A stretch of DNA of 56,593 nucleotides, taken from the NCBI GenBank assembly GCA_964383465.1, contig CAYLGT010000005.1:1-56593 (forward strand), written 5' to 3'. A program made the position numbers and the translations under genes. This DNA comes from an uncultured Candidatus Saccharibacteria bacterium (GTDB lineage Bacteria; Patescibacteriota; Saccharimonadia; Saccharimonadales; Saccharimonadaceae). Below the pieces are notes generated by a model. It ran no database searches. It was given only the letters and a program-made list of their open reading frames with translations, and was not told the origin of the DNA. Positions 1 through 56,593 of this stretch are shown piece by piece (positions within the stretch are counted from its first letter, which is position 1; every line of letters begins with the position of its first letter).

Positions 1-44
1 AATCTTTTTTCATAGTCAGCTATCGATTCTATCTGTTTTTAAGC

Positions 45-84
45 AAAAAGTCAAAGGTTGTATAAAAAAGTCAAAGGTTGTATA
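45..84 (+). repeat. Perfect 20-bp tandem duplication (aaaaagtcaaaggttgtata x2) in the promoter region of the first gene
   Basis: Read directly: 45-64 and 65-84 are identical. The second copy runs into TATACT at 81-86. Confidence 0.9.
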
Positions 85-92
85 CTGATGAC

Positions 93-794
93 ATGGCAGA
101 GGTGTATCCGGTCGTTCACATAAACGACGAAACAACAGCATGTCGACAAGCAGAGCTGGCACTTGGTCTTGGTGCGGATGGCGTGTTTTTGATTGACCAT
201 GTGCGACTTCAGGATACCGAACGAGTCTTCAATGTCTTTAATCAAATTGGCGGGGAAGGAGTTTGGGTGGGCGTGAACCTGCTTGGGTTTGCTGCGTCGG
301 CTGCTACCAACGCTTTGAAAGAAGCCCGGCGCTCAGGCATGCTTCACCGTGCTCCTGACGCGCTTTGGGTGGATGACGCGGTAAGTGACCGTAGTTTTCC
401 AGGTGTCAAAAACATCTTAGCGGCTTCAAATGGGCTGCGTCGGACGCAGTATTTTGGAGGGATCGCGTTTAAATACACACCTCATCACACCGAAAATCCC
501 GAGGCCGCAGCATATCAGGCCTCACGGTATGCTCACAACGTCGATGTTGTCACGACAAGCGGTCCTGCGACCGGACGTGAGGCGTCGGTCGACAAACTGA
601 GAGCTATGCGGGACGTAACGTGGCAGCCACTTGCCGTTGCTAGTGGGGTGACCCCTGAAAATGTCGGTAATTACACGAGCATCGTCGACAAGATACTGGT
701 GGCGAGTAGCGTAGAGACGGGCAGGTATTCTGGAATTTTTGTTGAAGCGCGGTTACGCGCGATGATCGATGGTGCTCATGATTTAGGCAACTAA
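93..794 (+). CDS. BtpA/SgcQ-like TIM-barrel protein (putative)
   Basis: ORF 78..794. The C-terminal pattern VVTTSGPATG...LAVASGVTPENV...ILVASSVE resembles the BtpA family. Start moved to ATG 93, which lies 6 nt after TATACT. Confidence 0.5.
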   Translation: MAEVYPVVHINDETTACRQAELALGLGADGVFLIDHVRLQDTERVFNVFNQIGGEGVWVGVNLLGFAASAATNALKEARRSGMLHRAPDALWVDDAVSDRSFPGVKNILAASNGLRRTQYFGGIAFKYTPHHTENPEAAAYQASRYAHNVDVVTTSGPATGREASVDKLRAMRDVTWQPLAVASGVTPENVGNYTSIVDKILVASSVETGRYSGIFVEARLRAMIDGAHDLGN

Positions 795-817
795 AAGATT
801 TATCTTCAAAGAATCCG

Positions 818-1357
818 TTAGTGTAGAAAACTGGCAAGTGTCGGTAGTCCCAGAAAACATGCTGTTAGTACAACACCTGCGACCAGTCTTTGCTTTGTTG
901 AGTCTGAAGCAAAAACTACATAGAGGGCACCGTACATGACAGACGAAAGCAATGAAACGATGAGGATTGGTAAGCTAAACCATGGGGCGCTAGGGGCGAG
1001 TAAAACAAGCACAAAGAAAGAAGTTAGTGTACCTGTGGTTGCAATCAGCCATGAGCGTGATGCATTGAAGCTAGTTAGTATGTAGGCGCTGAGGGCCCCT
1101 ATGATGAGTATCGGAACGACCGTGATTAGCAACCGAAGCGGTCCTGCGATCGTCAAAAGCAGAGCGGCACCAGACAATCCGGAGAAGCTGCTTGAATCCT
1201 TCATAAGACTTACCAGAATCAGGCCCAGTATACTTTTAAGAAGAAAAAATCCAGAGACTTGCAGTAATCCGATGAGCAAAACGTAACCCAAAGGCACTTG
1301 CTGCTTTTTGTCGCTAATGCCGAGCATGGCATCGTTACGGTAGTAGGAGTTGACCAT
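818..1357 (-). CDS. Hypothetical multi-pass membrane protein
   Basis: 179-aa ORF with 5-6 hydrophobic helices. TATACT (plus 1365-1370) lies 7 nt upstream of the ATG. Confidence 0.6.
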   Translation of the reverse strand: MVNSYYRNDAMLGISDKKQQVPLGYVLLIGLLQVSGFFLLKSILGLILVSLMKDSSSFSGLSGAALLLTIAGPLRLLITVVPILIIGALSAYILTSFNASRSWLIATTGTLTSFFVLVLLAPSAPWFSLPILIVSLLSSVMYGALYVVFASDSTKQRLVAGVVLTACFLGLPTLASFLH

Positions 1358-1438
1358 TACTCATAGTATATATCGCGCTGGTGCTTGATAATAGATGTTT
1401 TTTAGAGGATACTTAGGTTAGAAATCAATGAAACAAAC

Positions 1439-3247
1439 ATGACAGAACACTCACATCAGCAACTTGGCTTTGAGCAGCAGATGCCACATACCTCACGCCA
1501 TGGTGAAGCCGTAGAGGTTGTCACACCTGCACAGGAGCAGCTTGAAAAAGCGCTTGATCTGTTGCGGCGAATTCGAAGTACGGGCGAGGGCGCGGTTTCA
1601 GATGCGGTGGAGGCGGCAAATATGGACGGTGTCGCGCCTGAGGCTACGCGTGAGCTTGATTTGGCTGGGATTTTAGACGCTGTTGAGGCGGAAGAGGGCG
1701 AAACAATCCAGGCCCTTAAGTTTGCAGATGAAAAGAATCCCGATCTTCTGACTGAGGCTTTTGATGATGCTGTTGTAGCAGGTGTGCCAGAAAAAGACTT
1801 GGAGCTGGTGGCCGAAGGAGTGGAGGCGGCGATCGATGAAGCGGAGGTGCTCGCACTCCCAGAAGCGCTCGGAGAACGAATAGCCGAAGCCTACGAGACA
1901 TCTTCATTTGAACGGTCACCAGAACTTCAGGAAGCAATCAAGACATACTACGAAGACCATTACCGACTAGCTCGAGTCATAGAGGGAATAATCGACGGGG
2001 TATCTATACGTCCTGAGGCCGTAGACGGAAAGATTGATAACTATTTTTTGCGAGAGACGGCTAAAAAATTACTTCTGGCTAAAGATCGAGGAGCGGCACT
2101 TTTTGCCGCCGAAGAGGTGATTCATACGGACCTTTTCAAAGAGAATGCCGTAGGGCTTGAGACGCTGACTGAGGTCGAACAAGATCTTGCTCGCAATTTA
2201 GCCGAGAAGCTGCGTCAAAGAGCTGTGCAAGAAGGGTTGGCAGTAGCGTATGAGAGCTGGGACACAAAAGAGGTACGCTATGACTGGGCCGAGGGCATAG
2301 GTCACTTACCGCAGTATTCAAGTCGCGAATTGCGCAAACCAACAGACATAGTCGTTCCTACACAGTTTGACCTGCAAGAACTATGGAATGATACGAGGCA
2401 TGCTGGGCAGTTAGAGTTTCATAATTCTAGTCGATTAGCACACTCTGCTCGGGAGGGATTCGTTCTTCGTTCAAGGACCAGGCAGAAAGAGCTGACGGGT
2501 AGTTTTTACTCACAGATGGGGGTGGTGCATGGGCGAGAGGGAGCAAATATGCACTCTAACCTGGTGCATTTTTCTGAGACATACAGCCATGATGAATACA
2601 AGGCCCAGCTTAGTGGGCATGGGAATCGGCAAGAGGATGAGCCGCTTTCTGCAGCCACCGCAGCAGTGCCATTGGCGGAAATTATTACTGTGGCTCCGTA
2701 TGCTCGCGATGCTGAGTATGCGGTGCTTGAATTCAAGAACCCTACAGATTTAGCAAAAGTACCTATTTTGGATAAGATTGGTTCCATTGGTTCGCAGGGC
2801 TCCGATAACTATGGCTTACATGGTGAGGATAGGGTTTTCATGAAGGACTATCGGGAGGCATTTGCACATGTTGCCGCTAACTATGACATCGAATTTGGTC
2901 ACACAGGTATGGTGTTGATGACAGAGACAGAAAAAGCTACTGGCATGACGTTTGGGCACGGTGAGGGCTATGCGCGCGAAGTAGTCATACCGGACATTCA
3001 AAAACCGCAAACTAACTTGAGTGATGAAGAGTTCAGGCTGCGCGTAAAAGAGGCTAGAAGGCCACAGGAAGAAGCTATTAGGCAGCTTCAACGGCAAAGT
3101 CGTGAACGCCAAGAATATAGAGGAAAGGTCATCGTGCCACTGCGCAGGGGAATTTTTGAATTTATCCCTGAAGCGTCCTCATCGGGTTCTAGGACAAAGA
3201 GAAGTGAACAGCTCAAGAAAGTTGCACAACACTCGCCAGCGGCATGA
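1439..3247 (+). CDS. Hypothetical 602-aa protein with an acidic helical N-terminal half and a basic C-terminal tail
   Basis: Long uninterrupted ORF followed by the hairpin at 3261-3288. No motif recognised. Confidence 0.65.
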   Translation: MTEHSHQQLGFEQQMPHTSRHGEAVEVVTPAQEQLEKALDLLRRIRSTGEGAVSDAVEAANMDGVAPEATRELDLAGILDAVEAEEGETIQALKFADEKNPDLLTEAFDDAVVAGVPEKDLELVAEGVEAAIDEAEVLALPEALGERIAEAYETSSFERSPELQEAIKTYYEDHYRLARVIEGIIDGVSIRPEAVDGKIDNYFLRETAKKLLLAKDRGAALFAAEEVIHTDLFKENAVGLETLTEVEQDLARNLAEKLRQRAVQEGLAVAYESWDTKEVRYDWAEGIGHLPQYSSRELRKPTDIVVPTQFDLQELWNDTRHAGQLEFHNSSRLAHSAREGFVLRSRTRQKELTGSFYSQMGVVHGREGANMHSNLVHFSETYSHDEYKAQLSGHGNRQEDEPLSAATAAVPLAEIITVAPYARDAEYAVLEFKNPTDLAKVPILDKIGSIGSQGSDNYGLHGEDRVFMKDYREAFAHVAANYDIEFGHTGMVLMTETEKATGMTFGHGEGYAREVVIPDIQKPQTNLSDEEFRLRVKEARRPQEEAIRQLQRQSRERQEYRGKVIVPLRRGIFEFIPEASSSGSRTKRSEQLKKVAQHSPAA

Positions 3248-3260
3248 GTACGAAATGACA

Positions 3261-3288
3261 AAGCCCGGTACACACAGGTACCGGGCTT
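3261..3288. terminator. Bidirectional stem-loop between convergent genes
   Basis: aagcccggtac / gtaccgggctt gives an 11-bp stem with a 6-nt loop. Confidence 0.6.
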
Positions 3289-3303
3289 GCTGTCCAGGGA
3301 GGC

Positions 3304-3726
3304 CTAGCCGAAGAGATCGCGTAGACTCCCGAACACGGACCGGATATCTTGTCCGATGGACGCGATGCCCTGATGACTCATGGCATACTCGGGGTTGCTG
3401 TCGGCGATGAAACTGGCAACGACGGCTGCTCCCGCCATGATGACGATGACCGCTGGCGTACCGTACAGACACACGCGGAGCGCCCTATACGAGTCAGGAT
3501 GCCTCTCGGCGAAGACGTTCAGCCAGCGGTCGAAGCGGGTGCGGTAGGGCAGGCGGAGCGCCACGTGCTTGCCGTTGTCGTTGCCGCCAACCACGATGAT
3601 GGTTGTCGCCAGGGCGACAGGCAGCACGACGGCGAGGCCGTAGGTCAAGATCTTAATCACAGGGTTCTCTATCTCTCTGGGTGGACAGTTAAATGACATT
3701 ATAATACATTTCTTGTATTTGTCCAT
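3304..3726 (-). CDS. Hypothetical small membrane protein (GC-rich)
   Basis: The 140-aa ORF has two clear TM helices, whereas the plus-strand overlapping ORF is low-complexity. The start codon is uncertain (M1 or M10). Confidence 0.5.
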   Translation of the reverse strand: MDKYKKCIIMSFNCPPREIENPVIKILTYGLAVVLPVALATTIIVVGGNDNGKHVALRLPYRTRFDRWLNVFAERHPDSYRALRVCLYGTPAVIVIMAGAAVVASFIADSNPEYAMSHQGIASIGQDIRSVFGSLRDLFG

Positions 3727-3796
3727 GGTCTCATCTGTTGCAAAACGACTTCACACCTGGTACAATTGCTCGGTCAAATCAAATTTTAACGAAGCA

Positions 3797-3830
3797 ACGC
3801 GTACAGATATCCTATAACAGGGGTACGCGT
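3797..3830 (+). promoter_or_regulatory. Inverted repeat in the rpsB leader (acgcgtac ... gtacgcgt)
   Basis: 8-bp perfect arms with an 18-nt loop, ending 17 nt before the rpsB ATG and just 5' of the GGAGAAGG SD. Confidence 0.3.
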
Positions 3831-3847
3831 GAAGGGAGAAGGATATC

Positions 3848-4558
3848 ATGGCCGTGAAGGTTGATATCAAGGCTTTGCTCGAAGCCGGTGTTCATTTCGG
3901 ACACAAAACGAGCCGTTGGCACCCAAAGATGGCGCCATACATCCACAGTAAACGTCAGGATTCGCACATCATCGACCTGACAAAAACCGTTGAAGCACTC
4001 GAGACAGCGCTTCCTGTTGTGACAGACGCTGTCGCACGTGGACGTCAAGTACTGCTCGTTGGTACTAAGCGTCAGGCCCAGGACATCGTCCGCGCGGCTG
4101 CAGAAAAAGCTGGCCAACCATACGTCACTGAGCGTTGGATGGGCGGTATGCTTACCAACACTACGACGATGGTCGCACGTATCAAGCACCTCAAGTCGCT
4201 TGAGAAAAAGATGGACAGCGGCGAGCTTGCTAACCGCTACAACAAGCTGGAAATCCAGCGCTTCCAAGAGGAAATCGATGACCTGAACAAAAAGTATGGC
4301 GGCATCAAAGACCTCAGCGGTAAGCCTGGTGTAGTGTTTGTTACCGACATCATCGAGGACATCAACGCAGTTCGTGAAGCAAAGAAGCTCGGCGTGCCAG
4401 TGATCGCAATCTGCGACACCAACACCGACCCAAGCCTCGTCGACTTCCCAGTTCCTGCTAACGACGACGCCATCAAGGGTCTTCAACTCATCATCGACTA
4501 CGTCGTTGCGGCAATCGATGAAGGAAAGGCAACTGCAGAGAAAAAGGAGGGCAAATAA
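3848..4558 (+). CDS. rpsB: 30S ribosomal protein S2
   Basis: N-terminus LLEAGVHFGHKTSRWHPKM and the full-length S2 pattern. Confidence 0.97.
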   Translation: MAVKVDIKALLEAGVHFGHKTSRWHPKMAPYIHSKRQDSHIIDLTKTVEALETALPVVTDAVARGRQVLLVGTKRQAQDIVRAAAEKAGQPYVTERWMGGMLTNTTTMVARIKHLKSLEKKMDSGELANRYNKLEIQRFQEEIDDLNKKYGGIKDLSGKPGVVFVTDIIEDINAVREAKKLGVPVIAICDTNTDPSLVDFPVPANDDAIKGLQLIIDYVVAAIDEGKATAEKKEGK

Positions 4559-4559
4559 C

Positions 4560-5156
4560 ATGGCTATTTCTATCGACGAGATCAAGAAGCTCAAAGAGCT
4601 GACTGGTGTCGGACTGACCGATGCAAAGAGCGCGCTCGTCGAAGCCGACGGCGACTTCGATAAAGCACTCGAAGCTATGCGCAAAAAGGGTCTGACCAAG
4701 GCCGAAAAGCGTGGTGAGCGAGAAGCTCGCGAAGGTATCGTTGACAGCTATGTTCACAGTGGGCGCATCGGCGTACTCGTCGAAGTAAACTGTGAGACTG
4801 ACTTTGTGGCTAAAACTGACGAGTTCAAAGAACTCGTGCACGACATCGCTTTGCACGCATCGGCAACCGCTCCAGAGTACATCTCTACCGAGGACGTGCC
4901 TGCCGACGTTCGTGATGCCAAAGCAGCTGAGTTCAAGGAAAAAGTAGTTGCTGAAGGCAAGCCAGCTGACATGGCTGACAAGATCGTCGAAGGGCAGCTG
5001 AACAAATACTTTGCAGAAAAAACTCTGCTTGAGCAGCCATTTGTAAAGAATCCCGACATCACTGTCGGTGAGCTTGTCAAAGAGCATATCTCGAAGCTCG
5101 GTGAAAACATCGTTGTTCGCCAACTGAAGCGAGTTGAGCTCGGCGCCAGCGAATAA
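4560..5156 (+). CDS. tsf: Elongation factor Ts (short form, 198 aa)
   Basis: MAISIDEIKKLKELTGVGLTDAKSALVEADGDFDKALEAMRKKG is the UBA-like N-terminus. ATG 4560 follows an AAGGAGG SD, so the upstream ORF extension was rejected. Confidence 0.95.
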   Translation: MAISIDEIKKLKELTGVGLTDAKSALVEADGDFDKALEAMRKKGLTKAEKRGEREAREGIVDSYVHSGRIGVLVEVNCETDFVAKTDEFKELVHDIALHASATAPEYISTEDVPADVRDAKAAEFKEKVVAEGKPADMADKIVEGQLNKYFAEKTLLEQPFVKNPDITVGELVKEHISKLGENIVVRQLKRVELGASE

Positions 5157-5176
5157 AAAAAGCGCACATATATGAG

Positions 5177-5206
5177 AAACCCGCCTCCAAATTCGGAGGC
5201 GGGTTT
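5177..5206. terminator. Bidirectional intrinsic terminator after tsf and the convergent membrane gene
   Basis: aaacccgcctcc-aaattc-ggaggcgggttt, flanked by an A-run and a T-run. Confidence 0.8.
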
Positions 5207-5241
5207 CGTTATCCTGCTTGCGCAGCTTCGGACTCAGCTGC

Positions 5242-5817
5242 TCACTGGGTGGCGACTCGCGGCGGGGTGATCACGAACTTCAAGAGCGCCCACGTGAGCC
5301 TCCAGCAGCCGGTGAGGATCGACAGATACAGGAAGGCTGGTGTGAGTGTCAGTGTCGTGTTCCAGACGTCGGCAACGATCTCCATGGGTTGAGCACCGGT
5401 CTGGGCATGCCATCCGTCAAGCACCACCATGAGAACCAGAGTGACCATCCAGAGGCTCGCCATGAAGGACAGCGCTCTGGTCACCGCTCGCACGGGGCGG
5501 AAGGCGTACGAGGCCGTACCGTTGGCGTATCTGACCCTGACTACCCCGGGCAGCAAGCCCGAAAATCCCAGGATCATCAGCGGCGCGAGGGTCGCGAACC
5601 GGAACGGCACACTGAGCGGTGTGGCGATTTCGATGAGGACGGCCGGGGCAAGGGTCATGATGTTGATCATGAGGATCACTGACGCGGCTGCCCTGAGGAA
5701 CCTCAGCCGAGGTTGCATAGTCATCACTTCAGCCTCGACGGCAGGTCCGAAGGCGTAGCGGTAGGCGGATCGAAGCGCGTGAGCTACAGCGATCGCATAG
5801 AACTGAAAAGTGCGCAT
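5242..5817 (-). CDS. Hypothetical multi-pass membrane protein (GC-rich)
   Basis: 191-aa ORF with several TM helices and a GAGGTG SD 6 nt upstream. It occupies the slot where pyrH usually sits between tsf and frr. Confidence 0.6.
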   Translation of the reverse strand: MRTFQFYAIAVAHALRSAYRYAFGPAVEAEVMTMQPRLRFLRAAASVILMINIMTLAPAVLIEIATPLSVPFRFATLAPLMILGFSGLLPGVVRVRYANGTASYAFRPVRAVTRALSFMASLWMVTLVLMVVLDGWHAQTGAQPMEIVADVWNTTLTLTPAFLYLSILTGCWRLTWALLKFVITPPRVATQ

Positions 5818-5962
5818 GAGTCACCTCGTGGTCGGGGATAACGATACTAGTTAGCATACAGTGATTTTCATATAAATCAAGTCATATAATTGCTTTTAGG
5901 GCTCATATATTGTAAAATTTGCACTTAGTTGCATCACTGATCGAAGAATCGAGGTATATGCA

Positions 5963-6103
5963 ATGGCGGAGCTGTTGAATTCTCCCACCTTCTGGATCTG
6001 CTTTGCTATCTGGGCAGTTGTCCTCATCACCCTGGCTTTGTGGGTGGAGAAACGTGCCATACGCAGGTCGCTGGCGCTTCAGGCAGCGAGCGAAGACGGG
6101 TGA
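5963..6103 (+). CDS. Small (46 aa) single-TM protein, below the ORF-track cutoff
   Basis: GAGG SD, then ATG 5963. Sequence MAELLNSPTFWICFAIWAVVLITLALWVEKRAIRRS... is followed by its own hairpin and T-tract at 6115-6160. Confidence 0.4.
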   Translation: MAELLNSPTFWICFAIWAVVLITLALWVEKRAIRRSLALQAASEDG

Positions 6104-6114
6104 GCGCACCTTGG

Positions 6115-6160
6115 CCTCTCGCTTGAGATGTTTATCTCAGGCGAGAGGTCGTTTTTCTTT
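6115..6160 (+). terminator. Intrinsic terminator after the small TM ORF
   Basis: cctctcgcttgagat / atctcaggcgagagg gives a 15-bp stem with 1 mismatch, followed by tcgtttttcttttt. Confidence 0.65.
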
Positions 6161-6199
6161 TTCCTTGCTATAATTGAAACGAGAAAACTAAGGAGTGAT

Positions 6200-6754
6200 A
6201 TGTTCGACACAAAACCTTATGAAGACAAGATGAACGGCGCACTAGGCCATTTTCATGATGAACTAAAAAAGATTCGTACCGGCCGAGCGCACCCAGACAT
6301 GCTCGACGGTGTCATGGTTGAGGTCTACGGAAGCCGTATGCCGCTCATCCAGGTAGCAAACATCACCGTGCCCGAACCACAGCTCCTGCAGGTGAATCCA
6401 TTCGACCCGAGTAACGTTCAGGCGATCGCTACGGCTATTCGTGAATCTCAGGGACTTGGCTTTAACCCAAGTGACGACGGGCGTATCGTGCGCGTACCAG
6501 TACCAGCGCTCACCGAAGAGCGACGCCGCGAGCTGGTTAAAAGCCTTGGTGACAAGGTGGAGGATTGCCGTATCGCTATGCGTAACGTTCGCCAAGACGC
6601 CCTGAAAGATGCCAAGCGCATGAAGGACAACAAGGAACTGTCAGAAGACGACGTCAAAGCAGTCGAAAAAGAGATCGACAAGCTCATGCACGAGTTCCAG
6701 GCAAAGATCGACGAAACGTTCAAAGCCAAGGAACAAGAGGTCATGACGATCTAA
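6200..6754 (+). CDS. frr: Ribosome recycling factor
   Basis: LKKIRTGRAHPDMLDGVMVEVYGSRMPL plus the rest of the RRF pattern. AAGGAG SD precedes ATG 6200, with TATAAT at 6169-6174. Confidence 0.95.
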   Translation: MFDTKPYEDKMNGALGHFHDELKKIRTGRAHPDMLDGVMVEVYGSRMPLIQVANITVPEPQLLQVNPFDPSNVQAIATAIRESQGLGFNPSDDGRIVRVPVPALTEERRRELVKSLGDKVEDCRIAMRNVRQDALKDAKRMKDNKELSEDDVKAVEKEIDKLMHEFQAKIDETFKAKEQEVMTI

Positions 6755-7449
6755 TGAGCGATGAGCTCAAACCCCCAGTTCACATAGGCTACATACTCGA
6801 TGGCAACCGTCGCTGGGCCAAAAAACATGGCCTACCAACCTACGAAGGGCATCTGGCCGGCTACAACGCGCTCAAAGATGTCATAGAAGCGAGTGCGGCG
6901 GCAGGTGTCAAATACATCTCGTTTTATACCTGGTCGACAGAAAACTGGGCTCGTGCCGAAGAAGAAGTGCGGGGAATTATGAAACTGATTCGTCGTTTGT
7001 TCAAAGTCGACATCAAACAACTCGTTAAAGATGACTTCAAGCTCGTCGTGCTCGGCGGGCGTGATCGCTTGCCAGAAGACGTCGTGAAGATGATAGACGA
7101 AGCTGAAGAAGCCTCAAAAAATGGCTCACGCGCAACGCTCGCCATGTGCTTCAACTATGGCGGCCAGCAAGAGATAGTTCGGGCAGCGCAGCGCATCGCC
7201 GAAGAGGGTATCGACCCGACAACGGTGACGGCCGAAGTATTTGAGCAATATCTCGATCATCCGGACATTCCGCCGTGCGACATCGTCGTGCGCACTAGTG
7301 GTGAGCAGCGACTCAGCAACTTCATGCTGTGGCGTAGTGCTTATAGTGAGTTTTTGTTTCTCGATAAGCTGTGGCCAGAGATGCAAGCCGGGGATGTAAC
7401 TGCTATAGTAGAAGAATATAATCGCCGTAATCGCAGATTTGGAGGCTAG
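6754..7449 (+). CDS. uppS: Undecaprenyl-diphosphate synthase
   Basis: ILDGNRRWAKKHGLP and WSTENWAR motifs. Its start overlaps the frr stop (TAATG). Confidence 0.95.
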   Translation: MSDELKPPVHIGYILDGNRRWAKKHGLPTYEGHLAGYNALKDVIEASAAAGVKYISFYTWSTENWARAEEEVRGIMKLIRRLFKVDIKQLVKDDFKLVVLGGRDRLPEDVVKMIDEAEEASKNGSRATLAMCFNYGGQQEIVRAAQRIAEEGIDPTTVTAEVFEQYLDHPDIPPCDIVVRTSGEQRLSNFMLWRSAYSEFLFLDKLWPEMQAGDVTAIVEEYNRRNRRFGG

Positions 7450-7455
7450 AAGCGC

Positions 7456-8607
7456 ATGGAGGGTATCGGGTTTGTTTTGTCTGTCCTACTAGGACTTTTT
7501 TTGCTGGTTTTTTTGGTGGTCATCCATGAGCTAGGCCACGCTATCGTCGCCAAACGTAACGGCGTGGTAGTGGAAGAGTTTGGGGTAGGTTTTCCGCCTC
7601 GTGCTTGGGAGAAGAAGCTAAAAAATGGCGTTCTTTTTACGCTCAACTGGTTACCGCTAGGTGGGTTCGTGAAGCTGCAGGGAGAGCATGACGCCGCAAA
7701 CAAGAAGGGCGATTACGGTGCCGCAAGTCTTTGGGCAAAGACCAAAATTTTGCTCGCGGGTGTTTTTATCAACTGGGCATTTGCAGTACTCATCTTTACA
7801 GGGCTTGCACTAAGTGGGCTGCCAAAAGTTATCGATAACCAGTACACCGTAAAAAGTGACACAACCGAAATTCGTAAACCCGTCAGTATCGCCAGTGTCA
7901 CGCCAGGCTCACCGGCCGACAAAGCTGGACTAGAAAAGGGTGATGCCATGATCCGTTTCGCGGGCCAGCCACTTGATCAGCCGAGCGATCTGAGCGCGCT
8001 CACGCAGAAGTACAAAGGCCAGTCAGTTGAGATGATTTACCGCCGTGGCGGTAGTGAAAAAATCGTACGGCTGACACTACGTGCAGCAAATGAGGACAGC
8101 AAAGGCTACTTAGGCGTTTCGGCTGAACAGCGAACCACCTACCGTTCTACCTGGTCGGCGCCTATCGTCGGCGTGGCGTTGACGGGTCAACTAGCGAAAG
8201 CGACACTCCAAGGACTTGGCGATATGGTTGTGAAGCTCGGCAGCGGAATCATCGAAAAACTGAACCCGTCAACTCAGTCTCAGGCCAATGAAAAACTGAG
8301 CGCAGTTGGGACGGGAGTGGCGGGTCCGCTGGCTATCCTCGGCATCTTGTTTCCGTCAGCCAGTGAAGCAGGACCATCTGCGATCTTGTTCATGACAGGG
8401 TTGATTTCTCTGGCGCTTGCGATCATGAACATCCTGCCTATCCCGGCACTCGACGGCGGGCGCTGGTTCGTGACAGTTCTGTTTCGTCTCATGAAAAAGC
8501 CGCTCGACAAAGAGCTTGAAGAGAAAATTCATGGCACCGGTTTCATGATCCTCATGGCGCTGTTCGTGCTGGTAACTATCGCCGATGTCACCAAGTTTAC
8601 GCGCTAA
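7456..8607 (+). CDS. rseP: RIP (site-2) zinc metalloprotease with a PDZ domain
   Basis: HELGHA zinc motif, central PDZ (GSPADKAGLEKGD), C-terminal NILPIPALDGGR. Confidence 0.9.
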   Translation: MEGIGFVLSVLLGLFLLVFLVVIHELGHAIVAKRNGVVVEEFGVGFPPRAWEKKLKNGVLFTLNWLPLGGFVKLQGEHDAANKKGDYGAASLWAKTKILLAGVFINWAFAVLIFTGLALSGLPKVIDNQYTVKSDTTEIRKPVSIASVTPGSPADKAGLEKGDAMIRFAGQPLDQPSDLSALTQKYKGQSVEMIYRRGGSEKIVRLTLRAANEDSKGYLGVSAEQRTTYRSTWSAPIVGVALTGQLAKATLQGLGDMVVKLGSGIIEKLNPSTQSQANEKLSAVGTGVAGPLAILGILFPSASEAGPSAILFMTGLISLALAIMNILPIPALDGGRWFVTVLFRLMKKPLDKELEEKIHGTGFMILMALFVLVTIADVTKFTR

Positions 8608-9322
8608 CGCATCAAAAAGTTATACAGTTATTGCCGAGTCGGCGTGGGTAGTACTGACTTTTGTGGTAGCGTCGGTGGTCGTGTTTGCGCTCGCAGACGC
8701 GACAGGCCTCAACGACTGGCTCGAAACGACCATGGGTCAGCTGTATGCAACCGTGGCCATCTATGTTGGTGGTGCTGTCGCAGCAATTGCACCGATTGTC
8801 GCCATCAGGGGGAGGGGGTATGTATTTCAAGTACTAGGCATCGACAAAAAACCACTCCTCAAGCTGTGGTGGCTGCCGTTTGCTCTCTGGCCACTCTATA
8901 TGCTGGCGACCTCTGTGGTCGCGGTACTGTCCCAGTATTTGCTTCCATGGGTTGACCAAAATCAGATGCAGGAAGTCGGGTTTCAGGACATCAATCAGCC
9001 CTGGGAATACGTCATGGCGTTTTTTGGCCTGGTTATACTGCCGCCACTTGCTGAAGAGTTGATGTTTCGCGGCTACCTGCTAGGAAGGCTGCGTGAAAAA
9101 TTGAAGCCCTGGACAGCAGCGATTTTTGTCAGCATCGTGTTTGGGCTCATCCACGGTCAGTGGAACGTCGGTATCGACGTCTTCGTGCTCAGCCTCTTTC
9201 TTTGTTACCTACGTGAACGCACGGGTTCCATATGGGCAGGTGTGGTGCTGCACGCACTCAAAAACGGCATAGCCTACTTCTTTTTGTTTATCGGGCCGCT
9301 CATAGGGATTAACTTGCTATAA
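8585..9322 (+). CDS. CPBP-family intramembrane glutamic endopeptidase (CAAX protease-like)
   Basis: AEELMFRGYLLGRL, FGLIHG and HALKNG motifs in a multi-TM protein. Confidence 0.85.
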   Translation: MSPSLRANASKSYTVIAESAWVVLTFVVASVVVFALADATGLNDWLETTMGQLYATVAIYVGGAVAAIAPIVAIRGRGYVFQVLGIDKKPLLKLWWLPFALWPLYMLATSVVAVLSQYLLPWVDQNQMQEVGFQDINQPWEYVMAFFGLVILPPLAEELMFRGYLLGRLREKLKPWTAAIFVSIVFGLIHGQWNVGIDVFVLSLFLCYLRERTGSIWAGVVLHALKNGIAYFFLFIGPLIGINLL

Positions 9323-9334
9323 TAAGCGGTAACT

Positions 9335-10579
9335 ATGCGAGTATCACACTTATTCACCAAAACGCTTCGTGACGCACCGGCGGACGAGGTCGCAAAAAAT
9401 GCCCAGCTGCTGATCCGTGCTGGCTATGTCTACAAAGAAATGGCAGGAGCGTACGCGTATCTGCCTCTTGGGATTCGTGTACTCGAGAAGATCAAGCAGA
9501 TTGTTCGTGAAGAAATGAACGCTCTTCACAGCAACGAGCTCATCATGACAAGTTTGCAGCGACGTGAGATATGGGAAAAGACCGGTCGCTGGGATGAAAA
9601 AGTAGTCGATGTCTGGTTCAAGACTCAGCTTCAGGATGGTACCGAGGTCGGCCTCGGCTGGAGCCATGAGGAACCGATTGTCGAGATGCTCAAGCAGTAT
9701 GTTCATAGCTACAAAGACTTGCCGGTGAGTCTCTACCAGTTCCAGACAAAGATGCGCAACGAGCTACGTGCTAAAAGTGGCATCATGCGTGGGCGGGAAT
9801 TTGTCATGAAAGACATGTACTCGTTCCATGCCACCAAAGAAGACCTCGACTCGTATTATGAAAAAACTATAGAAGCTTACAAGCGTGTCTATAACCGTCT
9901 GGGTATTGGAGATGACACGTATGTCACGTTTGCTAGCGGTGGCGCGTTTACCAAGTTCTCTCATGAGTTTCAGACCATCACTGATGCTGGCGAAGACGTC
10001 ATCTATCTTCATCGTGGCAAAAATATCGCCGTCAACGAAGAGGTGATCGATGATGCCGTGAAGGAACTTGGCATCGAGCGTTCTGAACTGGAGCAAGTTA
10101 AAACAGCAGAAGTTGGTAACATTTTCAACTTTGGGTCGCAAAAAACAGATGAAATGGGGCTCTTTTACACCGATAACGAGGGTAAACAACAGTCGCTTTA
10201 CACCGGTTCATACGGTATCGGCATCACTCGTGCGATGGGTGTTCTTGCTGAGAAAATGAGCGATGATCGCGGGCTAGTTTGGCCAGAGGAGGTTGCGCCG
10301 TACCGGGTTTACCTGGCGACAATCGGTGACGTCGCCGAGCAAGCTGACGCGCTATATGACACGTTGACGGCCAACGGCGTGGAAGTGCTCTATGACGATC
10401 GCGATGCTCGCCCCGGTGAGAAATTTGCAGACGCTGATTTGCTCGGGATTCCTCACCGTGTGGTGCTTAGTCCAAAGCTCGTAGAACAGGGGTCGTTTGA
10501 GTATAAATCTCGCACAAATGACAACGTTTCCATCTTGACGAAAGAGCAGCTCCTTGCTACACTCGGTGCAGCTGAATAA
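9335..10579 (+). CDS. proS: Prolyl-tRNA synthetase, bacterial-type core lacking the INS editing domain (414 aa)
   Basis: RAGYV, FQTKMRNELRAKSGIMRGREFVMKDMYSF and GSYGIGITR motifs. Only about 35 aa lie where the roughly 180-aa INS domain normally sits. Confidence 0.92.
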   Translation: MRVSHLFTKTLRDAPADEVAKNAQLLIRAGYVYKEMAGAYAYLPLGIRVLEKIKQIVREEMNALHSNELIMTSLQRREIWEKTGRWDEKVVDVWFKTQLQDGTEVGLGWSHEEPIVEMLKQYVHSYKDLPVSLYQFQTKMRNELRAKSGIMRGREFVMKDMYSFHATKEDLDSYYEKTIEAYKRVYNRLGIGDDTYVTFASGGAFTKFSHEFQTITDAGEDVIYLHRGKNIAVNEEVIDDAVKELGIERSELEQVKTAEVGNIFNFGSQKTDEMGLFYTDNEGKQQSLYTGSYGIGITRAMGVLAEKMSDDRGLVWPEEVAPYRVYLATIGDVAEQADALYDTLTANGVEVLYDDRDARPGEKFADADLLGIPHRVVLSPKLVEQGSFEYKSRTNDNVSILTKEQLLATLGAAE

Positions 10580-10665
10580 GCGAGGGTAGGACTAAGGATT
10601 TTATGAGAGTGCACACGATAAAGCGTGTGCATTTACTAACGGGTCCTACCAGTAAGGAAAAGATT

Positions 10666-11118
10666 ATGAAGAAACAATACCAACTGACCCCCGAAGGAAA
10701 AGCCGAGCTTGAAACAGAGCTCTCTGAATTGATTGCAAAACGAAGTGAAATCGCTGAGAAGATTGCCAACGCACGTGACTACGGTGACCTGAGCGAAAAC
10801 GCTGAGTACGACGCCGCACGTGAAGAGCAGGCGATGCTAGAGAGCCGTATCAACGAAGTTGAAGACATCCTGCAGAACGCTGACATCATCAAAGCTACCA
10901 AGAGTTCAACCGTCAAAGTTGGCTCAACCGTGCAGCTGAAAAACGGCAGCAAAGTAACCTACCGAATCGTCGGTCCAGTAGAGGCTGACCCTATGGAAGG
11001 CAAGATCTCAAACGAATCACCAATCGGCCAGGCACTTATGGGCAAAAAAGCCGGTGACAAAGTAACTATCACCACTCCAAAGGGTGAAACTACGTACACT
11101 GTCGAAGTTGTCAGTTAG
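10666..11118 (+). CDS. greA: Transcription elongation factor GreA
   Basis: LTPEGKAELETEL...ARDYGDLSENAEYDAAREEQ. SD AAGGAAA precedes ATG 10666. Confidence 0.93.
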   Translation: MKKQYQLTPEGKAELETELSELIAKRSEIAEKIANARDYGDLSENAEYDAAREEQAMLESRINEVEDILQNADIIKATKSSTVKVGSTVQLKNGSKVTYRIVGPVEADPMEGKISNESPIGQALMGKKAGDKVTITTPKGETTYTVEVVS

Positions 11119-11139
11119 TTTCGTGTCTACAAAAGGATG

Positions 11140-11171
11140 ACACCTCTCAGCAATAACGAGAGGTGTTTTCT
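11140..11171 (+). terminator. Intrinsic terminator after greA
   Basis: acacctctc-agcaataac-gagaggtgt followed by ttttc. Confidence 0.8.
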
Positions 11172-11184
11172 TGAGGTGATGTTA

Positions 11185-11244
11185 TTGACTTGGCAGTGTT
11201 TTTATGCTTAAATAACCCCATTCTTTTTCAGAATGTACCTTCGA
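11185..11244 (+). promoter_or_regulatory. Promoter TTGACT-17-TTAAAT (TGc extended) plus a conserved leader block; copy A of a duplicated promoter/5'UTR
   Basis: TTGACT 11185-90, TTAAAT 11208-13, leader block ATTCTTTTTCAGAATGTACCTTCGA 11220-44. Paralogous to 12707..12766. Confidence 0.7.
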
Positions 11245-11261
11245 TACATAGCGAGGGGGCT

Positions 11262-12653
11262 ATGAGCGAATCTCACCGAGCGAAAACGCTCGATATGCAG
11301 GGCCTGACCGACCCATGCCGTCCCGAACTCGTCGAGTTCGGGTTGCGTGGGACAGGGTTGGCGATCACGTCTCCAGCACTTCGCACGGCTGTCGATTCCT
11401 CGAGTGGCCTGACACTGTTTCCGCTCGACGATGTCTTCGTCGGACCAGTGGCGGCCATCGGCTTCGGCACTCCCAACACCTACCTGGTCGTTCCCGATGA
11501 AGTCGGCGGTCACTCCAAGCTGGCTGCGTTCATGTTTTGGCGCCAGCGGGCAGCGGTGGTACCGACGAAGGGCCGGGTCCAAGCGGGAGTGCTTTATGAG
11601 CTCCGGGATCTGCCCGATGGTGCGCTTGAAGCGCTTCGCAGTGCCATGAGTTCTCGAGTTGGTCAGCGATCGATCAGTTGCGCGCATCTGTGTGCTCAAA
11701 CGCTTGCCGATGCTGGGTTCGCGTTCGGCAACGGACGCAGTCTTCGTAGGATCGCTCGACCGTCCAAGTTCGCCAGCTTGCTGTGGCGTCGCGGCCTGAG
11801 TTACACCGACCAGTGGGGCAAGACCCACTCCGTGGGTGTGAGGGTGGTCCATGCAAGTCACACACCGTTTGGTGAACACTTCGTCAACGTTTGGTCTCGA
11901 GAGGCAAGTAGCGTTGGTCGAACCATTCGCAAGCTCTATACACGGCACGTGAAGCACGAACCAGCACCCGTGTTTGAGCCTCGACCGGCTCAGCCGCTCA
12001 ATCCTGAGCGTTGGACGGGGCGGGATGTCGTGGTCGGCATGGCCAGGTCGAGTCGCCTAGGTAGTCACCTGGGCTACCTGTTTGGGCAGAAGCCGCTCTA
12101 CACAGTCAAGCTACCCGGCCTTCGGGACGTGCCCGAGCTTCAGGCGCCGCTTCCGCCGTTTCCCGCCATTAACGACTGGGTGACGGCGCTCAAGCGGTAT
12201 GTTCTGTTCTCACGTCCGGTGATTGCGCTCATGAATCGCATGAGAGTTCGGTCGATGGACTGGTACGAAACCGGCCTGAAAGCTGACACGCTCATCGACA
12301 TGCTTCGACCGAGTTCTTCGGCAACTTACGACACAGCCGTCTTGTACAACTGTGTAGTGACTTCCGATGAAGTTCGGATCACTGGGCTGCACACTGATCT
12401 CGAGCGAAACAAGCGATCCAAGCTGATCCATCGGATCGACTGGGTGGCCGCCAAGCATGTGCTGCTCAGTAACTACTCGCCAGATGTGGTGTATGCCTGT
12501 GAGCTGTGGGCGTATCGTGACGAGCAGGGTAAGCCTGTGCTGTGTATCAACTCAAACTCGGGCACCTATCAGCCTGATGAAACCAGGATGGAGGCTATCG
12601 CCACGTTCCTTCGCCAGAACTTCCGGGTTCAGGTGCGGACGTTTCCCATCTAA
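11262..12653 (+). CDS. Hypothetical 463-aa protein (GC-rich, no recognised family)
   Basis: Long ORF with a GAGGGGG SD before ATG 11262 and a terminator at 12658. The minus-strand 249-aa overlap is a GC-rich shadow ORF. Confidence 0.7.
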   Translation: MSESHRAKTLDMQGLTDPCRPELVEFGLRGTGLAITSPALRTAVDSSSGLTLFPLDDVFVGPVAAIGFGTPNTYLVVPDEVGGHSKLAAFMFWRQRAAVVPTKGRVQAGVLYELRDLPDGALEALRSAMSSRVGQRSISCAHLCAQTLADAGFAFGNGRSLRRIARPSKFASLLWRRGLSYTDQWGKTHSVGVRVVHASHTPFGEHFVNVWSREASSVGRTIRKLYTRHVKHEPAPVFEPRPAQPLNPERWTGRDVVVGMARSSRLGSHLGYLFGQKPLYTVKLPGLRDVPELQAPLPPFPAINDWVTALKRYVLFSRPVIALMNRMRVRSMDWYETGLKADTLIDMLRPSSSATYDTAVLYNCVVTSDEVRITGLHTDLERNKRSKLIHRIDWVAAKHVLLSNYSPDVVYACELWAYRDEQGKPVLCINSNSGTYQPDETRMEAIATFLRQNFRVQVRTFPI

Positions 12654-12657
12654 TCAA

Positions 12658-12686
12658 CTCCCACGCCTCGGGGCGTGGGAGTCTTC
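12658..12686 (+). terminator. Stem-loop terminator after the 463-aa ORF
   Basis: ctcccacgcc-tcgg-ggcgtgggag followed by tcttc (weak T-tract). Confidence 0.6.
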
Positions 12687-12706
12687 ATGTCGATAGGAGG
12701 GAAGGA

Positions 12707-12766
12707 TTGACTACATCTTATTTTCATGCTTAAATATGTTCTATTCTTTTTAGGACGTACTTTCGA
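12707..12766 (+). promoter_or_regulatory. Promoter TTGACT-17-TTAAAT plus a conserved leader block; copy B
   Basis: TTGACT 12707-12, TTAAAT 12730-35, leader block ATTCTTTTTAGGACGTACTTTCGA 12743-66. Confidence 0.7.
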
Positions 12767-12779
12767 GCTAGGAGATGCT

Positions 12780-13415
12780 ATGAAACCTCGCGGTCTTCAG
12801 CCGCATGCGTGGCTGCTTACACGAGTTCTGCGACAGTTTCTGCGCAAACTCGTCAGCTGGAAGCTGTTTCATGTCCGTGTCATCGGCAAAGATCATATCC
12901 CCCCGCACGGCGCTGCAATCATCGCCTGTAACCACCTGTCGTTCGCCGATCCGGTGGTGGCATGGGGTGCGGTTCCGCGAAACCTGGTGGCCGTGGCCAT
13001 GAAGGAGTTGTGGCGGACACCGCTGGTGTTTCTGCTGTGGCTGCTCGGTCACATTCCGGTCGATCGCAAGAGTAGGGATTCCGGAGCGCGCGTGCGACGA
13101 GCTATGAAGCGGGTGATCGACTGGGGCGGACTGGTGCTGATCTTTCCTGAGGGCAAGTGCTCACGGGACGGAACACTCCAGGCTTTCAAGTCAGGGGCGG
13201 CCGATGTCGCCTTTGAAACCGGAACCCCGCTGATCCCGGCTGCTGTTGTGGGAACTGAACGGCTGTGGCCGCTTGGCACGCACGCTATCGATCGACGCCA
13301 GGAGGTTGTCATAGTCTTTGGCGCGCCGCTCTACCCTGAGGAGTTTGCTTCGGCCGAAGACCTGAACTATGCACTTCGTGCGACCGTAGTGGTTCTGCAA
13401 GCAGTGGCCAGCTAG
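12780..13415 (+). CDS. plsC: 1-acyl-sn-glycerol-3-phosphate acyltransferase-like (LPLAT family)
   Basis: HX4D motif NHLSFAD, FPEGKCSRDG and a downstream PLIPAAV block. SD AGGAG precedes ATG 12780. Confidence 0.85.
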   Translation: MKPRGLQPHAWLLTRVLRQFLRKLVSWKLFHVRVIGKDHIPPHGAAIIACNHLSFADPVVAWGAVPRNLVAVAMKELWRTPLVFLLWLLGHIPVDRKSRDSGARVRRAMKRVIDWGGLVLIFPEGKCSRDGTLQAFKSGAADVAFETGTPLIPAAVVGTERLWPLGTHAIDRRQEVVIVFGAPLYPEEFASAEDLNYALRATVVVLQAVAS

Positions 13416-13429
13416 CAGAGCTAGCGTTA

Positions 13430-13460
13430 CACCCCCGACTTTGTCGGGGGTGCTCCATTT
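13430..13460 (+). terminator. Intrinsic terminator after the acyltransferase
   Basis: cacccccgac-ttt-gtcgggggtg followed by ctccattttt. Confidence 0.75.
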
Positions 13461-13497
13461 TTCATAACAGATATAAATTGTTATACTGTACGACAGC

Positions 13498-15006
13498 ATG
13501 GCAACACTGAAAGAACTACGTGACGAGCGCCTCCGTAAACTCGAGGAGCTGAAAAAACTGGGCGTTAACCCGTATCCGGCCGATTCGGCGCGTACTCACG
13601 AGCTCTCTGCAATCGTAAAAGACTTCGACAACCTCCAAGGCCAAACAGTGACAGTCGTGGGTCGTGTCACAGGTATCCGTAAGTTCGGCCAGCTGGCGTT
13701 TATCGTGCTGCGCGACATGAGCGGCAGTCTGCAACTGTTTTTGAAGTCCGACACCGTTGCTGGACTGGACGCAGCGACGTCACGGGTCGGTATGGAACAA
13801 TTGCCACTTCTTGATACCGGTGATTTCCTGCAAGCAACAGGCCCAGTTATCAAAACTAAAACCGGTGAGATTTCTGTCGATGTACGTGAGCTGCGGCTGC
13901 TCACAAAGAGCCTGCGTCCTATGCCAACCACCCAGGACGGCTTCACGAACAAAGAAGAGCGCATGCGTCGTCGTTATGTCGACATGAACGTCAACCTCGA
14001 TGTCCGGGATCGTTTCATTCGCCGTAGCAAATTCTGGGCCGCTACCCGTACGTTTCTCGATGAGCGCGGGTTCTATGAGATCAACGTGCCAGTGCTTGAG
14101 CATACAACCGGGGGAGCCGATGCGAATCCGTTTGTGACTCATATGGATGCACTCGACAACGATTTCTACCTGCGTATCTCCCATGAGCTTCCACTGAAGC
14201 GTCTGCTCGGGGCGGGCTTTGAGAAAGTCTATGACATCGGGCCGCGTTTTAGAAATGAAAACTATTCTGACGAACATCTCCCCGAGCATGTGGCTATGGA
14301 GTGGTACTGGGCGTATGCTGACTGGCGTGATGGCATGAAGTTCATGACCGAGATGTACCGCTTTGTGCTGAAAGAGACATTTGGAACGCTCCAGTTCAAA
14401 CTCGGCAACTTTGACGTCGATCTCGAAAAAGACTGGGAAGAGTGGGACTACGCAGAAGTTATCAAAACTCGCTACGGTATCGATCCGTTTGACTGTACGA
14501 TAGAGGAAGTCAAAAAAGCTCTCAAAGACAACAAACTTGAAGTTGAAAAGACCGAAAACCTGGCTCGTGGTATCGACAAACTTTGGAAAAACATCCGAAA
14601 AGACGTCGCCGGACCGGTATGGCTCATCAACACGCCAAAATTTATCTCACCACTTTCAAAAAGTGGCCCAGGCGAAGAGCATACTGTGCAGCGTTTCCAG
14701 CCAGTGATCGCCGGTAGTGAACTAGGTAACGGCTTTTCTGAGTTAAACGATCCTCTCGATCAACTTGGCCGCTTTGTTGAGCAGCAGCAGATGCGTGATG
14801 CTGGCGATGAAGAAGCTATGATGCTCGACATCGACTACGTCGAGATGCTGGAGTACGGAATGCCACCGGCTTGTGGGTGGGGTTTTAGTGAGCGCGTCTT
14901 TTGGATCTTTGAAGGGGTCACTGCTCGCGAGGGTGTGCCATTCCCTCAGCTCCGTCACGAAGTCGATGAGGTAACCAAAGCCATCTATCCTGACCTGGCT
15001 CTCTAG
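13498..15006 (+). CDS. lysS: Lysyl-tRNA synthetase (class II)
   Basis: OB-fold N-terminus plus FYLRISHELPLKRLL and GPRFRNE motifs. TATACT 13482-87 lies 10 nt upstream. Confidence 0.95.
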   Translation: MATLKELRDERLRKLEELKKLGVNPYPADSARTHELSAIVKDFDNLQGQTVTVVGRVTGIRKFGQLAFIVLRDMSGSLQLFLKSDTVAGLDAATSRVGMEQLPLLDTGDFLQATGPVIKTKTGEISVDVRELRLLTKSLRPMPTTQDGFTNKEERMRRRYVDMNVNLDVRDRFIRRSKFWAATRTFLDERGFYEINVPVLEHTTGGADANPFVTHMDALDNDFYLRISHELPLKRLLGAGFEKVYDIGPRFRNENYSDEHLPEHVAMEWYWAYADWRDGMKFMTEMYRFVLKETFGTLQFKLGNFDVDLEKDWEEWDYAEVIKTRYGIDPFDCTIEEVKKALKDNKLEVEKTENLARGIDKLWKNIRKDVAGPVWLINTPKFISPLSKSGPGEEHTVQRFQPVIAGSELGNGFSELNDPLDQLGRFVEQQQMRDAGDEEAMMLDIDYVEMLEYGMPPACGWGFSERVFWIFEGVTAREGVPFPQLRHEVDEVTKAIYPDLAL

Positions 15007-15045
15007 GCGTATACTAGAGTTAGAACCTAACACCAGGAGGTACCT

Positions 15046-15207
15046 ATGGGTCAAGCATTTGAATTTGACGGACAACGATTTGACAGTGAAGGGGAGTTCC
15101 TGGACGCTTTGGCGCACGAGTACACTCATGGTGATCGTGAGCTCGTCGTAGAAACACTCGAAAACTACGGATATACACTGAGCGATATCAACGTTCGCCC
15201 TAACTAA
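15046..15207 (+). CDS. Small acidic 53-aa protein, below the ORF-track cutoff
   Basis: TATACTAGA at 15010, a strong AGGAGG SD at 15035-40, then ATG 15046: MGQAFEFDGQRFDSEGEFLDALAHEYTHGDRELVVETLENYGYTLSDINVRPN. Confidence 0.45.
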   Translation: MGQAFEFDGQRFDSEGEFLDALAHEYTHGDRELVVETLENYGYTLSDINVRPN

Positions 15208-17186
15208 GCCGTAGCCGGGCGCACAACAGCTTTGTCGTTGCGAGCAGTAACGGTAAATGTCGAACCTTTTTCTGGTTCGGAACTTGCTTCGATGCTCCCA
15301 CCGATGTAGTCCATGATGATTTTGTCGAGGAACAGGCTAAAGCCAAGTCCTTCATAGTTAAACTCGAGCGCAGAGTCGGCGCGTGAAAATGGTTTGAAGA
15401 GCTGGGGTAGTTTTTCGGCAGGGATACCGACACCGTAGTCTGACACTTTCAGTGACAGCTTGTGTTCGAGCGAATTAGTGTTGATCTGAATGGTGCCGCC
15501 AGTATGGCTAAATTTGACCGCGTTGTCGATGAGTGAGCCAAGCACGAATTCGAACAGCACGCGTCGCTGCGTGATCGTGGTGTCGCGAGCATTGTTAACG
15601 ATGGTGAGCTGCTGCTGTTCGAGCAGAGGACGTGCTTTAGCGATGGCCGCGTCAACAGCTTCTCGAAGACTAAATGACTCGCTAGTAATCTCAGACCCCG
15701 ATCGAATTTGGCTCAGCAATGCAAACTTTTGGAGGATGGCCGCAAAGCGTTCGTAGCCATCGTTAAAGAAGTGGGCAGAGGGAGAGCTAGCGATAGCACC
15801 GCGCCCGGCGTTGATAGCGGTGAGCCCCTCGGATAGCGCTGCTGTAGAACGCTCGATAAATTCGTTACGAGCGGCGTCGATAGTTCGCTCATGTTCGAGT
15901 AATTGTTCATGATGTGCACGATCATGTTTGCGTAGATAGTGGCTTCGTACCGAAGAGTAAAAGAAGAAAACGACCGCGAAAAATATCAAAATCTGCATCC
16001 ATAGGTTTGCGGTTCCGATCGAGACATTTCCAACGATAGCGAGGAAGAAGTTCGCGAGTCCCGTGAGTACAAACGCACCGATGATTGGAATCCAGAAGAA
16101 GCCAGATCGCAGGAAGCTCGGAGGATTGGAGGCTTCCGGCGGTGCAGCGATACCTTGGAGTGCCGCATTTGAGTCGATGTCACCCAGGATGAGTTTGATT
16201 TTTTCGTCGAGTGCCAAAATTGGGGTTTTGAGTGGTAACACTTGTTCCGGCGTTACTTCTTTTATGGCAACGAGTGTGTCGAGGCCAGTTGTCATGACCG
16301 TGAGAGGGGTGCGGAGGTAGTGAGAGGCAAGTGCAACGAAGTTGTCTTTTTCTTCGGCGAGTTCACGTTCACGTTTGAGTACCAAAAACAGTCTGCGTGC
16401 TGCAGCGACTTCACGTACCGACTGCCAGGAAAGCACCGCGGCTCCCATGCCAAGTACGCTAAAGATGTAGTAAGGAAACGTCTGTGCGACAACAGGGGGC
16501 AGTGTTCGCAGTGCTGTCCTGACCGATTCCGGCACAGCCATCACTAGGGGTTTTACGGCGTCATTCAGAAACGTTGGTACATTTATATAGCGAGGTGTTG
16601 ATTCACCGCCAGGCGTCGGGCGCGCTTCGGTGGGGGCGACATAGGGATCGGGCGTCGTGTCGGTGGGTTTGGTGGGTGTGATGACGATTGGAGTGCTACA
16701 AACGCCAGCCTCGTCTCGCTCCATGCCGACTGGAACAACGGTTTGGATACCCGGGATGTTTTCGCAGACATCGATAGGTATAAGGACGCAGTCTCCATTT
16801 TCGTCGTTCGTATAGGTGAGTGGGACGAGAGTTTGTATGCCAGGGAGGTTCGGACAGACATCGACAGGCGGAGCAGGCTGTATGAAACAGTTACCGTTAC
16901 TGTCTCGGAAATAGCCCGAAGGGATAGTCGCTTGGGCACCGGCTATGTTGTCACAAACATCCACGACAGGCGGTGGCGGCGTGAAGCAGTTACCGCTGCC
17001 ATCAGTTGACATGCCGAGCGGCACTGACATCTGGTAGCCGGGGATGTTGAGACAGGCGTCAGGCGGGCCGACGGTGACTTGTATCTGAGAAGAAGCTTGG
17101 ACAAATGACCCAACCATCCAGGCGCTGAGCACGGCAATGCTCAGAAAGATAGCTGCTGCCAGATGTTTGTGAGCCGATGAGGCCAT
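15204..17186 (-). CDS. Membrane sensor histidine kinase with a four-fold Cys-repeat ectodomain
   Basis: Signal/TM, four CxN(I/L)PGxQ...C repeats, TM helices, H-box LASHYLRTPLT and HATPase motifs (DNAVKF, DYGVGIP, GLGFSL). Confidence 0.85.
   Translation of the reverse strand: MASSAHKHLAAAIFLSIAVLSAWMVGSFVQASSQIQVTVGPPDACLNIPGYQMSVPLGMSTDGSGNCFTPPPPVVDVCDNIAGAQATIPSGYFRDSNGNCFIQPAPPVDVCPNLPGIQTLVPLTYTNDENGDCVLIPIDVCENIPGIQTVVPVGMERDEAGVCSTPIVITPTKPTDTTPDPYVAPTEARPTPGGESTPRYINVPTFLNDAVKPLVMAVPESVRTALRTLPPVVAQTFPYYIFSVLGMGAAVLSWQSVREVAAARRLFLVLKRERELAEEKDNFVALASHYLRTPLTVMTTGLDTLVAIKEVTPEQVLPLKTPILALDEKIKLILGDIDSNAALQGIAAPPEASNPPSFLRSGFFWIPIIGAFVLTGLANFFLAIVGNVSIGTANLWMQILIFFAVVFFFYSSVRSHYLRKHDRAHHEQLLEHERTIDAARNEFIERSTAALSEGLTAINAGRGAIASSPSAHFFNDGYERFAAILQKFALLSQIRSGSEITSESFSLREAVDAAIAKARPLLEQQQLTIVNNARDTTITQRRVLFEFVLGSLIDNAVKFSHTGGTIQINTNSLEHKLSLKVSDYGVGIPAEKLPQLFKPFSRADSALEFNYEGLGFSLFLDKIIMDYIGGSIEASSEPEKGSTFTVTARNDKAVVRPATA
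16692..17060 (-). repeat. Four tandem repeats of about 30 aa, DVCxN(I/L)PGxQxxVPxG...(D/N)GxC, encoded in the kinase ectodomain
   Basis: Repeats span aa 43-165 with paired cysteines at 45/67, 78/100, 111/133 and 141/163. Confidence 0.8.
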
Positions 17187-17290
17187 GTTTGTTTTCTCTG
17201 TTTAGTCTCTTTGAGATAATTGTAGAAGCATAAGTAGTTCTTTGCAAGGGTAGCGTATACTGTAAGGTAGCTAACGATGAGGGGAAAGAT

Positions 17291-18001
17291 GTGATACAGC
17301 TCAAAGGAGTCAGTAAGGTATACGGGAAGCGCGATCAGGCGTTTACTGCTCTTGAAGACATCAACTTCAAGATTCCAAAAGGTGCCAGCGTTGCAATCGT
17401 TGGTAAGTCAGGTTCGGGTAAAAGTACGCTTATGCATGTCATGAGTGGACTGGATCGCGCCAGTAGTGGCTCTATCGTCATCGATGGAACCGACATATCG
17501 TCCATGAAAGCCAAGGCGGTTGATCGCTTTCGTAGTGAAAAAATTGGTTTTATCTTTCAGGCATTTTTCGTGCAAGCAAATGAAAGCTGTTTTTATAACG
17601 TCGCGTTGCCACTAGAGATCTCGAGAGTCAAAGGCGCGGCTAAAAAGAAGCGAGTACTGACGGCACTCAAAGCCGTAGGACTCGAAGATAAATTGAACCA
17701 GAAAGCCAAAAACCTCTCGGGTGGACAGAAGCAGCGACTGGCAATTGCACGAGCTATCGTCAACAAACCCGCCATCCTTTTTGCTGACGAACCAACTGGA
17801 AACCTAGACAGTGCGACTGGAGAGAAAGTTGAAAAACTTTTGTTTGACTTCAACCGTAAGCTTGGAAGCACGCTCGTGATCGTGACTCACGACCATGACC
17901 TGGCTAGCAAATGCGACTATCAGGTGCTTATAAAAGATGGCAAGATCGTCAAGATACTGGAAGCGCCCTATAAACGACCACTTTCAGGAGGTGCCATATG
18001 A
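17291..18001 (+). CDS. ABC transporter ATP-binding protein (MacB/LolD-type)
   Basis: Walker A GKSGSGKST, signature LSGGQKQR, Walker B ILFADEPT. GTG start with a GAGGGG SD. Confidence 0.9.
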   Translation: MIQLKGVSKVYGKRDQAFTALEDINFKIPKGASVAIVGKSGSGKSTLMHVMSGLDRASSGSIVIDGTDISSMKAKAVDRFRSEKIGFIFQAFFVQANESCFYNVALPLEISRVKGAAKKKRVLTALKAVGLEDKLNQKAKNLSGGQKQRLAIARAIVNKPAILFADEPTGNLDSATGEKVEKLLFDFNRKLGSTLVIVTHDHDLASKCDYQVLIKDGKIVKILEAPYKRPLSGGAI

Positions 18002-19383
18002 GACTGACCGACATCATCAAGCGTGCTGCAAGGAGCCTTCGCAGCGCTAAGGCGCGTACAGCGCTTACGAGTTTGGCAATTGCCGTTGGGGCGTTTACGT
18101 TGACACTCAGCCTGGCGGCAGGTGAGGGTGCTCGTCGGTACGCCGACAAGCTTATCAGCAGTAACGTCGACCCTCAGTCTATCTTTGTCGCAAAAGACCC
18201 TTCGCTGTTTGGCGCCAACGGCGGACCTGGTGGCGGACTGAAAGAATACTCGGCCGACGCAACGCAGTATGGTGGCGCCACGTTCAAAGCACTGAACAAA
18301 ACCGACATAGAGCTCATCGACAAAACAGCCGGTGTCGCTTCGGTTGCGCCGACGTATCTCGTGAGCGCACAGTACTTTACGTTTGAGGGCAAAGACAAAA
18401 AATACACTTCGGATATCACTGCCTATGACGCGAGCGTCAGGGCCGAAGCTGCGGCGGGTGTGATTCCAAAACTAGGGACACAGATTGCCGCGGACGAAGT
18501 GATCGTCCCGGAATCATTTGCCGAAGCTATAGGGGTAAAACCAGCTGACTTGGTGGGCAGGAACGTCACGCTCCATGTCGTGAAGTCGACGACCCCTCCG
18601 AGCCAAGAAGAGATTCAGGCGGCATTTGTGAGCGGTGGAACTGCGGCGGTTGAATCACTCGTTAAAGTTGAGTCAAAGGACGTTGAGTTCAAGGTGGTTG
18701 CCGTGAGTGCCAAATCAAGCACCTCATTTTCGGCCAGTGCAGCGCTCTTCATCTCCGACCAAGCAGCCAAGGACTTGTCAGAGTACATCACTGCAGGTAC
18801 GGACCAGTATCAGAAATACATCACCGCTACGGTTCGCGTCAAAGATGGCTATAACCCCGAGGATGTGAAGGCGGCGTTTAAAGCCGAGTACCAGCGTGTC
18901 GGCAACAAAGACTACATCATCGCAAAAACCGCCAAGGATTTGCAGGGGCTACTGTTCACGATCGTAAACATTCTGCAGGGAATTGTGATTGGGTTCGGGG
19001 TCATCGCGCTTATCGCCAGTGTGTTTGGCATCATCAACACACAGTACATCTCGGTACTGGAGCGAACTCGCGAGATCGGACTCATGAAAGCGCTCGGTAT
19101 GCGTGGAAAAAGTGTTAGTCGCTTGTTCCAGTTCGAAGCTGCCTGGATTGGTTTCCTCGGTGGTGTCATCGGCTCGACGCTGGCCTGGGGAATTGGCACG
19201 GCGCTTAACCCATGGATCACGAAACAGCTGAGCCTCGGCGATGGCAACTATTTGTTGATCTTCCAGATTGTTCCTATAGTCGGTCTCGTGCTGGCCCTGA
19301 TGGCGATCGCTATGCTCGCCGGTTGGTTGCCGGCCCGCAAGGCGGCCAAACTTGACCCTATCGAAGCCCTCAGAACAGAGTAG
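17998..19383 (+). CDS. ABC transporter permease (MacB-like, FtsX-type domain with a large periplasmic loop)
   Basis: N-terminal TM, about 270-aa extracytoplasmic domain, C-terminal 3 TM with ERTREIGLMKALG. Overlaps the ATPase stop (ATGA). Confidence 0.85.
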   Translation: MRLTDIIKRAARSLRSAKARTALTSLAIAVGAFTLTLSLAAGEGARRYADKLISSNVDPQSIFVAKDPSLFGANGGPGGGLKEYSADATQYGGATFKALNKTDIELIDKTAGVASVAPTYLVSAQYFTFEGKDKKYTSDITAYDASVRAEAAAGVIPKLGTQIAADEVIVPESFAEAIGVKPADLVGRNVTLHVVKSTTPPSQEEIQAAFVSGGTAAVESLVKVESKDVEFKVVAVSAKSSTSFSASAALFISDQAAKDLSEYITAGTDQYQKYITATVRVKDGYNPEDVKAAFKAEYQRVGNKDYIIAKTAKDLQGLLFTIVNILQGIVIGFGVIALIASVFGIINTQYISVLERTREIGLMKALGMRGKSVSRLFQFEAAWIGFLGGVIGSTLAWGIGTALNPWITKQLSLGDGNYLLIFQIVPIVGLVLALMAIAMLAGWLPARKAAKLDPIEALRTE

Positions 19384-19384
19384 A

Positions 19385-19413
19385 TTGACTATTTATACTA
19401 CTTGTGCTATAAT
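19385..19413 (+). promoter_or_regulatory. Near-consensus promoter TTGACT-17-TATAAT (TGc extended)
   Basis: TTGACT 19385-90 and TATAAT 19408-13. ATG 19424 is only 10 nt downstream and has no SD. Confidence 0.7.
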
Positions 19414-19423
19414 GTAGATATAC

Positions 19424-19867
19424 ATGAGTATTCATGCATTTCGCCCTAGCCGAATCGACGGTGACCCCACTGCGGGACACGCACGATCTATCGACATGCG
19501 GGCAGTGAGCCCCGGTGCAGTGCATGGCATACTTAACCAATTTGTCGAAGGCCAGTACGAGCGAAACGGGCTTGTTATCGACTCACCAGATCAGACAGTC
19601 CAGACAGTGCTGCTGAGGGCTGGCAGGAAGCGGTTTCATCACTTTCACCTTAGCGGTCGGCCCGATGTCGGCTATGACGGCTTTCGTCAGCGTGATGATT
19701 TTCAGGGTGACAATGCTTTCTTTCTGTCGGCCGACCGAACTGTAACTGTCTTTGGCTATGACCCGGCTCGAAAACCAGAGGCGCTGGAACGTTTCCACGC
19801 CCTTCAGATGCCAGTGTTGGCGCTGTCACTTGATGGCCTCGAACGAGTGATTGCTCGCGGCCAGTAA
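19424..19867 (+). CDS. Hypothetical 147-aa protein (GC-rich orphan)
   Basis: ORF immediately behind a consensus promoter. No motif recognised. Confidence 0.55.
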   Translation: MSIHAFRPSRIDGDPTAGHARSIDMRAVSPGAVHGILNQFVEGQYERNGLVIDSPDQTVQTVLLRAGRKRFHHFHLSGRPDVGYDGFRQRDDFQGDNAFFLSADRTVTVFGYDPARKPEALERFHALQMPVLALSLDGLERVIARGQ

Positions 19868-19912
19868 GTCGCTCCGTTTAGCTAAGGTGATTCATGGAGT
19901 ATAATGGCGGAT

Positions 19913-21157
19913 ATGTTAGATATCCGCTTTATTCGTGAAAATGCTGAATTAGTACAAACCGCTGCGGCCAACAAAGGCTACCAGGTTGATGTCGCCGAGC
20001 TACTGAAGGCTGACGAAAACCGTCGCGTGCTGCAAAAACAAGTCGATGATTTGCGTGAACGACGCAACCAAAACGCTGCAAAGATGAAGGGCGGCAAGCC
20101 TGACCAGGCGATTATCGATGAGGGTAAACAGATCAAAGTAGAGCTCGCCGACCGAGAGCAACTACTCAGTGCTTCGGACGAACAAACCGAAAGCTTACTA
20201 AGAAAAGTTCCAAATATCATCTTTGATGACGTGCCACTCGGGGGGGAAGAAGACAGCGTCGAAATCAAGAAGTGGGGCGAACAAAAAACCGGCGCAAAGG
20301 ACCACTTGGACTTTGCGCTTGCACGAGGCTGGGTAGACTTTGAGCGAGGAGCGCGTGCGGCAGGGACCAAGTTCTATTACATAAAAGGCGATCTTGCACT
20401 GCTTGAAAACGCTATGCTCCAGTTTGGCATCGACATGGTGACCAAAAAAGGCTTTACCTACATGACGGTGCCTCACATGGTGAACTCGCGAGTTGCTGAA
20501 GGGGCGGGGTTTGCACCAAAAGGTGATGCGAGCGGGAACGAATACTTTGTAGACGGAGAAGATCTCACACTCATCGGTACCGCAGAAGCGCCGCTTACTG
20601 GCTACCACGCGGACGAAATTATAGATGAAAAACAGCTTCCGCTCCTCTATGCAGGCTACAGCCCTTGCTACCGCAAAGAGGCTGGCACCTATGGCAAGCA
20701 CACGCGCGGATTGTTCCGCGTGCACCAGTTCAACAAGCTGGAGATGTACGTTTTTTGTGCGCCGGAAGATTCACCGAAGATGCATGACATGATACTGTCT
20801 GTCGAAGAAGAGATATGGCAAGCACTTGGTGTGCCATACCATGTCATCAACATCGCCGCCGGAGATCTCGGAGCGCCCGCTGCCAAGAAATTCGATGTGG
20901 AGTATTGGTCGCCAGTTGATGGCACCTACCGGGAGCTAACAAGCTGTAGTAACTGCACCGACTATCAAGCCAGGGGGCTAAACATTCGCCTCCGACGCAA
21001 GAGTGGCGAAATCGAATCAGTTCACACACTAAATGGCACCGCGATAAGCTTTGCTCGTGGCCTTATCACTATGATCGAACACTACCAGAACGAAGACGGT
21101 ACGCTGACGGTCCCTGAGGTGCTTCGTCCTTACCTCGCTGGTCGCGAAACGCTTTAG
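19913..21157 (+). CDS. serS: Seryl-tRNA synthetase
   Basis: MLDIRFIRENAELV, TAEAPLTGYH and RVHQFNKLEMY motifs. TATAAT 19899-904 overlaps the first ATG (19904), so ATG 19913, 8 nt after the -10, is the preferred start. Confidence 0.94.
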   Translation: MLDIRFIRENAELVQTAAANKGYQVDVAELLKADENRRVLQKQVDDLRERRNQNAAKMKGGKPDQAIIDEGKQIKVELADREQLLSASDEQTESLLRKVPNIIFDDVPLGGEEDSVEIKKWGEQKTGAKDHLDFALARGWVDFERGARAAGTKFYYIKGDLALLENAMLQFGIDMVTKKGFTYMTVPHMVNSRVAEGAGFAPKGDASGNEYFVDGEDLTLIGTAEAPLTGYHADEIIDEKQLPLLYAGYSPCYRKEAGTYGKHTRGLFRVHQFNKLEMYVFCAPEDSPKMHDMILSVEEEIWQALGVPYHVINIAAGDLGAPAAKKFDVEYWSPVDGTYRELTSCSNCTDYQARGLNIRLRRKSGEIESVHTLNGTAISFARGLITMIEHYQNEDGTLTVPEVLRPYLAGRETL

Positions 21158-21215
21158 GGCGTATACTAGAAATACGAGCAGCCACTTGAGGCTGCCTAGC
21201 GAAAGGGGGTCACCT

Positions 21216-21596
21216 ATGATCAACCATATCGACATCACTGGAGTCCGCTACACACCTGACGAGCAGACGAAAAAGTATGTGCGAAAAAAGATTGGAGGTC
21301 TCGATCGCTACCTCTCGCGCCACATGCGCAGATCTACCTATATCGACGTCAAGCTCAAAGAAGTAAACCGCGCCAACGGTAACAAATATGAGTGTGATGT
21401 TGTCATCAAGCTGCCAGAACATAGTGTTACCGCCAAAGATTCAACCATGAACATGCTTGCTGCCGTCGACATCGTCGAAGAAAAGCTTCGCCAGCAGCTC
21501 AAAAAGTACCACGACACACGCAAAGATCACCGCAAAAACCACAACCTACTAGGGCGCCTGAAACGACGCTTGCATCGACCTAGTTTTGAGAGCTGA
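21216..21596 (+). CDS. hpf: Ribosome hibernation factor (HPF/RaiA family, short form)
   Basis: INHIDITGVRYTPDEQTKKYVRKKIGGLDRY...ECDVVIKLP...AAVDIVEEKLRQQLKKY. SD AAGGGGG. Confidence 0.85.
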   Translation: MINHIDITGVRYTPDEQTKKYVRKKIGGLDRYLSRHMRRSTYIDVKLKEVNRANGNKYECDVVIKLPEHSVTAKDSTMNMLAAVDIVEEKLRQQLKKYHDTRKDHRKNHNLLGRLKRRLHRPSFES

Positions 21597-21782
21597 GCAC
21601 GTCACGAACACGCTTCTTCGCTCCCTTCCTTTCGTTTCTGGATTCCCAGAAACTGCAGTCGCTTTACGAGAGCTGCGAAGTGATGTTCTTGCGCGCTCAA
21701 ATACTTTCTTTTCCACCTCTAGAGCGGTATACTAGAACCTAGTTTCATTTACCGACTAACAGATGAGGGGTGCAAAACGACT

Positions 21783-24389
21783 ATGAAACAGGCACTGACG
21801 AAAGTGTTTGGCGATCCACAAGCGCGGATCCTGAAGCGACTACGTAAAAAAGTAGTTGAAATCAACAACCTGGCAGACAAATACCACGACATGAAAGTCG
21901 CGGATCTAAAGAAGCAGACCGACGTTCTCAAAAAGCGCCTGGCGAAAAAAGGCACAACGCTCGACGATTTGCTGCCAGATGCCTTTGCGCTCGTTCGTGA
22001 AGCGAGTGATCGCGCACTCAAGATGCGCCATTTTGACGTGCAGCTCATCGGTGGAATGGTGCTCCACGAAGGAAACGTCGCCGAGCTCAAGACCGGTGAA
22101 GGTAAGACGCTTATGGCCACACTGGCCGCCTACCTGAATGCACTCGAAGGCAAAGGTGTGCACGTGGTCACGGTTAACGACTACCTGGCACAGCGCGACG
22201 CTGGCTGGATGGGTGAACTCTACGACTACTTGGGCATGAGCACCGGTGTGATCATCAACGACGTGAGCTATCTGTACGACGGCAAATTTGAAAACGCGCT
22301 TCACAGCGACCCACGCATGAAACGGCTTCGCCCATGCTCACGCAAAGAAGCCTACGCAGCGGACATCACCTACGGAACCAACAACGAATTTGGCTTTGAC
22401 TACCTACGTGACAACATGGTGAACGACCCAGACCTGCTTCGTCAGCGCGAACTAAACTTCGCCATCGTTGACGAGGTGGACAGCATCCTTATCGACGAAG
22501 CCCGTACTCCACTTATCATCTCGGCTCCTGCCATGGAAAACCCAGAGATGTATATCAAGTTTGCCAAAGTCGCCGCCAGTTTGAAGCCTGAACACTACAT
22601 AAAAGACGAGAAACGCCGTAGTGTCAGCTTGACCGATGAAGGGGTCGACAAAATTGAGCGCATGCTTGGTATCAAAAATCTCTACAGTCCTGAGCACGTT
22701 CGAAGTGTCTACCACCTCGACCAGGCGCTCAAAGCCGAGACGCTGTTCAAGCGCGACAAAGACTATGTGGTTGCGACTGACGGTGAAGTGTTGATCGTCG
22801 ACGAGTTTACTGGACGCCTCATGCATGGCCGTCGTTACAACGAAGGGCTACACCAGGCGATTGAGGCCAAAGAAAACGTGGCAGTGCAGCAGGAGAGCCA
22901 GACGCTGGCTACCATTTCCTTCCAGAACTATTTCCGTATCTACAACAAACTGAGTGGTATGACCGGTACCGCCTTTACAGAGGCAGAGGAATTTCAGCAG
23001 ATCTATGGACTGGATGTTATCCAGGTACCACCAAACAAGCCGATTGCTCGTGTTGACCGACAAGACAAGATCTTTAAAAGCGAAGCAGGCAAGATTGCTG
23101 CGCTTGTTGCTGACGTTGCTGAGTTTCAGAAGCGAGGCCAACCGGTTCTGATCGGTTCTGCCAGCATCGCGAAGAACGAACTGATCAGCAAGGCACTCAA
23201 AAAAGCCGGCATCAAACACGAACTACTCAACGCCAAAAACAACGAGCGTGAAGCAGCGATCGTCGCAGAAGCTGGCCAGAAAGGCGCTGTGACGCTTGCC
23301 ACCAACATCGCAGGTCGTGGTACTGACATCGTGCTCGGCGAAGGAGTTCGTGAACTCGGTGGACTCGTGGTACTTGGTTCCGAGCGACACGAAGCTCGCC
23401 GTATCGACAACCAGCTACGTGGTCGTGGTGGACGTCAGGGTGACCCAGGTGTGACCCAGTTCTACGTCTCGACCGAAGACGACCTCATGCGAATCTTCCA
23501 GGGTGAGCGAATTGCTGCACTCATGGATCGTCTGGGTGTCGACGACACAACACCTATCGAAAACCGCGCTGTCAGCAAGACGCTTGAATCTGCACAGAAG
23601 CGCGTCGAAGGCTACAACTATGACACTCGTAAAAATGTTGTTCAGTACGACAATGTTATCAACCGGCACCGCAAAGTTGTCTACAAAATCCGTCGCGAGA
23701 TTTTGGACGGTGAAAACATCAAACCAGAAGTTGAGCGACTACTCGATGCCAAACTGAGTGAACTAACCCTCGTTCCTGCAAAGAACAACCCGAAGTATGC
23801 CGAAGAGTTCGAGGCTGTGCTGCCAATTGATCCTGAAACGATCAAAAAAATCGGACTAGAGAAGCGTGACAAAACACGACTCGAGATGGCAAAGAAGGCT
23901 GCCGAGAAGCTATACGGCGACAAAGAAAAAGAGCTAACTAGCGAAGTGATGCGCGGCGTCGAGCGTGAGATCTACCTTCAGGTGCTTGACCTACTCTGGA
24001 TGCAGCACCTCGAGAACATGCAGCATCTTCGAGAAGGTATCCACTGGCGTAGCGTCGGGCAGCGTGATCCGCTGGTTGAATACCGCGCTGAAAGTCAAAA
24101 ACTGTTTGAAGGTTTGCAGGCAACCCTGCGAGACGAAGTGCTTCGCGCCATCTTCCACGTTCGTAAGCAGGAAGTTAACGCCGACAAGGTTACCGACGAT
24201 CACTACGACTCAGAGCTGACTCAGGCTGCCCAAAGTTCTGTCGAACGGGGCGTCAACGAAGCCGGACTCCCAACCATCCACACCGAGGATGAGTACAAAG
24301 TTAAAAAAGCCTCGACAGCTGGTAGCAAGAAAAAAGCTGCCGCCAAAAAGAAACGCAAAGCTACTCGCGCCGCACGTAAACGACACTAG
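21783..24389 (+). CDS. secA: Preprotein translocase ATPase SecA
   Basis: Full-length SecA pattern (MRHFDVQLIGG, TGEGKTL, DEVDSILIDEARTPLIIS, TNIAGRGTDI) with a Lys-rich C-terminal tail. Confidence 0.97.
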   Translation: MKQALTKVFGDPQARILKRLRKKVVEINNLADKYHDMKVADLKKQTDVLKKRLAKKGTTLDDLLPDAFALVREASDRALKMRHFDVQLIGGMVLHEGNVAELKTGEGKTLMATLAAYLNALEGKGVHVVTVNDYLAQRDAGWMGELYDYLGMSTGVIINDVSYLYDGKFENALHSDPRMKRLRPCSRKEAYAADITYGTNNEFGFDYLRDNMVNDPDLLRQRELNFAIVDEVDSILIDEARTPLIISAPAMENPEMYIKFAKVAASLKPEHYIKDEKRRSVSLTDEGVDKIERMLGIKNLYSPEHVRSVYHLDQALKAETLFKRDKDYVVATDGEVLIVDEFTGRLMHGRRYNEGLHQAIEAKENVAVQQESQTLATISFQNYFRIYNKLSGMTGTAFTEAEEFQQIYGLDVIQVPPNKPIARVDRQDKIFKSEAGKIAALVADVAEFQKRGQPVLIGSASIAKNELISKALKKAGIKHELLNAKNNEREAAIVAEAGQKGAVTLATNIAGRGTDIVLGEGVRELGGLVVLGSERHEARRIDNQLRGRGGRQGDPGVTQFYVSTEDDLMRIFQGERIAALMDRLGVDDTTPIENRAVSKTLESAQKRVEGYNYDTRKNVVQYDNVINRHRKVVYKIRREILDGENIKPEVERLLDAKLSELTLVPAKNNPKYAEEFEAVLPIDPETIKKIGLEKRDKTRLEMAKKAAEKLYGDKEKELTSEVMRGVEREIYLQVLDLLWMQHLENMQHLREGIHWRSVGQRDPLVEYRAESQKLFEGLQATLRDEVLRAIFHVRKQEVNADKVTDDHYDSELTQAAQSSVERGVNEAGLPTIHTEDEYKVKKASTAGSKKKAAAKKKRKATRAARKRH

Positions 24390-24398
24390 ACCGACCTC

Positions 24399-25691
24399 AT
24401 GAAACACACCGTACACGAAGTGACACTCAAAAACGGCTCACGCGGGCTGCTAATCGACATACCAGGTGCAACGGTCATGAGCTTTCAGTTTCATTTCCGA
24501 GCTGGCAATCGCTACGCTAAACGACCAGAGATAGAGCAGACCCCGCACATCATGGAACACATGGCGTTTGGCGCCAATGCTCGGTTCAAGGACGGCCATG
24601 CGTTTGAAGCGGAATTCACCAAAAACGGTGCTCACCACAACGCCTACACGAGCGACTACAGCATGGTGTACTACGGCGATTGCGCCGACTTCGAATGGGA
24701 ACGAATCCTTGATCTCAAACAAGTTGCCATCACAAAGCCTCGTTTCAACGAGGAAGAGCTTCGTGCTGAAGTAGGTAATGTCCGTAACGAGCTCAACGGC
24801 TATTTGAACTCTCACCCACGTCTGCTGTGGCCAAAAATGCAGCAGGTCCTGGGAGAGGCAACTCTGACATTTCCAGAAGCTGTCAAAACGATTTCCAACG
24901 TGACACTTTCTGATGTAAAAGAACACTATCGTAGAACCCATACCAGCGAAAACATGCGCTTTATCATCGCCGGTCGCATGTATCGTCGCAAGAAACGAAT
25001 CATCGAAATGCTCGAGAGCTGGGAGTTACCTCACGGCGAGCGACTACCAATTCCGCTCGATGAGCTGCATGGCGCTGAACCGTTTTTGATCCGTCGTAAA
25101 GAATCGAGTAACCTGACGTTTGGTTGGTCGATGATCGTTCCTCGACGTTTGAGCGATGCAGAAGTCGATGCTATGGGCGCTGTGAACCATGTTCTAACCG
25201 GAACTATGCACTCACGTATCTATGGTGCGGCGCGTAAAAAAGGTTTGGCGTACGGTATCTTCTCGGAAACAAATGCCAACGAGCATGCCAGTAGTTGGGA
25301 CTTCGGCGCCGAAGTAAACCTGGAAACCATTGAACCTTTGTTTGACATCATGGTACGCGAAGTTCGTGCCGTGCTCGACGGTAAACTGACAGATGAAGAG
25401 ATCGAGTCGGCAAAACAGTATGCGCTAGGACGACACCAAATGGGTGCGCAGACGGTAGGGCAGATCAATCGTTGGTATGCAGATCGCTACTTTTTTGACG
25501 GCCATATCGATGACTATGAAGCGCAGCCTAACGCCATAAACGCGGTGACAAAACGACGCATAGTCGAGACAGCACGCGAGTTCATCACTTCAAACTGCTG
25601 GCTGCTCGGTGCGGTGGGGAGCGGCGACAAGGCACTGCTTGACCGACTTCATGCCAAACTCGACATCTTGTTTGACGACAGGCTAAACTAG
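24399..25691 (+). CDS. M16-family (pitrilysin/insulinase-like) zinc peptidase
   Basis: Inverted zinc motif HIMEH (HxxEH) near the N-terminus. Size is typical of a single M16 subunit. Confidence 0.85.
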   Translation: MKHTVHEVTLKNGSRGLLIDIPGATVMSFQFHFRAGNRYAKRPEIEQTPHIMEHMAFGANARFKDGHAFEAEFTKNGAHHNAYTSDYSMVYYGDCADFEWERILDLKQVAITKPRFNEEELRAEVGNVRNELNGYLNSHPRLLWPKMQQVLGEATLTFPEAVKTISNVTLSDVKEHYRRTHTSENMRFIIAGRMYRRKKRIIEMLESWELPHGERLPIPLDELHGAEPFLIRRKESSNLTFGWSMIVPRRLSDAEVDAMGAVNHVLTGTMHSRIYGAARKKGLAYGIFSETNANEHASSWDFGAEVNLETIEPLFDIMVREVRAVLDGKLTDEEIESAKQYALGRHQMGAQTVGQINRWYADRYFFDGHIDDYEAQPNAINAVTKRRIVETAREFITSNCWLLGAVGSGDKALLDRLHAKLDILFDDRLN

Positions 25692-25695
25692 ACAC

Positions 25696-26997
25696 ATGAA
25701 TCCAAAAAAAGTTGCTATCGCTGGGTACGGAGTAGAAGGAAAAGCAAACTACACTTACTGGCGTGAGCTTGGATGCGAAGTCACCATCGTCGACGAACGA
25801 CAGCTAAGTCCGTACGATCTTCCGTATGGTGCAGCAGCTATTTTGGGAAAAAATGTGTTCAAAAAACTTGGGGATTTCGACCTCGTCATCCGCACAGCCA
25901 GTCTGCGCCCTGACAAAATCAAAACCAAAGGCAAAATTTGGTCAGCGACAAATGAGTTTTTCGAAAAGTGCCCAGCGCCAATCATCGGCGTGACAGGTAC
26001 GAAGGGCAAAGGCACGACGAGCAGTCTCATCGCGAGCATATTGCGTGCCGCAGGGAAGACTGTGCACTTGGTTGGCAATATCGGAACACCGGCGCTGGAA
26101 GTTCTTCCGAGTATCAAGTCTGGCGACGTTGTCGTCTTTGAGCTGAGTAGTTTTCAGCTGTGGGATATCGAGCGTAGCCCGCATGTTGCCGTAGTCCTCA
26201 TGATCGAGCCAGAGCACCTCGACATCCATAAAGACATGCAGGACTATGTGCTCGCCAAAGCTAACATTCGTAAGTATCAGGATGATGGCGATGTGTGTGT
26301 CTATAATGCGCAGAATGAGCTCTCGTCTGAGATCGCGCACAGCAGCAACCTACAAGGAGAGCTCGTCGCCTACAATGAAGAAGCTGGTGTCCACGTAGCT
26401 TCTGGCTACTTTTGTTTAGGGGAGGAAAAAATTTGCTCGACGGAGTTTGTGTCGCTTGCTGGTCCACACAACCTCGAAAATGCCTGTGCGGCGATTGGCG
26501 CTTGCCTTTCTTTTAAGCCAAGTGTGCAGGCAATTGAAGAGGGTCTGAACAATTTCGAAGGGCTGCCACATCGGATTCAGTTTGTGCGGGAGGTAGATGG
26601 GGTAAAGTACATCAACGACAGTTACTCATCAGCAGCGGGAGCAACGTTGGCCGCTTTGAAATCATTTGATGAACCCCAGGTGCTTATTTGCGGGGGATAC
26701 GATCGAGGTCTTAAGTACGATCGTTTTGCTAAAGACATGGCAAGTATAAAGAACCTCAAACACATCGTTTTGATGGGCCAAACAGCAAAGACTATCGAGA
26801 AAGCGATGAAAAAAGAGGGCCTGACGAACTACACCAGAATTGACTCAGGGAATTTCTCTGAAGTTTTTCGTACCGCCGTTCAGATCGCAAAGCCCGGCGA
26901 TGTTGTTCTGCTAAGTCCAGGCTGTGCAAGTTTTGATATGTTTGATAATTTCACGGATCGAGGTGAAAAGTTTATAAAGCTTGTGGAGTCGCTATGA
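25696..26997 (+). CDS. murD: UDP-N-acetylmuramoyl-L-alanine--glutamate ligase (MurD family)
   Basis: Rossmann-like N-terminus (IAGYGVEGKA), P-loop GVTGTKGKGTT and the Mur ligase C-terminal pattern. Confidence 0.88.
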   Translation: MNPKKVAIAGYGVEGKANYTYWRELGCEVTIVDERQLSPYDLPYGAAAILGKNVFKKLGDFDLVIRTASLRPDKIKTKGKIWSATNEFFEKCPAPIIGVTGTKGKGTTSSLIASILRAAGKTVHLVGNIGTPALEVLPSIKSGDVVVFELSSFQLWDIERSPHVAVVLMIEPEHLDIHKDMQDYVLAKANIRKYQDDGDVCVYNAQNELSSEIAHSSNLQGELVAYNEEAGVHVASGYFCLGEEKICSTEFVSLAGPHNLENACAAIGACLSFKPSVQAIEEGLNNFEGLPHRIQFVREVDGVKYINDSYSSAAGATLAALKSFDEPQVLICGGYDRGLKYDRFAKDMASIKNLKHIVLMGQTAKTIEKAMKKEGLTNYTRIDSGNFSEVFRTAVQIAKPGDVVLLSPGCASFDMFDNFTDRGEKFIKLVESL

Positions 26998-28295
26998 ATC
27001 AGCACGAAGTTTTTGTTTTTGAGCGATATAGTTTTGACCCAGTTCTAGGCCAGGCGACCTTTGAGTATAGCTTTGATGGCACACGTCAGTTCAAAGAGGT
27101 TGTGACGTTCGATACGACTGGAATGGTTGATCATAGTGCTCCAGCCTTCGAAGCTGCGATGCAACTAGCGTTCTTGCTGGCGGGGGTGTCATACTATAAG
27201 ACATTTCCGACTCGTTCGGTTAGTTTTAAAGACTTGCAATTAACTTCTGGGCAAGCAGATTTTTTGAATCACGTGTACCTCGAAGGTTTGAGCCAATTTA
27301 TATACGAAAACAAGCTAGGACTTGATGCTATCGTGCGCTTTGAGGCATCCTCGATGCAGCAACCAGAACCTCGTGTAGCCGGTGGTGAGGGTATGGTTTG
27401 CCTGCAGAGTGGCGGCAAAGATTCGCTGCTGCTTGCTAGTCTGCTCGACGAAGCTTCGGCTAGCTTTACTCCTTGGTATGTAGCCAGTGGAATGTTTCAT
27501 CCGTCCGTTCTCGACAGCCTTTCTGGTCCGCTGAGGACCATACACCGGCAGCTCGACAGCGAAGCACTCGCTACCGCCACGCGTGACGGCGGATATAACG
27601 GACATATACCAGTTACTTTTGTGCTCACGAGCTATGCCATCCTCGATGCGCTACTTCACGGCGAGAACACAGTCTTGCAGGCGATTGGTCATGAAGGGGC
27701 CGAGCCCCACGCCTATGTTGGCGATCTGGCAGTCAATCACCAATGGTCGAAAACTTGGGAAGCAGAGCAGTTGATGCAGCGGTATGTCAGCGAATACATT
27801 GCCGCCGACATTCGTGTCGGTTCGCCGCTTCGTTCTATGACCGAGCTAAAAATTGCCGAGCTGTTTGCTGCTCATGCATGGCAGAAATACGGTCATAGTT
27901 TTTCGTCATGCAACGTGGCAAATTATGGCCAGCAACATGACAACACGGTACTGACGTGGTGTGGCAATTGCCCAAAGTGTGCCAATAGCTATCTGCTGTT
28001 TGCGCCATTCGTTGCTCCCGATGAGCTGAGGTCGCTTTTTGGCGGGAGTGATTTGTTTGCAAAGGAATCCCTCACGGATGATTTCAAAGGGCTTTTGGGC
28101 ATCGATAACGTCATGAAGCCTTTTGAATGTGTCGGCGAAATCGATGAACTAAGAACCGCTTACCACATGGCTCGTTCACGTTACGGCGAAGAGACATATC
28201 GACTACCTTTTGATGTTCCGTATGCCGACTTTGACTACAATCGACACATGCCATCACAGTCGTGGGCTTCAGCGCTTATCGATCACGTATACTAG
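26994..28295 (+). CDS. PP-loop (SGGKDS) ATP-pyrophosphatase-family protein coupled to murD; possible MurL-like glycopeptidyl-glutamate epimerase
   Basis: CLQSGGKDSLLLASLL PP-loop motif, a C-terminal Cys cluster (CGNCPKC), and a start overlapping the murD stop (ATGA). Confidence 0.45.
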   Translation: MNQHEVFVFERYSFDPVLGQATFEYSFDGTRQFKEVVTFDTTGMVDHSAPAFEAAMQLAFLLAGVSYYKTFPTRSVSFKDLQLTSGQADFLNHVYLEGLSQFIYENKLGLDAIVRFEASSMQQPEPRVAGGEGMVCLQSGGKDSLLLASLLDEASASFTPWYVASGMFHPSVLDSLSGPLRTIHRQLDSEALATATRDGGYNGHIPVTFVLTSYAILDALLHGENTVLQAIGHEGAEPHAYVGDLAVNHQWSKTWEAEQLMQRYVSEYIAADIRVGSPLRSMTELKIAELFAAHAWQKYGHSFSSCNVANYGQQHDNTVLTWCGNCPKCANSYLLFAPFVAPDELRSLFGGSDLFAKESLTDDFKGLLGIDNVMKPFECVGEIDELRTAYHMARSRYGEETYRLPFDVPYADFDYNRHMPSQSWASALIDHVY

Positions 28296-28302
28296 ACAGT
28301 AC

Positions 28303-29391
28303 ATGCAACCACTTACCAAAAAACTTTCTGAACTTAGTCAGCACATCTTGGCAGCGTGTGAGCGACTCAACATAGATGCAAAAGCCAGAGAGCTAGCTAA
28401 TTTGGAAGTGGAGCTTGCCAAGCCAGATGTTTGGCAAGATTCCGCTAGGGCAGAGACACTCAGTAAAAACGCTGCTAGTTTACGTGCACAAACTGAAAAC
28501 TGGTTAGCACTCAAGTCGCAGTGCGCTGAGGTGGGTGACATGCTTTCACTGGGAGACGAGGCACTGCTTGGAGAGCTGGAGACGCAAGTTGAGACGCTCG
28601 AAAAAGAATTTACTGGTCTGAAAAAGGATTTACTATTCCAGGGCGAATACGATGACCACAATGCCATCGTCAAACTGAGCGCCGGTGCCGGTGGAACAGA
28701 TGCCCAGGACTGGACGGAAATGCTCGAGCGGATGTACCTGCGCTGGGGCGAAAAGTCTGGCATGAAAACCGAACTTGTCGAACGTAGCACCGGGGAAGAA
28801 GCTGGCATAAAATCAGCCACCTACAGTTTTTCTGGCCCCTACGCCTACGGCAAATTACGCGGTGAACACGGCGTCCATCGTCTGGTGCGTCTGAGTCCGT
28901 TTAACTCTGACAACCTGAGGCAAACCAGCTTTGCGCTCGTCGAAGTGCTTCCAGAGATCGATGCACCTGAAGAAGTTGAGATCGACGAAAAAGACCTAAA
29001 GATCGACGTGTACAGAAGTGGCGGTCATGGCGGCCAGTCGGTCAACACTACCGACTCAGCCGTGCGTGTTACGCACCTGCCAACCAACACAGTTGTTGCT
29101 ATACAGAACGAACGCTCACAGCTACAGAACCGCGAGACCGCTATGAAAATTCTTCGCAGTAAACTCGCGCAGATGAGGCTCGAGCAACATGCCGAGAAAC
29201 TGTCCGACCTACAGGCGGGCGAAAGTGCCAGTTGGGGCAACCAGATCCGCAACTATGTACTTCACCCATATACCATGGTCAAAGACACCCGTACCAAACA
29301 TGAAGACCGCGACGCCCAGGGCGTGTTGGACGGAAAACTAGACGAGTTCATAACCAGCTACTTAGACCAAAACTCAACTGAGAGAAGCTAA
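28303..29391 (+). CDS. prfB: Peptide chain release factor 2, single frame with no programmed frameshift
   Basis: SPF tripeptide (RLSPFNS) and GGQ (SGGHGGQSVNTT). TATACTAGA at 28288 lies inside the preceding gene's 3' end, 9 nt before the ATG. Confidence 0.93.
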   Translation: MQPLTKKLSELSQHILAACERLNIDAKARELANLEVELAKPDVWQDSARAETLSKNAASLRAQTENWLALKSQCAEVGDMLSLGDEALLGELETQVETLEKEFTGLKKDLLFQGEYDDHNAIVKLSAGAGGTDAQDWTEMLERMYLRWGEKSGMKTELVERSTGEEAGIKSATYSFSGPYAYGKLRGEHGVHRLVRLSPFNSDNLRQTSFALVEVLPEIDAPEEVEIDEKDLKIDVYRSGGHGGQSVNTTDSAVRVTHLPTNTVVAIQNERSQLQNRETAMKILRSKLAQMRLEQHAEKLSDLQAGESASWGNQIRNYVLHPYTMVKDTRTKHEDRDAQGVLDGKLDEFITSYLDQNSTERS

Positions 29392-29436
29392 GCAGGGCCT
29401 TTTCTTCGTACCTCTTATGGTATAATTGGTACAGTA

Positions 29437-30120
29437 ATGATCCTACTGGACAGAGTTACCAAAACGTACTCGAAAGAGGGTATCCCGGCACTGAACCGGA
29501 TATCTCTTCATATCCAGCCAAAGGAGTTCGTCATCATTGTTGGTACGAGTGGCGCAGGGAAATCGACGCTACTCAAACTCCTGACACGCGAAGAAAAGCC
29601 CACTAGCGGCAAGATCGTTGTCGGTGGAATTGACTACGACACATTAAAGGACAAACACATCCCGCTGCTGCGTCGTAAGATCGGCGTGGTGTTCCAGGAC
29701 TTCAAACTGCTTCCGCAGCGTACCGTCTACGAAAACGTTGCCTTTGCCCTCGAAATTGCCGGTATGACCAACCGCGAGATTCGTTCAACAGTGCCAAAAG
29801 TCATCGAGCTCGTAGGGCTGACTGGCAAGGAAAAGAAGTTTCCTCACCAGTTGTCCGGTGGTGAACGTCAGCGCGTCGCCATCGCGCGTGCCGTTGTACG
29901 TCAGCCAAAGATCTTGATCGCTGACGAGCCGACGGGAAACCTCGACCCCAAGCACAGCTGGGACATCGTCCGACTACTGGAAAAAATCAACCGTTACGGT
30001 ACGACCGTACTTCTCACGACACACAACGTCGAGATCGTGAACCGCCTGAAACGTCGCGTGATCACCATAGACCACGGTAAGGTTACCGCCGACCAAGCGC
30101 AGGGAAGGTACAAACAGTAA
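29437..30120 (+). CDS. ftsE: Cell division ABC ATPase FtsE
   Basis: GTSGAGKST, LSGGERQRVAIARA and ILIADEPT motifs. TGgTATAAT 29418-26 lies 10 nt upstream. Confidence 0.92.
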   Translation: MILLDRVTKTYSKEGIPALNRISLHIQPKEFVIIVGTSGAGKSTLLKLLTREEKPTSGKIVVGGIDYDTLKDKHIPLLRRKIGVVFQDFKLLPQRTVYENVAFALEIAGMTNREIRSTVPKVIELVGLTGKEKKFPHQLSGGERQRVAIARAVVRQPKILIADEPTGNLDPKHSWDIVRLLEKINRYGTTVLLTTHNVEIVNRLKRRVITIDHGKVTADQAQGRYKQ

Positions 30121-31100
30121 TGGCCGACAAACGCGCTTCGCTCAAATCTAACCAGCGCATGAAACGCCGTTTTTTGACATGGACGCGCATGTTCCGCTAT
30201 GGCGCCAACAACTTCAGTCGAAACGCCTGGCTGACGACTGCAGCTACGGTGGTCATGTCGATTACACTGCTCATCATCTTTATGACATTTATCGCGCGAC
30301 AAGCCCTGGTTGGCACTGTCGACCAGCTTCGTGCCAAAGTAGACTACTCGATCTTTTTGAAGTCTGACGTAGATGACGTCGACGTCGCCAATGCCGCACG
30401 ACAACTTCGTTCGCTCGAAAACGTTCGAAGCGTGTCGTTCACGAGCACCGAGCAGGCGAAAGCTGACTACATAAACTCTCGTCATCCGTCGGCAGAAGAG
30501 CTCGAGCTCCTGTCGGAACTCGGGACGAATCCGTTTTATGCTAGTTTCAAAGTGGTAGTTGAGGACCCTTCGAAAACAGATGAGCTGCAGCAGGCTGTCG
30601 ACCAGGACGGTCCGCTCAAAGACGTCATAAATACCGACCCCAAATGGCGTCCGACGTTTTCTGGCGAGAACCGAAAGGTGATTGACACGATCAACAGCTG
30701 GGCACGATTGGCGGAGCGGGGCGGAATCATCGCAGGGTTGTTGTTTGTCGGCATTTCGATGCTCATCATCTTCAACACTATCCGTATGGCGATCTTTAAC
30801 CGCAAAGAAGAGATACAGATGATGAAGCTGATCGGTGCCGACAAGAGCTTTATACGTGGGCCATTTGTGGTCGAGGCGGTTATGTACGGCTTCTTTGCAG
30901 CGCTTATTTCAACTGCACTCGGTTTTGCGATCCTCTACTGGTCGCGCGAGCCACTTTCTAACTACGGCGTTGCCATAGGGCCGACGCTGGAGACACTCAC
31001 TTTGTTTGCACCCCTGGTGTTGGTCGTCATGATTCTCATCGGCGCCCTCATCGGAACCATTTCCTCACGCCTAGCGGTTCGCCGTTATCTGAAGGTATAG
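30120..31100 (+). CDS. ftsX: Cell division permease FtsX
   Basis: N-terminal TM, extracellular domain, C-terminal 3 TM with MKLIGA. Overlaps the ftsE stop (TAATG). Confidence 0.9.
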   Translation: MADKRASLKSNQRMKRRFLTWTRMFRYGANNFSRNAWLTTAATVVMSITLLIIFMTFIARQALVGTVDQLRAKVDYSIFLKSDVDDVDVANAARQLRSLENVRSVSFTSTEQAKADYINSRHPSAEELELLSELGTNPFYASFKVVVEDPSKTDELQQAVDQDGPLKDVINTDPKWRPTFSGENRKVIDTINSWARLAERGGIIAGLLFVGISMLIIFNTIRMAIFNRKEEIQMMKLIGADKSFIRGPFVVEAVMYGFFAALISTALGFAILYWSREPLSNYGVAIGPTLETLTLFAPLVLVVMILIGALIGTISSRLAVRRYLKV

Positions 31101-31170
31101 CAAAAGTAACGCATACCACATTGTGCCTTGACGGCGCAATATGCTTATGCTACAGTGGAGGTAAATCGCT

Positions 31171-32280
31171 ATGAAAAGGTCCACCACAAACCAGCTCAGC
31201 AGATTGAAAAGGGTACTCATACTCCCTCTTATTGCCGTGTTTGGTTTGTTTCCGGTCACTAGTGTATTTGCGGACAATTACGACGCGCAGATACAACAAC
31301 TACAAAACGAGATAAACGGCTATCAGTCAGAGGCCGGGCGTCTTCGTGCCGAGGCAGACACCCTACAGAACGCTGTGGCGACTCTCGATGCTCAGAAAAA
31401 AACCATTCAGGCGCAAGTCGATCTATCTCAAGCCAAATACGACAAATTGAGCGCCGACATTGAAGCAAACCAGAAGAAACTCGAGAAGCAAAAGCGAGTG
31501 TATGCTGAGCGGGTTGCCGACTTGTCATCTGAAAGCAAAGTTTCGCCTATAGAGCTCCTAGCACGAAGTGATTCGATCGGTGACTACGTACGAAGTGACA
31601 TCTACCAGAGTTCTGTTCAGGACCAGATCGAAACTGCTATAAAGCAGGTAAAGATCCTCAAGGAAAAGCTGAGCAAGCAAAAAGCCGACGTCGAACGAGT
31701 GCTAGCTGATCAGACTGCCCAGCGAAATGAACTTGCTGCCAAGCAGAACGAGCAAGCAGCGTTGCTTGCCTCAACTCAGGGTCAAGAGGCGGCCTATCAG
31801 AACCTGATCGGTCAGAAAAACACAGAAATCTCTGGTCTTCGTGCAGCCCAGGCTGCTGCTAACGCTCGATTTATCGGTCCAGCAGGAAGCGGCCCCGCTT
31901 GTGGTGGTGGCTACCCAGGGGTATGGTGTAACGTGCCGATGGACTCTGTCGTTGACAACTGGGGTATGTATAACCGAGAATGCGTGAGCTACGCCGCCTT
32001 CAAAGTTGCCGCCAGTGGTCGTCACATGCCGTACTGGGGCGGTTACGGAAACGCTAACCAGTGGGATGACAACGCAATCGCTGCAGGTATTCCAACAGAC
32101 TTTACGCCACGCGCCGGAGACGTCGCCATCAGTAACGCAGGTTACTACGGGCACGCTATGTACGTCGAGTCAGTAAACGCCAACGGAACCATCAACATCT
32201 CTCAGTACAACGCTTCATGGACTGGTACCTACAGCACCAACACCATCTCGCCATCAGGCCTGGTCTTTATCCACTTCTAA
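31171..32280 (+). CDS. Secreted coiled-coil + CHAP-domain peptidoglycan hydrolase (PcsB-like)
   Basis: Signal peptide, about 200-aa Q/A/E-rich coiled coil, and a C-terminal CHAP domain (NRECVSYAAFK ... GHAMYVESV). Confidence 0.8.
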   Translation: MKRSTTNQLSRLKRVLILPLIAVFGLFPVTSVFADNYDAQIQQLQNEINGYQSEAGRLRAEADTLQNAVATLDAQKKTIQAQVDLSQAKYDKLSADIEANQKKLEKQKRVYAERVADLSSESKVSPIELLARSDSIGDYVRSDIYQSSVQDQIETAIKQVKILKEKLSKQKADVERVLADQTAQRNELAAKQNEQAALLASTQGQEAAYQNLIGQKNTEISGLRAAQAAANARFIGPAGSGPACGGGYPGVWCNVPMDSVVDNWGMYNRECVSYAAFKVAASGRHMPYWGGYGNANQWDDNAIAAGIPTDFTPRAGDVAISNAGYYGHAMYVESVNANGTINISQYNASWTGTYSTNTISPSGLVFIHF

Positions 32281-32303
32281 GTAGCACGTAAACGCTAAAA
32301 AAG

Positions 32304-32337
32304 TGAGCACCACTCTCAGTATTTTGGGTGGTGCTCA
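32304..32337 (+). terminator. Stem-loop after the CHAP hydrolase gene (weak T-tract)
   Basis: tgagcaccac / gtggtgctca gives a 10-bp stem with a 14-nt loop. Confidence 0.4.
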
Positions 32338-32381
32338 TGCTAAAATTGTCAGAGCGTATATAAACAGACATGGAGTGAAAA

Positions 32382-33593
32382 ATGCCTGAAGTTCCTCAAG
32401 TTACCGAGACCGTCCCTAAAAAACGACGCAACCCTCAGATAAGCCTACTCAACGCCGTTTTGATAAGTTTATTTGTTGGTTCTATGGGATTTATCGTTGG
32501 AACGCGTGCCAACGATCTACAGGTCAGTTTTGGTGGCAAAGCGTCGGCTAGTCGACTCGACCTGTCATCGCTCGATGACGTGTATCAGGTGCTTCGTAAG
32601 CAGTACGACGGCACACTCGACCCACAGAAGCTGGTAGACGGTGCGAAACATGGCTTGGTTGAAGCCACGGGAGATCCATATACCGTCTACTTCAACAAAA
32701 AAGAGGCTGACGAGTTCCAGGGCGACCTAGAGGGCAGCTTCCAGGGTATCGGTGCGGAACTCGGCAAGCGAAATGATGCCTTGGTGGTCATAAGCACGCT
32801 CGACGAAAGCCCTGCCAAAAAAGCAGGCCTTCTCGCTGGTGACGTGATCGTTTCTGTTAACGGCGAAGATACCAACGGTTGGTCTGTCGAAAAAACGGTC
32901 AACAAAATCCGCGGCGACAAGGGGACGGTCGTGAAACTGATGATTCTCCGTGGTGACCAAGGGGTAAAGGAATTTGCGATCACCCGTCAAGCGATCACCA
33001 ACCCAAGTGTTCGCTCGGAAGTGACAGCTGACAACATCGGTATCCTACGTATTTCGCGCTTTGGCGAAGACACCGCTAGTCTGAGTAGTATGGCGGCGCA
33101 AGAATTCAAGTCAAAAGGTGTGAAGGGTGTCATCGTCGACCTACGCGGCAACGGGGGCGGCTATCTGGACGCGGCCCGCGACCTCGCTAGTCTTTGGCTA
33201 ACTGACAAAGTTGTTGTAACCGAGCGAGTGGGAGGCAAAGTGACTGACACGCTACGTTCCGGCAACGACGCACCGCTTGCGGGTATAAAGACAGTAGTCC
33301 TCGTGGACGGCGGAAGTGCTAGTGCCAGCGAGATCCTGGCTGGTGCGCTGTCTGACAATGGTGCGGCGACGCTCGTCGGTGAAAAGACGTTTGGCAAGGG
33401 AAGTGTACAGACTATCGTCGATCTCGGCAGCGGTGGCCAGGTAAAAGTCACCATCGCCAAATGGTACACACCAAACGGCAAAAACATCTCCAAAGAAGGA
33501 ATTACCCCTAAAGTCGTCGTTGACCTGACCGACCAGGACTTGAACTCTGGCAACGACCCGCAAAAGGCCAAAGCGCTTGAGTTGTTGCGCTAA
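32382..33593 (+). CDS. S41 carboxy-terminal processing peptidase with a PDZ domain
   Basis: N-terminal TM, PDZ (SPAKKAGLLAGDVIVSVNG), DLRGNGGGYL and SASASEILAGAL motifs. Confidence 0.9.
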   Translation: MPEVPQVTETVPKKRRNPQISLLNAVLISLFVGSMGFIVGTRANDLQVSFGGKASASRLDLSSLDDVYQVLRKQYDGTLDPQKLVDGAKHGLVEATGDPYTVYFNKKEADEFQGDLEGSFQGIGAELGKRNDALVVISTLDESPAKKAGLLAGDVIVSVNGEDTNGWSVEKTVNKIRGDKGTVVKLMILRGDQGVKEFAITRQAITNPSVRSEVTADNIGILRISRFGEDTASLSSMAAQEFKSKGVKGVIVDLRGNGGGYLDAARDLASLWLTDKVVVTERVGGKVTDTLRSGNDAPLAGIKTVVLVDGGSASASEILAGALSDNGAATLVGEKTFGKGSVQTIVDLGSGGQVKVTIAKWYTPNGKNISKEGITPKVVVDLTDQDLNSGNDPQKAKALELLR

Positions 33594-33621
33594 AGAGAAG
33601 CGAGGGGTAGAGTAGAAGAAG

Positions 33622-34017
33622 ATGAACGACAAGAAAAAGATCTTGCTAGTTGAAGATGACGCTGCGCTTGCCGGTGTTTACAAAACTCGTCTCCAGATGG
33701 AAGGCTTCGATGTTCGCCATGTCGACAACGGCGAGGATGCACTTTCAAACACCGTAGAATTTCGCCCAGACTTGATCGTTCTCGACGTCATGATGCCGAA
33801 AATTGATGGGTTTGACGTCCTCGACATCATCCGCAACACTCCAGAGACCACAAACATGCATGTCATCATGCTGACTGCGCTTTCACAGGCCAAAGACAAG
33901 CAACGAGCCGAAGAGCTTGGTGCAGATGACTATCTAGTGAAGTCTCAAGTAGTTATCACGGACGTTGTGGCTCGTATAAAGCACCACCTCGGCATGGACG
34001 AGGCGGTATCTGCCTAG
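33622..34017 (+). CDS. Single-domain response regulator (receiver only)
   Basis: ILLVEDD ... LIVLDVMMPKIDG ... the protein ends after the receiver fold. Confidence 0.9.
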   Translation: MNDKKKILLVEDDAALAGVYKTRLQMEGFDVRHVDNGEDALSNTVEFRPDLIVLDVMMPKIDGFDVLDIIRNTPETTNMHVIMLTALSQAKDKQRAEELGADDYLVKSQVVITDVVARIKHHLGMDEAVSA

Positions 34018-34220
34018 TGCCCGGCGATCCGAACCCTAACCTCAACTACCTGCATGTCCGTTTGAGTGGCAAGGAAAAAGACGTCGAACTCACGCCCGGT
34101 TACCTGAAGTGGCGCCAGGAAGCAATCGCTGCCGATACCGCAGTCGACGCAGTGTCAGTCGAACGACGACTTGGCGGCAAGGCAACAGAGCAGACTACAC
34201 CTGAAAACGAGCAACAGTAA
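34017..34220 (+). CDS. Hypothetical 67-aa protein (weakly supported)
   Basis: The GTG start overlaps the receiver's TAG by 1 nt. No good SD and no motif. Confidence 0.3.
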   Translation: MPGDPNPNLNYLHVRLSGKEKDVELTPGYLKWRQEAIAADTAVDAVSVERRLGGKATEQTTPENEQQ

Positions 34221-34221
34221 G

Positions 34222-34261
34222 ACATAAGCGTATTGACAAAAGTGCAATTATTTGCTATGAT
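34222..34261 (+). promoter_or_regulatory. Consensus promoter TTGACA-17-TATGAT; copy 1 of an exact 36-nt repeat
   Basis: acataagcgtattgacaaaagtgcaattatttgcta at 34222-34257 is identical to 34640-34675. Confidence 0.75.
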
Positions 34262-34300
34262 GAAGTTATAGGTTCCACCAAACATAAAAAGGAAAACTCC

Positions 34301-34594
34301 ATGTCAGAAACAACATCACCAGCTCCAGAACGGCCAAAAGGCCTCATAGAAATGCCTGCCGACATCGCAGCGGCTGTTGAGCGTCGAAACGCAGAACAAG
34401 CGGCTGTCGATGCAGCACGCGCAGCTGAAATGGGCGCGCGCGCCGCTACTGTCGCTGCCGGGATCAACAACAGTCGTCCAGAAGGTATGCCTCCAACCCT
34501 TCCTACAGGCGAAACTCCTGTCTCAACAGAGCTGACGGCTTCAACTGTCCGAAGCGGACGCGGTGTCTCGGTTATCGTTCCACCACGAGGCTAG
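34301..34594 (+). CDS. Hypothetical 97-aa Ala/Pro-rich protein
   Basis: Own promoter, AAAGGAAAA SD-like stretch, and the terminator at 34614-34638. Confidence 0.5.
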   Translation: MSETTSPAPERPKGLIEMPADIAAAVERRNAEQAAVDAARAAEMGARAATVAAGINNSRPEGMPPTLPTGETPVSTELTASTVRSGRGVSVIVPPRG

Positions 34595-34613
34595 CACTAT
34601 ACATACTTCAGAA

Positions 34614-34638
34614 AGTGGCGCGTAAGCGCCATTTTCTT
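34614..34638 (+). terminator. Intrinsic terminator
   Basis: agtggcgc-gtaa-gcgccatttt. Confidence 0.7.
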
Positions 34639-34639
34639 T

Positions 34640-34679
34640 ACATAAGCGTATTGACAAAAGTGCAATTATTTGCTACTAT
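34640..34679 (+). promoter_or_regulatory. Consensus promoter TTGACA-17-TACTAT; copy 2 of the exact 36-nt repeat
   Basis: TTGACA 34651-56, TACTAT 34674-79. The 26-nt A-rich leader has no SD. Confidence 0.75.
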
Positions 34680-34705
34680 AAACTTAAGTAATTTAAAAAA
34701 CAAAT

Positions 34706-35896
34706 ATGCCCGAAACAAGCACCTTACAACCAGAATACGTCCATCTCGGCTCCGAGAAATCGATTCACGATATCGATCTCAGGAATCTTCCTCGAGTGTC
34801 CGATATGCTTGTTGAGCGAAAAGAAGAGGATGGCAGCCGGGTACTCGGTGAAGTTGTCGGTGTGATTACTCCTGATTATCTCGACTCTACAAAGGGAGAA
34901 GGGTCGGGTTCGCTTCTCGAGCATCACAATACCTTCTGTATCGTTCGCTATCCTACCTCGATGGAATATGGGCTGGCTGTTTATGATGGCGCCAATTTTG
35001 TCCCTAGCGAAGTTTTGAAGCCATTCGAAAAGGTTTACTTCGGCCGAGGTGAAGGCGTTAACAACGAGGCGCTGAAGGGCAAAACCGTCCTAGGTCTGAC
35101 AGCTCTTTCAGGTATGAAGGACCGGCGCTTTGGTGAAGGTGTTTCACGCGTCCAGGGTTCGCTTATGATAGATGAGAAGGGTCAACTCACGATCTCGGAC
35201 GGATATGAGTTTGCAGACCCGACCACAAGAAGGGTTGAGGATAAGCCAAGTGCCAACGGTACGCTTATCACTACTCTCGAGGGGCGTAAGAGTTCGCAGA
35301 AGGATATAGTTTTGGAGCGAGTACAGGCTGAACATACCCTGCGTGTCTTTGGTGCACCACAAAGTAGGGAGCGTGACAGCAACGGAAATAACCGTGATCG
35401 TTTACGTCGCATGACAGACGAGACCCGACAGCAGGCTATCGACACACTGAAGGCCATAGAGGGTGAGCAGCCAGGGCTTCTAGATGTCATCCGTGCCCAT
35501 GTAAAGGCCGATATGCCACATACTCGTCAAGCGGTTCGCGAACTTATACAGACCGACACTGCGCTGCGACTCGACATGGCAAAGTATTTCATGGATCGTG
35601 TCGATGAGCTGCGTGACATTTTGCCAGATGGCTTTACGCCAAATAGGGACAAGATGCCGAATCACCCTGGGTATCAAAAGATGACCAGCCGTGAATATGT
35701 AGCGCTCCTCGCTATCTCCATGTTGGATGGTACCTTTGACACGAAAGGCTCGTTGTCTGATCCAGCCGAATTTGCCGATGGAAAGCAGGTGACTACCATA
35801 AATAACGGACTTCATCGTTTAGCGGCAAATACTATCTTGGGTCTCACGAAAGCAAATTCGCCACAAAATCTGCGAATAGTTCGAACGTATAAGTAA
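34706..35896 (+). CDS. Hypothetical 396-aa protein with a weak FHA-like signature in the N-terminal half
   Basis: YFGRGEG ... GVSRVQGSLMIDEKGQLTISDG ... PSANGTLI follows the GR / SR / S-x-NGT order of FHA domains but with insertions. The C-terminal half is unrecognised. Confidence 0.6.
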   Translation: MPETSTLQPEYVHLGSEKSIHDIDLRNLPRVSDMLVERKEEDGSRVLGEVVGVITPDYLDSTKGEGSGSLLEHHNTFCIVRYPTSMEYGLAVYDGANFVPSEVLKPFEKVYFGRGEGVNNEALKGKTVLGLTALSGMKDRRFGEGVSRVQGSLMIDEKGQLTISDGYEFADPTTRRVEDKPSANGTLITTLEGRKSSQKDIVLERVQAEHTLRVFGAPQSRERDSNGNNRDRLRRMTDETRQQAIDTLKAIEGEQPGLLDVIRAHVKADMPHTRQAVRELIQTDTALRLDMAKYFMDRVDELRDILPDGFTPNRDKMPNHPGYQKMTSREYVALLAISMLDGTFDTKGSLSDPAEFADGKQVTTINNGLHRLAANTILGLTKANSPQNLRIVRTYK

Positions 35897-35924
35897 AAAA
35901 TAGCCCCTCGGGGCTATTTTTTAG
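35896..35924. terminator. Bidirectional intrinsic terminator shared with rpmA
   Basis: aaaaatagcccctcggggctatttttt. Confidence 0.85.
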
Positions 35925-35935
35925 TTTCAAGCGAT

Positions 35936-36208
35936 TTACTCGACGACGACTTGGGTACGTCGGGTAGTTTTGCCGGTGAATCGGCGGGTTTTGACTTGCT
36001 TGAAGCCTACGACACCGTCTTTAGCGGCGTGGATGGTGAAGTTTCGGCTCATGTAGGTACCAGGGCCGGCTTGCTTGGTCTCGCCAACTTGGCGGACGAT
36101 AACTTCGCCGTTAGACACTTTCTGGCCACCGAAACGCTTCACGCCCAGTCGCTGTCCGGGACTGTCGTGGACGTTCTTGCTTGAACCACCTGCTTTAACT
36201 TTTGACAT
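35936..36208 (-). CDS. rpmA: 50S ribosomal protein L27
   Basis: KAGGSSKNVHDSPGQRLGVKRFGGQKV... is the L27 pattern. Confidence 0.95.
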   Translation of the reverse strand: MSKVKAGGSSKNVHDSPGQRLGVKRFGGQKVSNGEVIVRQVGETKQAGPGTYMSRNFTIHAAKDGVVGFKQVKTRRFTGKTTRRTQVVVE

Positions 36209-36210
36209 AA

Positions 36211-37509
36211 TTACTCCTTAGTCAGTACTACTAATTCGCGGCCCACTACTTGATCGTCTCTATGATAGATGAGATCCGTCGCGTTAGCGTGCACAAAATC
36301 TATACGATTGTACCCCAGTTTCTCGAGGTCGTCAAGTGTTGTCAGGTGGAAAATTTTGTCGCCGATGAACCAGGACGGCATGGCGATGCAGAGGCGAGTA
36401 CCTGGCTGTAGCTGGCTGGAGATGTTTTCGAGAAAACCATGCATGACTTTGTCGCAGTCGGCTATGATCTGCTGGAGTTTCTCTGTGCTAGGGTTCTGTC
36501 CGCCGAGTGGTTGGCCAAGGTAGCCTTCACATGCCACACAATCAACAGGTTGTCGCCAGATGTGATCGCGTGCGTCTGCGGCCTCGTACAGAGCGGTGTC
36601 GGGGTGTGTGTCGTACTTTTCCTGTAGCCAGCCCATGTTGTCACGAGTGAAGCGTACCATCTTTTCGCTCAGATCCGTGCCATACACGTTGTAGCCCATG
36701 AGGGCGGCTTCCATCAGGATTACTCCCGTCCCACAAAAGGGATCAAGGACTACAGGAGTTGCCCCTGCGGCTTTACCAATCTCGTCAGACCCGCTCGGCG
36801 CCAACTGATTTAGCTCACGCTCTTGCCTCGCTCCTGCCGGAAAGGCAGAGTCTGACTCGTTTGGCAAAACCGCTTGGCCAAGCGTCTGCTCGCCATCTAG
36901 CCTCGGGCCAGCTGCCAGGTTGATGATGGTCTGAGCAAGTTTCGGAGGCAGCATACCAACGAAGGCATCTCGTTTTGGTCGTGAGCGGTCGCGGAGGGTG
37001 TAGGCGTCGATGTCCTGGACGTCGGTGAGACGGGCGACGACGGTTCTTTTGCCGTCAGTGGCGACGACCAGTTCGTAGCCCTGGCGTCCAGCGAGTTTGT
37101 TGTGAAAGCTTTGGGCACTGGAAAGGGCTGGTTCAGTGTTTGGGCTGACGCGTACTGAGTGGCCGGCGTTGCGCAGTGCTTTTTTGAGGGTGAGGGCGGC
37201 CGCGTTTACTTTGCCGGTAGAGATGCTCGCACCATAGACACTGATGCCGATCTGAAGCTTGCCGGTTGTTTTTTCCAGGCGCTGTGGCACGTTTTTGTTT
37301 GCCCAGGCAAAGGCTCGCTGAACGTTGCTACCAGGGAAGTCAGTTGCTACCCTGGCCATTTTTACCGTGCTTCCGAGACGCGAGAAGTCGACGTCAGCAT
37401 CGACCAGCGCGCAGGTGTCGCCAAAGGGAGTGACTACATGTGCGCCGTACAAAGCTTCGAGTTCGGCGAGCCCGATAGCCGGCTGCCGGCCGAGGATGCA
37501 AATTATCAT
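36211..37509 (-). CDS. UPF0020-type SAM-dependent RNA methyltransferase (Trm11/RlmL-like) with a THUMP-like N-terminal region
   Basis: VLDPFCGTGVILMEAALMG SAM motif. Its stop lies 2 nt before the rpmA start. Confidence 0.7.
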   Translation of the reverse strand: MIICILGRQPAIGLAELEALYGAHVVTPFGDTCALVDADVDFSRLGSTVKMARVATDFPGSNVQRAFAWANKNVPQRLEKTTGKLQIGISVYGASISTGKVNAAALTLKKALRNAGHSVRVSPNTEPALSSAQSFHNKLAGRQGYELVVATDGKRTVVARLTDVQDIDAYTLRDRSRPKRDAFVGMLPPKLAQTIINLAAGPRLDGEQTLGQAVLPNESDSAFPAGARQERELNQLAPSGSDEIGKAAGATPVVLDPFCGTGVILMEAALMGYNVYGTDLSEKMVRFTRDNMGWLQEKYDTHPDTALYEAADARDHIWRQPVDCVACEGYLGQPLGGQNPSTEKLQQIIADCDKVMHGFLENISSQLQPGTRLCIAMPSWFIGDKIFHLTTLDDLEKLGYNRIDFVHANATDLIYHRDDQVVGRELVVLTKE

Positions 37510-37538
37510 ACTTCACAGTATAGGGTGTGAGGCTAGGG

Positions 37539-37544
37539 TATACT
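37539..37544 (+). promoter_or_regulatory. -10 box TATACT (TATACTAGA) 6 nt before ATG 37551; predicted leaderless
   Basis: gggTATACTagaggtATG. Confidence 0.55.
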
Positions 37545-37550
37545 AGAGGT

Positions 37551-38579
37551 ATGACGTTTCGGAGGGTACTAAACGTATTGACTCTTGTGCTCGTTGTCGG
37601 GCTGCTGATTGCGCTGCGACATGAGCTGGTTCAGGCATGGAATTTGCTCAGCAAGGTCAACATCTGGATCCTACTTCTCATCGTTCCGCTGCAGTTTTTG
37701 AGCTACTACGCGAACGGCGCGGCCATTTTTTCTTATCTGAAAAAACGAGGTCATATGCAGAAGGTCAAAAACTGGGACATGGCCCGTATGGCGCTAGAGC
37801 TCAACTTTGTGAACCACATACTACCGACCGCAGGAGTGTCGGGAGTGTCGTATATGACCTGGAGGCTGAACAAGCTGGGTGTCAGTTCTGGACGCGCTAC
37901 ACTCGCGCAGGTGGTGCGACTGGCTGCTTCCTTTGGATCATTTGTTGTCCTACTGGTGCTCGCGGTATTTATCGTTACCATCGACAGCGGAGTCAACCGC
38001 GTTGCAATTCTGGCGACGAGTGGTCTGACGAGCGCTCTGATCATTGGCGGCATGATCGTCTGGTACATCATCGACAGCGAAGTACGGCTGAGCAAGTTTT
38101 CCGAGCAGGTGAGCCGAGCAGTCAACTGGTTTGGTCGCGTGGTTATGCGCTCCAAGCGAAAATTGCTGAGCCCAGCACGTATAAAAAAGTTTCTCGACGA
38201 ACTACAGGACGACTACCGTGCGCTAAAAGCCGACCCGCGCCTACTCATTCGACCGTTTCTGTGGGGTGTGGTGTTTAACTTGACCGAAGTGAGCCTGTTT
38301 TTCTTCACGTTTTTGTCACTCGGCAGCTTCGTCAACCCGGCGACGATCTTGCTTGCTATAGGGGTTGCGGCAGTGGTGGGAGCAGTTATGGTGACGCCTG
38401 GCGGTACCGGTGGCTATGAAGCGTTCATGGTGCTCATCCTGACCACGTCAGGTGTGCCAGGTGCGACCGCACTTGCAGGAGTTTTGCTCGCGAGGGTCAT
38501 CCTAGTACTGCTGACCATCGGCTCTGGATACATTTTTTATCATCTGGCACTCAGGACTTATGGAAAACACCCCGCTTAG
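37551..38579 (+). CDS. Flippase-like / lysylphosphatidylglycerol-synthase TM-region family (UPF0104) membrane protein
   Basis: About 8 TM helices. The N-terminal pattern and the C-terminal PGGTGGYEA motif are typical of this family. Confidence 0.65.
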   Translation: MTFRRVLNVLTLVLVVGLLIALRHELVQAWNLLSKVNIWILLLIVPLQFLSYYANGAAIFSYLKKRGHMQKVKNWDMARMALELNFVNHILPTAGVSGVSYMTWRLNKLGVSSGRATLAQVVRLAASFGSFVVLLVLAVFIVTIDSGVNRVAILATSGLTSALIIGGMIVWYIIDSEVRLSKFSEQVSRAVNWFGRVVMRSKRKLLSPARIKKFLDELQDDYRALKADPRLLIRPFLWGVVFNLTEVSLFFFTFLSLGSFVNPATILLAIGVAAVVGAVMVTPGGTGGYEAFMVLILTTSGVPGATALAGVLLARVILVLLTIGSGYIFYHLALRTYGKHPA

Positions 38580-39693
38580 CGTTAGTGATGCCATAGCGGT
38601 TATCAACCAGACGCTGGAGTACGCCTATCCGGTCATTGTGGTTGAAGGTGAAGTCATGAGCTTCAAAGTCAACCAGGGCAAGTATGTGTTTTTTGACCTC
38701 AAGGACGAGTCGGGTACACTCGGCTGTTTTATGTCGCTGTTTCAACTGCGCACGCAGCTCGAGGACGGTATGCGCGTACGAGTGGTGGCGCAACCAAAGC
38801 TAACGACGTGGGGCAAGTTCAGTCTGACGGTTCGAGATGTTCAGCCAGTAGGCGAAGGAAGTCTGAAGAGAGCCTTTGAGCTACTGAGGGCCAAGCTCGA
38901 AAAAGAGGGGTTGTTCGCCCAGGAACGTAAACGCTCACTGCCCGCCATACCTGCACGCATCGGTGTCATCAGCTCGACACAAGCCGCTGGGTATGTAGAT
39001 TTCGTCGAGATTATCTCTCAGCGTTGGGGTGGAGTTGAACTCGTGGTCGCCCACACACTCGTACAGGGCTTCGAGGCGCCACGGCAGATTGTACGAGCAC
39101 TCGAACATTTCAACCAAATGGCCGAGCCCGTCGATGTCATCGCGATCATCCGTGGGGGTGGCAGCGCTGACGACCTGGCCGCTTTCAACGATGAACCTCT
39201 GGTTCGGGCAATTGCGGCGAGTCGTATACCGACCATCGTTGGGGTCGGGCATGAAGTCGACACCAGTCTCGCTGACATGGTGGCCGACGTGCGCGCCGCT
39301 ACACCGAGTAACGCTGCTCAGCTGCTTGTTCCTGACAAAGCTGACATCGTGCGTCATGTGCAGCGCGACCAGGTTCGTATGATTCAGGCTATCGAGTCTG
39401 CTGCTGACAGGGCGCAGCGTACAGTCGATGCCAGTCGCGAGACTATGACGCGACAGCTCGATGAACTGTATGCGCATCTGACGAGAACGTTTGAACAGCT
39501 TCATGCGGTGCTGCGTCAGCTCAACCCACGCACAGCGTTGCAGCGTGGCTACGCACTGGTGTTTGACGCTGCGGGCGGGGTGCTGGACTCTTCCGTTAAG
39601 GCAGGCGATGACATCCGTATCGAGACGAAACACGTTATCATAAAAGCAGGAGTAACCCATGTCGAAAAAAGACCTACAGACAAAACTAGCTGA
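38560..39693 (+). CDS. xseA: Exodeoxyribonuclease VII large subunit
   Basis: OB-fold N-terminus (VVEGEVMSFKVNQGKYVFFDLKDE), IGVISSTQAAG, RGGGSADDL. Confidence 0.92.
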   Translation: MENTPLSVSDAIAVINQTLEYAYPVIVVEGEVMSFKVNQGKYVFFDLKDESGTLGCFMSLFQLRTQLEDGMRVRVVAQPKLTTWGKFSLTVRDVQPVGEGSLKRAFELLRAKLEKEGLFAQERKRSLPAIPARIGVISSTQAAGYVDFVEIISQRWGGVELVVAHTLVQGFEAPRQIVRALEHFNQMAEPVDVIAIIRGGGSADDLAAFNDEPLVRAIAASRIPTIVGVGHEVDTSLADMVADVRAATPSNAAQLLVPDKADIVRHVQRDQVRMIQAIESAADRAQRTVDASRETMTRQLDELYAHLTRTFEQLHAVLRQLNPRTALQRGYALVFDAAGGVLDSSVKAGDDIRIETKHVIIKAGVTHVEKRPTDKTS

Positions 39694-39859
39694 ACTCGAA
39701 ACCATCGTTGCGAAGTTTGACGATGCCGATCTGGACATTGCCGTCGCCATGGAGCAGTTCGAAGCTGGCAACAAACTGGCCGACGAAATTCAGGGTGAGC
39801 TGGCAGAGCTAAAAACCAAAATTACCGTTCTCAAAGAGCGGTTCGACGTCGCCTCGTGA
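39659..39859 (+). CDS. xseB: Exodeoxyribonuclease VII small subunit
   Basis: 66-aa helical protein (LAELETIVAKFDDADLDIAVAMEQFEAGNKL) overlapping the xseA end. Confidence 0.85.
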   Translation: MSKKDLQTKLAELETIVAKFDDADLDIAVAMEQFEAGNKLADEIQGELAELKTKITVLKERFDVAS

Positions 39860-40362
39860 TCATTTTGTATATTTTGGGGTTAGTATTTTTTGTGACCTTT
39901 ATGCTCATTGTGTTTCGTGGGGCGCCCTACGTGCCAACGAAGCGCGCAGATGTCACAAAACTGTTTGACGAGCTCTCGCTTGGTGACAAAGATGTGATTG
40001 TCGACCTGGGTTCTGGCGACGGCCGACTGCTGTTGGAAGCTGCAAAACGAGGAATCTCGTCAGTTGGCTATGAACTCAACCCCTTTTTGGTCTTGGTGTC
40101 GTGGATGAGGCTACGAAAGTATGAGGGAAGGGCACGGGTGGCAATGCGAGACTTTTGGCTCACATATTTGCCAAAACGTACAAAAGTTGTGTTCGTTTTT
40201 TTGGGCACGCCATTTATGAAAAAGCTCGACAACTACCTGTTGCGACAAATGCAGCATAGGGATGACGAGCTGCTTCTCGTGAGTTACGGTGTTCCAGTGC
40301 CGGGGCGCGAGCCGGTTCGCGAAACAGGGGCATTTCTGGTCTACGCTTACAAAAAACCATAA
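39856..40362 (+). CDS. Membrane-anchored class I SAM-dependent methyltransferase
   Basis: N-terminal TM plus VIVDLGSGDGRLLLEAAKRG. The GTG start overlaps the xseB stop. Confidence 0.7.
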   Translation: MIILYILGLVFFVTFMLIVFRGAPYVPTKRADVTKLFDELSLGDKDVIVDLGSGDGRLLLEAAKRGISSVGYELNPFLVLVSWMRLRKYEGRARVAMRDFWLTYLPKRTKVVFVFLGTPFMKKLDNYLLRQMQHRDDELLLVSYGVPVPGREPVRETGAFLVYAYKKP

Positions 40363-40389
40363 CCCTTTACAAGAGAGGTGACGGGGCAC

Positions 40390-40395
40390 TATAGT
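40390..40395 (+). promoter_or_regulatory. -10 box TATAGT 6 nt before ATG 40402; predicted leaderless
   Basis: gcacTATAGTaggggtATG. Confidence 0.5.
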
Positions 40396-40401
40396 AGGGG
40401 T

Positions 40402-41052
40402 ATGAATTTTACTGAGCGGCAAAGGGGCGCAGTTAACCCGTTGTTGTTTGCGAGTATCTTGCTCGCTTTTTTGGCGGTTGTGCTAGCTGGTTTTGGAGTC
40501 TGGGCGTTTAGTGGGTATACAGACTACAAAAACAACGTCGATGTAAAAATTGAAAAAGCTGTCGCCGACAGCCAGGCTGCGACAAAGGTTGAGCTCGAAA
40601 AGCAGTTTGTCGAGCGAGAAAAACAGCCATATCGTCAGTTTACTGGTCCGGACGACCTCGGACATGTCACGTTCGACTATCCTAAAACATGGAGTGGGTA
40701 TGTCGGCAAAGCATCGACAAGTTCATACGAGGCGTATTTCTATCCGCTCATAGTTCCAACTGTTGCGACATCGCAGCCATATGCCGTACGAGTAACCATA
40801 GACGACCAGGAGTATACAAAATCACTCCAAAGCTATGAGGCTGCTGTGAAAAAGGGCACGCTCAAATCGACACCTCTCACCGTAAATGGCGCTACAGGTA
40901 TCCGACTCGACGGTGTGTTTACAAAAGAGCGCACGGGTTCTGCGGTGGTCTTCAAAGTACGTGACAAAACTCTCACTATAGCCTCTGACGCTACTGAGTT
41001 TAAAAACGACTTCGACAACGTGGTCATAAAGTCCCTCGACTTTAACCCATAG
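40402..41052 (+). CDS. Hypothetical membrane-anchored extracytoplasmic protein
   Basis: One N-terminal TM followed by a beta-rich domain of about 170 aa. No firm family. Confidence 0.6.
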   Translation: MNFTERQRGAVNPLLFASILLAFLAVVLAGFGVWAFSGYTDYKNNVDVKIEKAVADSQAATKVELEKQFVEREKQPYRQFTGPDDLGHVTFDYPKTWSGYVGKASTSSYEAYFYPLIVPTVATSQPYAVRVTIDDQEYTKSLQSYEAAVKKGTLKSTPLTVNGATGIRLDGVFTKERTGSAVVFKVRDKTLTIASDATEFKNDFDNVVIKSLDFNP

Positions 41053-41097
41053 CGACCTCATAAAAAGTGCGCTTCACATGCTACACTATAAGTAGCT

Positions 41098-41826
41098 ATG
41101 CGAGGCGAACATGGAAGCGAGGGAGCAAACTGGGGTAGTTTGGCTGTGCCCTCGGTCCTCGCCGCCGCGCATGAACTCAAAAGCCCGCTCGCACTCGTTC
41201 GACAACTGTCATTTCAACTTGAGGCGGCCGGAGCCCTCACTCCTGAGCAGAAAATCGTCCAGGAGCGGCTCCGTTTAACGAGTGAGCGTGCGCTGCGACT
41301 CGTCGAAAACATTACCCGAACAGCTCGGCTGGACGACGCACTGTTTGCGCTTGAGCCGCTCGAAGCTGCGTCGGTCTGGACCGAGGTCGCCAGAGAAGTC
41401 ACGCCACTTGCTCGCGGCATGGGCCAGGGTGTTCGTATAAAGACTCCGAAACGACCGCTGTTGGTTGTGGCGCATGCAGAACTTTTGCCCGCGGTTCTCA
41501 TGGGGCTGTGTGATAACGCGCTGGCTCATAACCCGAGCGGTAGTGACCTGTCGTTGAGTGTCAAACGACGTGGTCGAGATGTGGTTTTTTCGGTACGTGA
41601 CAACGGGCCACTCATCGATCGCAAGCAATTTTTGACGCTTGAGCAGCGACTCGGTGTCGCACCACAGCCGCTCAGTGCTCGCCCTGGCAGTAGTGGGCTA
41701 GGACTGTGGATTGCCGGTGTGTTTGCGCGGGCTATGTCGTCTGAACTCCTCGTTACTCGACACCGAAACGGTGGCATGACCTTTTCACTCGCCGTGCCAG
41801 TATCTCATCAACTATCATTACTATGA
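41098..41826 (+). CDS. Soluble histidine kinase (no TM or sensor domain)
   Basis: H-box AAAHELKSPLALV. HATPase motifs DNALAHNP, RDNGP, GLGLWIA. Confidence 0.8.
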   Translation: MRGEHGSEGANWGSLAVPSVLAAAHELKSPLALVRQLSFQLEAAGALTPEQKIVQERLRLTSERALRLVENITRTARLDDALFALEPLEAASVWTEVAREVTPLARGMGQGVRIKTPKRPLLVVAHAELLPAVLMGLCDNALAHNPSGSDLSLSVKRRGRDVVFSVRDNGPLIDRKQFLTLEQRLGVAPQPLSARPGSSGLGLWIAGVFARAMSSELLVTRHRNGGMTFSLAVPVSHQLSLL

Positions 41827-42218
41827 CCCAGCAACATATACTCCTTATCGAAGATGACCAGTGGCTCGCAGATAGCTACGCGGCCATGTTGAGTGCGGCA
41901 GGCTACTCGACCCAGACGGTGACCTCGGCGCATGTTGCCATGAAACTCATCGACAAAAAATTGCCCGATCTCATAGTGGCGGACGTGATGCTTGGCGACC
42001 ACAACACATTTACGCTGTTTCATGAGTTACAAAGCTATGACGACACGGCGAACATACCTATCGTGCTCTGTACGGGAGTCGATACCGAACAATTGTCACA
42101 AGCAGACCTGAAGCACTATGGGATCGTCCAGGTCTTCAACAAAGCGACACTCACTCCTGACCAACTGGTCATGGCAGCTCAAGAATTTATAGACACGAAA
42201 GGCAAGGTAGGGCGATGA
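41823..42218 (+). CDS. Single-domain response regulator (receiver only)
   Basis: ILLIEDD ... LIVADVMLGD. Overlaps the kinase stop (ATGA). Confidence 0.85.
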   Translation: MTQQHILLIEDDQWLADSYAAMLSAAGYSTQTVTSAHVAMKLIDKKLPDLIVADVMLGDHNTFTLFHELQSYDDTANIPIVLCTGVDTEQLSQADLKHYGIVQVFNKATLTPDQLVMAAQEFIDTKGKVGR

Positions 42219-42892
42219 AACCGATTCGCACCAAAGCCATCGTTCTACGGCGCACTAACTATGCCGAAGCAGACCGTATACTGCAGCTGCTTACTCCTGA
42301 CCATGGCAAACTGAGTGTGATCGCAAAAGGTGTCCGACGTGAAAAAAGCAAACTAGCCGGGGGTATAGAGTTGTTTGCAGTGTGCGACGTGTCGATCATT
42401 CCTGGAAAGGGTGACATGGGTACGCTCACTAGTTCGCGGCTCGACACGTTTTTCTCACACATACTCGAGGAGTACGAACGACTTCAGTTCGGGTATGAGG
42501 CGATCAAGCAGATATCGCTCGTCGTGGAGTCCATCGCCGACCCAGCGTATTTTGCGCTTCTCAAAACAGCGTTTGAGTCACTCGACGACCCTGAGATCGA
42601 CGACAAGATAACCGAGAGTTGGTTCTGGCTACAGTTGGGAATTCTCCAGGGCACCGGTTTGAACCTGGCGACCGATGACAATGGCATGAAGTTGGTGGAA
42701 GAAAGTCGCTATAACTACGACGAAGAAAACATGAACTTTGTGTACCACGAGCAGGGACGCTTCACGACCGAACACATAAAGTTACTGCGAATTCTCAGCG
42801 CCCAACCACCAAGAGTTGCGCAACATGTGCGCGGTGTCGAAGAGCTCATCACCGACTGCTTATGGCTGGCTGAGCGAAGTTTTTCTCACTAG
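42215..42892 (+). CDS. recO: DNA repair protein RecO
   Basis: TKAIVLRRTNYAEADRILQLLTPDHGKLSVIAKGVRREKSKL. Overlaps the receiver stop (ATGA). Confidence 0.88.
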   Translation: MKPIRTKAIVLRRTNYAEADRILQLLTPDHGKLSVIAKGVRREKSKLAGGIELFAVCDVSIIPGKGDMGTLTSSRLDTFFSHILEEYERLQFGYEAIKQISLVVESIADPAYFALLKTAFESLDDPEIDDKITESWFWLQLGILQGTGLNLATDDNGMKLVEESRYNYDEENMNFVYHEQGRFTTEHIKLLRILSAQPPRVAQHVRGVEELITDCLWLAERSFSH

Positions 42893-42893
42893 G

Positions 42894-42951
42894 ATTTAAA
42901 ACACCCCCAACCTGCACGTTGCTCCGCAGTATGCGGACAACAGGTTGGGGG
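42894..42951 (-). terminator. Cassette terminator element, copy 1 (variant with compensatory changes)
   Basis: Outer stem cccccaacctg/caggttggggg (42904-14 / 42941-51), inner hairpin tccgca-gta-tgcgga, and a T-tract on the minus strand (tgttttaaat). Confidence 0.75.
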
Positions 42952-42965
42952 AATCGTTCGGACAG

Positions 42966-43451
42966 CTACTTGGTAGCAGCGAAGCTCTCACGGTGCGTGT
43001 CGAGGCGCGCTGCCAGGTGGTGAAACGCGTCCTTCTGCCGGAGCTCGTCGAGCAGCTCGCTCAGTTCGGTACCCTTGTGGGTATCGAGGCTGCGCAGGTT
43101 GGAAAGCAGCACGTCGTAAGCAGGGCCGGGTTGTCCGTGCTCAGCGAGCAGCTTCGACAACCAGAGCACGTTGGCCAGATAGGTCTCGATGTCCGGTTCC
43201 TGGCCAAAGACGTCAGAAAGCGAAAACGGGTCCCAGTCGCTTCTGAACTGATGCCACGCGTCGGCCTGGCTACTGAAGGCAAGCGGAGCCGTCATCGCCA
43301 TGAACTGGTCGAGCGTGGCGTTGGCATGAAGGCCGGCACGCCTCGAATCTTTCGCGATGATGATCGCGTTATTCACAGTTTCGCGATTCGCCAGTAGGTC
43401 TCGAACCTTGCGAGCTGCATCTTCTGACGTCTTGGGAAGCTTGTTGTACAC
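42966..43451 (-). CDS. Hypothetical helical protein, cassette paralog 1 (161 aa)
   Basis: GTG start behind a GGAGG SD. Shares the TAPLAF core and overall helix pattern with paralogs 2 and 3. Confidence 0.65.
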   Translation of the reverse strand: MYNKLPKTSEDAARKVRDLLANRETVNNAIIIAKDSRRAGLHANATLDQFMAMTAPLAFSSQADAWHQFRSDWDPFSLSDVFGQEPDIETYLANVLWLSKLLAEHGQPGPAYDVLLSNLRSLDTHKGTELSELLDELRQKDAFHHLAARLDTHRESFAATK

Positions 43452-43493
43452 GTTGCCTCCAGGCAGTAGTGGTAGGTACGAACGATTGAATAT

Positions 43494-43502
43494 ATTATAT
43501 CA
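43494..43502 (-). promoter_or_regulatory. Extended -10 TGATATAAT for paralog 1
   Basis: Reverse complement of attatatca. The predicted TSS falls at the conserved AATCGTTCGTACC motif (plus 43479-87). Confidence 0.65.
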
Positions 43503-43514
43503 CAAAACCGTAGT

Positions 43515-43569
43515 AATTAAAACACCCCATCCTGCACGTTGCTCCGAAATCTCGGACAACAGGATGGGG
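43515..43569 (-). terminator. Cassette terminator element, copy 2
   Basis: Outer stem ccccatcctg/caggatgggg (43525-34 / 43560-69) and inner hairpin tccga-aatc-tcgga. The 53 nt at 43517-43569 are identical to 44096-44148. Confidence 0.75.
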
Positions 43570-43587
43570 CTTGTTCGGGCGCATGCT

Positions 43588-44034
43588 TCAGTCGAGGAGC
43601 TGCTTCTGGTAGAGGGCGTCGAACCCAGGCTGGTGCCGGTTTCGCATGATCACCAGCCTGGTTGCGGCCCGAAGATTTTTCTGCAGCGCATCCAGGTTGG
43701 CTTCTAGCAGCCACGCGGCTGCGGCAGCATGGCCGCTCTCCGACAGCTTCTCTACCAGCCAGAGTGCACGACTCGAGTACTCCTCGCCGGCATCTGGCGG
43801 GACGACCCCTAGGATGGTATTGAACTGCACCTGGAGCTCCTCGTTGTTCACGAAGTTGCCTTCGAAGAGCAGCGGTGCCGCGAAGATGAGGCGGATGCCT
43901 GGATCGGTGCACGTACTACCAAAGAACTCAAACGAGTTTTGGGCGAAGTTCTTTGCTCGTCTCAGGTCCCGCGTCTGGATCAGGTGCATGATGTCCAGGG
44001 CAGAGACTTGCGGCGTGAGTTGCTTCAAAGCCAT
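43588..44034 (-). CDS. Hypothetical helical protein, cassette paralog 2 (148 aa)
   Basis: ATG behind an AGGTGG SD. AAPLLF core and C-terminal HQPGF are shared with paralog 3. Confidence 0.65.
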   Translation of the reverse strand: MALKQLTPQVSALDIMHLIQTRDLRRAKNFAQNSFEFFGSTCTDPGIRLIFAAPLLFEGNFVNNEELQVQFNTILGVVPPDAGEEYSSRALWLVEKLSESGHAAAAAWLLEANLDALQKNLRAATRLVIMRNRHQPGFDALYQKQLLD

Positions 44035-44073
44035 GACTTGCCACCTAACTGTAGAGGTACGAACAATTTACTT

Positions 44074-44082
44074 ATTATACCA
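44074..44082 (-). promoter_or_regulatory. Extended -10 TGGTATAAT for paralog 2
   Basis: Reverse complement of attatacca. The conserved leader start AATTGTTCGTACC lies just downstream. Confidence 0.65.
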
Positions 44083-44093
44083 GAAAACCAACA

Positions 44094-44148
44094 ATTTAAA
44101 ACACCCCATCCTGCACGTTGCTCCGAAATCTCGGACAACAGGATGGGG
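44094..44148 (-). terminator. Cassette terminator element, copy 3
   Basis: Identical hairpin (44104-13 / 44139-48) followed on the minus strand by tgttttaaatt. Confidence 0.75.
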
Positions 44149-44168
44149 TTTGTTCGTTCGTGACGCCT

Positions 44169-44639
44169 CTACGAGACAAGTCGTAGGTAGTGAGCGGAGA
44201 AGCCAGGGTGGTCTCGGTGAGTCTCGAGGAGCTGGCTCAGTGCCGGACCCATGTTGATGCGGAGCGCACTGAGCTCTGACTGAAGGAGCCGACTGGCGTG
44301 TGCGCCGAGACCGTTGACGATGAGCAGGCGAGCCACTTCGAGCACGCGACTCAGGTACCTACGGCGGTCGGGTTCACCCAGGAAGCCGCGGCTGGGGTGC
44401 ATGATCTCTTCGTACGCCAGCTGCAGCTCGGTACTTCCGAGAAAGTGTGGGTCGAACAGAAGCGGGGCGGCCATCATGAACAAGTTGTTGCGCTCGATCA
44501 TTTCCCCGCTGCGGTACAGGCGCATCTGGTCAGACAGTCTTCGGGCGTTCAGGACCTCGCCTCTTTCCAGCAGATTCAAGATCTGCATGGCCAGCTGCTG
44601 GGGAACCGATGCGGTGGTTACGTGATGCTTGACGGGCAT
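44169..44639 (-). CDS. Hypothetical helical protein, cassette paralog 3 (156 aa from ATG 44639; the ORF extends to GTG 44651)
   Basis: AGGTGA SD 8 nt before ATG 44639. Contains the AAPLLF core and HPGF. Confidence 0.65.
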   Translation of the reverse strand: MPVKHHVTTASVPQQLAMQILNLLERGEVLNARRLSDQMRLYRSGEMIERNNLFMMAAPLLFDPHFLGSTELQLAYEEIMHPSRGFLGEPDRRRYLSRVLEVARLLIVNGLGAHASRLLQSELSALRINMGPALSQLLETHRDHPGFSAHYLRLVS

Positions 44640-44687
44640 GGGCTTTATCACCTAACTATTTCTCAAGGGACGAACGATTGTATGTAT

Positions 44688-44696
44688 ATGATACCA
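44688..44696 (-). promoter_or_regulatory. Extended -10 TGGTATCAT for paralog 3
   Basis: Reverse complement of atgatacca. The leader motif AATCGTTCGTCCC lies downstream (plus 44671-79). Confidence 0.6.
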
Positions 44697-44757
44697 CAAT
44701 TGTTTAAAAAACTCAATGAGCGACAGAGGTAGCGACAGTGCTATACTAGAGGGAATT

Positions 44758-46179
44758 ATGAGTAAGGAAACAAAACTTGAAGACATAGTCTCACTCGCGA
44801 AACGACGCGGGTTTATCTACCAGGGTAGCGAAGTGTATGGTGGTTTGAGCGGTACATGGGATTACGGTCCACTTGGTGTGCAACTCAAACGAAACATCAT
44901 GAACCTGTGGTGGCGTATGTTCGTCGACGAACGCGACGACATGTATGGTGTTGACGCGGCGATCCTCATGAACCAGAAAGTTTGGCAGGCAAGCGGTCAC
45001 GTCGATACGTTTACCGACCCGCTTGTGGAGTGTTCGCACTGTCACGCACGACTTCGCGCTGACAAGCTAGACGATCCGAACAAATGTCCGACATGTGGGC
45101 AGACCGGAACGTTTGGTGAAGCTCGCCCCTTTAACATGATGTTCCAAACATTTATGGGTCCTAACTGGGCAGCGGTAGAAGACAGAACTGCTGACAAGCT
45201 GCGATTTTCTGCAGAGTTCATAGACAAAAATGGCGAGAAGATCGGCGAGGGCATAAAGCAGAGCGAAGAGTCTGAAGCAGATGCTATAGCCATCTACAAA
45301 CGCAATGCTGTTTCTTACCTTCGTCCAGAAACTGCCCAGGGTATCTTCACGAACTACAAAAACGTTGTCGATAGTTTTTACCCAGACCTACCGTTTGGTA
45401 TCGCGCAGCAGGGAAAGGCGTTTCGTAACGAGATCAGCCCGCGTGACTTCGTGTTTCGCAGCCGTGAGTTTGAGCAGATGGAGATCGAGTACTTCGTGCA
45501 TCCTGAAAAATGGCAGGAGTGTTTCGAGCACTGGGTAGAGCAGTGCAAGAAATGGTTTGAGTCACTTGGTCTGCCTGCCGACATGATTCACGAACTGGAA
45601 GTTCCAGAAAGTGATCGCGCACACTACAGTAAACGAACCATCGACTTCGAGTTCGACTTTCCTATAGGTCGCGAAGAGCTCATGGGCCTGGCGTACCGAA
45701 CCGACTTCGACCTCGGTAACATCCAGAACCATTCTGGTAAAAACATGGAGTACACCGTGAAAGGAACGAACGACCGTTTCGTCCCTCACGTCATAGAGCC
45801 AAGCTTTGGTGTCGAGCGTGCGCTGATGGCTGTGCTAACCGCAGCATACCGTGAAGACGAGCAAAACGGTGAAAAGCGTGTGTTCCTGGCGTTGCCAGAA
45901 CATCTCGCTCCTGTGAAATACGCCGTCTCGCCACTTCTGAAAAACAAGCCAGAGCTTGTCGAAAAAGCCCGCGAAGTCTACCAGAAACTTTCTGCCGAAA
46001 ATCCTGGTCGTGTCATGTGGGACGACAACGGCAACATAGGTAAACGTTACCGCCGCCAAGACGAGATCGGAACCCCACACTGTGTCGTCATCGACTTCCA
46101 GACTTTGGAGGATGGAACGGTGACTGTACGTGAACGCGACACAACCGATCAACGACGAGTTACGCCAGACAACATTTGA
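44758..46179 (+). CDS. glyQS: Glycyl-tRNA synthetase (homodimeric class II, GlyQS type)
   Basis: RRGFIYQGSEVYGGLSGTWDYGPLG, RPETAQG, FRNEISPR and the anticodon-binding C-terminus. TATACTAGA at 44742 lies 10 nt before the ATG. Confidence 0.95.
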   Translation: MSKETKLEDIVSLAKRRGFIYQGSEVYGGLSGTWDYGPLGVQLKRNIMNLWWRMFVDERDDMYGVDAAILMNQKVWQASGHVDTFTDPLVECSHCHARLRADKLDDPNKCPTCGQTGTFGEARPFNMMFQTFMGPNWAAVEDRTADKLRFSAEFIDKNGEKIGEGIKQSEESEADAIAIYKRNAVSYLRPETAQGIFTNYKNVVDSFYPDLPFGIAQQGKAFRNEISPRDFVFRSREFEQMEIEYFVHPEKWQECFEHWVEQCKKWFESLGLPADMIHELEVPESDRAHYSKRTIDFEFDFPIGREELMGLAYRTDFDLGNIQNHSGKNMEYTVKGTNDRFVPHVIEPSFGVERALMAVLTAAYREDEQNGEKRVFLALPEHLAPVKYAVSPLLKNKPELVEKAREVYQKLSAENPGRVMWDDNGNIGKRYRRQDEIGTPHCVVIDFQTLEDGTVTVRERDTTDQRRVTPDNI

Positions 46180-46212
46180 ACATAAATCGGGTGGGGGAAA
46201 GGGCCATAGGCC

Positions 46213-47013
46213 ATGTCAGTCAATTTCCCGGAACCTGGTGATGAGAGAGATATAAGTCCAGATGCTGCCGCAGCTGAGAATACTGAACATGACCCAAGAT
46301 TTGAGCCGCAACATTTCAGCTTGAATGACCTCGTATATCTCGCGGAAGTTGGAGAGCAGCCTCATAGGGAAGTCTTGCGACAGTTTGCTGCGTGCGTAGA
46401 TGATTTCCACGCCCACATAGCGACTGCGGTTGCGTCGGGCGTGATAGAAGATGCGTTAAAGTTTAGGGGCGATGTAGGTGCTGAAATGCTGCGCATCAGT
46501 CAGGCTTTATCCGAGGCTATTCGGACACTCCCTGAGCATGTCCATGAGGCCGGCCTACCTGACGAGCTCGCCATCACGGAACTTAGTAAGTTGATCCTTG
46601 CTACCGACAAGGAGCGGGTAGATCTGTTTTCTGCTCTTGCCCCAGAAGCTTCACATCAGTTTACACGAATGAACTTAGAGGGTGCGGTGCGTTTGCTGGG
46701 CGATATCTATGCTGCGTTTGAAGAATCTGGCGAGGATATGCCTACAGAAGTGGACTACAACGTTCGGGGGATCGATTTAGGCAATGAGATAGTGAGCATG
46801 ATGAACACGGACCTAATGATCTTTGGGAAGGCACTTATCGAGGAGACACAGCGTCGAACCATGTTGTCAGCGGCTGAAAAAATCCTTGCAGACGATGAAG
46901 AAGGTGCATCCACTTTGGCAAAGCGGATCGGTGGACACGCGCTGGATGTGGCGAAGATTGCCGCTGGAGTGACAATTGGCATGGTCCTAGGTAACAGGTT
47001 TAGGAAAAGATAG
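46213..47013 (+). CDS. Hypothetical acidic 266-aa protein with a C-terminal TM anchor
   Basis: ORF with a C-terminal hydrophobic segment ([11 protein letters not shown]) and an RFRKR tail. It lies between glyQS and the glyQS 3'-end copy. Confidence 0.6.
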
Positions 47014-47036
47014 TTGCCGAGGGGTATAATGCAACT

Positions 47037-47171
47037 ATGAACATCACCCGCCGCCAAGACGAGATCGGAACTACGCACTGTGTGGTCATCGACTTCCAGA
47101 CTTTGGAGGATGGGATCGTGACTGTGAGTGATTGGGATACGGCTAAACAAACTAGGCTGACTAAGGCGTAA
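47037..47171 (+). pseudogene. Diverged copy of the glyQS 3' end (44 codons, potentially expressed as a micro-ORF)
   Basis: 47048-47125 matches 46050-46127 with 7 mismatches in 78 nt. The encoded [27 protein letters not shown] compares with [33 protein letters not shown] 47025-30 lies 6 nt before ATG 47037. Confidence 0.8.
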
Positions 47172-47178
47172 CGGAAAG

Positions 47179-47832
47179 ATGTCGAGTGTGTCAACAAAAA
47201 AAGTAAAACAACCTAAAACATACTGCTTTATTGACGCATCTAATCTTTTTTACGGGGGTAAAAAGTCCTTAGGTTGGAGCGTTGATTATAAAAAACTCGC
47301 TGAGTACCTAAAGAAAAAGTATGGCGCTCGAAATCTATACTATTTCGGTGGCATTATGACAGATAATTTTCCACATGACTACTTGAGCAATGAGACTGTC
47401 GATTTACGAAAATTAGTTAGACATTTAAAAGCAAATAAGAGCAAGTATAGCCCGCGCAGCAAACGATCGCAACAGTTAGAAAAATATATTGCAAGAGCAA
47501 AGTTTTACAAGAAGTTACAGGATTTTGGCTACAAGCTCATTCTCAGGCCTGCAAAGGTGTATAAACAACCAGATGGCTCTAAGCGCATAAAGGCAAACTG
47601 TGATATCGAGATGGCAATGACAATCATCAAAGATATGAATAAATATGATCGTGCGTTAGTCCTGACTAGTGACGGGGACTTCTTGCCAGTATTAAAATTA
47701 GTTCGGCATGCCAAAAAAACTGTAACCGTTTTAGCTAGAGGTGTCCGCACGGCGAGGGAATTGAAGCAGTTCGCAGGATCTGATTTTCGTGATTTTGTGA
47801 CCATTCGTAAATATATCGAAAAAACAAAATGA
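47179..47832 (+). CDS. NYN-domain (LabA/DUF88-like, PIN-related) putative ribonuclease, AT-rich
   Basis: CFIDASNLFYGG ... NCDIEMAMTI ... LTSDGDFLPVL are the NYN acidic motifs. Confidence 0.85.
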   Translation: MSSVSTKKVKQPKTYCFIDASNLFYGGKKSLGWSVDYKKLAEYLKKKYGARNLYYFGGIMTDNFPHDYLSNETVDLRKLVRHLKANKSKYSPRSKRSQQLEKYIARAKFYKKLQDFGYKLILRPAKVYKQPDGSKRIKANCDIEMAMTIIKDMNKYDRALVLTSDGDFLPVLKLVRHAKKTVTVLARGVRTARELKQFAGSDFRDFVTIRKYIEKTK

Positions 47833-47855
47833 GCGGACATACGAAATATCCGCTC
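47831..47855 (+). terminator. Stem-loop overlapping the NYN stop codon (weak T-tract)
   Basis: gagcgga-catacgaaata-tccgctc. Confidence 0.4.
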
Positions 47856-47968
47856 TAAGTTTGGTACTTTGAATTGTATATAATTATGTTCTAATAGTCA
47901 ATACTTTTATCGTTGACACACTCAGGCTAATCTGTAAAAAAATGTAGTATATTAGTCAACGACTCTTT

Positions 47969-48006
47969 CAGGACACCGTTTTCTCCACCGAGAAAACGGT
48001 GTCCTG
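47969..48006. repeat. Perfect 17-bp inverted repeat (hairpin with a 4-nt loop) in an AT-rich intergenic region
   Basis: caggacaccgttttctc-cacc-gagaaaacggtgtcctg. Confidence 0.9.
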
Positions 48007-48079
48007 AGGTTATCATATTTTTTATAACATATCAAGCTAATAATCAATAGCATTTATTTATAGGGTAGGGTAGACAAGC

Positions 48080-48085
48080 TATAAT
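48080..48085 (+). promoter_or_regulatory. -10 box TATAAT 6 nt before ATG 48092; predicted leaderless
   Basis: agcTATAATcactatATG. Confidence 0.55.
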
Positions 48086-48091
48086 CACTAT

Positions 48092-49063
48092 ATGAGCAGC
48101 CATGATATCCAAAACAGGCTCACTGACAACAGCAACGTAAATGCCGCAGTCGAAGATGCGTTAAAAGACTTTGACCTTGGCAAAATCACTGACCAGACAG
48201 TTATAGCGGTTGGCTTCGAAGACTACAACGTACACCTAAAAACTGAGCAGGGTGAGTATGTGGCGAAAGTTTTTTCGAAAAATCGCACTGACGAGGAGAT
48301 ACGGCGAAATGTCGAGATACTACGTGCCGTAAATGATTCCGACGTACATCACCCTGAGATCATGAAGTTGCCGAGTGGAGATATATACTACGTGCACTCG
48401 TCGGGTCTCTCGATGGTCGTGATGCGCTATATACCAGGTAAGACGTACTACGAACTGCAGCGCTCGCCAACTGAAGCGGAGCTCGACTTGATCGCCATGG
48501 AGGCGTACAAAATCAATCGCCTCGGCATCCAGCCATTGCCACTGTTTGATTCATGGGCAATACCAAACTTTGAGTGGATGTACGAACAGACGAAAGACTT
48601 TATGAACGAGGAAGGACTCGGGCTGACTACTCAGGCTTTAGGGCACTTCCGGAGTCTACCACTCGAAACACTTCCAAAAACATTTGTGCACGGAGACATC
48701 ATAAAATCGAACACAATCCTTGGCGATGATGGCCGAGTCTATGTGATCGATTTTTCTGTAGCAAACATCTACCCGCGTGTTCAGGAACTTGCTGTGATGG
48801 CGGCCAACCTAATGGCAGATGGGGAAGCAGAAGGCGCAATGACGCTGCGCCAAAGAGTAGACGCAGTGGTCGCATCGTATTTACGCGCCGGGGGCGAGCT
48901 AACCAACGAAGAACTTCAGTGCGTATACGACTATGCGCTCGCCGGAGTGGCTATGGAATACATGGGTGGTATCTACGAAAGCTCTAGAGGGCAGGATGAA
49001 GCAGAAGTGCAGTACTGGCAAGGGCTAGGGCTGGCTGGGCTTAGGGAAGCGCTCGCGGCCTAA
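48092..49063 (+). CDS. APH/homoserine-kinase-II/choline-kinase-family small-molecule kinase
   Basis: FVHGDIIKSNTIL ... VYVIDFSVAN are the catalytic and Mg-binding motifs. Confidence 0.8.
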   Translation: MSSHDIQNRLTDNSNVNAAVEDALKDFDLGKITDQTVIAVGFEDYNVHLKTEQGEYVAKVFSKNRTDEEIRRNVEILRAVNDSDVHHPEIMKLPSGDIYYVHSSGLSMVVMRYIPGKTYYELQRSPTEAELDLIAMEAYKINRLGIQPLPLFDSWAIPNFEWMYEQTKDFMNEEGLGLTTQALGHFRSLPLETLPKTFVHGDIIKSNTILGDDGRVYVIDFSVANIYPRVQELAVMAANLMADGEAEGAMTLRQRVDAVVASYLRAGGELTNEELQCVYDYALAGVAMEYMGGIYESSRGQDEAEVQYWQGLGLAGLREALAA

Positions 49064-49488
49064 AGATAAAGTCCGATTCCGTCTGCGGTGACTTGTCTGG
49101 TGTCAAGTGCACGTGAAAGCATGGTACCGAAAGACTTTATCTCGTCGAATTCCGCGTCAGTCATAGGGTTGCTTGCCTCGTCCGGCTCAAAGATGCCGAA
49201 TTTCAGGGCTGCAATTTTGCCCATGCCCGTTAGGCACTGACGAATTTTCTCGGTAGCCTCTGCAAAGTCGACGTTGCGTATCTCGTTGGTAAGCGTTGAA
49301 GGACTTATGTTGTCCAAGTTCAGCGGTGTGGCTGCTATCTCAAGATCTGGACTCTGTTGAACCGTAAAGATTGCTTCGCTGACAGCGACGCTGTGCGAAA
49401 CGATGAGACCAGAGGGTCGTTTTTCTTCACGCATGTGGCGGATGATAGCGTTTGTATAACTGGTGTGGACTTCGTGTACATATGGCAT
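49060..49488 (-). CDS. Hypothetical 142-aa protein
   Basis: ORF 49060..49560 trimmed to ATG 49488, which lies 6 nt after TATAGT (plus 49495-500). Confidence 0.5.
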   Translation of the reverse strand: MPYVHEVHTSYTNAIIRHMREEKRPSGLIVSHSVAVSEAIFTVQQSPDLEIAATPLNLDNISPSTLTNEIRNVDFAEATEKIRQCLTGMGKIAALKFGIFEPDEASNPMTDAEFDEIKSFGTMLSRALDTRQVTADGIGLYL

Positions 49489-49559
49489 GGGCGTACTATA
49501 GCGCTGAGCTACAGGCACGGCAAGCATAAGGATTTTCAGAGGTAGTATAATTGTGAGCA

Positions 49560-49973
49560 ATGGAACAAGGAATTATACGAACTACAAAAGCGGATGGGTC
49601 TGAACAAGTGGACTATCTGTATCGGGTATCACTTCGCGCACTCATACGAAACGAAGAGGGAAAGGTCCTAGCCGTCAAAGAACATGGTGACATGTGGCAC
49701 TTGCCAGGAGGTGGACTTGATCACAGTGAAACTATAGATGAAGGGCTCGCTCGGGAGTTGCGAGAAGAAACAGGGTATACAGGAAAATTTACGAGTCGTT
49801 CTGAAGGCGTATACCTGTCGCGAGTCGAGAGACTGGGAAATCTGATGCAGGTCATCCTCGTGTTTGAAGTTGTGCCGGAGAGCTTTGATTTTCCTGGTGG
49901 TCCAGACTCAGCTGAGCTCGAGTTCGTCGATGAAAGTGAAGTGTTTGATTTGCAGCAGATAGATGAAAGATAA
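49560..49973 (+). CDS. NUDIX hydrolase
   Basis: Nudix box GGGLDHSETIDEGLARELREETGY. TATAAT 49546-51 lies 8 nt upstream. Confidence 0.88.
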   Translation: MEQGIIRTTKADGSEQVDYLYRVSLRALIRNEEGKVLAVKEHGDMWHLPGGGLDHSETIDEGLARELREETGYTGKFTSRSEGVYLSRVERLGNLMQVILVFEVVPESFDFPGGPDSAELEFVDESEVFDLQQIDER

Positions 49974-49982
49974 GGGGGAACA

Positions 49983-50966
49983 ATGCGTATTAAAATTACA
50001 GACCTTCGTGAGCAGATAGTAGGACTACTCAAAGCAAATCTCACAGATTCACAAGCGGCTGCTGTGGCTGATTATCTAGTCTGGGCAGAGATGACCAACA
50101 ACAAAACACAGGGAATAGTAAAAATGATTGGTACCGAGCCCATACAAAGTATCGTTCCTGAGGCTGAAATGAAGGTAGTAAAAGACACAAAGTTGTCTCA
50201 AATCATTGACGCTGGCAAAAACCCGGCTCCGCTAAGCGCGACAAGAGCAATGGACACGGCCATACAAAAGGCCAATGAACATGGTTTTGCAATCGTGGGA
50301 GTTCGCAACACGTTTTCGAGCAATGGTGCGCAGGCATACTATGTAGAAAAAATCGCCCGAGAAGGGCTTATCGGCATCATGATGAGCCGATCACCAGCTG
50401 CAGCGTCAGCTTTTGGCGGTATAGAGCCGGTCTTTGGTACAAACCCCATAGGGATAGCTTTTCCTACAAATGATGATCCTTTAGTGTTTGACGCTGCAAC
50501 TTCAGCTATGACATTTTATGGACTTGTACTCGCAAAAACACGTGGTGAACAAATTGCGGAAGGTGTTGCGCTGGACCGAGAGGGAAATGAAACGACTGAT
50601 CCGGCTGCGGTCATGGATGGCGGATCGATAAGACCATTCGATAAAGGCTATAAAGGTTCAGGATTCGCGATGTTGGTTGAGGTACTTGGAGGGCCGCTGC
50701 TCTCAGGTGCTTGGATCGACAATAAAACTTTTGACAAAGAGTGGGGTACAGTTGTGATGGTAATCGACCCAGATTTGATGGCAGGGCGAGAAGAATTTAA
50801 AGCAAATGTCAGTGACATGATTGCTCAACTGAAAAGTGCCAGGACTAAGTCAGGGGATACGGTGCGATTGCCAGGTGAAACATCAAAAGCTGCTTACCAC
50901 GCAGCACTTGATAGCGGGGAGCTAGACATAGACGATGCCGTTGCCAAAACTTTAGGGATCCACTAG
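49983..50966 (+). CDS. Ldh_2-family (malate/L-lactate/sulfolactate-type) NAD(P)H-dependent dehydrogenase
   Basis: GIMMSRSPAAASAFGGIEPVFGTNPIGIAFP and the overall length and pattern. Confidence 0.8.
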   Translation: MRIKITDLREQIVGLLKANLTDSQAAAVADYLVWAEMTNNKTQGIVKMIGTEPIQSIVPEAEMKVVKDTKLSQIIDAGKNPAPLSATRAMDTAIQKANEHGFAIVGVRNTFSSNGAQAYYVEKIAREGLIGIMMSRSPAAASAFGGIEPVFGTNPIGIAFPTNDDPLVFDAATSAMTFYGLVLAKTRGEQIAEGVALDREGNETTDPAAVMDGGSIRPFDKGYKGSGFAMLVEVLGGPLLSGAWIDNKTFDKEWGTVVMVIDPDLMAGREEFKANVSDMIAQLKSARTKSGDTVRLPGETSKAAYHAALDSGELDIDDAVAKTLGIH

Positions 50967-51296
50967 ATGGCCTACGACACAAAACTGGAGCAGAGGATCG
51001 ATGAATTCGTCGACAGTTGGGGACTTGAGATACCGAAGCGCAAGATGTTTGGTGGGCTAGGATACTTCATAAACCGCAACATGGCGTTTGGTGTAAAGAT
51101 GGACCAGTTGATCGCAAAGGCCGACAAGGCGACTACTGAAAAACTTCTAGACGAGCCGGGAGTGGGGTACTTCGAATTTGGCGGAAAGTATATGAAAAGC
51201 TGGCTCCAGGTCGAGGGGGAAGTGCTCGACGACGAGCATTTGGAACGCTACCTAGAAATCAGCCGCGACTATGTACTGACATTGCCGCCAAAATAA
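50967..51296 (+). CDS. TfoX N-terminal-domain protein
   Basis: RKMFGGLGYFINRNMAFGV motif in a 109-aa protein. Confidence 0.7.
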   Translation: MAYDTKLEQRIDEFVDSWGLEIPKRKMFGGLGYFINRNMAFGVKMDQLIAKADKATTEKLLDEPGVGYFEFGGKYMKSWLQVEGEVLDDEHLERYLEISRDYVLTLPPK

Positions 51297-51310
51297 GGGA
51301 TGATAGAAAC

Positions 51311-52309
51311 ATGAGAAGTATCGACTATAGCGCACTAGAGATGCCGCTGAGTGAGGCTGACATGGTGGCGTACAAACAACAGTATGGTGGCTCATGGCTC
51401 CCAACTTCACCGCGACCTGGCTGGACGCTACTGAGTGTCGCCGGCGCAGCAGTGCTAACAGCCATCGTCTACGCCAACACGTGGCTGATGGTGCTGTCGA
51501 TCGTGGTGGCGATGGCGGCGGGTGTCGCTGGAGTCGTCGCCCTCGTGTACCTCGATGTAACGCAGCGTCGTACACGAATGGCTCGGTTTGCCGCACAAAA
51601 CGGCGCAACGTTTGTAAAAGACCAGGAAAACCCAAGCCTGCCGGGACTGATTTTTGACGAAGGTAATGACAGAGTGCTGAGAGAAAGCATCACGTTTAGC
51701 GATGGAACCGTGCTCGGTGCACACGAATTTACCACTGGAAGTGGCAAAAACCGAACCGTGAATCGCTGGGGATTTGTGTCCGTAAAACTCTCAAGAAAAT
51801 TGCCAAACATGGTGCTCGACAGCGAAAAGAACAACTTTTTTGGGGTTATTTCTAACCTGCCAGATACATTTGCCAAAGACCAGAAGTTGTCGCTCGAAGG
51901 GGACTTCGACAAATACTTTTCGCTATATGCGCCACGGCAATATGAAACTGACGCACTCTACATCTTCACTCCGGACGTCATGCAGGCAGCCATAGACCAT
52001 GGTGGTGGCTATGACATGGAAGTTGTCGACGACACGTTTTACGTCTACATACAGATAGGTGCCGACTTGTCCAAGGCAGAAACCATAAAAAACTTGCTCG
52101 ACATAGTTAGTAAAGTTGGCACCGAGATAGAACATCAAGGTGACTACTACTCAGATGAACGAGTGGGCGACAGAAGCCTCAACATGGTCGCGGCACCAGG
52201 GCAGCGCCTGAGAGGAGGCTTCAGTTGGCTGATCGTGGTCCTCGTCGTGTTTTATGCGGTCGGCATGCTCATGCAGCTTTTGGGCGCGACAACGTTTATA
52301 CAACCATAA
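51311..52309 (+). CDS. Hypothetical membrane protein (2 N-terminal TM helices, a soluble domain, 1 C-terminal TM helix)
   Basis: 332-aa ORF. Hydrophobic segments at about aa 38-90 and 305-328. Confidence 0.6.
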   Translation: MRSIDYSALEMPLSEADMVAYKQQYGGSWLPTSPRPGWTLLSVAGAAVLTAIVYANTWLMVLSIVVAMAAGVAGVVALVYLDVTQRRTRMARFAAQNGATFVKDQENPSLPGLIFDEGNDRVLRESITFSDGTVLGAHEFTTGSGKNRTVNRWGFVSVKLSRKLPNMVLDSEKNNFFGVISNLPDTFAKDQKLSLEGDFDKYFSLYAPRQYETDALYIFTPDVMQAAIDHGGGYDMEVVDDTFYVYIQIGADLSKAETIKNLLDIVSKVGTEIEHQGDYYSDERVGDRSLNMVAAPGQRLRGGFSWLIVVLVVFYAVGMLMQLLGATTFIQP

Positions 52310-52319
52310 GGAGGAGCTT

Positions 52320-52622
52320 ATGAAGGCGATATGGAACAATCAAGTAGTGGCAGAAGCGGCAAATGACGATTTGATCCAGATAGAAGGTAACTGGTATTTT
52401 CCGCCGACCAGCCTGAAACGAGAGTTTTTCAAAGAATCTGACATACATACGACCTGCGTATGGAAGGGTGAAGCGAGCTACTACAACGTCGACGTGCAGG
52501 GCGTCGTGAGCGAAGGCGGTGCGTGGTACTACCCAGAGCCAAAAGCAGGTTCTGTAGAGCGCGTCGGCAAAGACTTCACGAACTACGTCGCGTTTTGGCG
52601 CGGTGTTGAAGTCGCTCAGTAA
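52320..52622 (+). CDS. DUF427-domain protein
   Basis: IEGNWYFPP ... TTCVWKGEASYYNV. AAGGAGG SD precedes ATG 52320. Confidence 0.8.
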   Translation: MKAIWNNQVVAEAANDDLIQIEGNWYFPPTSLKREFFKESDIHTTCVWKGEASYYNVDVQGVVSEGGAWYYPEPKAGSVERVGKDFTNYVAFWRGVEVAQ

Positions 52623-52655
52623 ACGTTTATGGTTTGAGTTTGGTGATAGCGGGCG

Positions 52656-52661
52656 TATACT
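52656..52661 (+). promoter_or_regulatory. -10 box TATACT 6 nt before ATG 52668; predicted leaderless
   Basis: gcgTATACTcttcgcATG. Confidence 0.5.
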
Positions 52662-52667
52662 CTTCGC

Positions 52668-53198
52668 ATGTCAGAGAGGATGTCGTCACGCCACTACGAT
52701 GATCTAGCGAAAGCCGTCTGGGCACTTGCAAAAGTGGCGATGCCACGCGCTATACAAATCGCACCTCTTCCTTGCCTGGTTCGTCGTGAACTAGATGTTG
52801 ACGGTCAGCTGGTCGAACTTAGCGTAGAAGTTACAAAACCCAACGAGCATATCTCTGCTGAGTTGCCGCGAACACTGCAAATGGTGATGGGGCGTGTCGA
52901 ACCATATGGCCCGGATGATCGCTACAAGCTTTGGTCTTTTGAGCAGCTTACACTGCAACCCTCCAGGAGGACACGAACATTCGAGAAGGGTCACCAAGTT
53001 TTTTCAGCCGATGAAAGCGTGCTTATGCTGCCAAATACACAGGGTCTCCCAGCTGGCGAACGTCGGCGGCTTGGGCCTTTGGCGTGGCGAGAGATAAAAA
53101 CTAGCACGAGTTTTTCCGACTTTGGTCCGGCAGACGCCGATCGGTTTAGGGCAGAGGCAGAACGGTTAGCGCTTCGTGTCCGAGAGTTTGATTTCTAA
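52668..53198 (+). CDS. Hypothetical 176-aa protein
   Basis: ORF behind the leaderless-type -10. No motif recognised. Confidence 0.55.
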   Translation: MSERMSSRHYDDLAKAVWALAKVAMPRAIQIAPLPCLVRRELDVDGQLVELSVEVTKPNEHISAELPRTLQMVMGRVEPYGPDDRYKLWSFEQLTLQPSRRTRTFEKGHQVFSADESVLMLPNTQGLPAGERRRLGPLAWREIKTSTSFSDFGPADADRFRAEAERLALRVREFDF

Positions 53199-53206
53199 AA
53201 AGCATA

Positions 53207-53242
53207 AGAAGTATTGACAAAAACTACATATAGTGCTATGAT
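53207..53242 (+). promoter_or_regulatory. Consensus promoter TTGACA-17-TATGAT with an upstream CATAAGnnGTA block related to 34222 and 34640
   Basis: TTGACA 53214-19, TATGAT 53237-42 (TGc extended). Confidence 0.7.
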
Positions 53243-53292
53243 AAAGAGATACAACTGATAAGCGGTTGTGAGGAATGAGGAAAGGAAGGTGT

Positions 53293-54234
53293 ATGAATAA
53301 GTTTTTGAAGTTCGTCGGTGCATCGTTAAGCGCATTTGCGCTGATGGCCGCAACAGTGGTCGCCCTGAGTGGCAACAACCACGCAGCTGCAACTCCGCAG
53401 TGTGAAGTAACGTCGGTAGGTGAACGGGCAAGTGCCTTCACTATAAGCGACGACAAGTCGACTGCAACCGTAAAGTTCAAAGCAACTGGTGCTGACAACT
53501 GTCAGGTACAAGTTTCGGTCATGTCGTTTTATGCGCCATCTATGACCGGAAAGCCATACGACCAGCAGAAGCTTTTCGACATCAACACGAAAACAGTTGG
53601 TAAGGGTACGCACACTCTGACAGGCAAGCTGCCAGTAAAGAGTAACGATGCCAAGGGATGTTTCTACCAGGTCGACCTGACCTATGGTACAAAAATCCAC
53701 AGTCCTGTACTGGCATATGGCCACGGTAAGCTCGACTGTAGTGTGACTCCACCTGTCCAGAAGATCAAAGTCTGTGACCTAAAGACTCACGAAATCGTGC
53801 AGATCAAAGAGTCGGACTTCAACCCAAACCGCTACAGCAAAAATCTGGCTGACTGTAACAAAGTCAAAGTCTGTGACCTGACGACCAAAAAGATCGTTCG
53901 TGTCTACAAGGACGAACTCCAGGCCAACCCTAGCCGCTATACTCGCGACCTGAGCAAATGTGCTCCAGTTCCAAAACCAGGCGAAATGGTTGTTTGTGAC
54001 CTGAACTCGGGTGATGTGATCACGATCAAAGAAAACGAGTTTGACACCGCGAAGTACTCAAAAGACGTCAACGACGCCAAATGTACCGAAACCGAAGAAC
54101 TTCCAGACTCAGTTGCTTCAACTGGTCCAGAGCAGGCAATCGCCAGCATGTTCGGTCTCGGTGGCTTCGCCGGTAGCGCCGTGTACTACTTCCAGTCTCG
54201 CCGCAACTTTCTCAGTTCATTGTTCCGCCGCTAA
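53293..54234 (+). CDS. Secreted cell-surface protein with three VCDL repeats and a C-terminal sorting-signal-like tail
   Basis: Signal peptide, a Cys-containing beta-rich domain, 3 repeats of about 37 aa (aa 157-264), then LPDSVASTG, a hydrophobic helix and an RR tail. Confidence 0.75.
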   Translation: MNKFLKFVGASLSAFALMAATVVALSGNNHAAATPQCEVTSVGERASAFTISDDKSTATVKFKATGADNCQVQVSVMSFYAPSMTGKPYDQQKLFDINTKTVGKGTHTLTGKLPVKSNDAKGCFYQVDLTYGTKIHSPVLAYGHGKLDCSVTPPVQKIKVCDLKTHEIVQIKESDFNPNRYSKNLADCNKVKVCDLTTKKIVRVYKDELQANPSRYTRDLSKCAPVPKPGEMVVCDLNSGDVITIKENEFDTAKYSKDVNDAKCTETEELPDSVASTGPEQAIASMFGLGGFAGSAVYYFQSRRNFLSSLFRR

Positions 54235-54254
54235 GATCGGTATCCTCACTAAAA

Positions 54255-54286
54255 AAGAATCGCCCTAACCGGCGATTCTTTTTTTG
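54255..54286 (+). terminator. Intrinsic terminator after the surface protein gene
   Basis: aagaatcgcc-ctaacc-ggcgattctt followed by tttttt. Confidence 0.85.
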
Positions 54287-54359
54287 CTATAACTCAAATT
54301 TTCACTAGTCAGGCTGGAGCGTTTTACTCTATACTAGAGGGTAAGAAAAAGGAGGTGAG

Positions 54360-56593
54360 ATGAACAGAAAAGGCATGCTGTATAACCTGCCTAAATGGCT
54401 CCGTGTGGTCATCCCGACCGCGCTTGTCATAGTATGGTTTACGATTTCAGGAATTGGTGGCCCATACTTCGGAAAGATCGAGGAAGTTTCGGACATCGAC
54501 CTGACAGCATTTTTACCTAAAAGCGCTGAAGCGACAAAAGTAAATGAACAGCTCGGTAAGTTTCGAAGTGAGAAAACACTTCCGGCGATCGTTCTGTTTC
54601 AGGCCAAAGACGGAACGATAGATGAGACGCAGGTGACGCACATAAACAACGCCGCCCAGAAGCTCACGGACATTCCAGAAGTTGCCGGGTCAATCTCGCC
54701 GGCAATTGTTGCGGATGACAAAGAAGCTGCGTTTGTGGTGCTTCCAATCGACAGTACGAGGAGTATTCCGGATGCACTCAAAGAGGTACGTGAGAGTCTG
54801 AACAAGTCTGATCTCGGCAACACGAAGTATGGCGTTACCGGTCCGGCTGGTTTTGCGGCCGATTTGAACACGGCGTTTGGTGGAATCGATGGTATTTTGC
54901 TGCTCACTGCGCTCGCCGTTGTGTTTGTGATTTTGCTGTTTGTGTACCGTTCGATTTTGTTGCCGATTTTGGTGCTTCTCAGCAGCATCTTTGCGCTGAG
55001 TGCGAGTATCTTTATCGTTTGGTGGTTGGCAAAATGGGACATCTTGCAGCTCAACGGACAGGTGCAGGGAATTCTGTTTATCCTCGTCATCGGTGCGGCG
55101 ACTGATTATGCGCTTCTGTATGTATCTCGCTACCGCGAAGAGTTGTACCAGCATGGAAGTAAGTGGGTTGCTACTCACTCGGCAATGCGAGGAGCGCTCG
55201 AACCGATTGCGGCGAGCGGAGGCACGGTCATGGTTGGACTACTATGTCTGCTGCTCAGCGACCTCGGTTCAAACAAGGCGTTGGGTCCGGTTGGTGCGAT
55301 TGGTATCGCTATGGCGATGCTTTCCAGTCTGACGTTCCTGCCGGCAGTACTATACGCGCTGGGTCGTGCAAGTTTCTGGCCAGTCATGCCGCGCTATGGC
55401 AAAGCGGAGCTCGCGGCGCATAAAGCGAAACTGAAACGCGGCCTATGGCAGCGCGTCGGGAACTTTGTGGCTGCTCGTCCTCGTCCAGTATGGATGATAG
55501 CGATCGTCGTGCTTGGCGGACTGTCATTTGGACTTATGGGCATCAAGGCCAACGGCGTTGATCAAAGTGACCTGATACTTGGCTACTCGGAAGCGCGAGA
55601 AACTCAAAAAGACCTGAACAAACACTTCCCAGACGGCTCGGGGAGCCCAGCGTTTGTCATCGCACCTGAAGGCGCACTCGATAAAATTGTCGCCAAGGCC
55701 GACACCCTGCAGGGCGTGGATGGGATAGCCGTAACTGCAACGGGCGTCGACAGTGGGTTTAAGCCACTAGGTAAACAAGAAGCAAGTATCAAAAACAAAA
55801 TCCGCACTGAAGTACAAAAAACGCTTGATACCCAAAAGGCTGACATCGAGGCGCAGTACGGACCATTTGCGAGTACCATCGTGGCAAATCTACCGACCGC
55901 AGATGAGCTAGTTGAAAAAGCATACCCGTTCAAAGACGCTAAGCCAACTGTGGTCGACGGGGAAGTGCTGGTCCAGGTAACGCTCACCGACTCACCAGAC
56001 AGTGATGCGGCGAAACAAACTATCGAGCGACTTCGCGAGAACCTAAAGCCGATCGACGAGCGAGTGCTGGTCGGCGGCGCCACAGCAGCACAGCTCGACA
56101 CAAACAACGCGTCGATTCATGACCGTACGGTGATCATCCCAGTAGTGTTGGTGGCGATTACATTCATTCTCATGTTGCTCCTTCGCTCGGTGGTTGCACC
56201 GATCCTCCTGTTGTTTACGACAGTTCTGTCGTTTGGCGCATCACTCGGTGTGGCTTCGCTACTCTTTAACAACGTGTGGAATTTCCCAGGCGCCGACCCG
56301 TCGGTCATCCTCTACGCCTTCGTTTTCCTCGTTGCATTGGGTATCGACTACAACATCTTTCTAATGACGCGCGTGCGAGAAGAAACCATCAAGCACGGCA
56401 CAGCTGAAGGAGTTATCAAGGGCCTCGTCGTAACTGGTGGCGTGATTACGAGCGCTGGTGTTGTTCTGGCATCTACGTTTGCCGCGCTCGGCGTGATCCC
56501 AATCCTGTTCTTGTTCCAGCTGGCGTTTATCGTGGCGTTTGGTGTGCTACTCGATACCTTCGTCGTGCGCTCATTGCTCGTGCCAGCGCTCAT
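54360..56593 (+). CDS. MMPL-family (RND superfamily) membrane transporter, 3'-truncated by the window end
   Basis: Absent from the ORF track because it has no stop. TATACTAGA at 54330, AAGGAGG SD, ATG 54360. Frame stays open to 56593. Motifs GAATDYALLYVSRYREE and VALGIDYNIFLMTRVREE. Confidence 0.85.
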   Translation, partial: MNRKGMLYNLPKWLRVVIPTALVIVWFTISGIGGPYFGKIEEVSDIDLTAFLPKSAEATKVNEQLGKFRSEKTLPAIVLFQAKDGTIDETQVTHINNAAQKLTDIPEVAGSISPAIVADDKEAAFVVLPIDSTRSIPDALKEVRESLNKSDLGNTKYGVTGPAGFAADLNTAFGGIDGILLLTALAVVFVILLFVYRSILLPILVLLSSIFALSASIFIVWWLAKWDILQLNGQVQGILFILVIGAATDYALLYVSRYREELYQHGSKWVATHSAMRGALEPIAASGGTVMVGLLCLLLSDLGSNKALGPVGAIGIAMAMLSSLTFLPAVLYALGRASFWPVMPRYGKAELAAHKAKLKRGLWQRVGNFVAARPRPVWMIAIVVLGGLSFGLMGIKANGVDQSDLILGYSEARETQKDLNKHFPDGSGSPAFVIAPEGALDKIVAKADTLQGVDGIAVTATGVDSGFKPLGKQEASIKNKIRTEVQKTLDTQKADIEAQYGPFASTIVANLPTADELVEKAYPFKDAKPTVVDGEVLVQVTLTDSPDSDAAKQTIERLRENLKPIDERVLVGGATAAQLDTNNASIHDRTVIIPVVLVAITFILMLLLRSVVAPILLLFTTVLSFGASLGVASLLFNNVWNFPGADPSVILYAFVFLVALGIDYNIFLMTRVREETIKHGTAEGVIKGLVVTGGVITSAGVVLASTFAALGVIPILFLFQLAFIVAFGVLLDTFVVRSLLVPAL

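Follow-up and report, generated by a model that had tools for sequence, protein, structure and literature searches.

A murD-coupled MurL-like gene as a probable substitute for glutamate racemase in a Saccharibacteria genome

The single murD gene of an uncultured Candidatus Saccharibacteria bacterium overlaps a downstream gene for a MurL-like protein (ORF2), and we consider it highly probable that the two encode a MurD2/MurL-type D-Glu route that stands in for glutamate racemase in this genome. Both genes lie within the 56,593-nucleotide stretch of contig CAYLGT010000005.1 analysed here (the window; Table 1). The route itself is already known, if little studied, the MurD2/MurL early peptidoglycan route having first been described in Xanthomonas oryzae (PMC8788868, PMC5808125); the wide occurrence of the pair in candidate-phyla-radiation (CPR) bacteria is new. 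The reading draws on MurL homology, the predicted fold, the lack of another D-Glu source in the assembly, murD linkage and fusion, the exclusion of murI and altered MurD residues. MurD would add L-glutamate, not D-glutamate, to UDP-MurNAc-L-Ala; the co-translated MurL-like enzyme would then use ATP to adenylate the alpha-carboxylate of the terminal L-Glu at a QueC-like PP-loop site, with release of PPi. Adenylation would render the C-alpha proton acidic, Cys379 or another invariant residue may act as the base for epimerisation, and the pair would in this way replace glutamate racemase. We infer this substrate and chemistry for the window enzyme; our literature search found no assayed MurD2/MurL-type enzyme from any CPR organism.

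Table 1. Positions of the murD/murL-like gene pair and of its main sequence features in the window.
Feature	Position	Strand	Remarks
murD	25696..26997	+	433 aa; proposed to be a MurD2-like UDP-MurNAc-L-Ala ligase that adds L-Glu; TIGR01087, Mur_ligase_M, Mur_ligase_C
MurD Glu173	26212..26214	+	counterpart of Asp182 in E. coli and of Glu197 in X. oryzae MurD2
MurD Ser312	26629..26631	+	aligned with E. coli Thr321, a D-Glu alpha-carboxylate ligand
MurD Arg337	26704..26706	+	counterpart of Lys348 in E. coli and of Arg358 in X. oryzae MurD2
GGAG ribosome-binding site, then ATGA stop/start overlap (translational coupling)	26985..26997	+	direct sequence reading
murL-like gene (ORF2)	26994..28295	+	433 aa; NF041275, precomputed PF26299/PF26298, predicted QueC/QatC-like fold
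PP-loop S139-G-G-K-D-S144 (pyrophosphate-binding motif)	27408..27425	+	GGKDS invariant in 108/108 relatives
Four-Cys set C306, C323, C326, C329	27909..27980	+	putative Zn site with a structural role in the QueC-like fold
Cys379 in K-P-F-E-C-V-G-E motif	28128..28130	+	candidate catalytic base/acid for epimerisation

The initial annotation had placed the start of the 433-aa ORF inside the murD stop codon (ATGA), and we verified both the coordinates and the overlap. A GGAG stands ahead of the ORF2 start at 26985-26988, and the ORF2 ATG (26994-26996) shares bases with the murD TGA (26995-26997). Among 30 murD/murL pairs of relatives that are not fused, 26 show an overlap, which is 4 nt long in 18 cases (start codons were assigned heuristically for these counts), and the overlap is therefore not a chance feature. 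A promoter and terminator scan of the stretch gave nothing notable. The genome is a reduced one, as had been supposed, with 820,231 bases in 28 contigs and 96.4% completeness; the assembly lacks 3.6% of the marker genes.

HMM comparison of ORF2 with MurL, a check proposed in the initial annotation, gave a match to the MurL model NF041275 at 257.8 bits (E = 1.4e-76), with residues 3-393 falling on positions 6-393 of the 447 in the model. No other PP-loop family of NCBIfam or Pfam was matched at E <= 0.1, and no other family whatever at E < 0.006. The score is below the NCBI equivalog cut-off of 700 bits for NF041275, a model built on Xanthomonadales, which makes ORF2 a family member and not an equivalog by the NCBI rule; the same cut-off was reached in none of 151 genomes of the class (Saccharimonadia) and none of 251 genomes of the phylum. 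A Pfam scan of ORF2 gave no match because PF26298 and PF26299 were absent from the Pfam copy scanned, and a protein identical to ORF2 (P0001) has precomputed PF26299 (MurL_N) and PF26298 (MurL_epimerase_C) assignments. Used alone as a query against PDB sequences, ORF2 found no meaningful match. One locus name given earlier had to be corrected: X. oryzae MurL is XOO_1319, and XOO_1320 is MurD2 (PMC8788868).

The AF2 model of the MurL-like protein (pLDDT 93.5) predicts a QueC-like PP-loop ATPase fold nearest to that of QatC, and among solved structures its best counterparts are QatC (PDB 9y01/9y02, from the anti-phage system QatABCD), QueC and Cap9. Its SGGxDS motif, predicted Rossmann-like fold and four-Cys site are those of the QueC-like branch of the PP-loop ATP pyrophosphatase superfamily. 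The SGGKDS PP-loop was correctly recognised in the initial annotation; according to excerpts of PMC13279940, the same motif in QatC binds the beta and gamma phosphates of ATP, and a profile built from the MurL-like proteins finds TtuA, in its PP-loop region (E = 6e-4). The CxxCxxC motif described earlier is also real (C323-x2-C326-x2-C329), but 'near the C-terminus' was loose wording for a position ~105 residues away from it. C306 is the fourth Cys of this set. Of 108 relatives, 106 have all four and two have lost the set entirely; by analogy with the equivalent four-Cys Zn site of QatC and QueC, it is probably a structural Zn site. Cys379 is present in 107 of the 108 relatives, the remaining row being a gap. 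His249 and Lys253 are further candidate bases, and Ser139 and Asp143 are predicted to belong to the ATP site. As modelled, the fold fits carboxylate adenylation and offers a mechanistic frame for MurL, which reviews describe as lacking known conserved domains (PMC8788868, PMC5808125).

With QatC, QueC and Cap9 as the nearest solved structures, and with one JGI record (P0056) labelling a relative 7-cyano-7-deazaguanine synthase, ORF2 might instead be a QueC/QatC-type PP-loop enzyme working outside the cell wall, for example on nucleobases or in defence against phage, and its place beside murD would then be accidental. However, sequence identity between the MurL-like protein and these three is 13-15%, HMMER and PADLOC found no match between them, and neither Pfam nor NCBIfam matched ORF2 to QueC or QatC, no QueC model being among its matches at E <= 0.1. 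The gene sits among cell-wall and cell-division genes, not with qatABD, and none of qatA, qatB or qatD is among its neighbours. Together with the full-length MurL match and the linkage and fusion to murD described below, these observations make such a role extremely unlikely. The proposed MurL substrate would be the carboxylate of a UDP-MurNAc-dipeptide, not 7-carboxy-7-deazaguanine.

We searched the genome for murI and for a D-amino-acid transaminase, as the initial annotation had advised, and found neither: TIGR00067 (murI), PF01177 (Asp/Glu-racemase fold), TIGR01121 and PF01063 (class IV aminotransferase) gave 0 matches at thresholds of E <= 0.1 or 0.001, and each of these searches gave matches in 10-13 of 14 control genomes. 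The genome does encode MurE and MurC-, MurF- and MurT-like ligases. Among murD-bearing genomes of the class, 32/103 lack both MurL and any strong MurI match, and the absence of murI alone is therefore no proof that a replacement is needed. Class IV aminotransferases occur in 29/151 class genomes and are spread alike over MurL-positive, MurI-positive and 'neither' genomes; with a presence independent of MurL/MurI status, they were rejected as a complementary D-Glu source. Weak TIGR00067 matches in seven MurL-positive relatives were likewise rejected as murI after six of them (all but G119) were examined, five being of the TIGR00035 Asp-racemase type and one amounting to a 30-bit match only.

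MurL is found in 34/151 sampled Saccharimonadia genomes and 37/251 sampled genomes of the phylum. It directly adjoins murD on the same strand in 32/34 MurL-positive class genomes, and in 79 of the best 80 MurL loci from species-representative genomes; 19 of these 79 are fusions, in both gene orders. Mur ligase domains were also present in 8/8 of the fusion-length database representatives tested. Such fusions hint that MurD may pass the intermediate straight on to MurL. Conversely, murI and murL are mutually exclusive: a strong TIGR00067 match (E <= 1e-20) was found in 0/34 MurL-positive class genomes vs 40/117 others, and the corresponding figures in the phylum sample were 0/37 MurL-positive genomes vs 96/214 others. 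Within the family of the window the gene order is secA-M16-murD-[X]-prfB-ftsE, where slot X lies between murD and prfB. The window and G116 have murL in this slot, G026 and G125 have murI there on the opposite strand, and in G083 the slot is empty. We conclude that murI and murL have replaced one another repeatedly, which is newly seen here.

These data also bear on the explanation that a glutamate racemase or another D-Glu source escaped detection, because it lies in the 3.6% not assembled or because it has diverged too far, and that the MurL pair is redundant. An assembly of 28 contigs at this completeness leaves room for such an omission, and the TIGR00035 Asp-racemase-type enzymes of some MurL-positive relatives might act on Glu. 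Set against this are the four empty family searches, the absence of murI from all MurL-positive genomes in both samples, and the slot beside murD, which holds murI in sister genera and murL here, in a fully assembled stretch. We regard a missed source as very unlikely.

The residues of MurD that contact Glu provide a separate line of evidence for the MurD2/MurL-type route. In X. oryzae MurD2, E197 and R358 set L-Glu specificity, and the E197D/R358K double mutant turns to D-Glu (PMC8788868). Alignment with E. coli MurD gives the window MurD Glu and Arg at both specificity positions. Glu at position 182 (E. coli numbering) does not discriminate within the class, being common in the MurDs of murI-bearing Saccharibacteria. 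More informative are Thr321 and Lys348, which according to excerpts of PMC9780078 bind the D-Glu alpha-carboxylate. Thr321 is kept in 40/40 MurDs of MurI-bearing or 'neither' genomes vs 9/32 murL-linked MurDs; position 348 is Lys in the same 40/40, and Arg in 22/32 murL-linked MurDs and in 63/78 MurDs across the CPR loci (from the best 80 loci). The Thr321+Lys348 pair as such is found in 41/41 MurDs without a murL link, in 0/32 murL-associated MurDs and in 0/78 MurDs across the CPR loci (from the best 80 loci), and its loss with murL goes in the same direction in 5/5 phylogenetically independent pairs. In close relatives of the window's pair the change is mild, with Lys348 kept and Thr321Ser as the sole departure from the canonical pair. 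Where X. oryzae MurD2 has P433 and F435, the window MurD has Ala and Phe; these are weak markers, P433A and F435L having left MurD2 stereospecificity unaltered (PMC8788868). Judged by its Glu/Arg pair and its lack of Thr321/Lys348, the window MurD is probably specific for L-Glu. The initial suggestion of a MurL-type enzyme coupled to murD, with L-Glu ligation followed by epimerisation, is thus supported by the MurL match, the absence of murI and the Glu/Arg pair of MurD.

Several observations point the other way, towards MurD as an ordinary D-Glu ligase supplied with D-Glu by the host or environment, with the MurL-like enzyme as an accessory that corrects mis-ligated L-Glu or salvages L-Glu-containing precursors. 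The murD product, with its Mur_ligase_M and Mur_ligase_C domains, clears the D-Glu-ligase equivalog model TIGR01087 (319.9 bits; cut-off 211.95), which speaks against the L-Glu reading. Its branch in the tree lies within the vertical radiation of Saccharimonadia MurDs, surrounded by those of relatives that have murI, and within the class it falls in a set of 11 from its own family that comprises 8 canonical and 3 linked MurDs. Arg348 by itself is compatible with D-Glu use, as in Streptococcus mutans MurD (PMC8788868), and the group may have some other D-Glu supply, given the 32 relatives without MurL or a strong MurI match. Yet every murL-associated MurD has lost the Thr321/Lys348 pair while all the others keep it, murL and murI are mutually exclusive and use the same slot, and fusion to the sole MurD would be unexpected for an accessory enzyme. 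An ordinary MurD with an accessory partner is therefore improbable in our judgement.

If the MurD/MurL pair works as proposed, the encoded route fills an apparent gap in cell-wall synthesis (no murI), and host dependence for D-Glu need not be invoked. The murI/murL swaps would provide enzymology with matched natural MurD pairs for dissecting stereospecificity. A broader joint reading, which we put forward tentatively as somewhat short of an even chance, is that repeated switches of MurD from one Glu enantiomer to the other took place within one class, through its alpha-carboxylate ligands Thr321 and Lys348, in step with murI/murL swaps in one slot beside murD, with two L-Glu solutions (Arg348, or Ser/Ala321 with Lys348 kept) and with MurL as a QatC-like enzyme. 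If true, this would give a first chemical lead for the QatC reaction: QatC would activate a peptidyl or amino-acid carboxylate, not a deazaguanine.

The window pair resembles X. oryzae MurD2/MurL in the adjacency of the genes, the absence of murI and Dat from the genome and the fit of ORF2 to the MurL family model, and its MurD resembles MurD2 in the specificity residues and in Phe at the fourth named position. It differs in gene order (murD then murL), in the ATGA overlap, in a MurL score far below the equivalog cut-off (a comparison made via the family model) and in having Ala for Pro433. The MurD signature nearest to that reported for MurD2 (E/D, R, P, Y) belongs to a deep clade of murL-then-murD pairs, and the window MurD lies outside this clade. 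MurI activity has been reported for Ca. Saccharimonas aalborgensis (Penalver et al. 2024, as cited in a passage of PMC11974145). The MurI route of Saccharibacteria serves the same end, D-Glu in the stem peptide, and in sister genera from the same slot beside murD; unlike MurL, MurI is an unrelated cofactor-independent enzyme acting on free Glu, and its partner MurD keeps Thr321/Lys348.

Reviews hold the MurD2/MurL route to be present in relatively few genera and on that ground regard it as a narrow-spectrum antibiotic target (PMC8788868). In contrast, the counts above make a MurD2/MurL-type pair common in Saccharimonadia and in the phylum, and a CPR host such as that of the window is absent from the distribution given in the reviews (PMC8788868, PMC5808125). 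Database clusters of the MurL family also occur in several other phyla, and the best 80 MurL loci are nearly all from CPR bacteria. Some MAGs among these 80 loci are labelled 'Gammaproteobacteria'; their genomes are ~1 Mb and their MurL scores 335-397 bits.

Comparison of ORF2, the murL-like gene product, with MurL of the MurD2/MurL pathway, which the initial annotation had proposed, gave a match to the family model NF041275 (E = 1.4e-76, 257.8 bits; residues 3–393 aligned to model positions 6–393 of 447), short of the equivalog cut-off, a value of 700 based on Xanthomonadales. A Pfam scan with a library lacking PF26298 and PF26299 returned no match to ORF2. An identical protein in a large protein collection bears precomputed PF26298 and PF26299 (MurL_epimerase_C and MurL_N; names per ESM Atlas, Pfam 38.1). 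The nearest ESM Atlas clusters carry automatic epimerase family names, with Saccharimonadota, Pseudomonadota, Acidobacteriota, Actinomycetota, Bacteroidota and Bacillota as their commonest phyla, and database annotation (Pfam 38.1, automatic names) already assigns Saccharimonadota proteins to the MurL family. An exhaustive HMMER search matched 2131 cluster representatives at E ≤ 0.001; the number falls to 1529 at E ≤ 1e-10 and to 577 at E ≤ 1e-30. MurL is therefore a sizeable family already known to databases. The MurD2/MurL pathway itself has been known since 2017, and its distribution is described as limited: it is listed for Xanthomonadales, Micromonosporaceae and a few Alphaproteobacteria, and orthologues of low similarity are noted in cyanobacteria, a fungus and an amoeba (PMC8788868, PMC5808125). 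We rate the window's pair as belonging to this known kind. Full-text literature searches, with subscription journals and preprint supplements outside their scope, returned no paper in which MurL or MurD2 is connected with Saccharibacteria or the candidate phyla radiation (CPR), and the words MurL, epimerase and peptidoglycan are absent from the QatC paper (PMC13279940) and from a 2026 QueC-family review. What seems new is the breadth of the murD/murL pair across CPR, the strict exclusion between murL and murI, a single slot shared by the two genes with repeated replacement, and a Thr321/Lys348 signature in MurD together with a QatC-like fold in MurL.

The AlphaFold2 model of ORF2 (20-sequence alignment; mean pLDDT 93.5, pTM 0.93) had as top Foldseek matches QueC (2pg3, 3bl5), QatC (9y01, 9y02), YcfA, Cap9, NAD synthetases and TtuA. 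At the sequence level, a link to PP-loop proteins was found through the family profile only and over the motif only (TtuA, E = 6e-4). According to PMC13279940, QatC has a QueC core whose SGGxDS motif holds the ATP beta and gamma phosphates, as well as a Zn site of four Cys, and it is extended by sheet and helix at the N-terminus and by helices at the C-terminus; QueC and Cap9 use a carboxylate substrate and ATP, and the QatC reaction is still unresolved there. X. oryzae MurL requires ATP and Mg2+, forms AMP and acts only in the L to D direction; it is said to lack "known conserved domains", and adenylation of the alpha-carboxylate has been proposed (PMC8788868, PMC5808125). The QueC/QatC-like fold provides a structural basis for that proposal. 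The PP-loop and the CxxCxxC cluster pointed out in the initial annotation were both located in ORF2 (S139-GGKDS144 and C323-x2-C326-x2-C329), together with C306 as a fourth conserved Cys. Among 108 MurLs, GGKDS, G203, H204, P206, H249, Q250, K253, S305, N307 and K328 are invariant, and C379 is present in 107. The four-Cys set is present in 106, and the other two lack all four; this joint loss argues for a structural role of the four Cys, as in QueC. The two homologues concerned (L038 in genome G128, L040 in G044) sit on long branches and keep the PP-loop and Cys379. Adenylation of the C-terminal residue of an N-acyl peptide would make it easy to deprotonate, possibly via an oxazolone, and the candidate base would be one of the invariant or near-invariant residues Cys379, His204, His249 or Lys253.

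The overlap of the ORF2 start with the murD stop, also part of the initial annotation, holds in the window sequence, and GGAG lies five bases 5' of the ORF2 ATG. The pair lies in a closely spaced string of genes running in one direction: secA, M16 peptidase, murD, ORF2, prfB, ftsE, ftsX and a CHAP-domain protein. The prfB frame is single and open and contains PCRF and RF-1 domains; a Met in the same frame, about 31 codons further in (near 28303), would put its start just past the murL stop.

Features of the murD–murL locus in the window
Feature	Position	Strand	Remarks
ORF1, murD, 433 aa	25696–26997	+	TIGR01087 319.9 bits, cut-off 211.95; Mur ligase middle and C-terminal domains
ORF2, murL-like, 433 aa	26994–28295	+	start ATG inside TGA of ORF1
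prfB, as listed	28210–29391	+	TTG start overlapping the murL end

Linkage of the two genes was examined in 151 genomes of the window's class (class sample), where the MurL model matched in 34 genomes and murD in 103. Directly adjoining murD and murL on the same strand were found in 32 of the 34; the exceptions have the genes on separate contigs (G007) or as fragments (G135). The genes overlap in 26 of 30 unfused class pairs, by 4 nt in 18 (start codons chosen heuristically). A scan of species-representative genomes with the MurL alignment gave at least 583 loci. The best 80 of these are almost all from CPR metagenome-assembled genomes (Saccharibacteria, Parcubacteria, Gracilibacteria, Peregrinibacteria/Peribacteria, Uhr-, Moran-, Taylor- and Roizmanbacteria, and others), and 79 have a same-strand adjacent MurD-like ORF, arranged as murD then murL (43), murL then murD (17), MurL-MurD fusion (16) or MurD-MurL fusion (3). 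This set and the class sample overlap, because at least five loci come from the same genomes (zero-length pairs in the tree). Of the best 150 of the 2131 database representatives, 17 are 796–883 aa long, and all eight fusion-length representatives tested have a second half with Mur ligase domains, both orders being represented. MurL matches with in-frame stops were seen in G043 (L034; two TAA, with a split copy and a 333-nt gap to murD) and G119 (L045; one TAA). These copies may be decaying; weak racemase-family matches occur in both genomes.

E. coli MurD D182, K348, A414 and L416 correspond to E197, R358, P433 and F435 of X. oryzae MurD2, in which the E197D/R358K double mutation leads to D-Glu use and P433A and F435L are without effect (PMC8788868). 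The D-Glu alpha-carboxylate is bound by Thr321 and Lys348 and the gamma-carboxylate by Ser415 and Phe422, according to PMC9780078. In an alignment of 74 class MurDs with E. coli K-12 MurD as reference, the window's MurD has Glu, Tyr, Ser, Arg, Ala, Ser, Phe and Phe at E. coli positions 182, 319, 321, 348, 414, 415, 416 and 422. It thus resembles X. oryzae MurD2 in both validated determinants (Glu at 182, Arg at 348) and in Phe at 416. Thr321 and Lys348 occur together in 31/31 MurDs of MurI genomes and in 9/9 sampled from genomes with neither MurI nor MurL (39 of these 40 have Tyr422), and in 0/32 class MurDs encoded beside or fused to murL (linked MurDs). In the linked MurDs, position 348 is occupied by Arg (22 MurDs), Lys (9) or Asp (1); Thr321 remains in nine, every one with Arg348. 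Of 79 linked MurDs in the wider CPR set, 78 were readable and none had Thr with Lys (Arg348, 63; Lys348 with Ser or Ala321, 13; Ser348, 2). Position 182 (Asp or Glu) did not discriminate between MurD groups within the class. Because Thr321/Lys348 is altered and Ser415 is retained throughout, the change is limited to the chirality-sensing part of the pocket. In close relatives of the window's pair, Lys348 is retained and the main difference is Thr321Ser. Genome G094 encodes an additional unlinked MurD besides its murL-murD pair, and this second MurD shows the canonical Thr/Lys/Tyr signature (L011, L046); the second Mur-ligase-like ORF of G088 is highly divergent and lacks the MurD catalytic His and Lys (L019, L020).

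The MurD tree contained 74 rows, with a contig-end fragment (L021) and the divergent non-MurD ligase (L020) excluded. The main Saccharimonadia clade of the quick tree excludes six MurDs of the murL-then-murD order; the remaining murL-associated MurDs are interspersed with canonical ones. In the careful tree, the window's MurD and two other linked MurDs form a supported trio (97/95) nested within a supported set of 11 that contains eight canonical MurDs (98/93); so nested, the window's MurD could in principle still accept D-Glu. The linked label requires 11 changes on this tree (bootstrap 5–95%: 10–12), at least six of them forced by supported branches, and a single origin was seen in 0/200 bootstrap trees, with the bootstrap not fully settled. 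Constraining the 32 murL-associated MurDs (31 linked rows plus the unlinked MurD of MurL-positive G007) to one clade was rejected (log-likelihood difference 619.5, p-AU = 6.6e-8). Association with murL and lack of Thr321 plus Lys348 coincide in 73/73 tree rows, and 5/5 independent pairs on supported branches are concordant (p = 0.0625, though this is the best result possible). The quick MurL tree (108 rows) splits largely by gene order; the clade of 28 that contains the window's MurL has full support and consists of murD-then-murL or fused forms. The trees being unrooted, murI could have replaced murL or murL could have replaced murI.

The genome-wide check for murI and a D-amino-acid transaminase suggested in the initial annotation detected neither: across the whole assembly (820,231 bases, 28 contigs, 96.4% complete, 0.34% contamination) there was no match to glutamate racemase (TIGR00067), D-amino-acid aminotransferase (TIGR01121), the Asp/Glu-racemase fold (PF01177, E ≤ 0.1) or class IV aminotransferase (PF01063, E ≤ 0.1), models that each matched in 10–13 of 14 control genomes. 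The genome has one murD and further Mur-ligase paralogues, MurE (401.7 bits) and MurC-like, MurF-like and MurT-like proteins; the organism is therefore equipped for a D-Glu-requiring stem peptide. The MurT-like paralogue (G000:C24, locus L005:1360-2646) matches a lipid II isoglutaminyl synthase subunit model at 187.5 bits, under its cut-off; it hints at later amidation of the D-Glu alpha-carboxylate.

Matches to TIGR00067 were present in 50 genomes of the class sample and reached E ≤ 3.1e-21 in 40; none of the 34 MurL-positive genomes was among these 40. Weak matches (1e-5 to 1e-11) occurred in seven MurL-positive genomes; the six inspected (all but G119) were rejected as murI, five being of the TIGR00035 Asp-racemase type and one a 30-bit glut_race match only. 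In 251 genomes of the phylum, at E ≤ 1e-20 for both, MurL was found in 37 and MurI in 96, including unpublished genome G302, with an overlap of 0 genomes versus ~14 expected by chance (two lists compared by reading; relatives are non-independent). In murI-bearing relatives, murI usually adjoins murD convergently. The order secA-M16-murD-[X]-prfB-ftsE is conserved in the window's family: X is murL in the window and G116; in G026 and G125 it is murI, encoded on the opposite strand; and in G083, whose murI lies ~65 kb off, the slot is empty. We conclude that murL and murI are alternatives for one slot.

By our count, 32 of the 103 class genomes with murD lack both MurL and a strong MurI match (e.g., G050, G092, G122, G053, G131, G001, G023), so that other D-Glu sources may exist in the group; class IV aminotransferases occur in only part of these genomes. 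Asp-racemase-type amino-acid racemases (TIGR00035, 129–168 bits; also near the cysteate racemase model) were found at L167–L171, L173 and L174 in G104, G063, G094, G043, G007, G080 and G096, including five MurL-positive Saccharimonadia; the PF01177 search (E ≤ 0.1) found none in the window's genome. One group of genera has a class IV aminotransferase gene at a conserved distance of 5–6 kb from murD (G081:C7, G147:C35, G144:C5, G078:C1, G102:C11, G069:C22, G063:C12), and this gene might encode a D-amino-acid transaminase rather than a branched-chain type.

Follow-up and report, generated by a model that had tools for sequence, protein, structure and literature searches.

Complementary leader and terminator-proximal boxes in tandem orphan-gene cassettes between recO and glyQS of Saccharibacteria

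Introduction

The stretch of DNA analysed here, 56,593 nucleotides from an uncultured Candidatus Saccharibacteria bacterium (hereafter the window), carries three small tandem genes between recO and glyQS whose surroundings raise an unusual question. A preliminary description had recognized that each gene sits in a non-coding shell of its own, and that these shells resemble one another more closely than the coding sequences do. What keeps the shells alike while the proteins diverge? The answer first offered was diversifying selection on the proteins of an immunity, anti-defence or host-interaction array. The analysis described below points to the ends of the mRNAs.

The recO-glyQS hotspot

Re-analysis reproduced the three minus-strand ORFs of the preliminary description, at 42966-43451, 43588-44034 and 44169-44651:

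42215..42892 (+): recO, left border of the hotspot
42966..43451 (-): cassette 1 ORF (c1, = P0001), 161 aa, GTG start; SD GGAGG at 43460-43456
43588..44034 (-): cassette 2 ORF (c2, = P0002), 148 aa; SD AGGTGG at 44046-44041
44169..44651 (-): cassette 3 ORF (c3), 160 aa from GTG 44651
44716..46179 (+): glyQS (single-chain GlyRS), right border of the hotspot, divergent from cassette 3

For c3, the ATG at 44639 (156 aa) is a more likely start than GTG 44651; the SD AGGTGA (44653-44648) then has a spacer of 8 nt. The c1 orthologue P0003 (73% identical) has ATG where c1 has its GTG start.

The array is an insertion into the HK-RR-recO-glyQS cluster that is otherwise universal in Saccharibacteria. 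Most Saccharibacteria have glyQS directly after recO. In a metagenome scan for the locus based on recO alignment, most of the distant loci (RecO ~48-57% identical) have glyQS 30-130 nt after recO on the same strand, as counted where one contig carries both genes. Closer relatives have recO-glyQS gaps of 0.45-2.6 kb, with opposite-strand orphan ORFs outside the array family. Where the flank is long enough, HK-RR precedes recO in essentially every locus, whether the gap is filled or empty, and an array-specific link to this neighbouring pair was rejected for that reason.

Cassette number, order and content differ between related species, so that the variation in number and content looked for among relatives does occur, and extends to order. 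In locus L013, for example, RecO is 96% identical to that of the window, whereas the array proteins are only 19-40% identical and the cassette order is different. Contigs carrying c1 belong to the same strain (99.4-100% identical to the window) and have the array without structural change. The earlier suggestion that the array was acquired holds in part: it is inserted into a conserved cluster, but it is also resident, with synteny kept between species that have reached saturation at the synonymous sites of recO. The identified neighbours are HK, RR, RecO, GlyRS, NYN and APH, which are housekeeping or signalling genes besides NYN and APH; three further neighbours have no Pfam match, and no toxin, secretion, recombinase or defence gene was found among the flanking genes examined. 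The hotspot and its orphan family are candidates for lineage-specific Saccharibacteria biology.

An orphan protein family with a predicted helical fold

The three genes are tandem diverged paralogs, as first described. BLASTP connects c2 with c3 (E 2e-15), c1 with c3 (E 2e-8) and c1 with c2 (E 0.009), at identities of 20-30%, and the motifs AAPL(L/A)F, Y..R/NVL.L and PGF are common to the paralogs. They could be assigned to no family, then or now. Profile searches of Pfam, NCBIfam, PADLOC and PDB sequences gave no match for any of the three, PHROGs gave nothing better than E 0.035, and Foldseek searches of PDB and BFVD with two models found no significant match. A full HMMER pass over 1.84 billion representative proteins yielded about 10 true family members, all of them syntenic between glyQS and recO in one narrow Saccharibacteria clade. 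The profile search also matched P0012, a Sel1/TPR-like repeat protein.

AlphaFold, run for c3 on an 11-sequence family alignment, predicts eight helices (pLDDT 87.6, pTM 0.82). The top Foldseek neighbours in PDB are TPR-like CT2138, sNASP, designed PPRs and IpgC/SycD (E at least 0.24, TM 0.33-0.47), and none of the three proteins matches Pfam TPR at E <=1. The model thus suggests small, soluble, all-helical proteins with a weakly TPR/PPR-like alpha-solenoid fold; "TPR-like binding protein" describes them without making them members, since none of the fold matches reaches statistical significance. The invariant columns of the family are A, P, L, G and F only, so that the conserved residues are hydrophobic or turn residues. 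Since no catalytic-type residue is conserved, the proteins most likely act by binding a partner. Distant homology to the other gap ORFs was ruled out by hhalign (probabilities <=3.4%), and the sub-threshold TPR-like A6 family at the same locus scored 0.8% against the array family.

Composition and selection

The compositional distinctness reported from hand counts was borne out: the array ORFs have 59.1-60.5% GC, against 51.6% for the window, and GC3 of 0.735-0.758, against 0.50-0.61 in housekeeping genes. Pairwise NG86 dN/dS is 0.15-0.66 for orthologue-like pairs, at which dS is saturated, and 0.19-0.71 for close pairs; the omega of RecO is 0.017. These estimates indicate relaxed purifying selection on genes that appear to evolve about 10-30 times faster than RecO, not omega >1. 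Diversifying selection, as originally proposed, is not supported by these pairwise values.

In an immunity, anti-defence or host-interaction array, the role that was first proposed, the paralogs would neutralise different toxins, phage or host factors. Small, non-enzymatic, fast-evolving proteins in tandem, with a composition of their own, dN 10-30 times that of RecO and cassette content that varies between species at a hotspot, are what such an array might look like, and Saccharibacteria are epibionts. However, dN/dS is below 1 throughout, the array is identical across the sampled same-strain contigs, neither flank holds a toxin, secretion, recombinase or defence gene, and the proteins have no match in PADLOC (0 matches) or PHROGs and no viral structural match in BFVD. 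An immunity or host-interaction role is accordingly considered unlikely, although it is the best of the alternatives to the reading developed below.

Promoters, leaders and terminators

The preliminary description saw each gene as a self-contained unit with extended -10, leader, SD and terminator, and every one of these parts could be located for all three genes. The promoters, read from the sequence, and the terminators are:

44688..44696 (-): extended -10 of cassette 3, TGGTATCAT
44074..44082 (-): extended -10 of cassette 2, TGGTATAAT
43494..43502 (-): extended -10 of cassette 1, TGATATAAT
44093..44148 (-): terminator of cassette 3, two-tier hairpin, arms 44148-44139 and 44113-44104, then T tract
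43514..43569 (-): terminator of cassette 2, arms 43569-43560 and 43534-43525, then T tract
42894..42951 (-): terminator of cassette 1, arms 42951-42941 and 42914-42904, then T tract

The hairpins fold at -30.6 to -34.2 kcal/mol (z -3.8 to -5.4) and are followed by TGTTTTA. Stable GC-rich hairpins directly before a U tract at the 3' end of a gene are the hallmark of intrinsic (Rho-independent) terminators. The terminator of cassette 1 abuts the stop codon of the convergent recO.

The greater conservation of the shell relative to the coding sequence also stood up, with terminators identical over as many as 52 nt around proteins that share 20-30% identity. The terminators of cassettes 2 and 3 are identical across these 52 nt (43518-43569 and 44097-44148), where none would be expected by chance, and the elements are 98% identical across 61 nt. 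The third copy (42896-42950) reaches 81-94% identity in blocks, and compensatory changes set its stem apart from those of cassettes 2 and 3; in nine copies, 5 of the 16 consensus pairs of the stem have compensatory changes. Within the window, the element occurs in the three array copies only. When 185,579 species genomes were scanned for the pattern, the matches were a single Saccharibacteria array and a chance occurrence in coding sequence, and a dispersed repeat (MITE/REP) was rejected because the element is confined to the array. Rfam searches, at gathering thresholds on the whole window and permissively on the array, returned only noise, and no tRNAs were found.

Predicted pairing between leader and terminator-proximal box

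What the preliminary description overlooked is that every leader opens with ~9 nt complementary to a box that immediately precedes the gene's own terminator:

44667..44679 (-): leader (5') box of cassette 3, AATCGTTCGTCCC, at the inferred transcript start; pairs with 44161-44154
44154..44161 (-): 3' box of cassette 3, ACGAACGA, 5 nt before the terminator stem
44056..44069 (-): leader box of cassette 2, AAATTGTTCGTACC; pairs with 43577-43571
43571..43577 (-): 3' box of cassette 2, CGAACAA, 1 nt before the terminator stem
43475..43487 (-): leader box of cassette 1, AATCGTTCGTACC; pairs with 42960-42952, 9 bp
42952..42960 (-): 3' box of cassette 1, CGAACGATT, directly next to the terminator stem

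Such complementarity, of 7-10 bp between predicted transcript ends, is found in 11/11 distinct transcription units. The start sites are predictions from the spacing to the -10 alone. In the alignment of leaders and 3' boxes, paired cells make up 78%, and sliding the partner lowers this share to 17-34%. Double changes are seen at three pairs. No shuffle of 500 matched the observed covariation score or the percentage paired; the double-change counts were often matched (in 68 and 14 of 500).

Variant leaders fit their own 3' box and not that of a neighbour. In cassette 2 of the window, a C-to-T change in the leader is matched by G-to-A in its own 3' box (TTGTTCG/CGAACAA), and the variant pairs ACTTGTTC/GAACAAGT in L003 and TTCGTAC/GTACGAA in L008 behave likewise. 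Pairing of an upstream 3' box with the leader of the next gene was rejected, because first, last, single and variant cassettes all match their own partner. The helices of L002 and L015_A contain G-U pairs, which argues for pairing at the RNA level.

The pairing also dominates predicted folds. In full-length mRNA folds the leader is paired with the 3' box at P 0.9-1.0 in 8/8 units, and nt 3-10 of the cassette 3 leader are paired at P 0.79-1.0; with shuffled leaders, 0 nt were paired in 22/28 controls. Individual shuffling p-values are modest (8/28 below 0.05). The helices are short (7-10 bp). Because the family cassettes share ancestry, there are only about 3-5 independent compensatory events within the family. 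An energy-based duplex search over wide windows was too noisy, and run-length and position tests were used in its place. As judged from this evidence, the 5'/3' pairing may be the reason for the conservation of the shells.

Could the likeness of the shells be a matter of history only? On this account, cassettes were duplicated and homogenized by gene conversion, and the inverted repeat acts at the DNA level (as a site of recombination or inversion, or as a scar) or has no function. Two shells are identical over 52 nt and the third is different, and all copies in S1 are of one type; these shell types suggest concerted evolution. Species differ in the order of their cassettes, L008 and L013 diverge in a mosaic pattern, and assemblies break inside the element. 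On the other hand, complementarity is kept in part by G-U pairs, which are mismatches in DNA, and the boxes lie exactly at the inferred +1 and beside the terminator stem. It also recurs, with other sequences, where both ORFs and terminators are unrelated. Inverted repeats such as an invertible segment would have are present, but they are just 7-10 bp long, with some pairs G-U only, and all assemblies have one orientation; no invertase was seen nearby, and no recombinase lies among the flanking genes examined. This account seems a little less likely than the immunity array.

The same design on unrelated orphan genes

A fourth cassette in the window, between tsf and frr, follows the same logic in its shell, around an unrelated ORF:

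5170..5860 (-): fourth cassette, with ORF 5242-5817
5860-5853 (-): extended -10, TGTATGCT
5844-5836 (-): leader, TCGTTATCC
5214-5206 (-): 3' box, GGATAACGA
5203-5180 (-): terminator and T tract

Its product is a hydrophobic singleton of 191 aa, for which orthologues were sought as an independent covariation test and none were found. Leader/3'-box pairing is likewise predicted in this cassette, in 3/3 non-homologous cassettes of L015, and in the A6 family, L038 and L032. The best complement falls 3-11 nt after a -10-like hexamer in 14/25 cassettes, against 14.6% expected (P 1.7e-6). A promoter-proximal complement of at least 8 nt was found for 8/61 terminators, against 1.1 expected, and all eight belong to orphan cassettes; the architecture is absent from the other terminator-like hairpins scanned in these loci. 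Several more distant gap cassettes have complementarity of just 6 bp, or none detected.

Directly after the -10, the motif GTTCG[CT]AC is common to the family and to the unrelated-ORF cassettes of L015, L019 and L035. One might expect from this that (C)GTTCG(T/C)AC in the leader serves a shared transcription factor as an operator or other promoter-proximal site, the 3' complement being incidental. However, where a leader deviates from the motif, the 3' box of the same cassette fits the variant (TCGTTATCC at tsf|frr, CCTTTCGAA in the A6 family and TTTTGAAGTT in L038), which an operator does not predict. The motif is also non-palindromic, none of the adjacent genes encodes a DNA-binding regulator, and the response regulator next door consists of a receiver domain only. 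An operator is thus quite improbable as an explanation of the box.

Proposed explanation

The reading that we favor, if by a narrow measure, is that the array consists of insulated monocistronic cassettes with hbs-like closure between 5' and 3' UTRs, which carry old, lineage-restricted orphan paralogs in a hotspot. The argument for closure is made in silico. Each gene would be a unit of extended -10, pairing 5' end, free SD and strong two-tier intrinsic terminator. The first ~9 nt of the transcript (AAUCGUUCG and variants) would pair with the box directly 5' of their own terminator, and this helix, adjoining the terminator hairpin, would close the mRNA. By analogy with the hbs leader and RNase Y, closure may protect the 5' end from 5'-end-dependent RNases, and it could give each cassette autonomous, context-independent expression. 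The flanks would stay similar through selection on the RNA/promoter shell together with gene conversion between copies, and relaxed constraint would let the coding sequences change fast. Homology between the repeated shells would in turn serve the gain, loss and reshuffling of cassettes.

A broader version, which we put forward only tentatively, is that the Saccharibacteria of this clade have a portable "closed-loop" cassette, made up of extended -10, 5' box at +1, free SD, ORF, complementary 3' box and terminator. It would host fast-evolving, high-GC3 orphans at hotspots that lie between housekeeping genes, both recO|glyQS and tsf|frr, with end pairing under selection and shells that drive shuffling. 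If so, closed-loop cassettes would be the counterpart of a cassette array without a recombinase, with cargo that turns over inside a conserved shell, and end pairing would provide both stabilisation and insulation.

All of this presupposes that the ORFs are real. Antisense ORFs of 150, 203 and 144 aa do lie opposite the array, and the gene calls of two same-strain public contigs annotate the 144-aa antisense ORF and not c3; that is, automated gene calling puts one array member on the wrong strand. Nevertheless, the idea that the array ORFs are chance products of GC-rich DNA, or that the antisense ORFs are the real genes, can be set aside with little hesitation, given amino-acid homology across the three paralogs and about 8 further members across species, dN/dS below 1, a confident AlphaFold model, and SD, start codon, promoter and terminator on the minus strand.

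Comparison with known systems

As for the proteins, TPR/PPR-like alpha-solenoids of ~150 aa (CT2138 (2hr2), the class II T3SS chaperones IpgC/SycD and designed PPRs) likewise have eight helices arranged as hairpins and are similar in size, but the matches of the array family to them are non-significant (E at least 0.24, TM at most 0.47) and there is no Pfam TPR match.

As for the array, orphan immunity-gene and integron-like arrays likewise have tandem small diverged ORFs, unrelated or paralogous, with conserved structured repeats between them, at one site whose content varies from strain to strain or species to species. Unlike these, each cassette has its own promoter and terminator, and there is no integrase or recombinase in the flanks examined, no toxin partner and no defence-database match. 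Integron attC sites have an inverse core RYYYAAC and a core GTTRRRY, with promoterless cassettes and an adjacent intI integrase. The array element (...CGAACGAT-hairpin-TGTTTTA) is without attC core sites, and integron gene cassettes were ruled out on this basis, on the extended -10 that each cassette owns, and on the lack of an integrase among the flanking genes examined.

The closest parallels concern the mRNA, and precedents exist for a protective 5'/3'-UTR interaction (PMC5737220, PMC7821165). In B. subtilis, such an interaction shields the leader of the hbs mRNA from cleavage by RNase Y (Braun, Durand & Condon 2017, PMC5737220), by long-range intramolecular pairing between the 5' UTR and 3' UTR of one short monocistronic mRNA. 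The array cassettes likewise have complementary 5'-UTR and 3'-UTR segments in the same predicted transcript, and their pairing leaves the SD free. The hbs helix, however, is 14 bp long and lies inside a long structured leader, whereas the array helix is 7-10 bp, begins at the inferred +1 and lies 0-5 nt from the terminator stem. The array design, known here from sequence alone, also differs in that it covaries and in that many unrelated orphan genes share it as a recurrent module.

In S. aureus icaR and RNAIII/hld (PMC7821165), the 3' UTR likewise pairs with the 5' UTR of its own transcript, and the RNAIII helix, at 7 nt, is comparable in length to that of the array. The icaR interaction is repressive: its 3' UTR masks the RBS via a UCCCC motif and triggers decay by RNase III. 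In the array cassettes the SD is outside the duplex, and direct translational repression is not expected for that reason. Functional 5'/3'-UTR pairing in bacteria has been described for a few single genes (hbs, icaR and RNAIII), and its generality has been called an open question (PMC7821165). At least a dozen transcription units whose coding sequences are unrelated have the end-pairing architecture described here, with covariation. If real, it would be the first modular, recurrent mRNA end-pairing in bacteria, and it would occur in a lineage of epibionts that have reduced genomes and few known regulators.

Cassettes between recO and glyQS

Three minus-strand genes lie between recO and glyQS, where the preliminary description had placed them, each in a cassette (c1 to c3) with its own non-coding shell:

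42966-43451, minus strand: c1 ORF
43588-44034, minus strand: c2 ORF
44169-44651, minus strand: c3 ORF as originally drawn; the start is probably the ATG at 44639, which corrects it
44653-44648, minus strand: SD of c3, AGGTGA

The encoded proteins are mutually homologous (BLASTP E 2e-15 with 27% identity for c2 vs c3, E 2e-8 for c1 vs c3, and E 0.009 for c1 vs c2) and share the motifs AAPL(L/A)F, Y..(R/N)VL.L and PGF. The high GC content noted earlier is also real: the ORFs are 59-60.5% GC with a GC3 of 0.735-0.758, compared to 51.6% GC for the window and a GC3 of 0.50-0.61 for housekeeping genes. Long antisense ORFs (150, 203 and 144 aa) run opposite the GC3-rich genes of this region. The antisense 144-aa ORF (44298-44732, plus strand) is annotated in place of c3 in the gene calls of two same-strain public contigs (L095 and L096), which may be why c3 is absent from the protein database.

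Ahead of each of the three ORFs stand an extended -10, a conserved leader box and an SD. Each cassette ends in a very stable terminator hairpin (-30.6 to -34.2 kcal/mol; z -3.8 to -5.4) with a T tract behind it. The reported similarity of the shells was borne out: two of the terminator elements share a 52-nt stretch without a mismatch (0 expected by chance) and are 98% identical when 61 nt are compared, and the third copy matches these two at 81-94%, in blocks. That the flanks are more strongly conserved than the coding sequence would be explained by selection on promoter, pairing and terminator, together with gene conversion between copies. Conversion, which the preliminary description had proposed as an alternative to purifying selection on the shell, is supported by the distribution of hairpin types: in the window, two hairpins out of three have the same sequence, and all readable copies in the SRR30545106 genome are of the other type.

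Predicted pairing between the transcript ends

The leader box downstream of the -10 and a box directly 5' of the same gene's terminator stem are reverse complements of each other. This complementarity spans 7-10 bp in 11 of 11 distinct family transcription units. In a gapless alignment 78% of the cells are paired, versus 17-34% with the partner shifted by 1-3 columns, and double-sided changes occur at three pairs of the helix. The observed covariation score and percent paired were reached by 0 shuffles; the double-change counts were often reached (68 and 14 of 500). Variant leaders complement their own 3' box and not that of the neighbour, and in one unit (locus L002) the helix is preserved through a G-U pair.

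Leader and 3' boxes of three family members
Window, c2: leader TTGTTCG, 3' box CGAACAA
L003, first cassette, without upstream element: leader ACTTGTTC, 3' box GAACAAGT
L008, last cassette (154 aa): leader TTCGTAC, 3' box GTACGAA

The recurrence of a GTTCG[CT]AC motif in several lineages suggested that the leader box might be a shared operator, but this would leave unexplained the divergent leaders that are matched by their own 3' boxes. When whole predicted mRNAs (550-1085 nt) were folded, leader nucleotides ~1-10 were paired with the 3' box in the global MFE structure of 8 of 8 units (probability 0.9-1.0), and such pairing was absent from 22 of 28 shuffled-leader controls.

The same design on unrelated cassettes

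Three small cassettes at metagenomic locus L015 have unrelated ORFs and different terminators, and the same fold is predicted for all of them; one has a 9-bp helix with two G-U pairs. Pairs of 10 bp and 9 bp are present at L038 and L032, respectively. In a second orphan family (A6), distinct from that of c1-c3, the leader pairs with the final codons of the CDS (CCTTTCGAA with TTCGAAAGG at L003, TTCGGAAC with GTTCCGAA at L015, and CTCCTTTC with GAAAGGAG at L018). The conserved C-terminal codons of this family (..R-K/R-E-stop) overlap the leader-pairing 3' box, so that an RNA constraint may shape the C-terminus of its proteins.

A further example lies in the window, 38 kb from the array:

5170-5860, minus strand: fourth cassette, between tsf (4506-5156) and frr (6128-6754)

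Its layout is array-like and its sequence is different. The leader TCGTTATCC and the 3' box GGATAACGA, located 2 nt before the terminator, are perfectly complementary over 9 nt. The ORF, a singleton with a likewise high GC3 (0.771), encodes a hydrophobic protein of 191 aa with no homologue among 5.8 billion proteins.

Two tests put numbers on the placement of the boxes. Among 25 gap cassettes, which are non-redundant though not all independent, the best complement of the 3' box falls 3-11 nt after a TAnnnT hexamer in 14 (14.6% expected, binomial P 1.7e-6). Over all loci examined, a promoter-proximal exact complement of at least 8 nt accompanies 8 of 61 terminator-like hairpins (1.1 expected), and all eight belong to orphan cassettes; the window's other 13 terminator-like hairpins have no complement above the null. 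The two boxes could instead be a DNA-level inverted repeat or the scar of a duplication. This explanation is disfavoured by the helices kept through G-U pairs, the exact placement of the boxes, the recurrence of the design on unrelated cassettes, and the single orientation found in all assemblies.

An insertion hotspot

In metagenomic contigs, all family members sit between glyQS (divergent) and recO (convergent); the only GTDB representative with the family is an uncultured Candidatus Saccharibacteria MAG. The surroundings were compared in 80 recO loci fetched from metagenomes (L015-L094). Among the sampled Saccharibacteria loci, essentially all of those with enough flank have histidine kinase and response regulator genes upstream of recO, the kinase being HisKA plus HATPase_c without a Pfam-detected sensor domain and the regulator receiver-only. 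Downstream of recO, glyQS is found in every sampled locus whose contig reaches far enough. In the more distant loci with both genes on the contig (RecO ~48-57% identical), glyQS is mostly on the same strand, 30-130 nt after recO. In closer relatives (RecO ~58-65% identical) the gap is 0.45-2.6 kb and holds opposite-strand orphan ORFs; none of these is a member of the c1-c3 family, and profile-profile comparison shows no relationship. The adjacency in distant loci and the unrelated orphans in closer ones mark the array as an insertion into a conserved gene cluster, at a hotspot. In many Saccharibacteria lineages (L003 771-1502; L015 2537-3259; L016, L018, L026, L027 and L034-L036), the slot nearest recO is taken by the second family, whose proteins are 200-300 aa long and give TPR hits below threshold.

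Other features lie near the array in the window:

46050-46133 and 47048-47131: 84-nt direct repeat, copies 89% identical
46213-47013: 266-aa orphan ORF flanked by the repeat copies
47179-47832, plus strand: NYN-domain gene

The repeat duplicates the 3' end of glyQS (anticodon-binding domain), and public annotations list its downstream copy as a 44-aa ORF. The arrangement resembles an insertion by which the end of glyQS was regenerated or duplicated. The NYN-domain gene is low in GC (38%, GC3 0.39, versus 51.6% GC for the window), and is a second compositional outlier adjoining the hotspot.

Array proteins and their evolution

The proteins could not previously be assigned to a family, and searches of Pfam, NCBIfam, PADLOC and PHROGs and a PDB profile search were likewise all empty. 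A word-indexed search yielded just two outside relatives among 5.8 billion proteins, and when 1.84 billion cluster representatives were scanned in full with HMMER, ~10 true family members emerged. The AlphaFold model, made with an 11-sequence alignment, is confident (pLDDT 87.6, pTM 0.82) and has eight helices. The closest PDB structures, TPR/PPR-like solenoids together with IpgC/SycD (T3SS chaperones of ~150 aa), are all non-significant matches (E 0.24 or worse, TM <=0.47), and no viral structure matched the model. The residues A, P, L, G and F make up the invariant or near-invariant alignment columns, and no catalytic-type residue is conserved. GRAVY is negative, and pI ranges from 5.2 to 9.7 among the members. 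We infer that these proteins are soluble, non-enzymatic binding modules.

Cassette content, a point raised in the preliminary description, varies between species.

Genes between glyQS and recO
Window: c3, c2, c1
SRR30545106: c2-like gene beside glyQS, followed by a 167+155 bicistron and by a c1-like gene; the contigs are broken within the repeat
L008 and L013: 166 (c3-like), 161 (c1-like), 154
L003: one family member and one second-family gene
L015 and L016: family members absent

The 167- and 155-aa members in SRR30545106 (L001 102-1076) form a bicistron in which 3 nt separate the genes and no shell intervenes; a single leader/3'-box pair encloses both. Four own-strain contigs are 99.4-100% identical to the window and show no structural change.

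RecO identity between the window and L013 is 96%; for the array proteins, the best matches across species reach 19-40%. Distant pairs of the array genes, with saturated dS, have a pairwise dN/dS of 0.15-0.66, close pairs one of 0.19-0.71, and RecO one of 0.017. Judged from these comparisons, the array genes are evolving fast and are clearly coding. All pairs fall below 1 (0.15-0.71), and the diversifying selection postulated earlier is unsupported. Between the close strains L008 and L013 (L008 1500-1900), mismatch is 8-13% across the 161-aa cassette and ~1% in the adjacent 154-aa cassette, and recO differs by 5-9%; this mosaic pattern suggests recombination within the array.

The original observation was correct and the region warranted a second look. 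The immunity or anti-defence role that was guessed for the array is possible and unproven, with no positive evidence from PADLOC, PHROGs, dN/dS, neighbour genes or viral structures. That the ORFs are spurious is excluded by their homology, dN/dS below 1 and confident fold.

A model for transcript closure

Each cassette would be an autonomous monocistronic unit whose transcript closes on itself, the 5'-terminal nucleotides pairing with the 3' box beside the terminator hairpin and leaving the SD free. This arrangement could insulate the cassettes from their convergent and divergent housekeeping neighbours, and the repeated shells could provide the homology for cassette reshuffling. We infer the start sites, the pairing in vivo, its effect, and the RNase repertoire.

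The predicted 5'/3' closure on unrelated orphan cassettes is the most interesting content of the region. The hbs leader is shielded from RNase Y by a 14-bp interaction between its 5' and 3' UTRs (PMC5737220; reviewed in PMC7821165), and by analogy, closure of the cassette transcripts may protect the 5' end and stabilise the mRNA. Covarying closure common to unrelated orphan cassettes, as predicted here from sequence and folding, would be a new form of this rarely documented bacterial mechanism.
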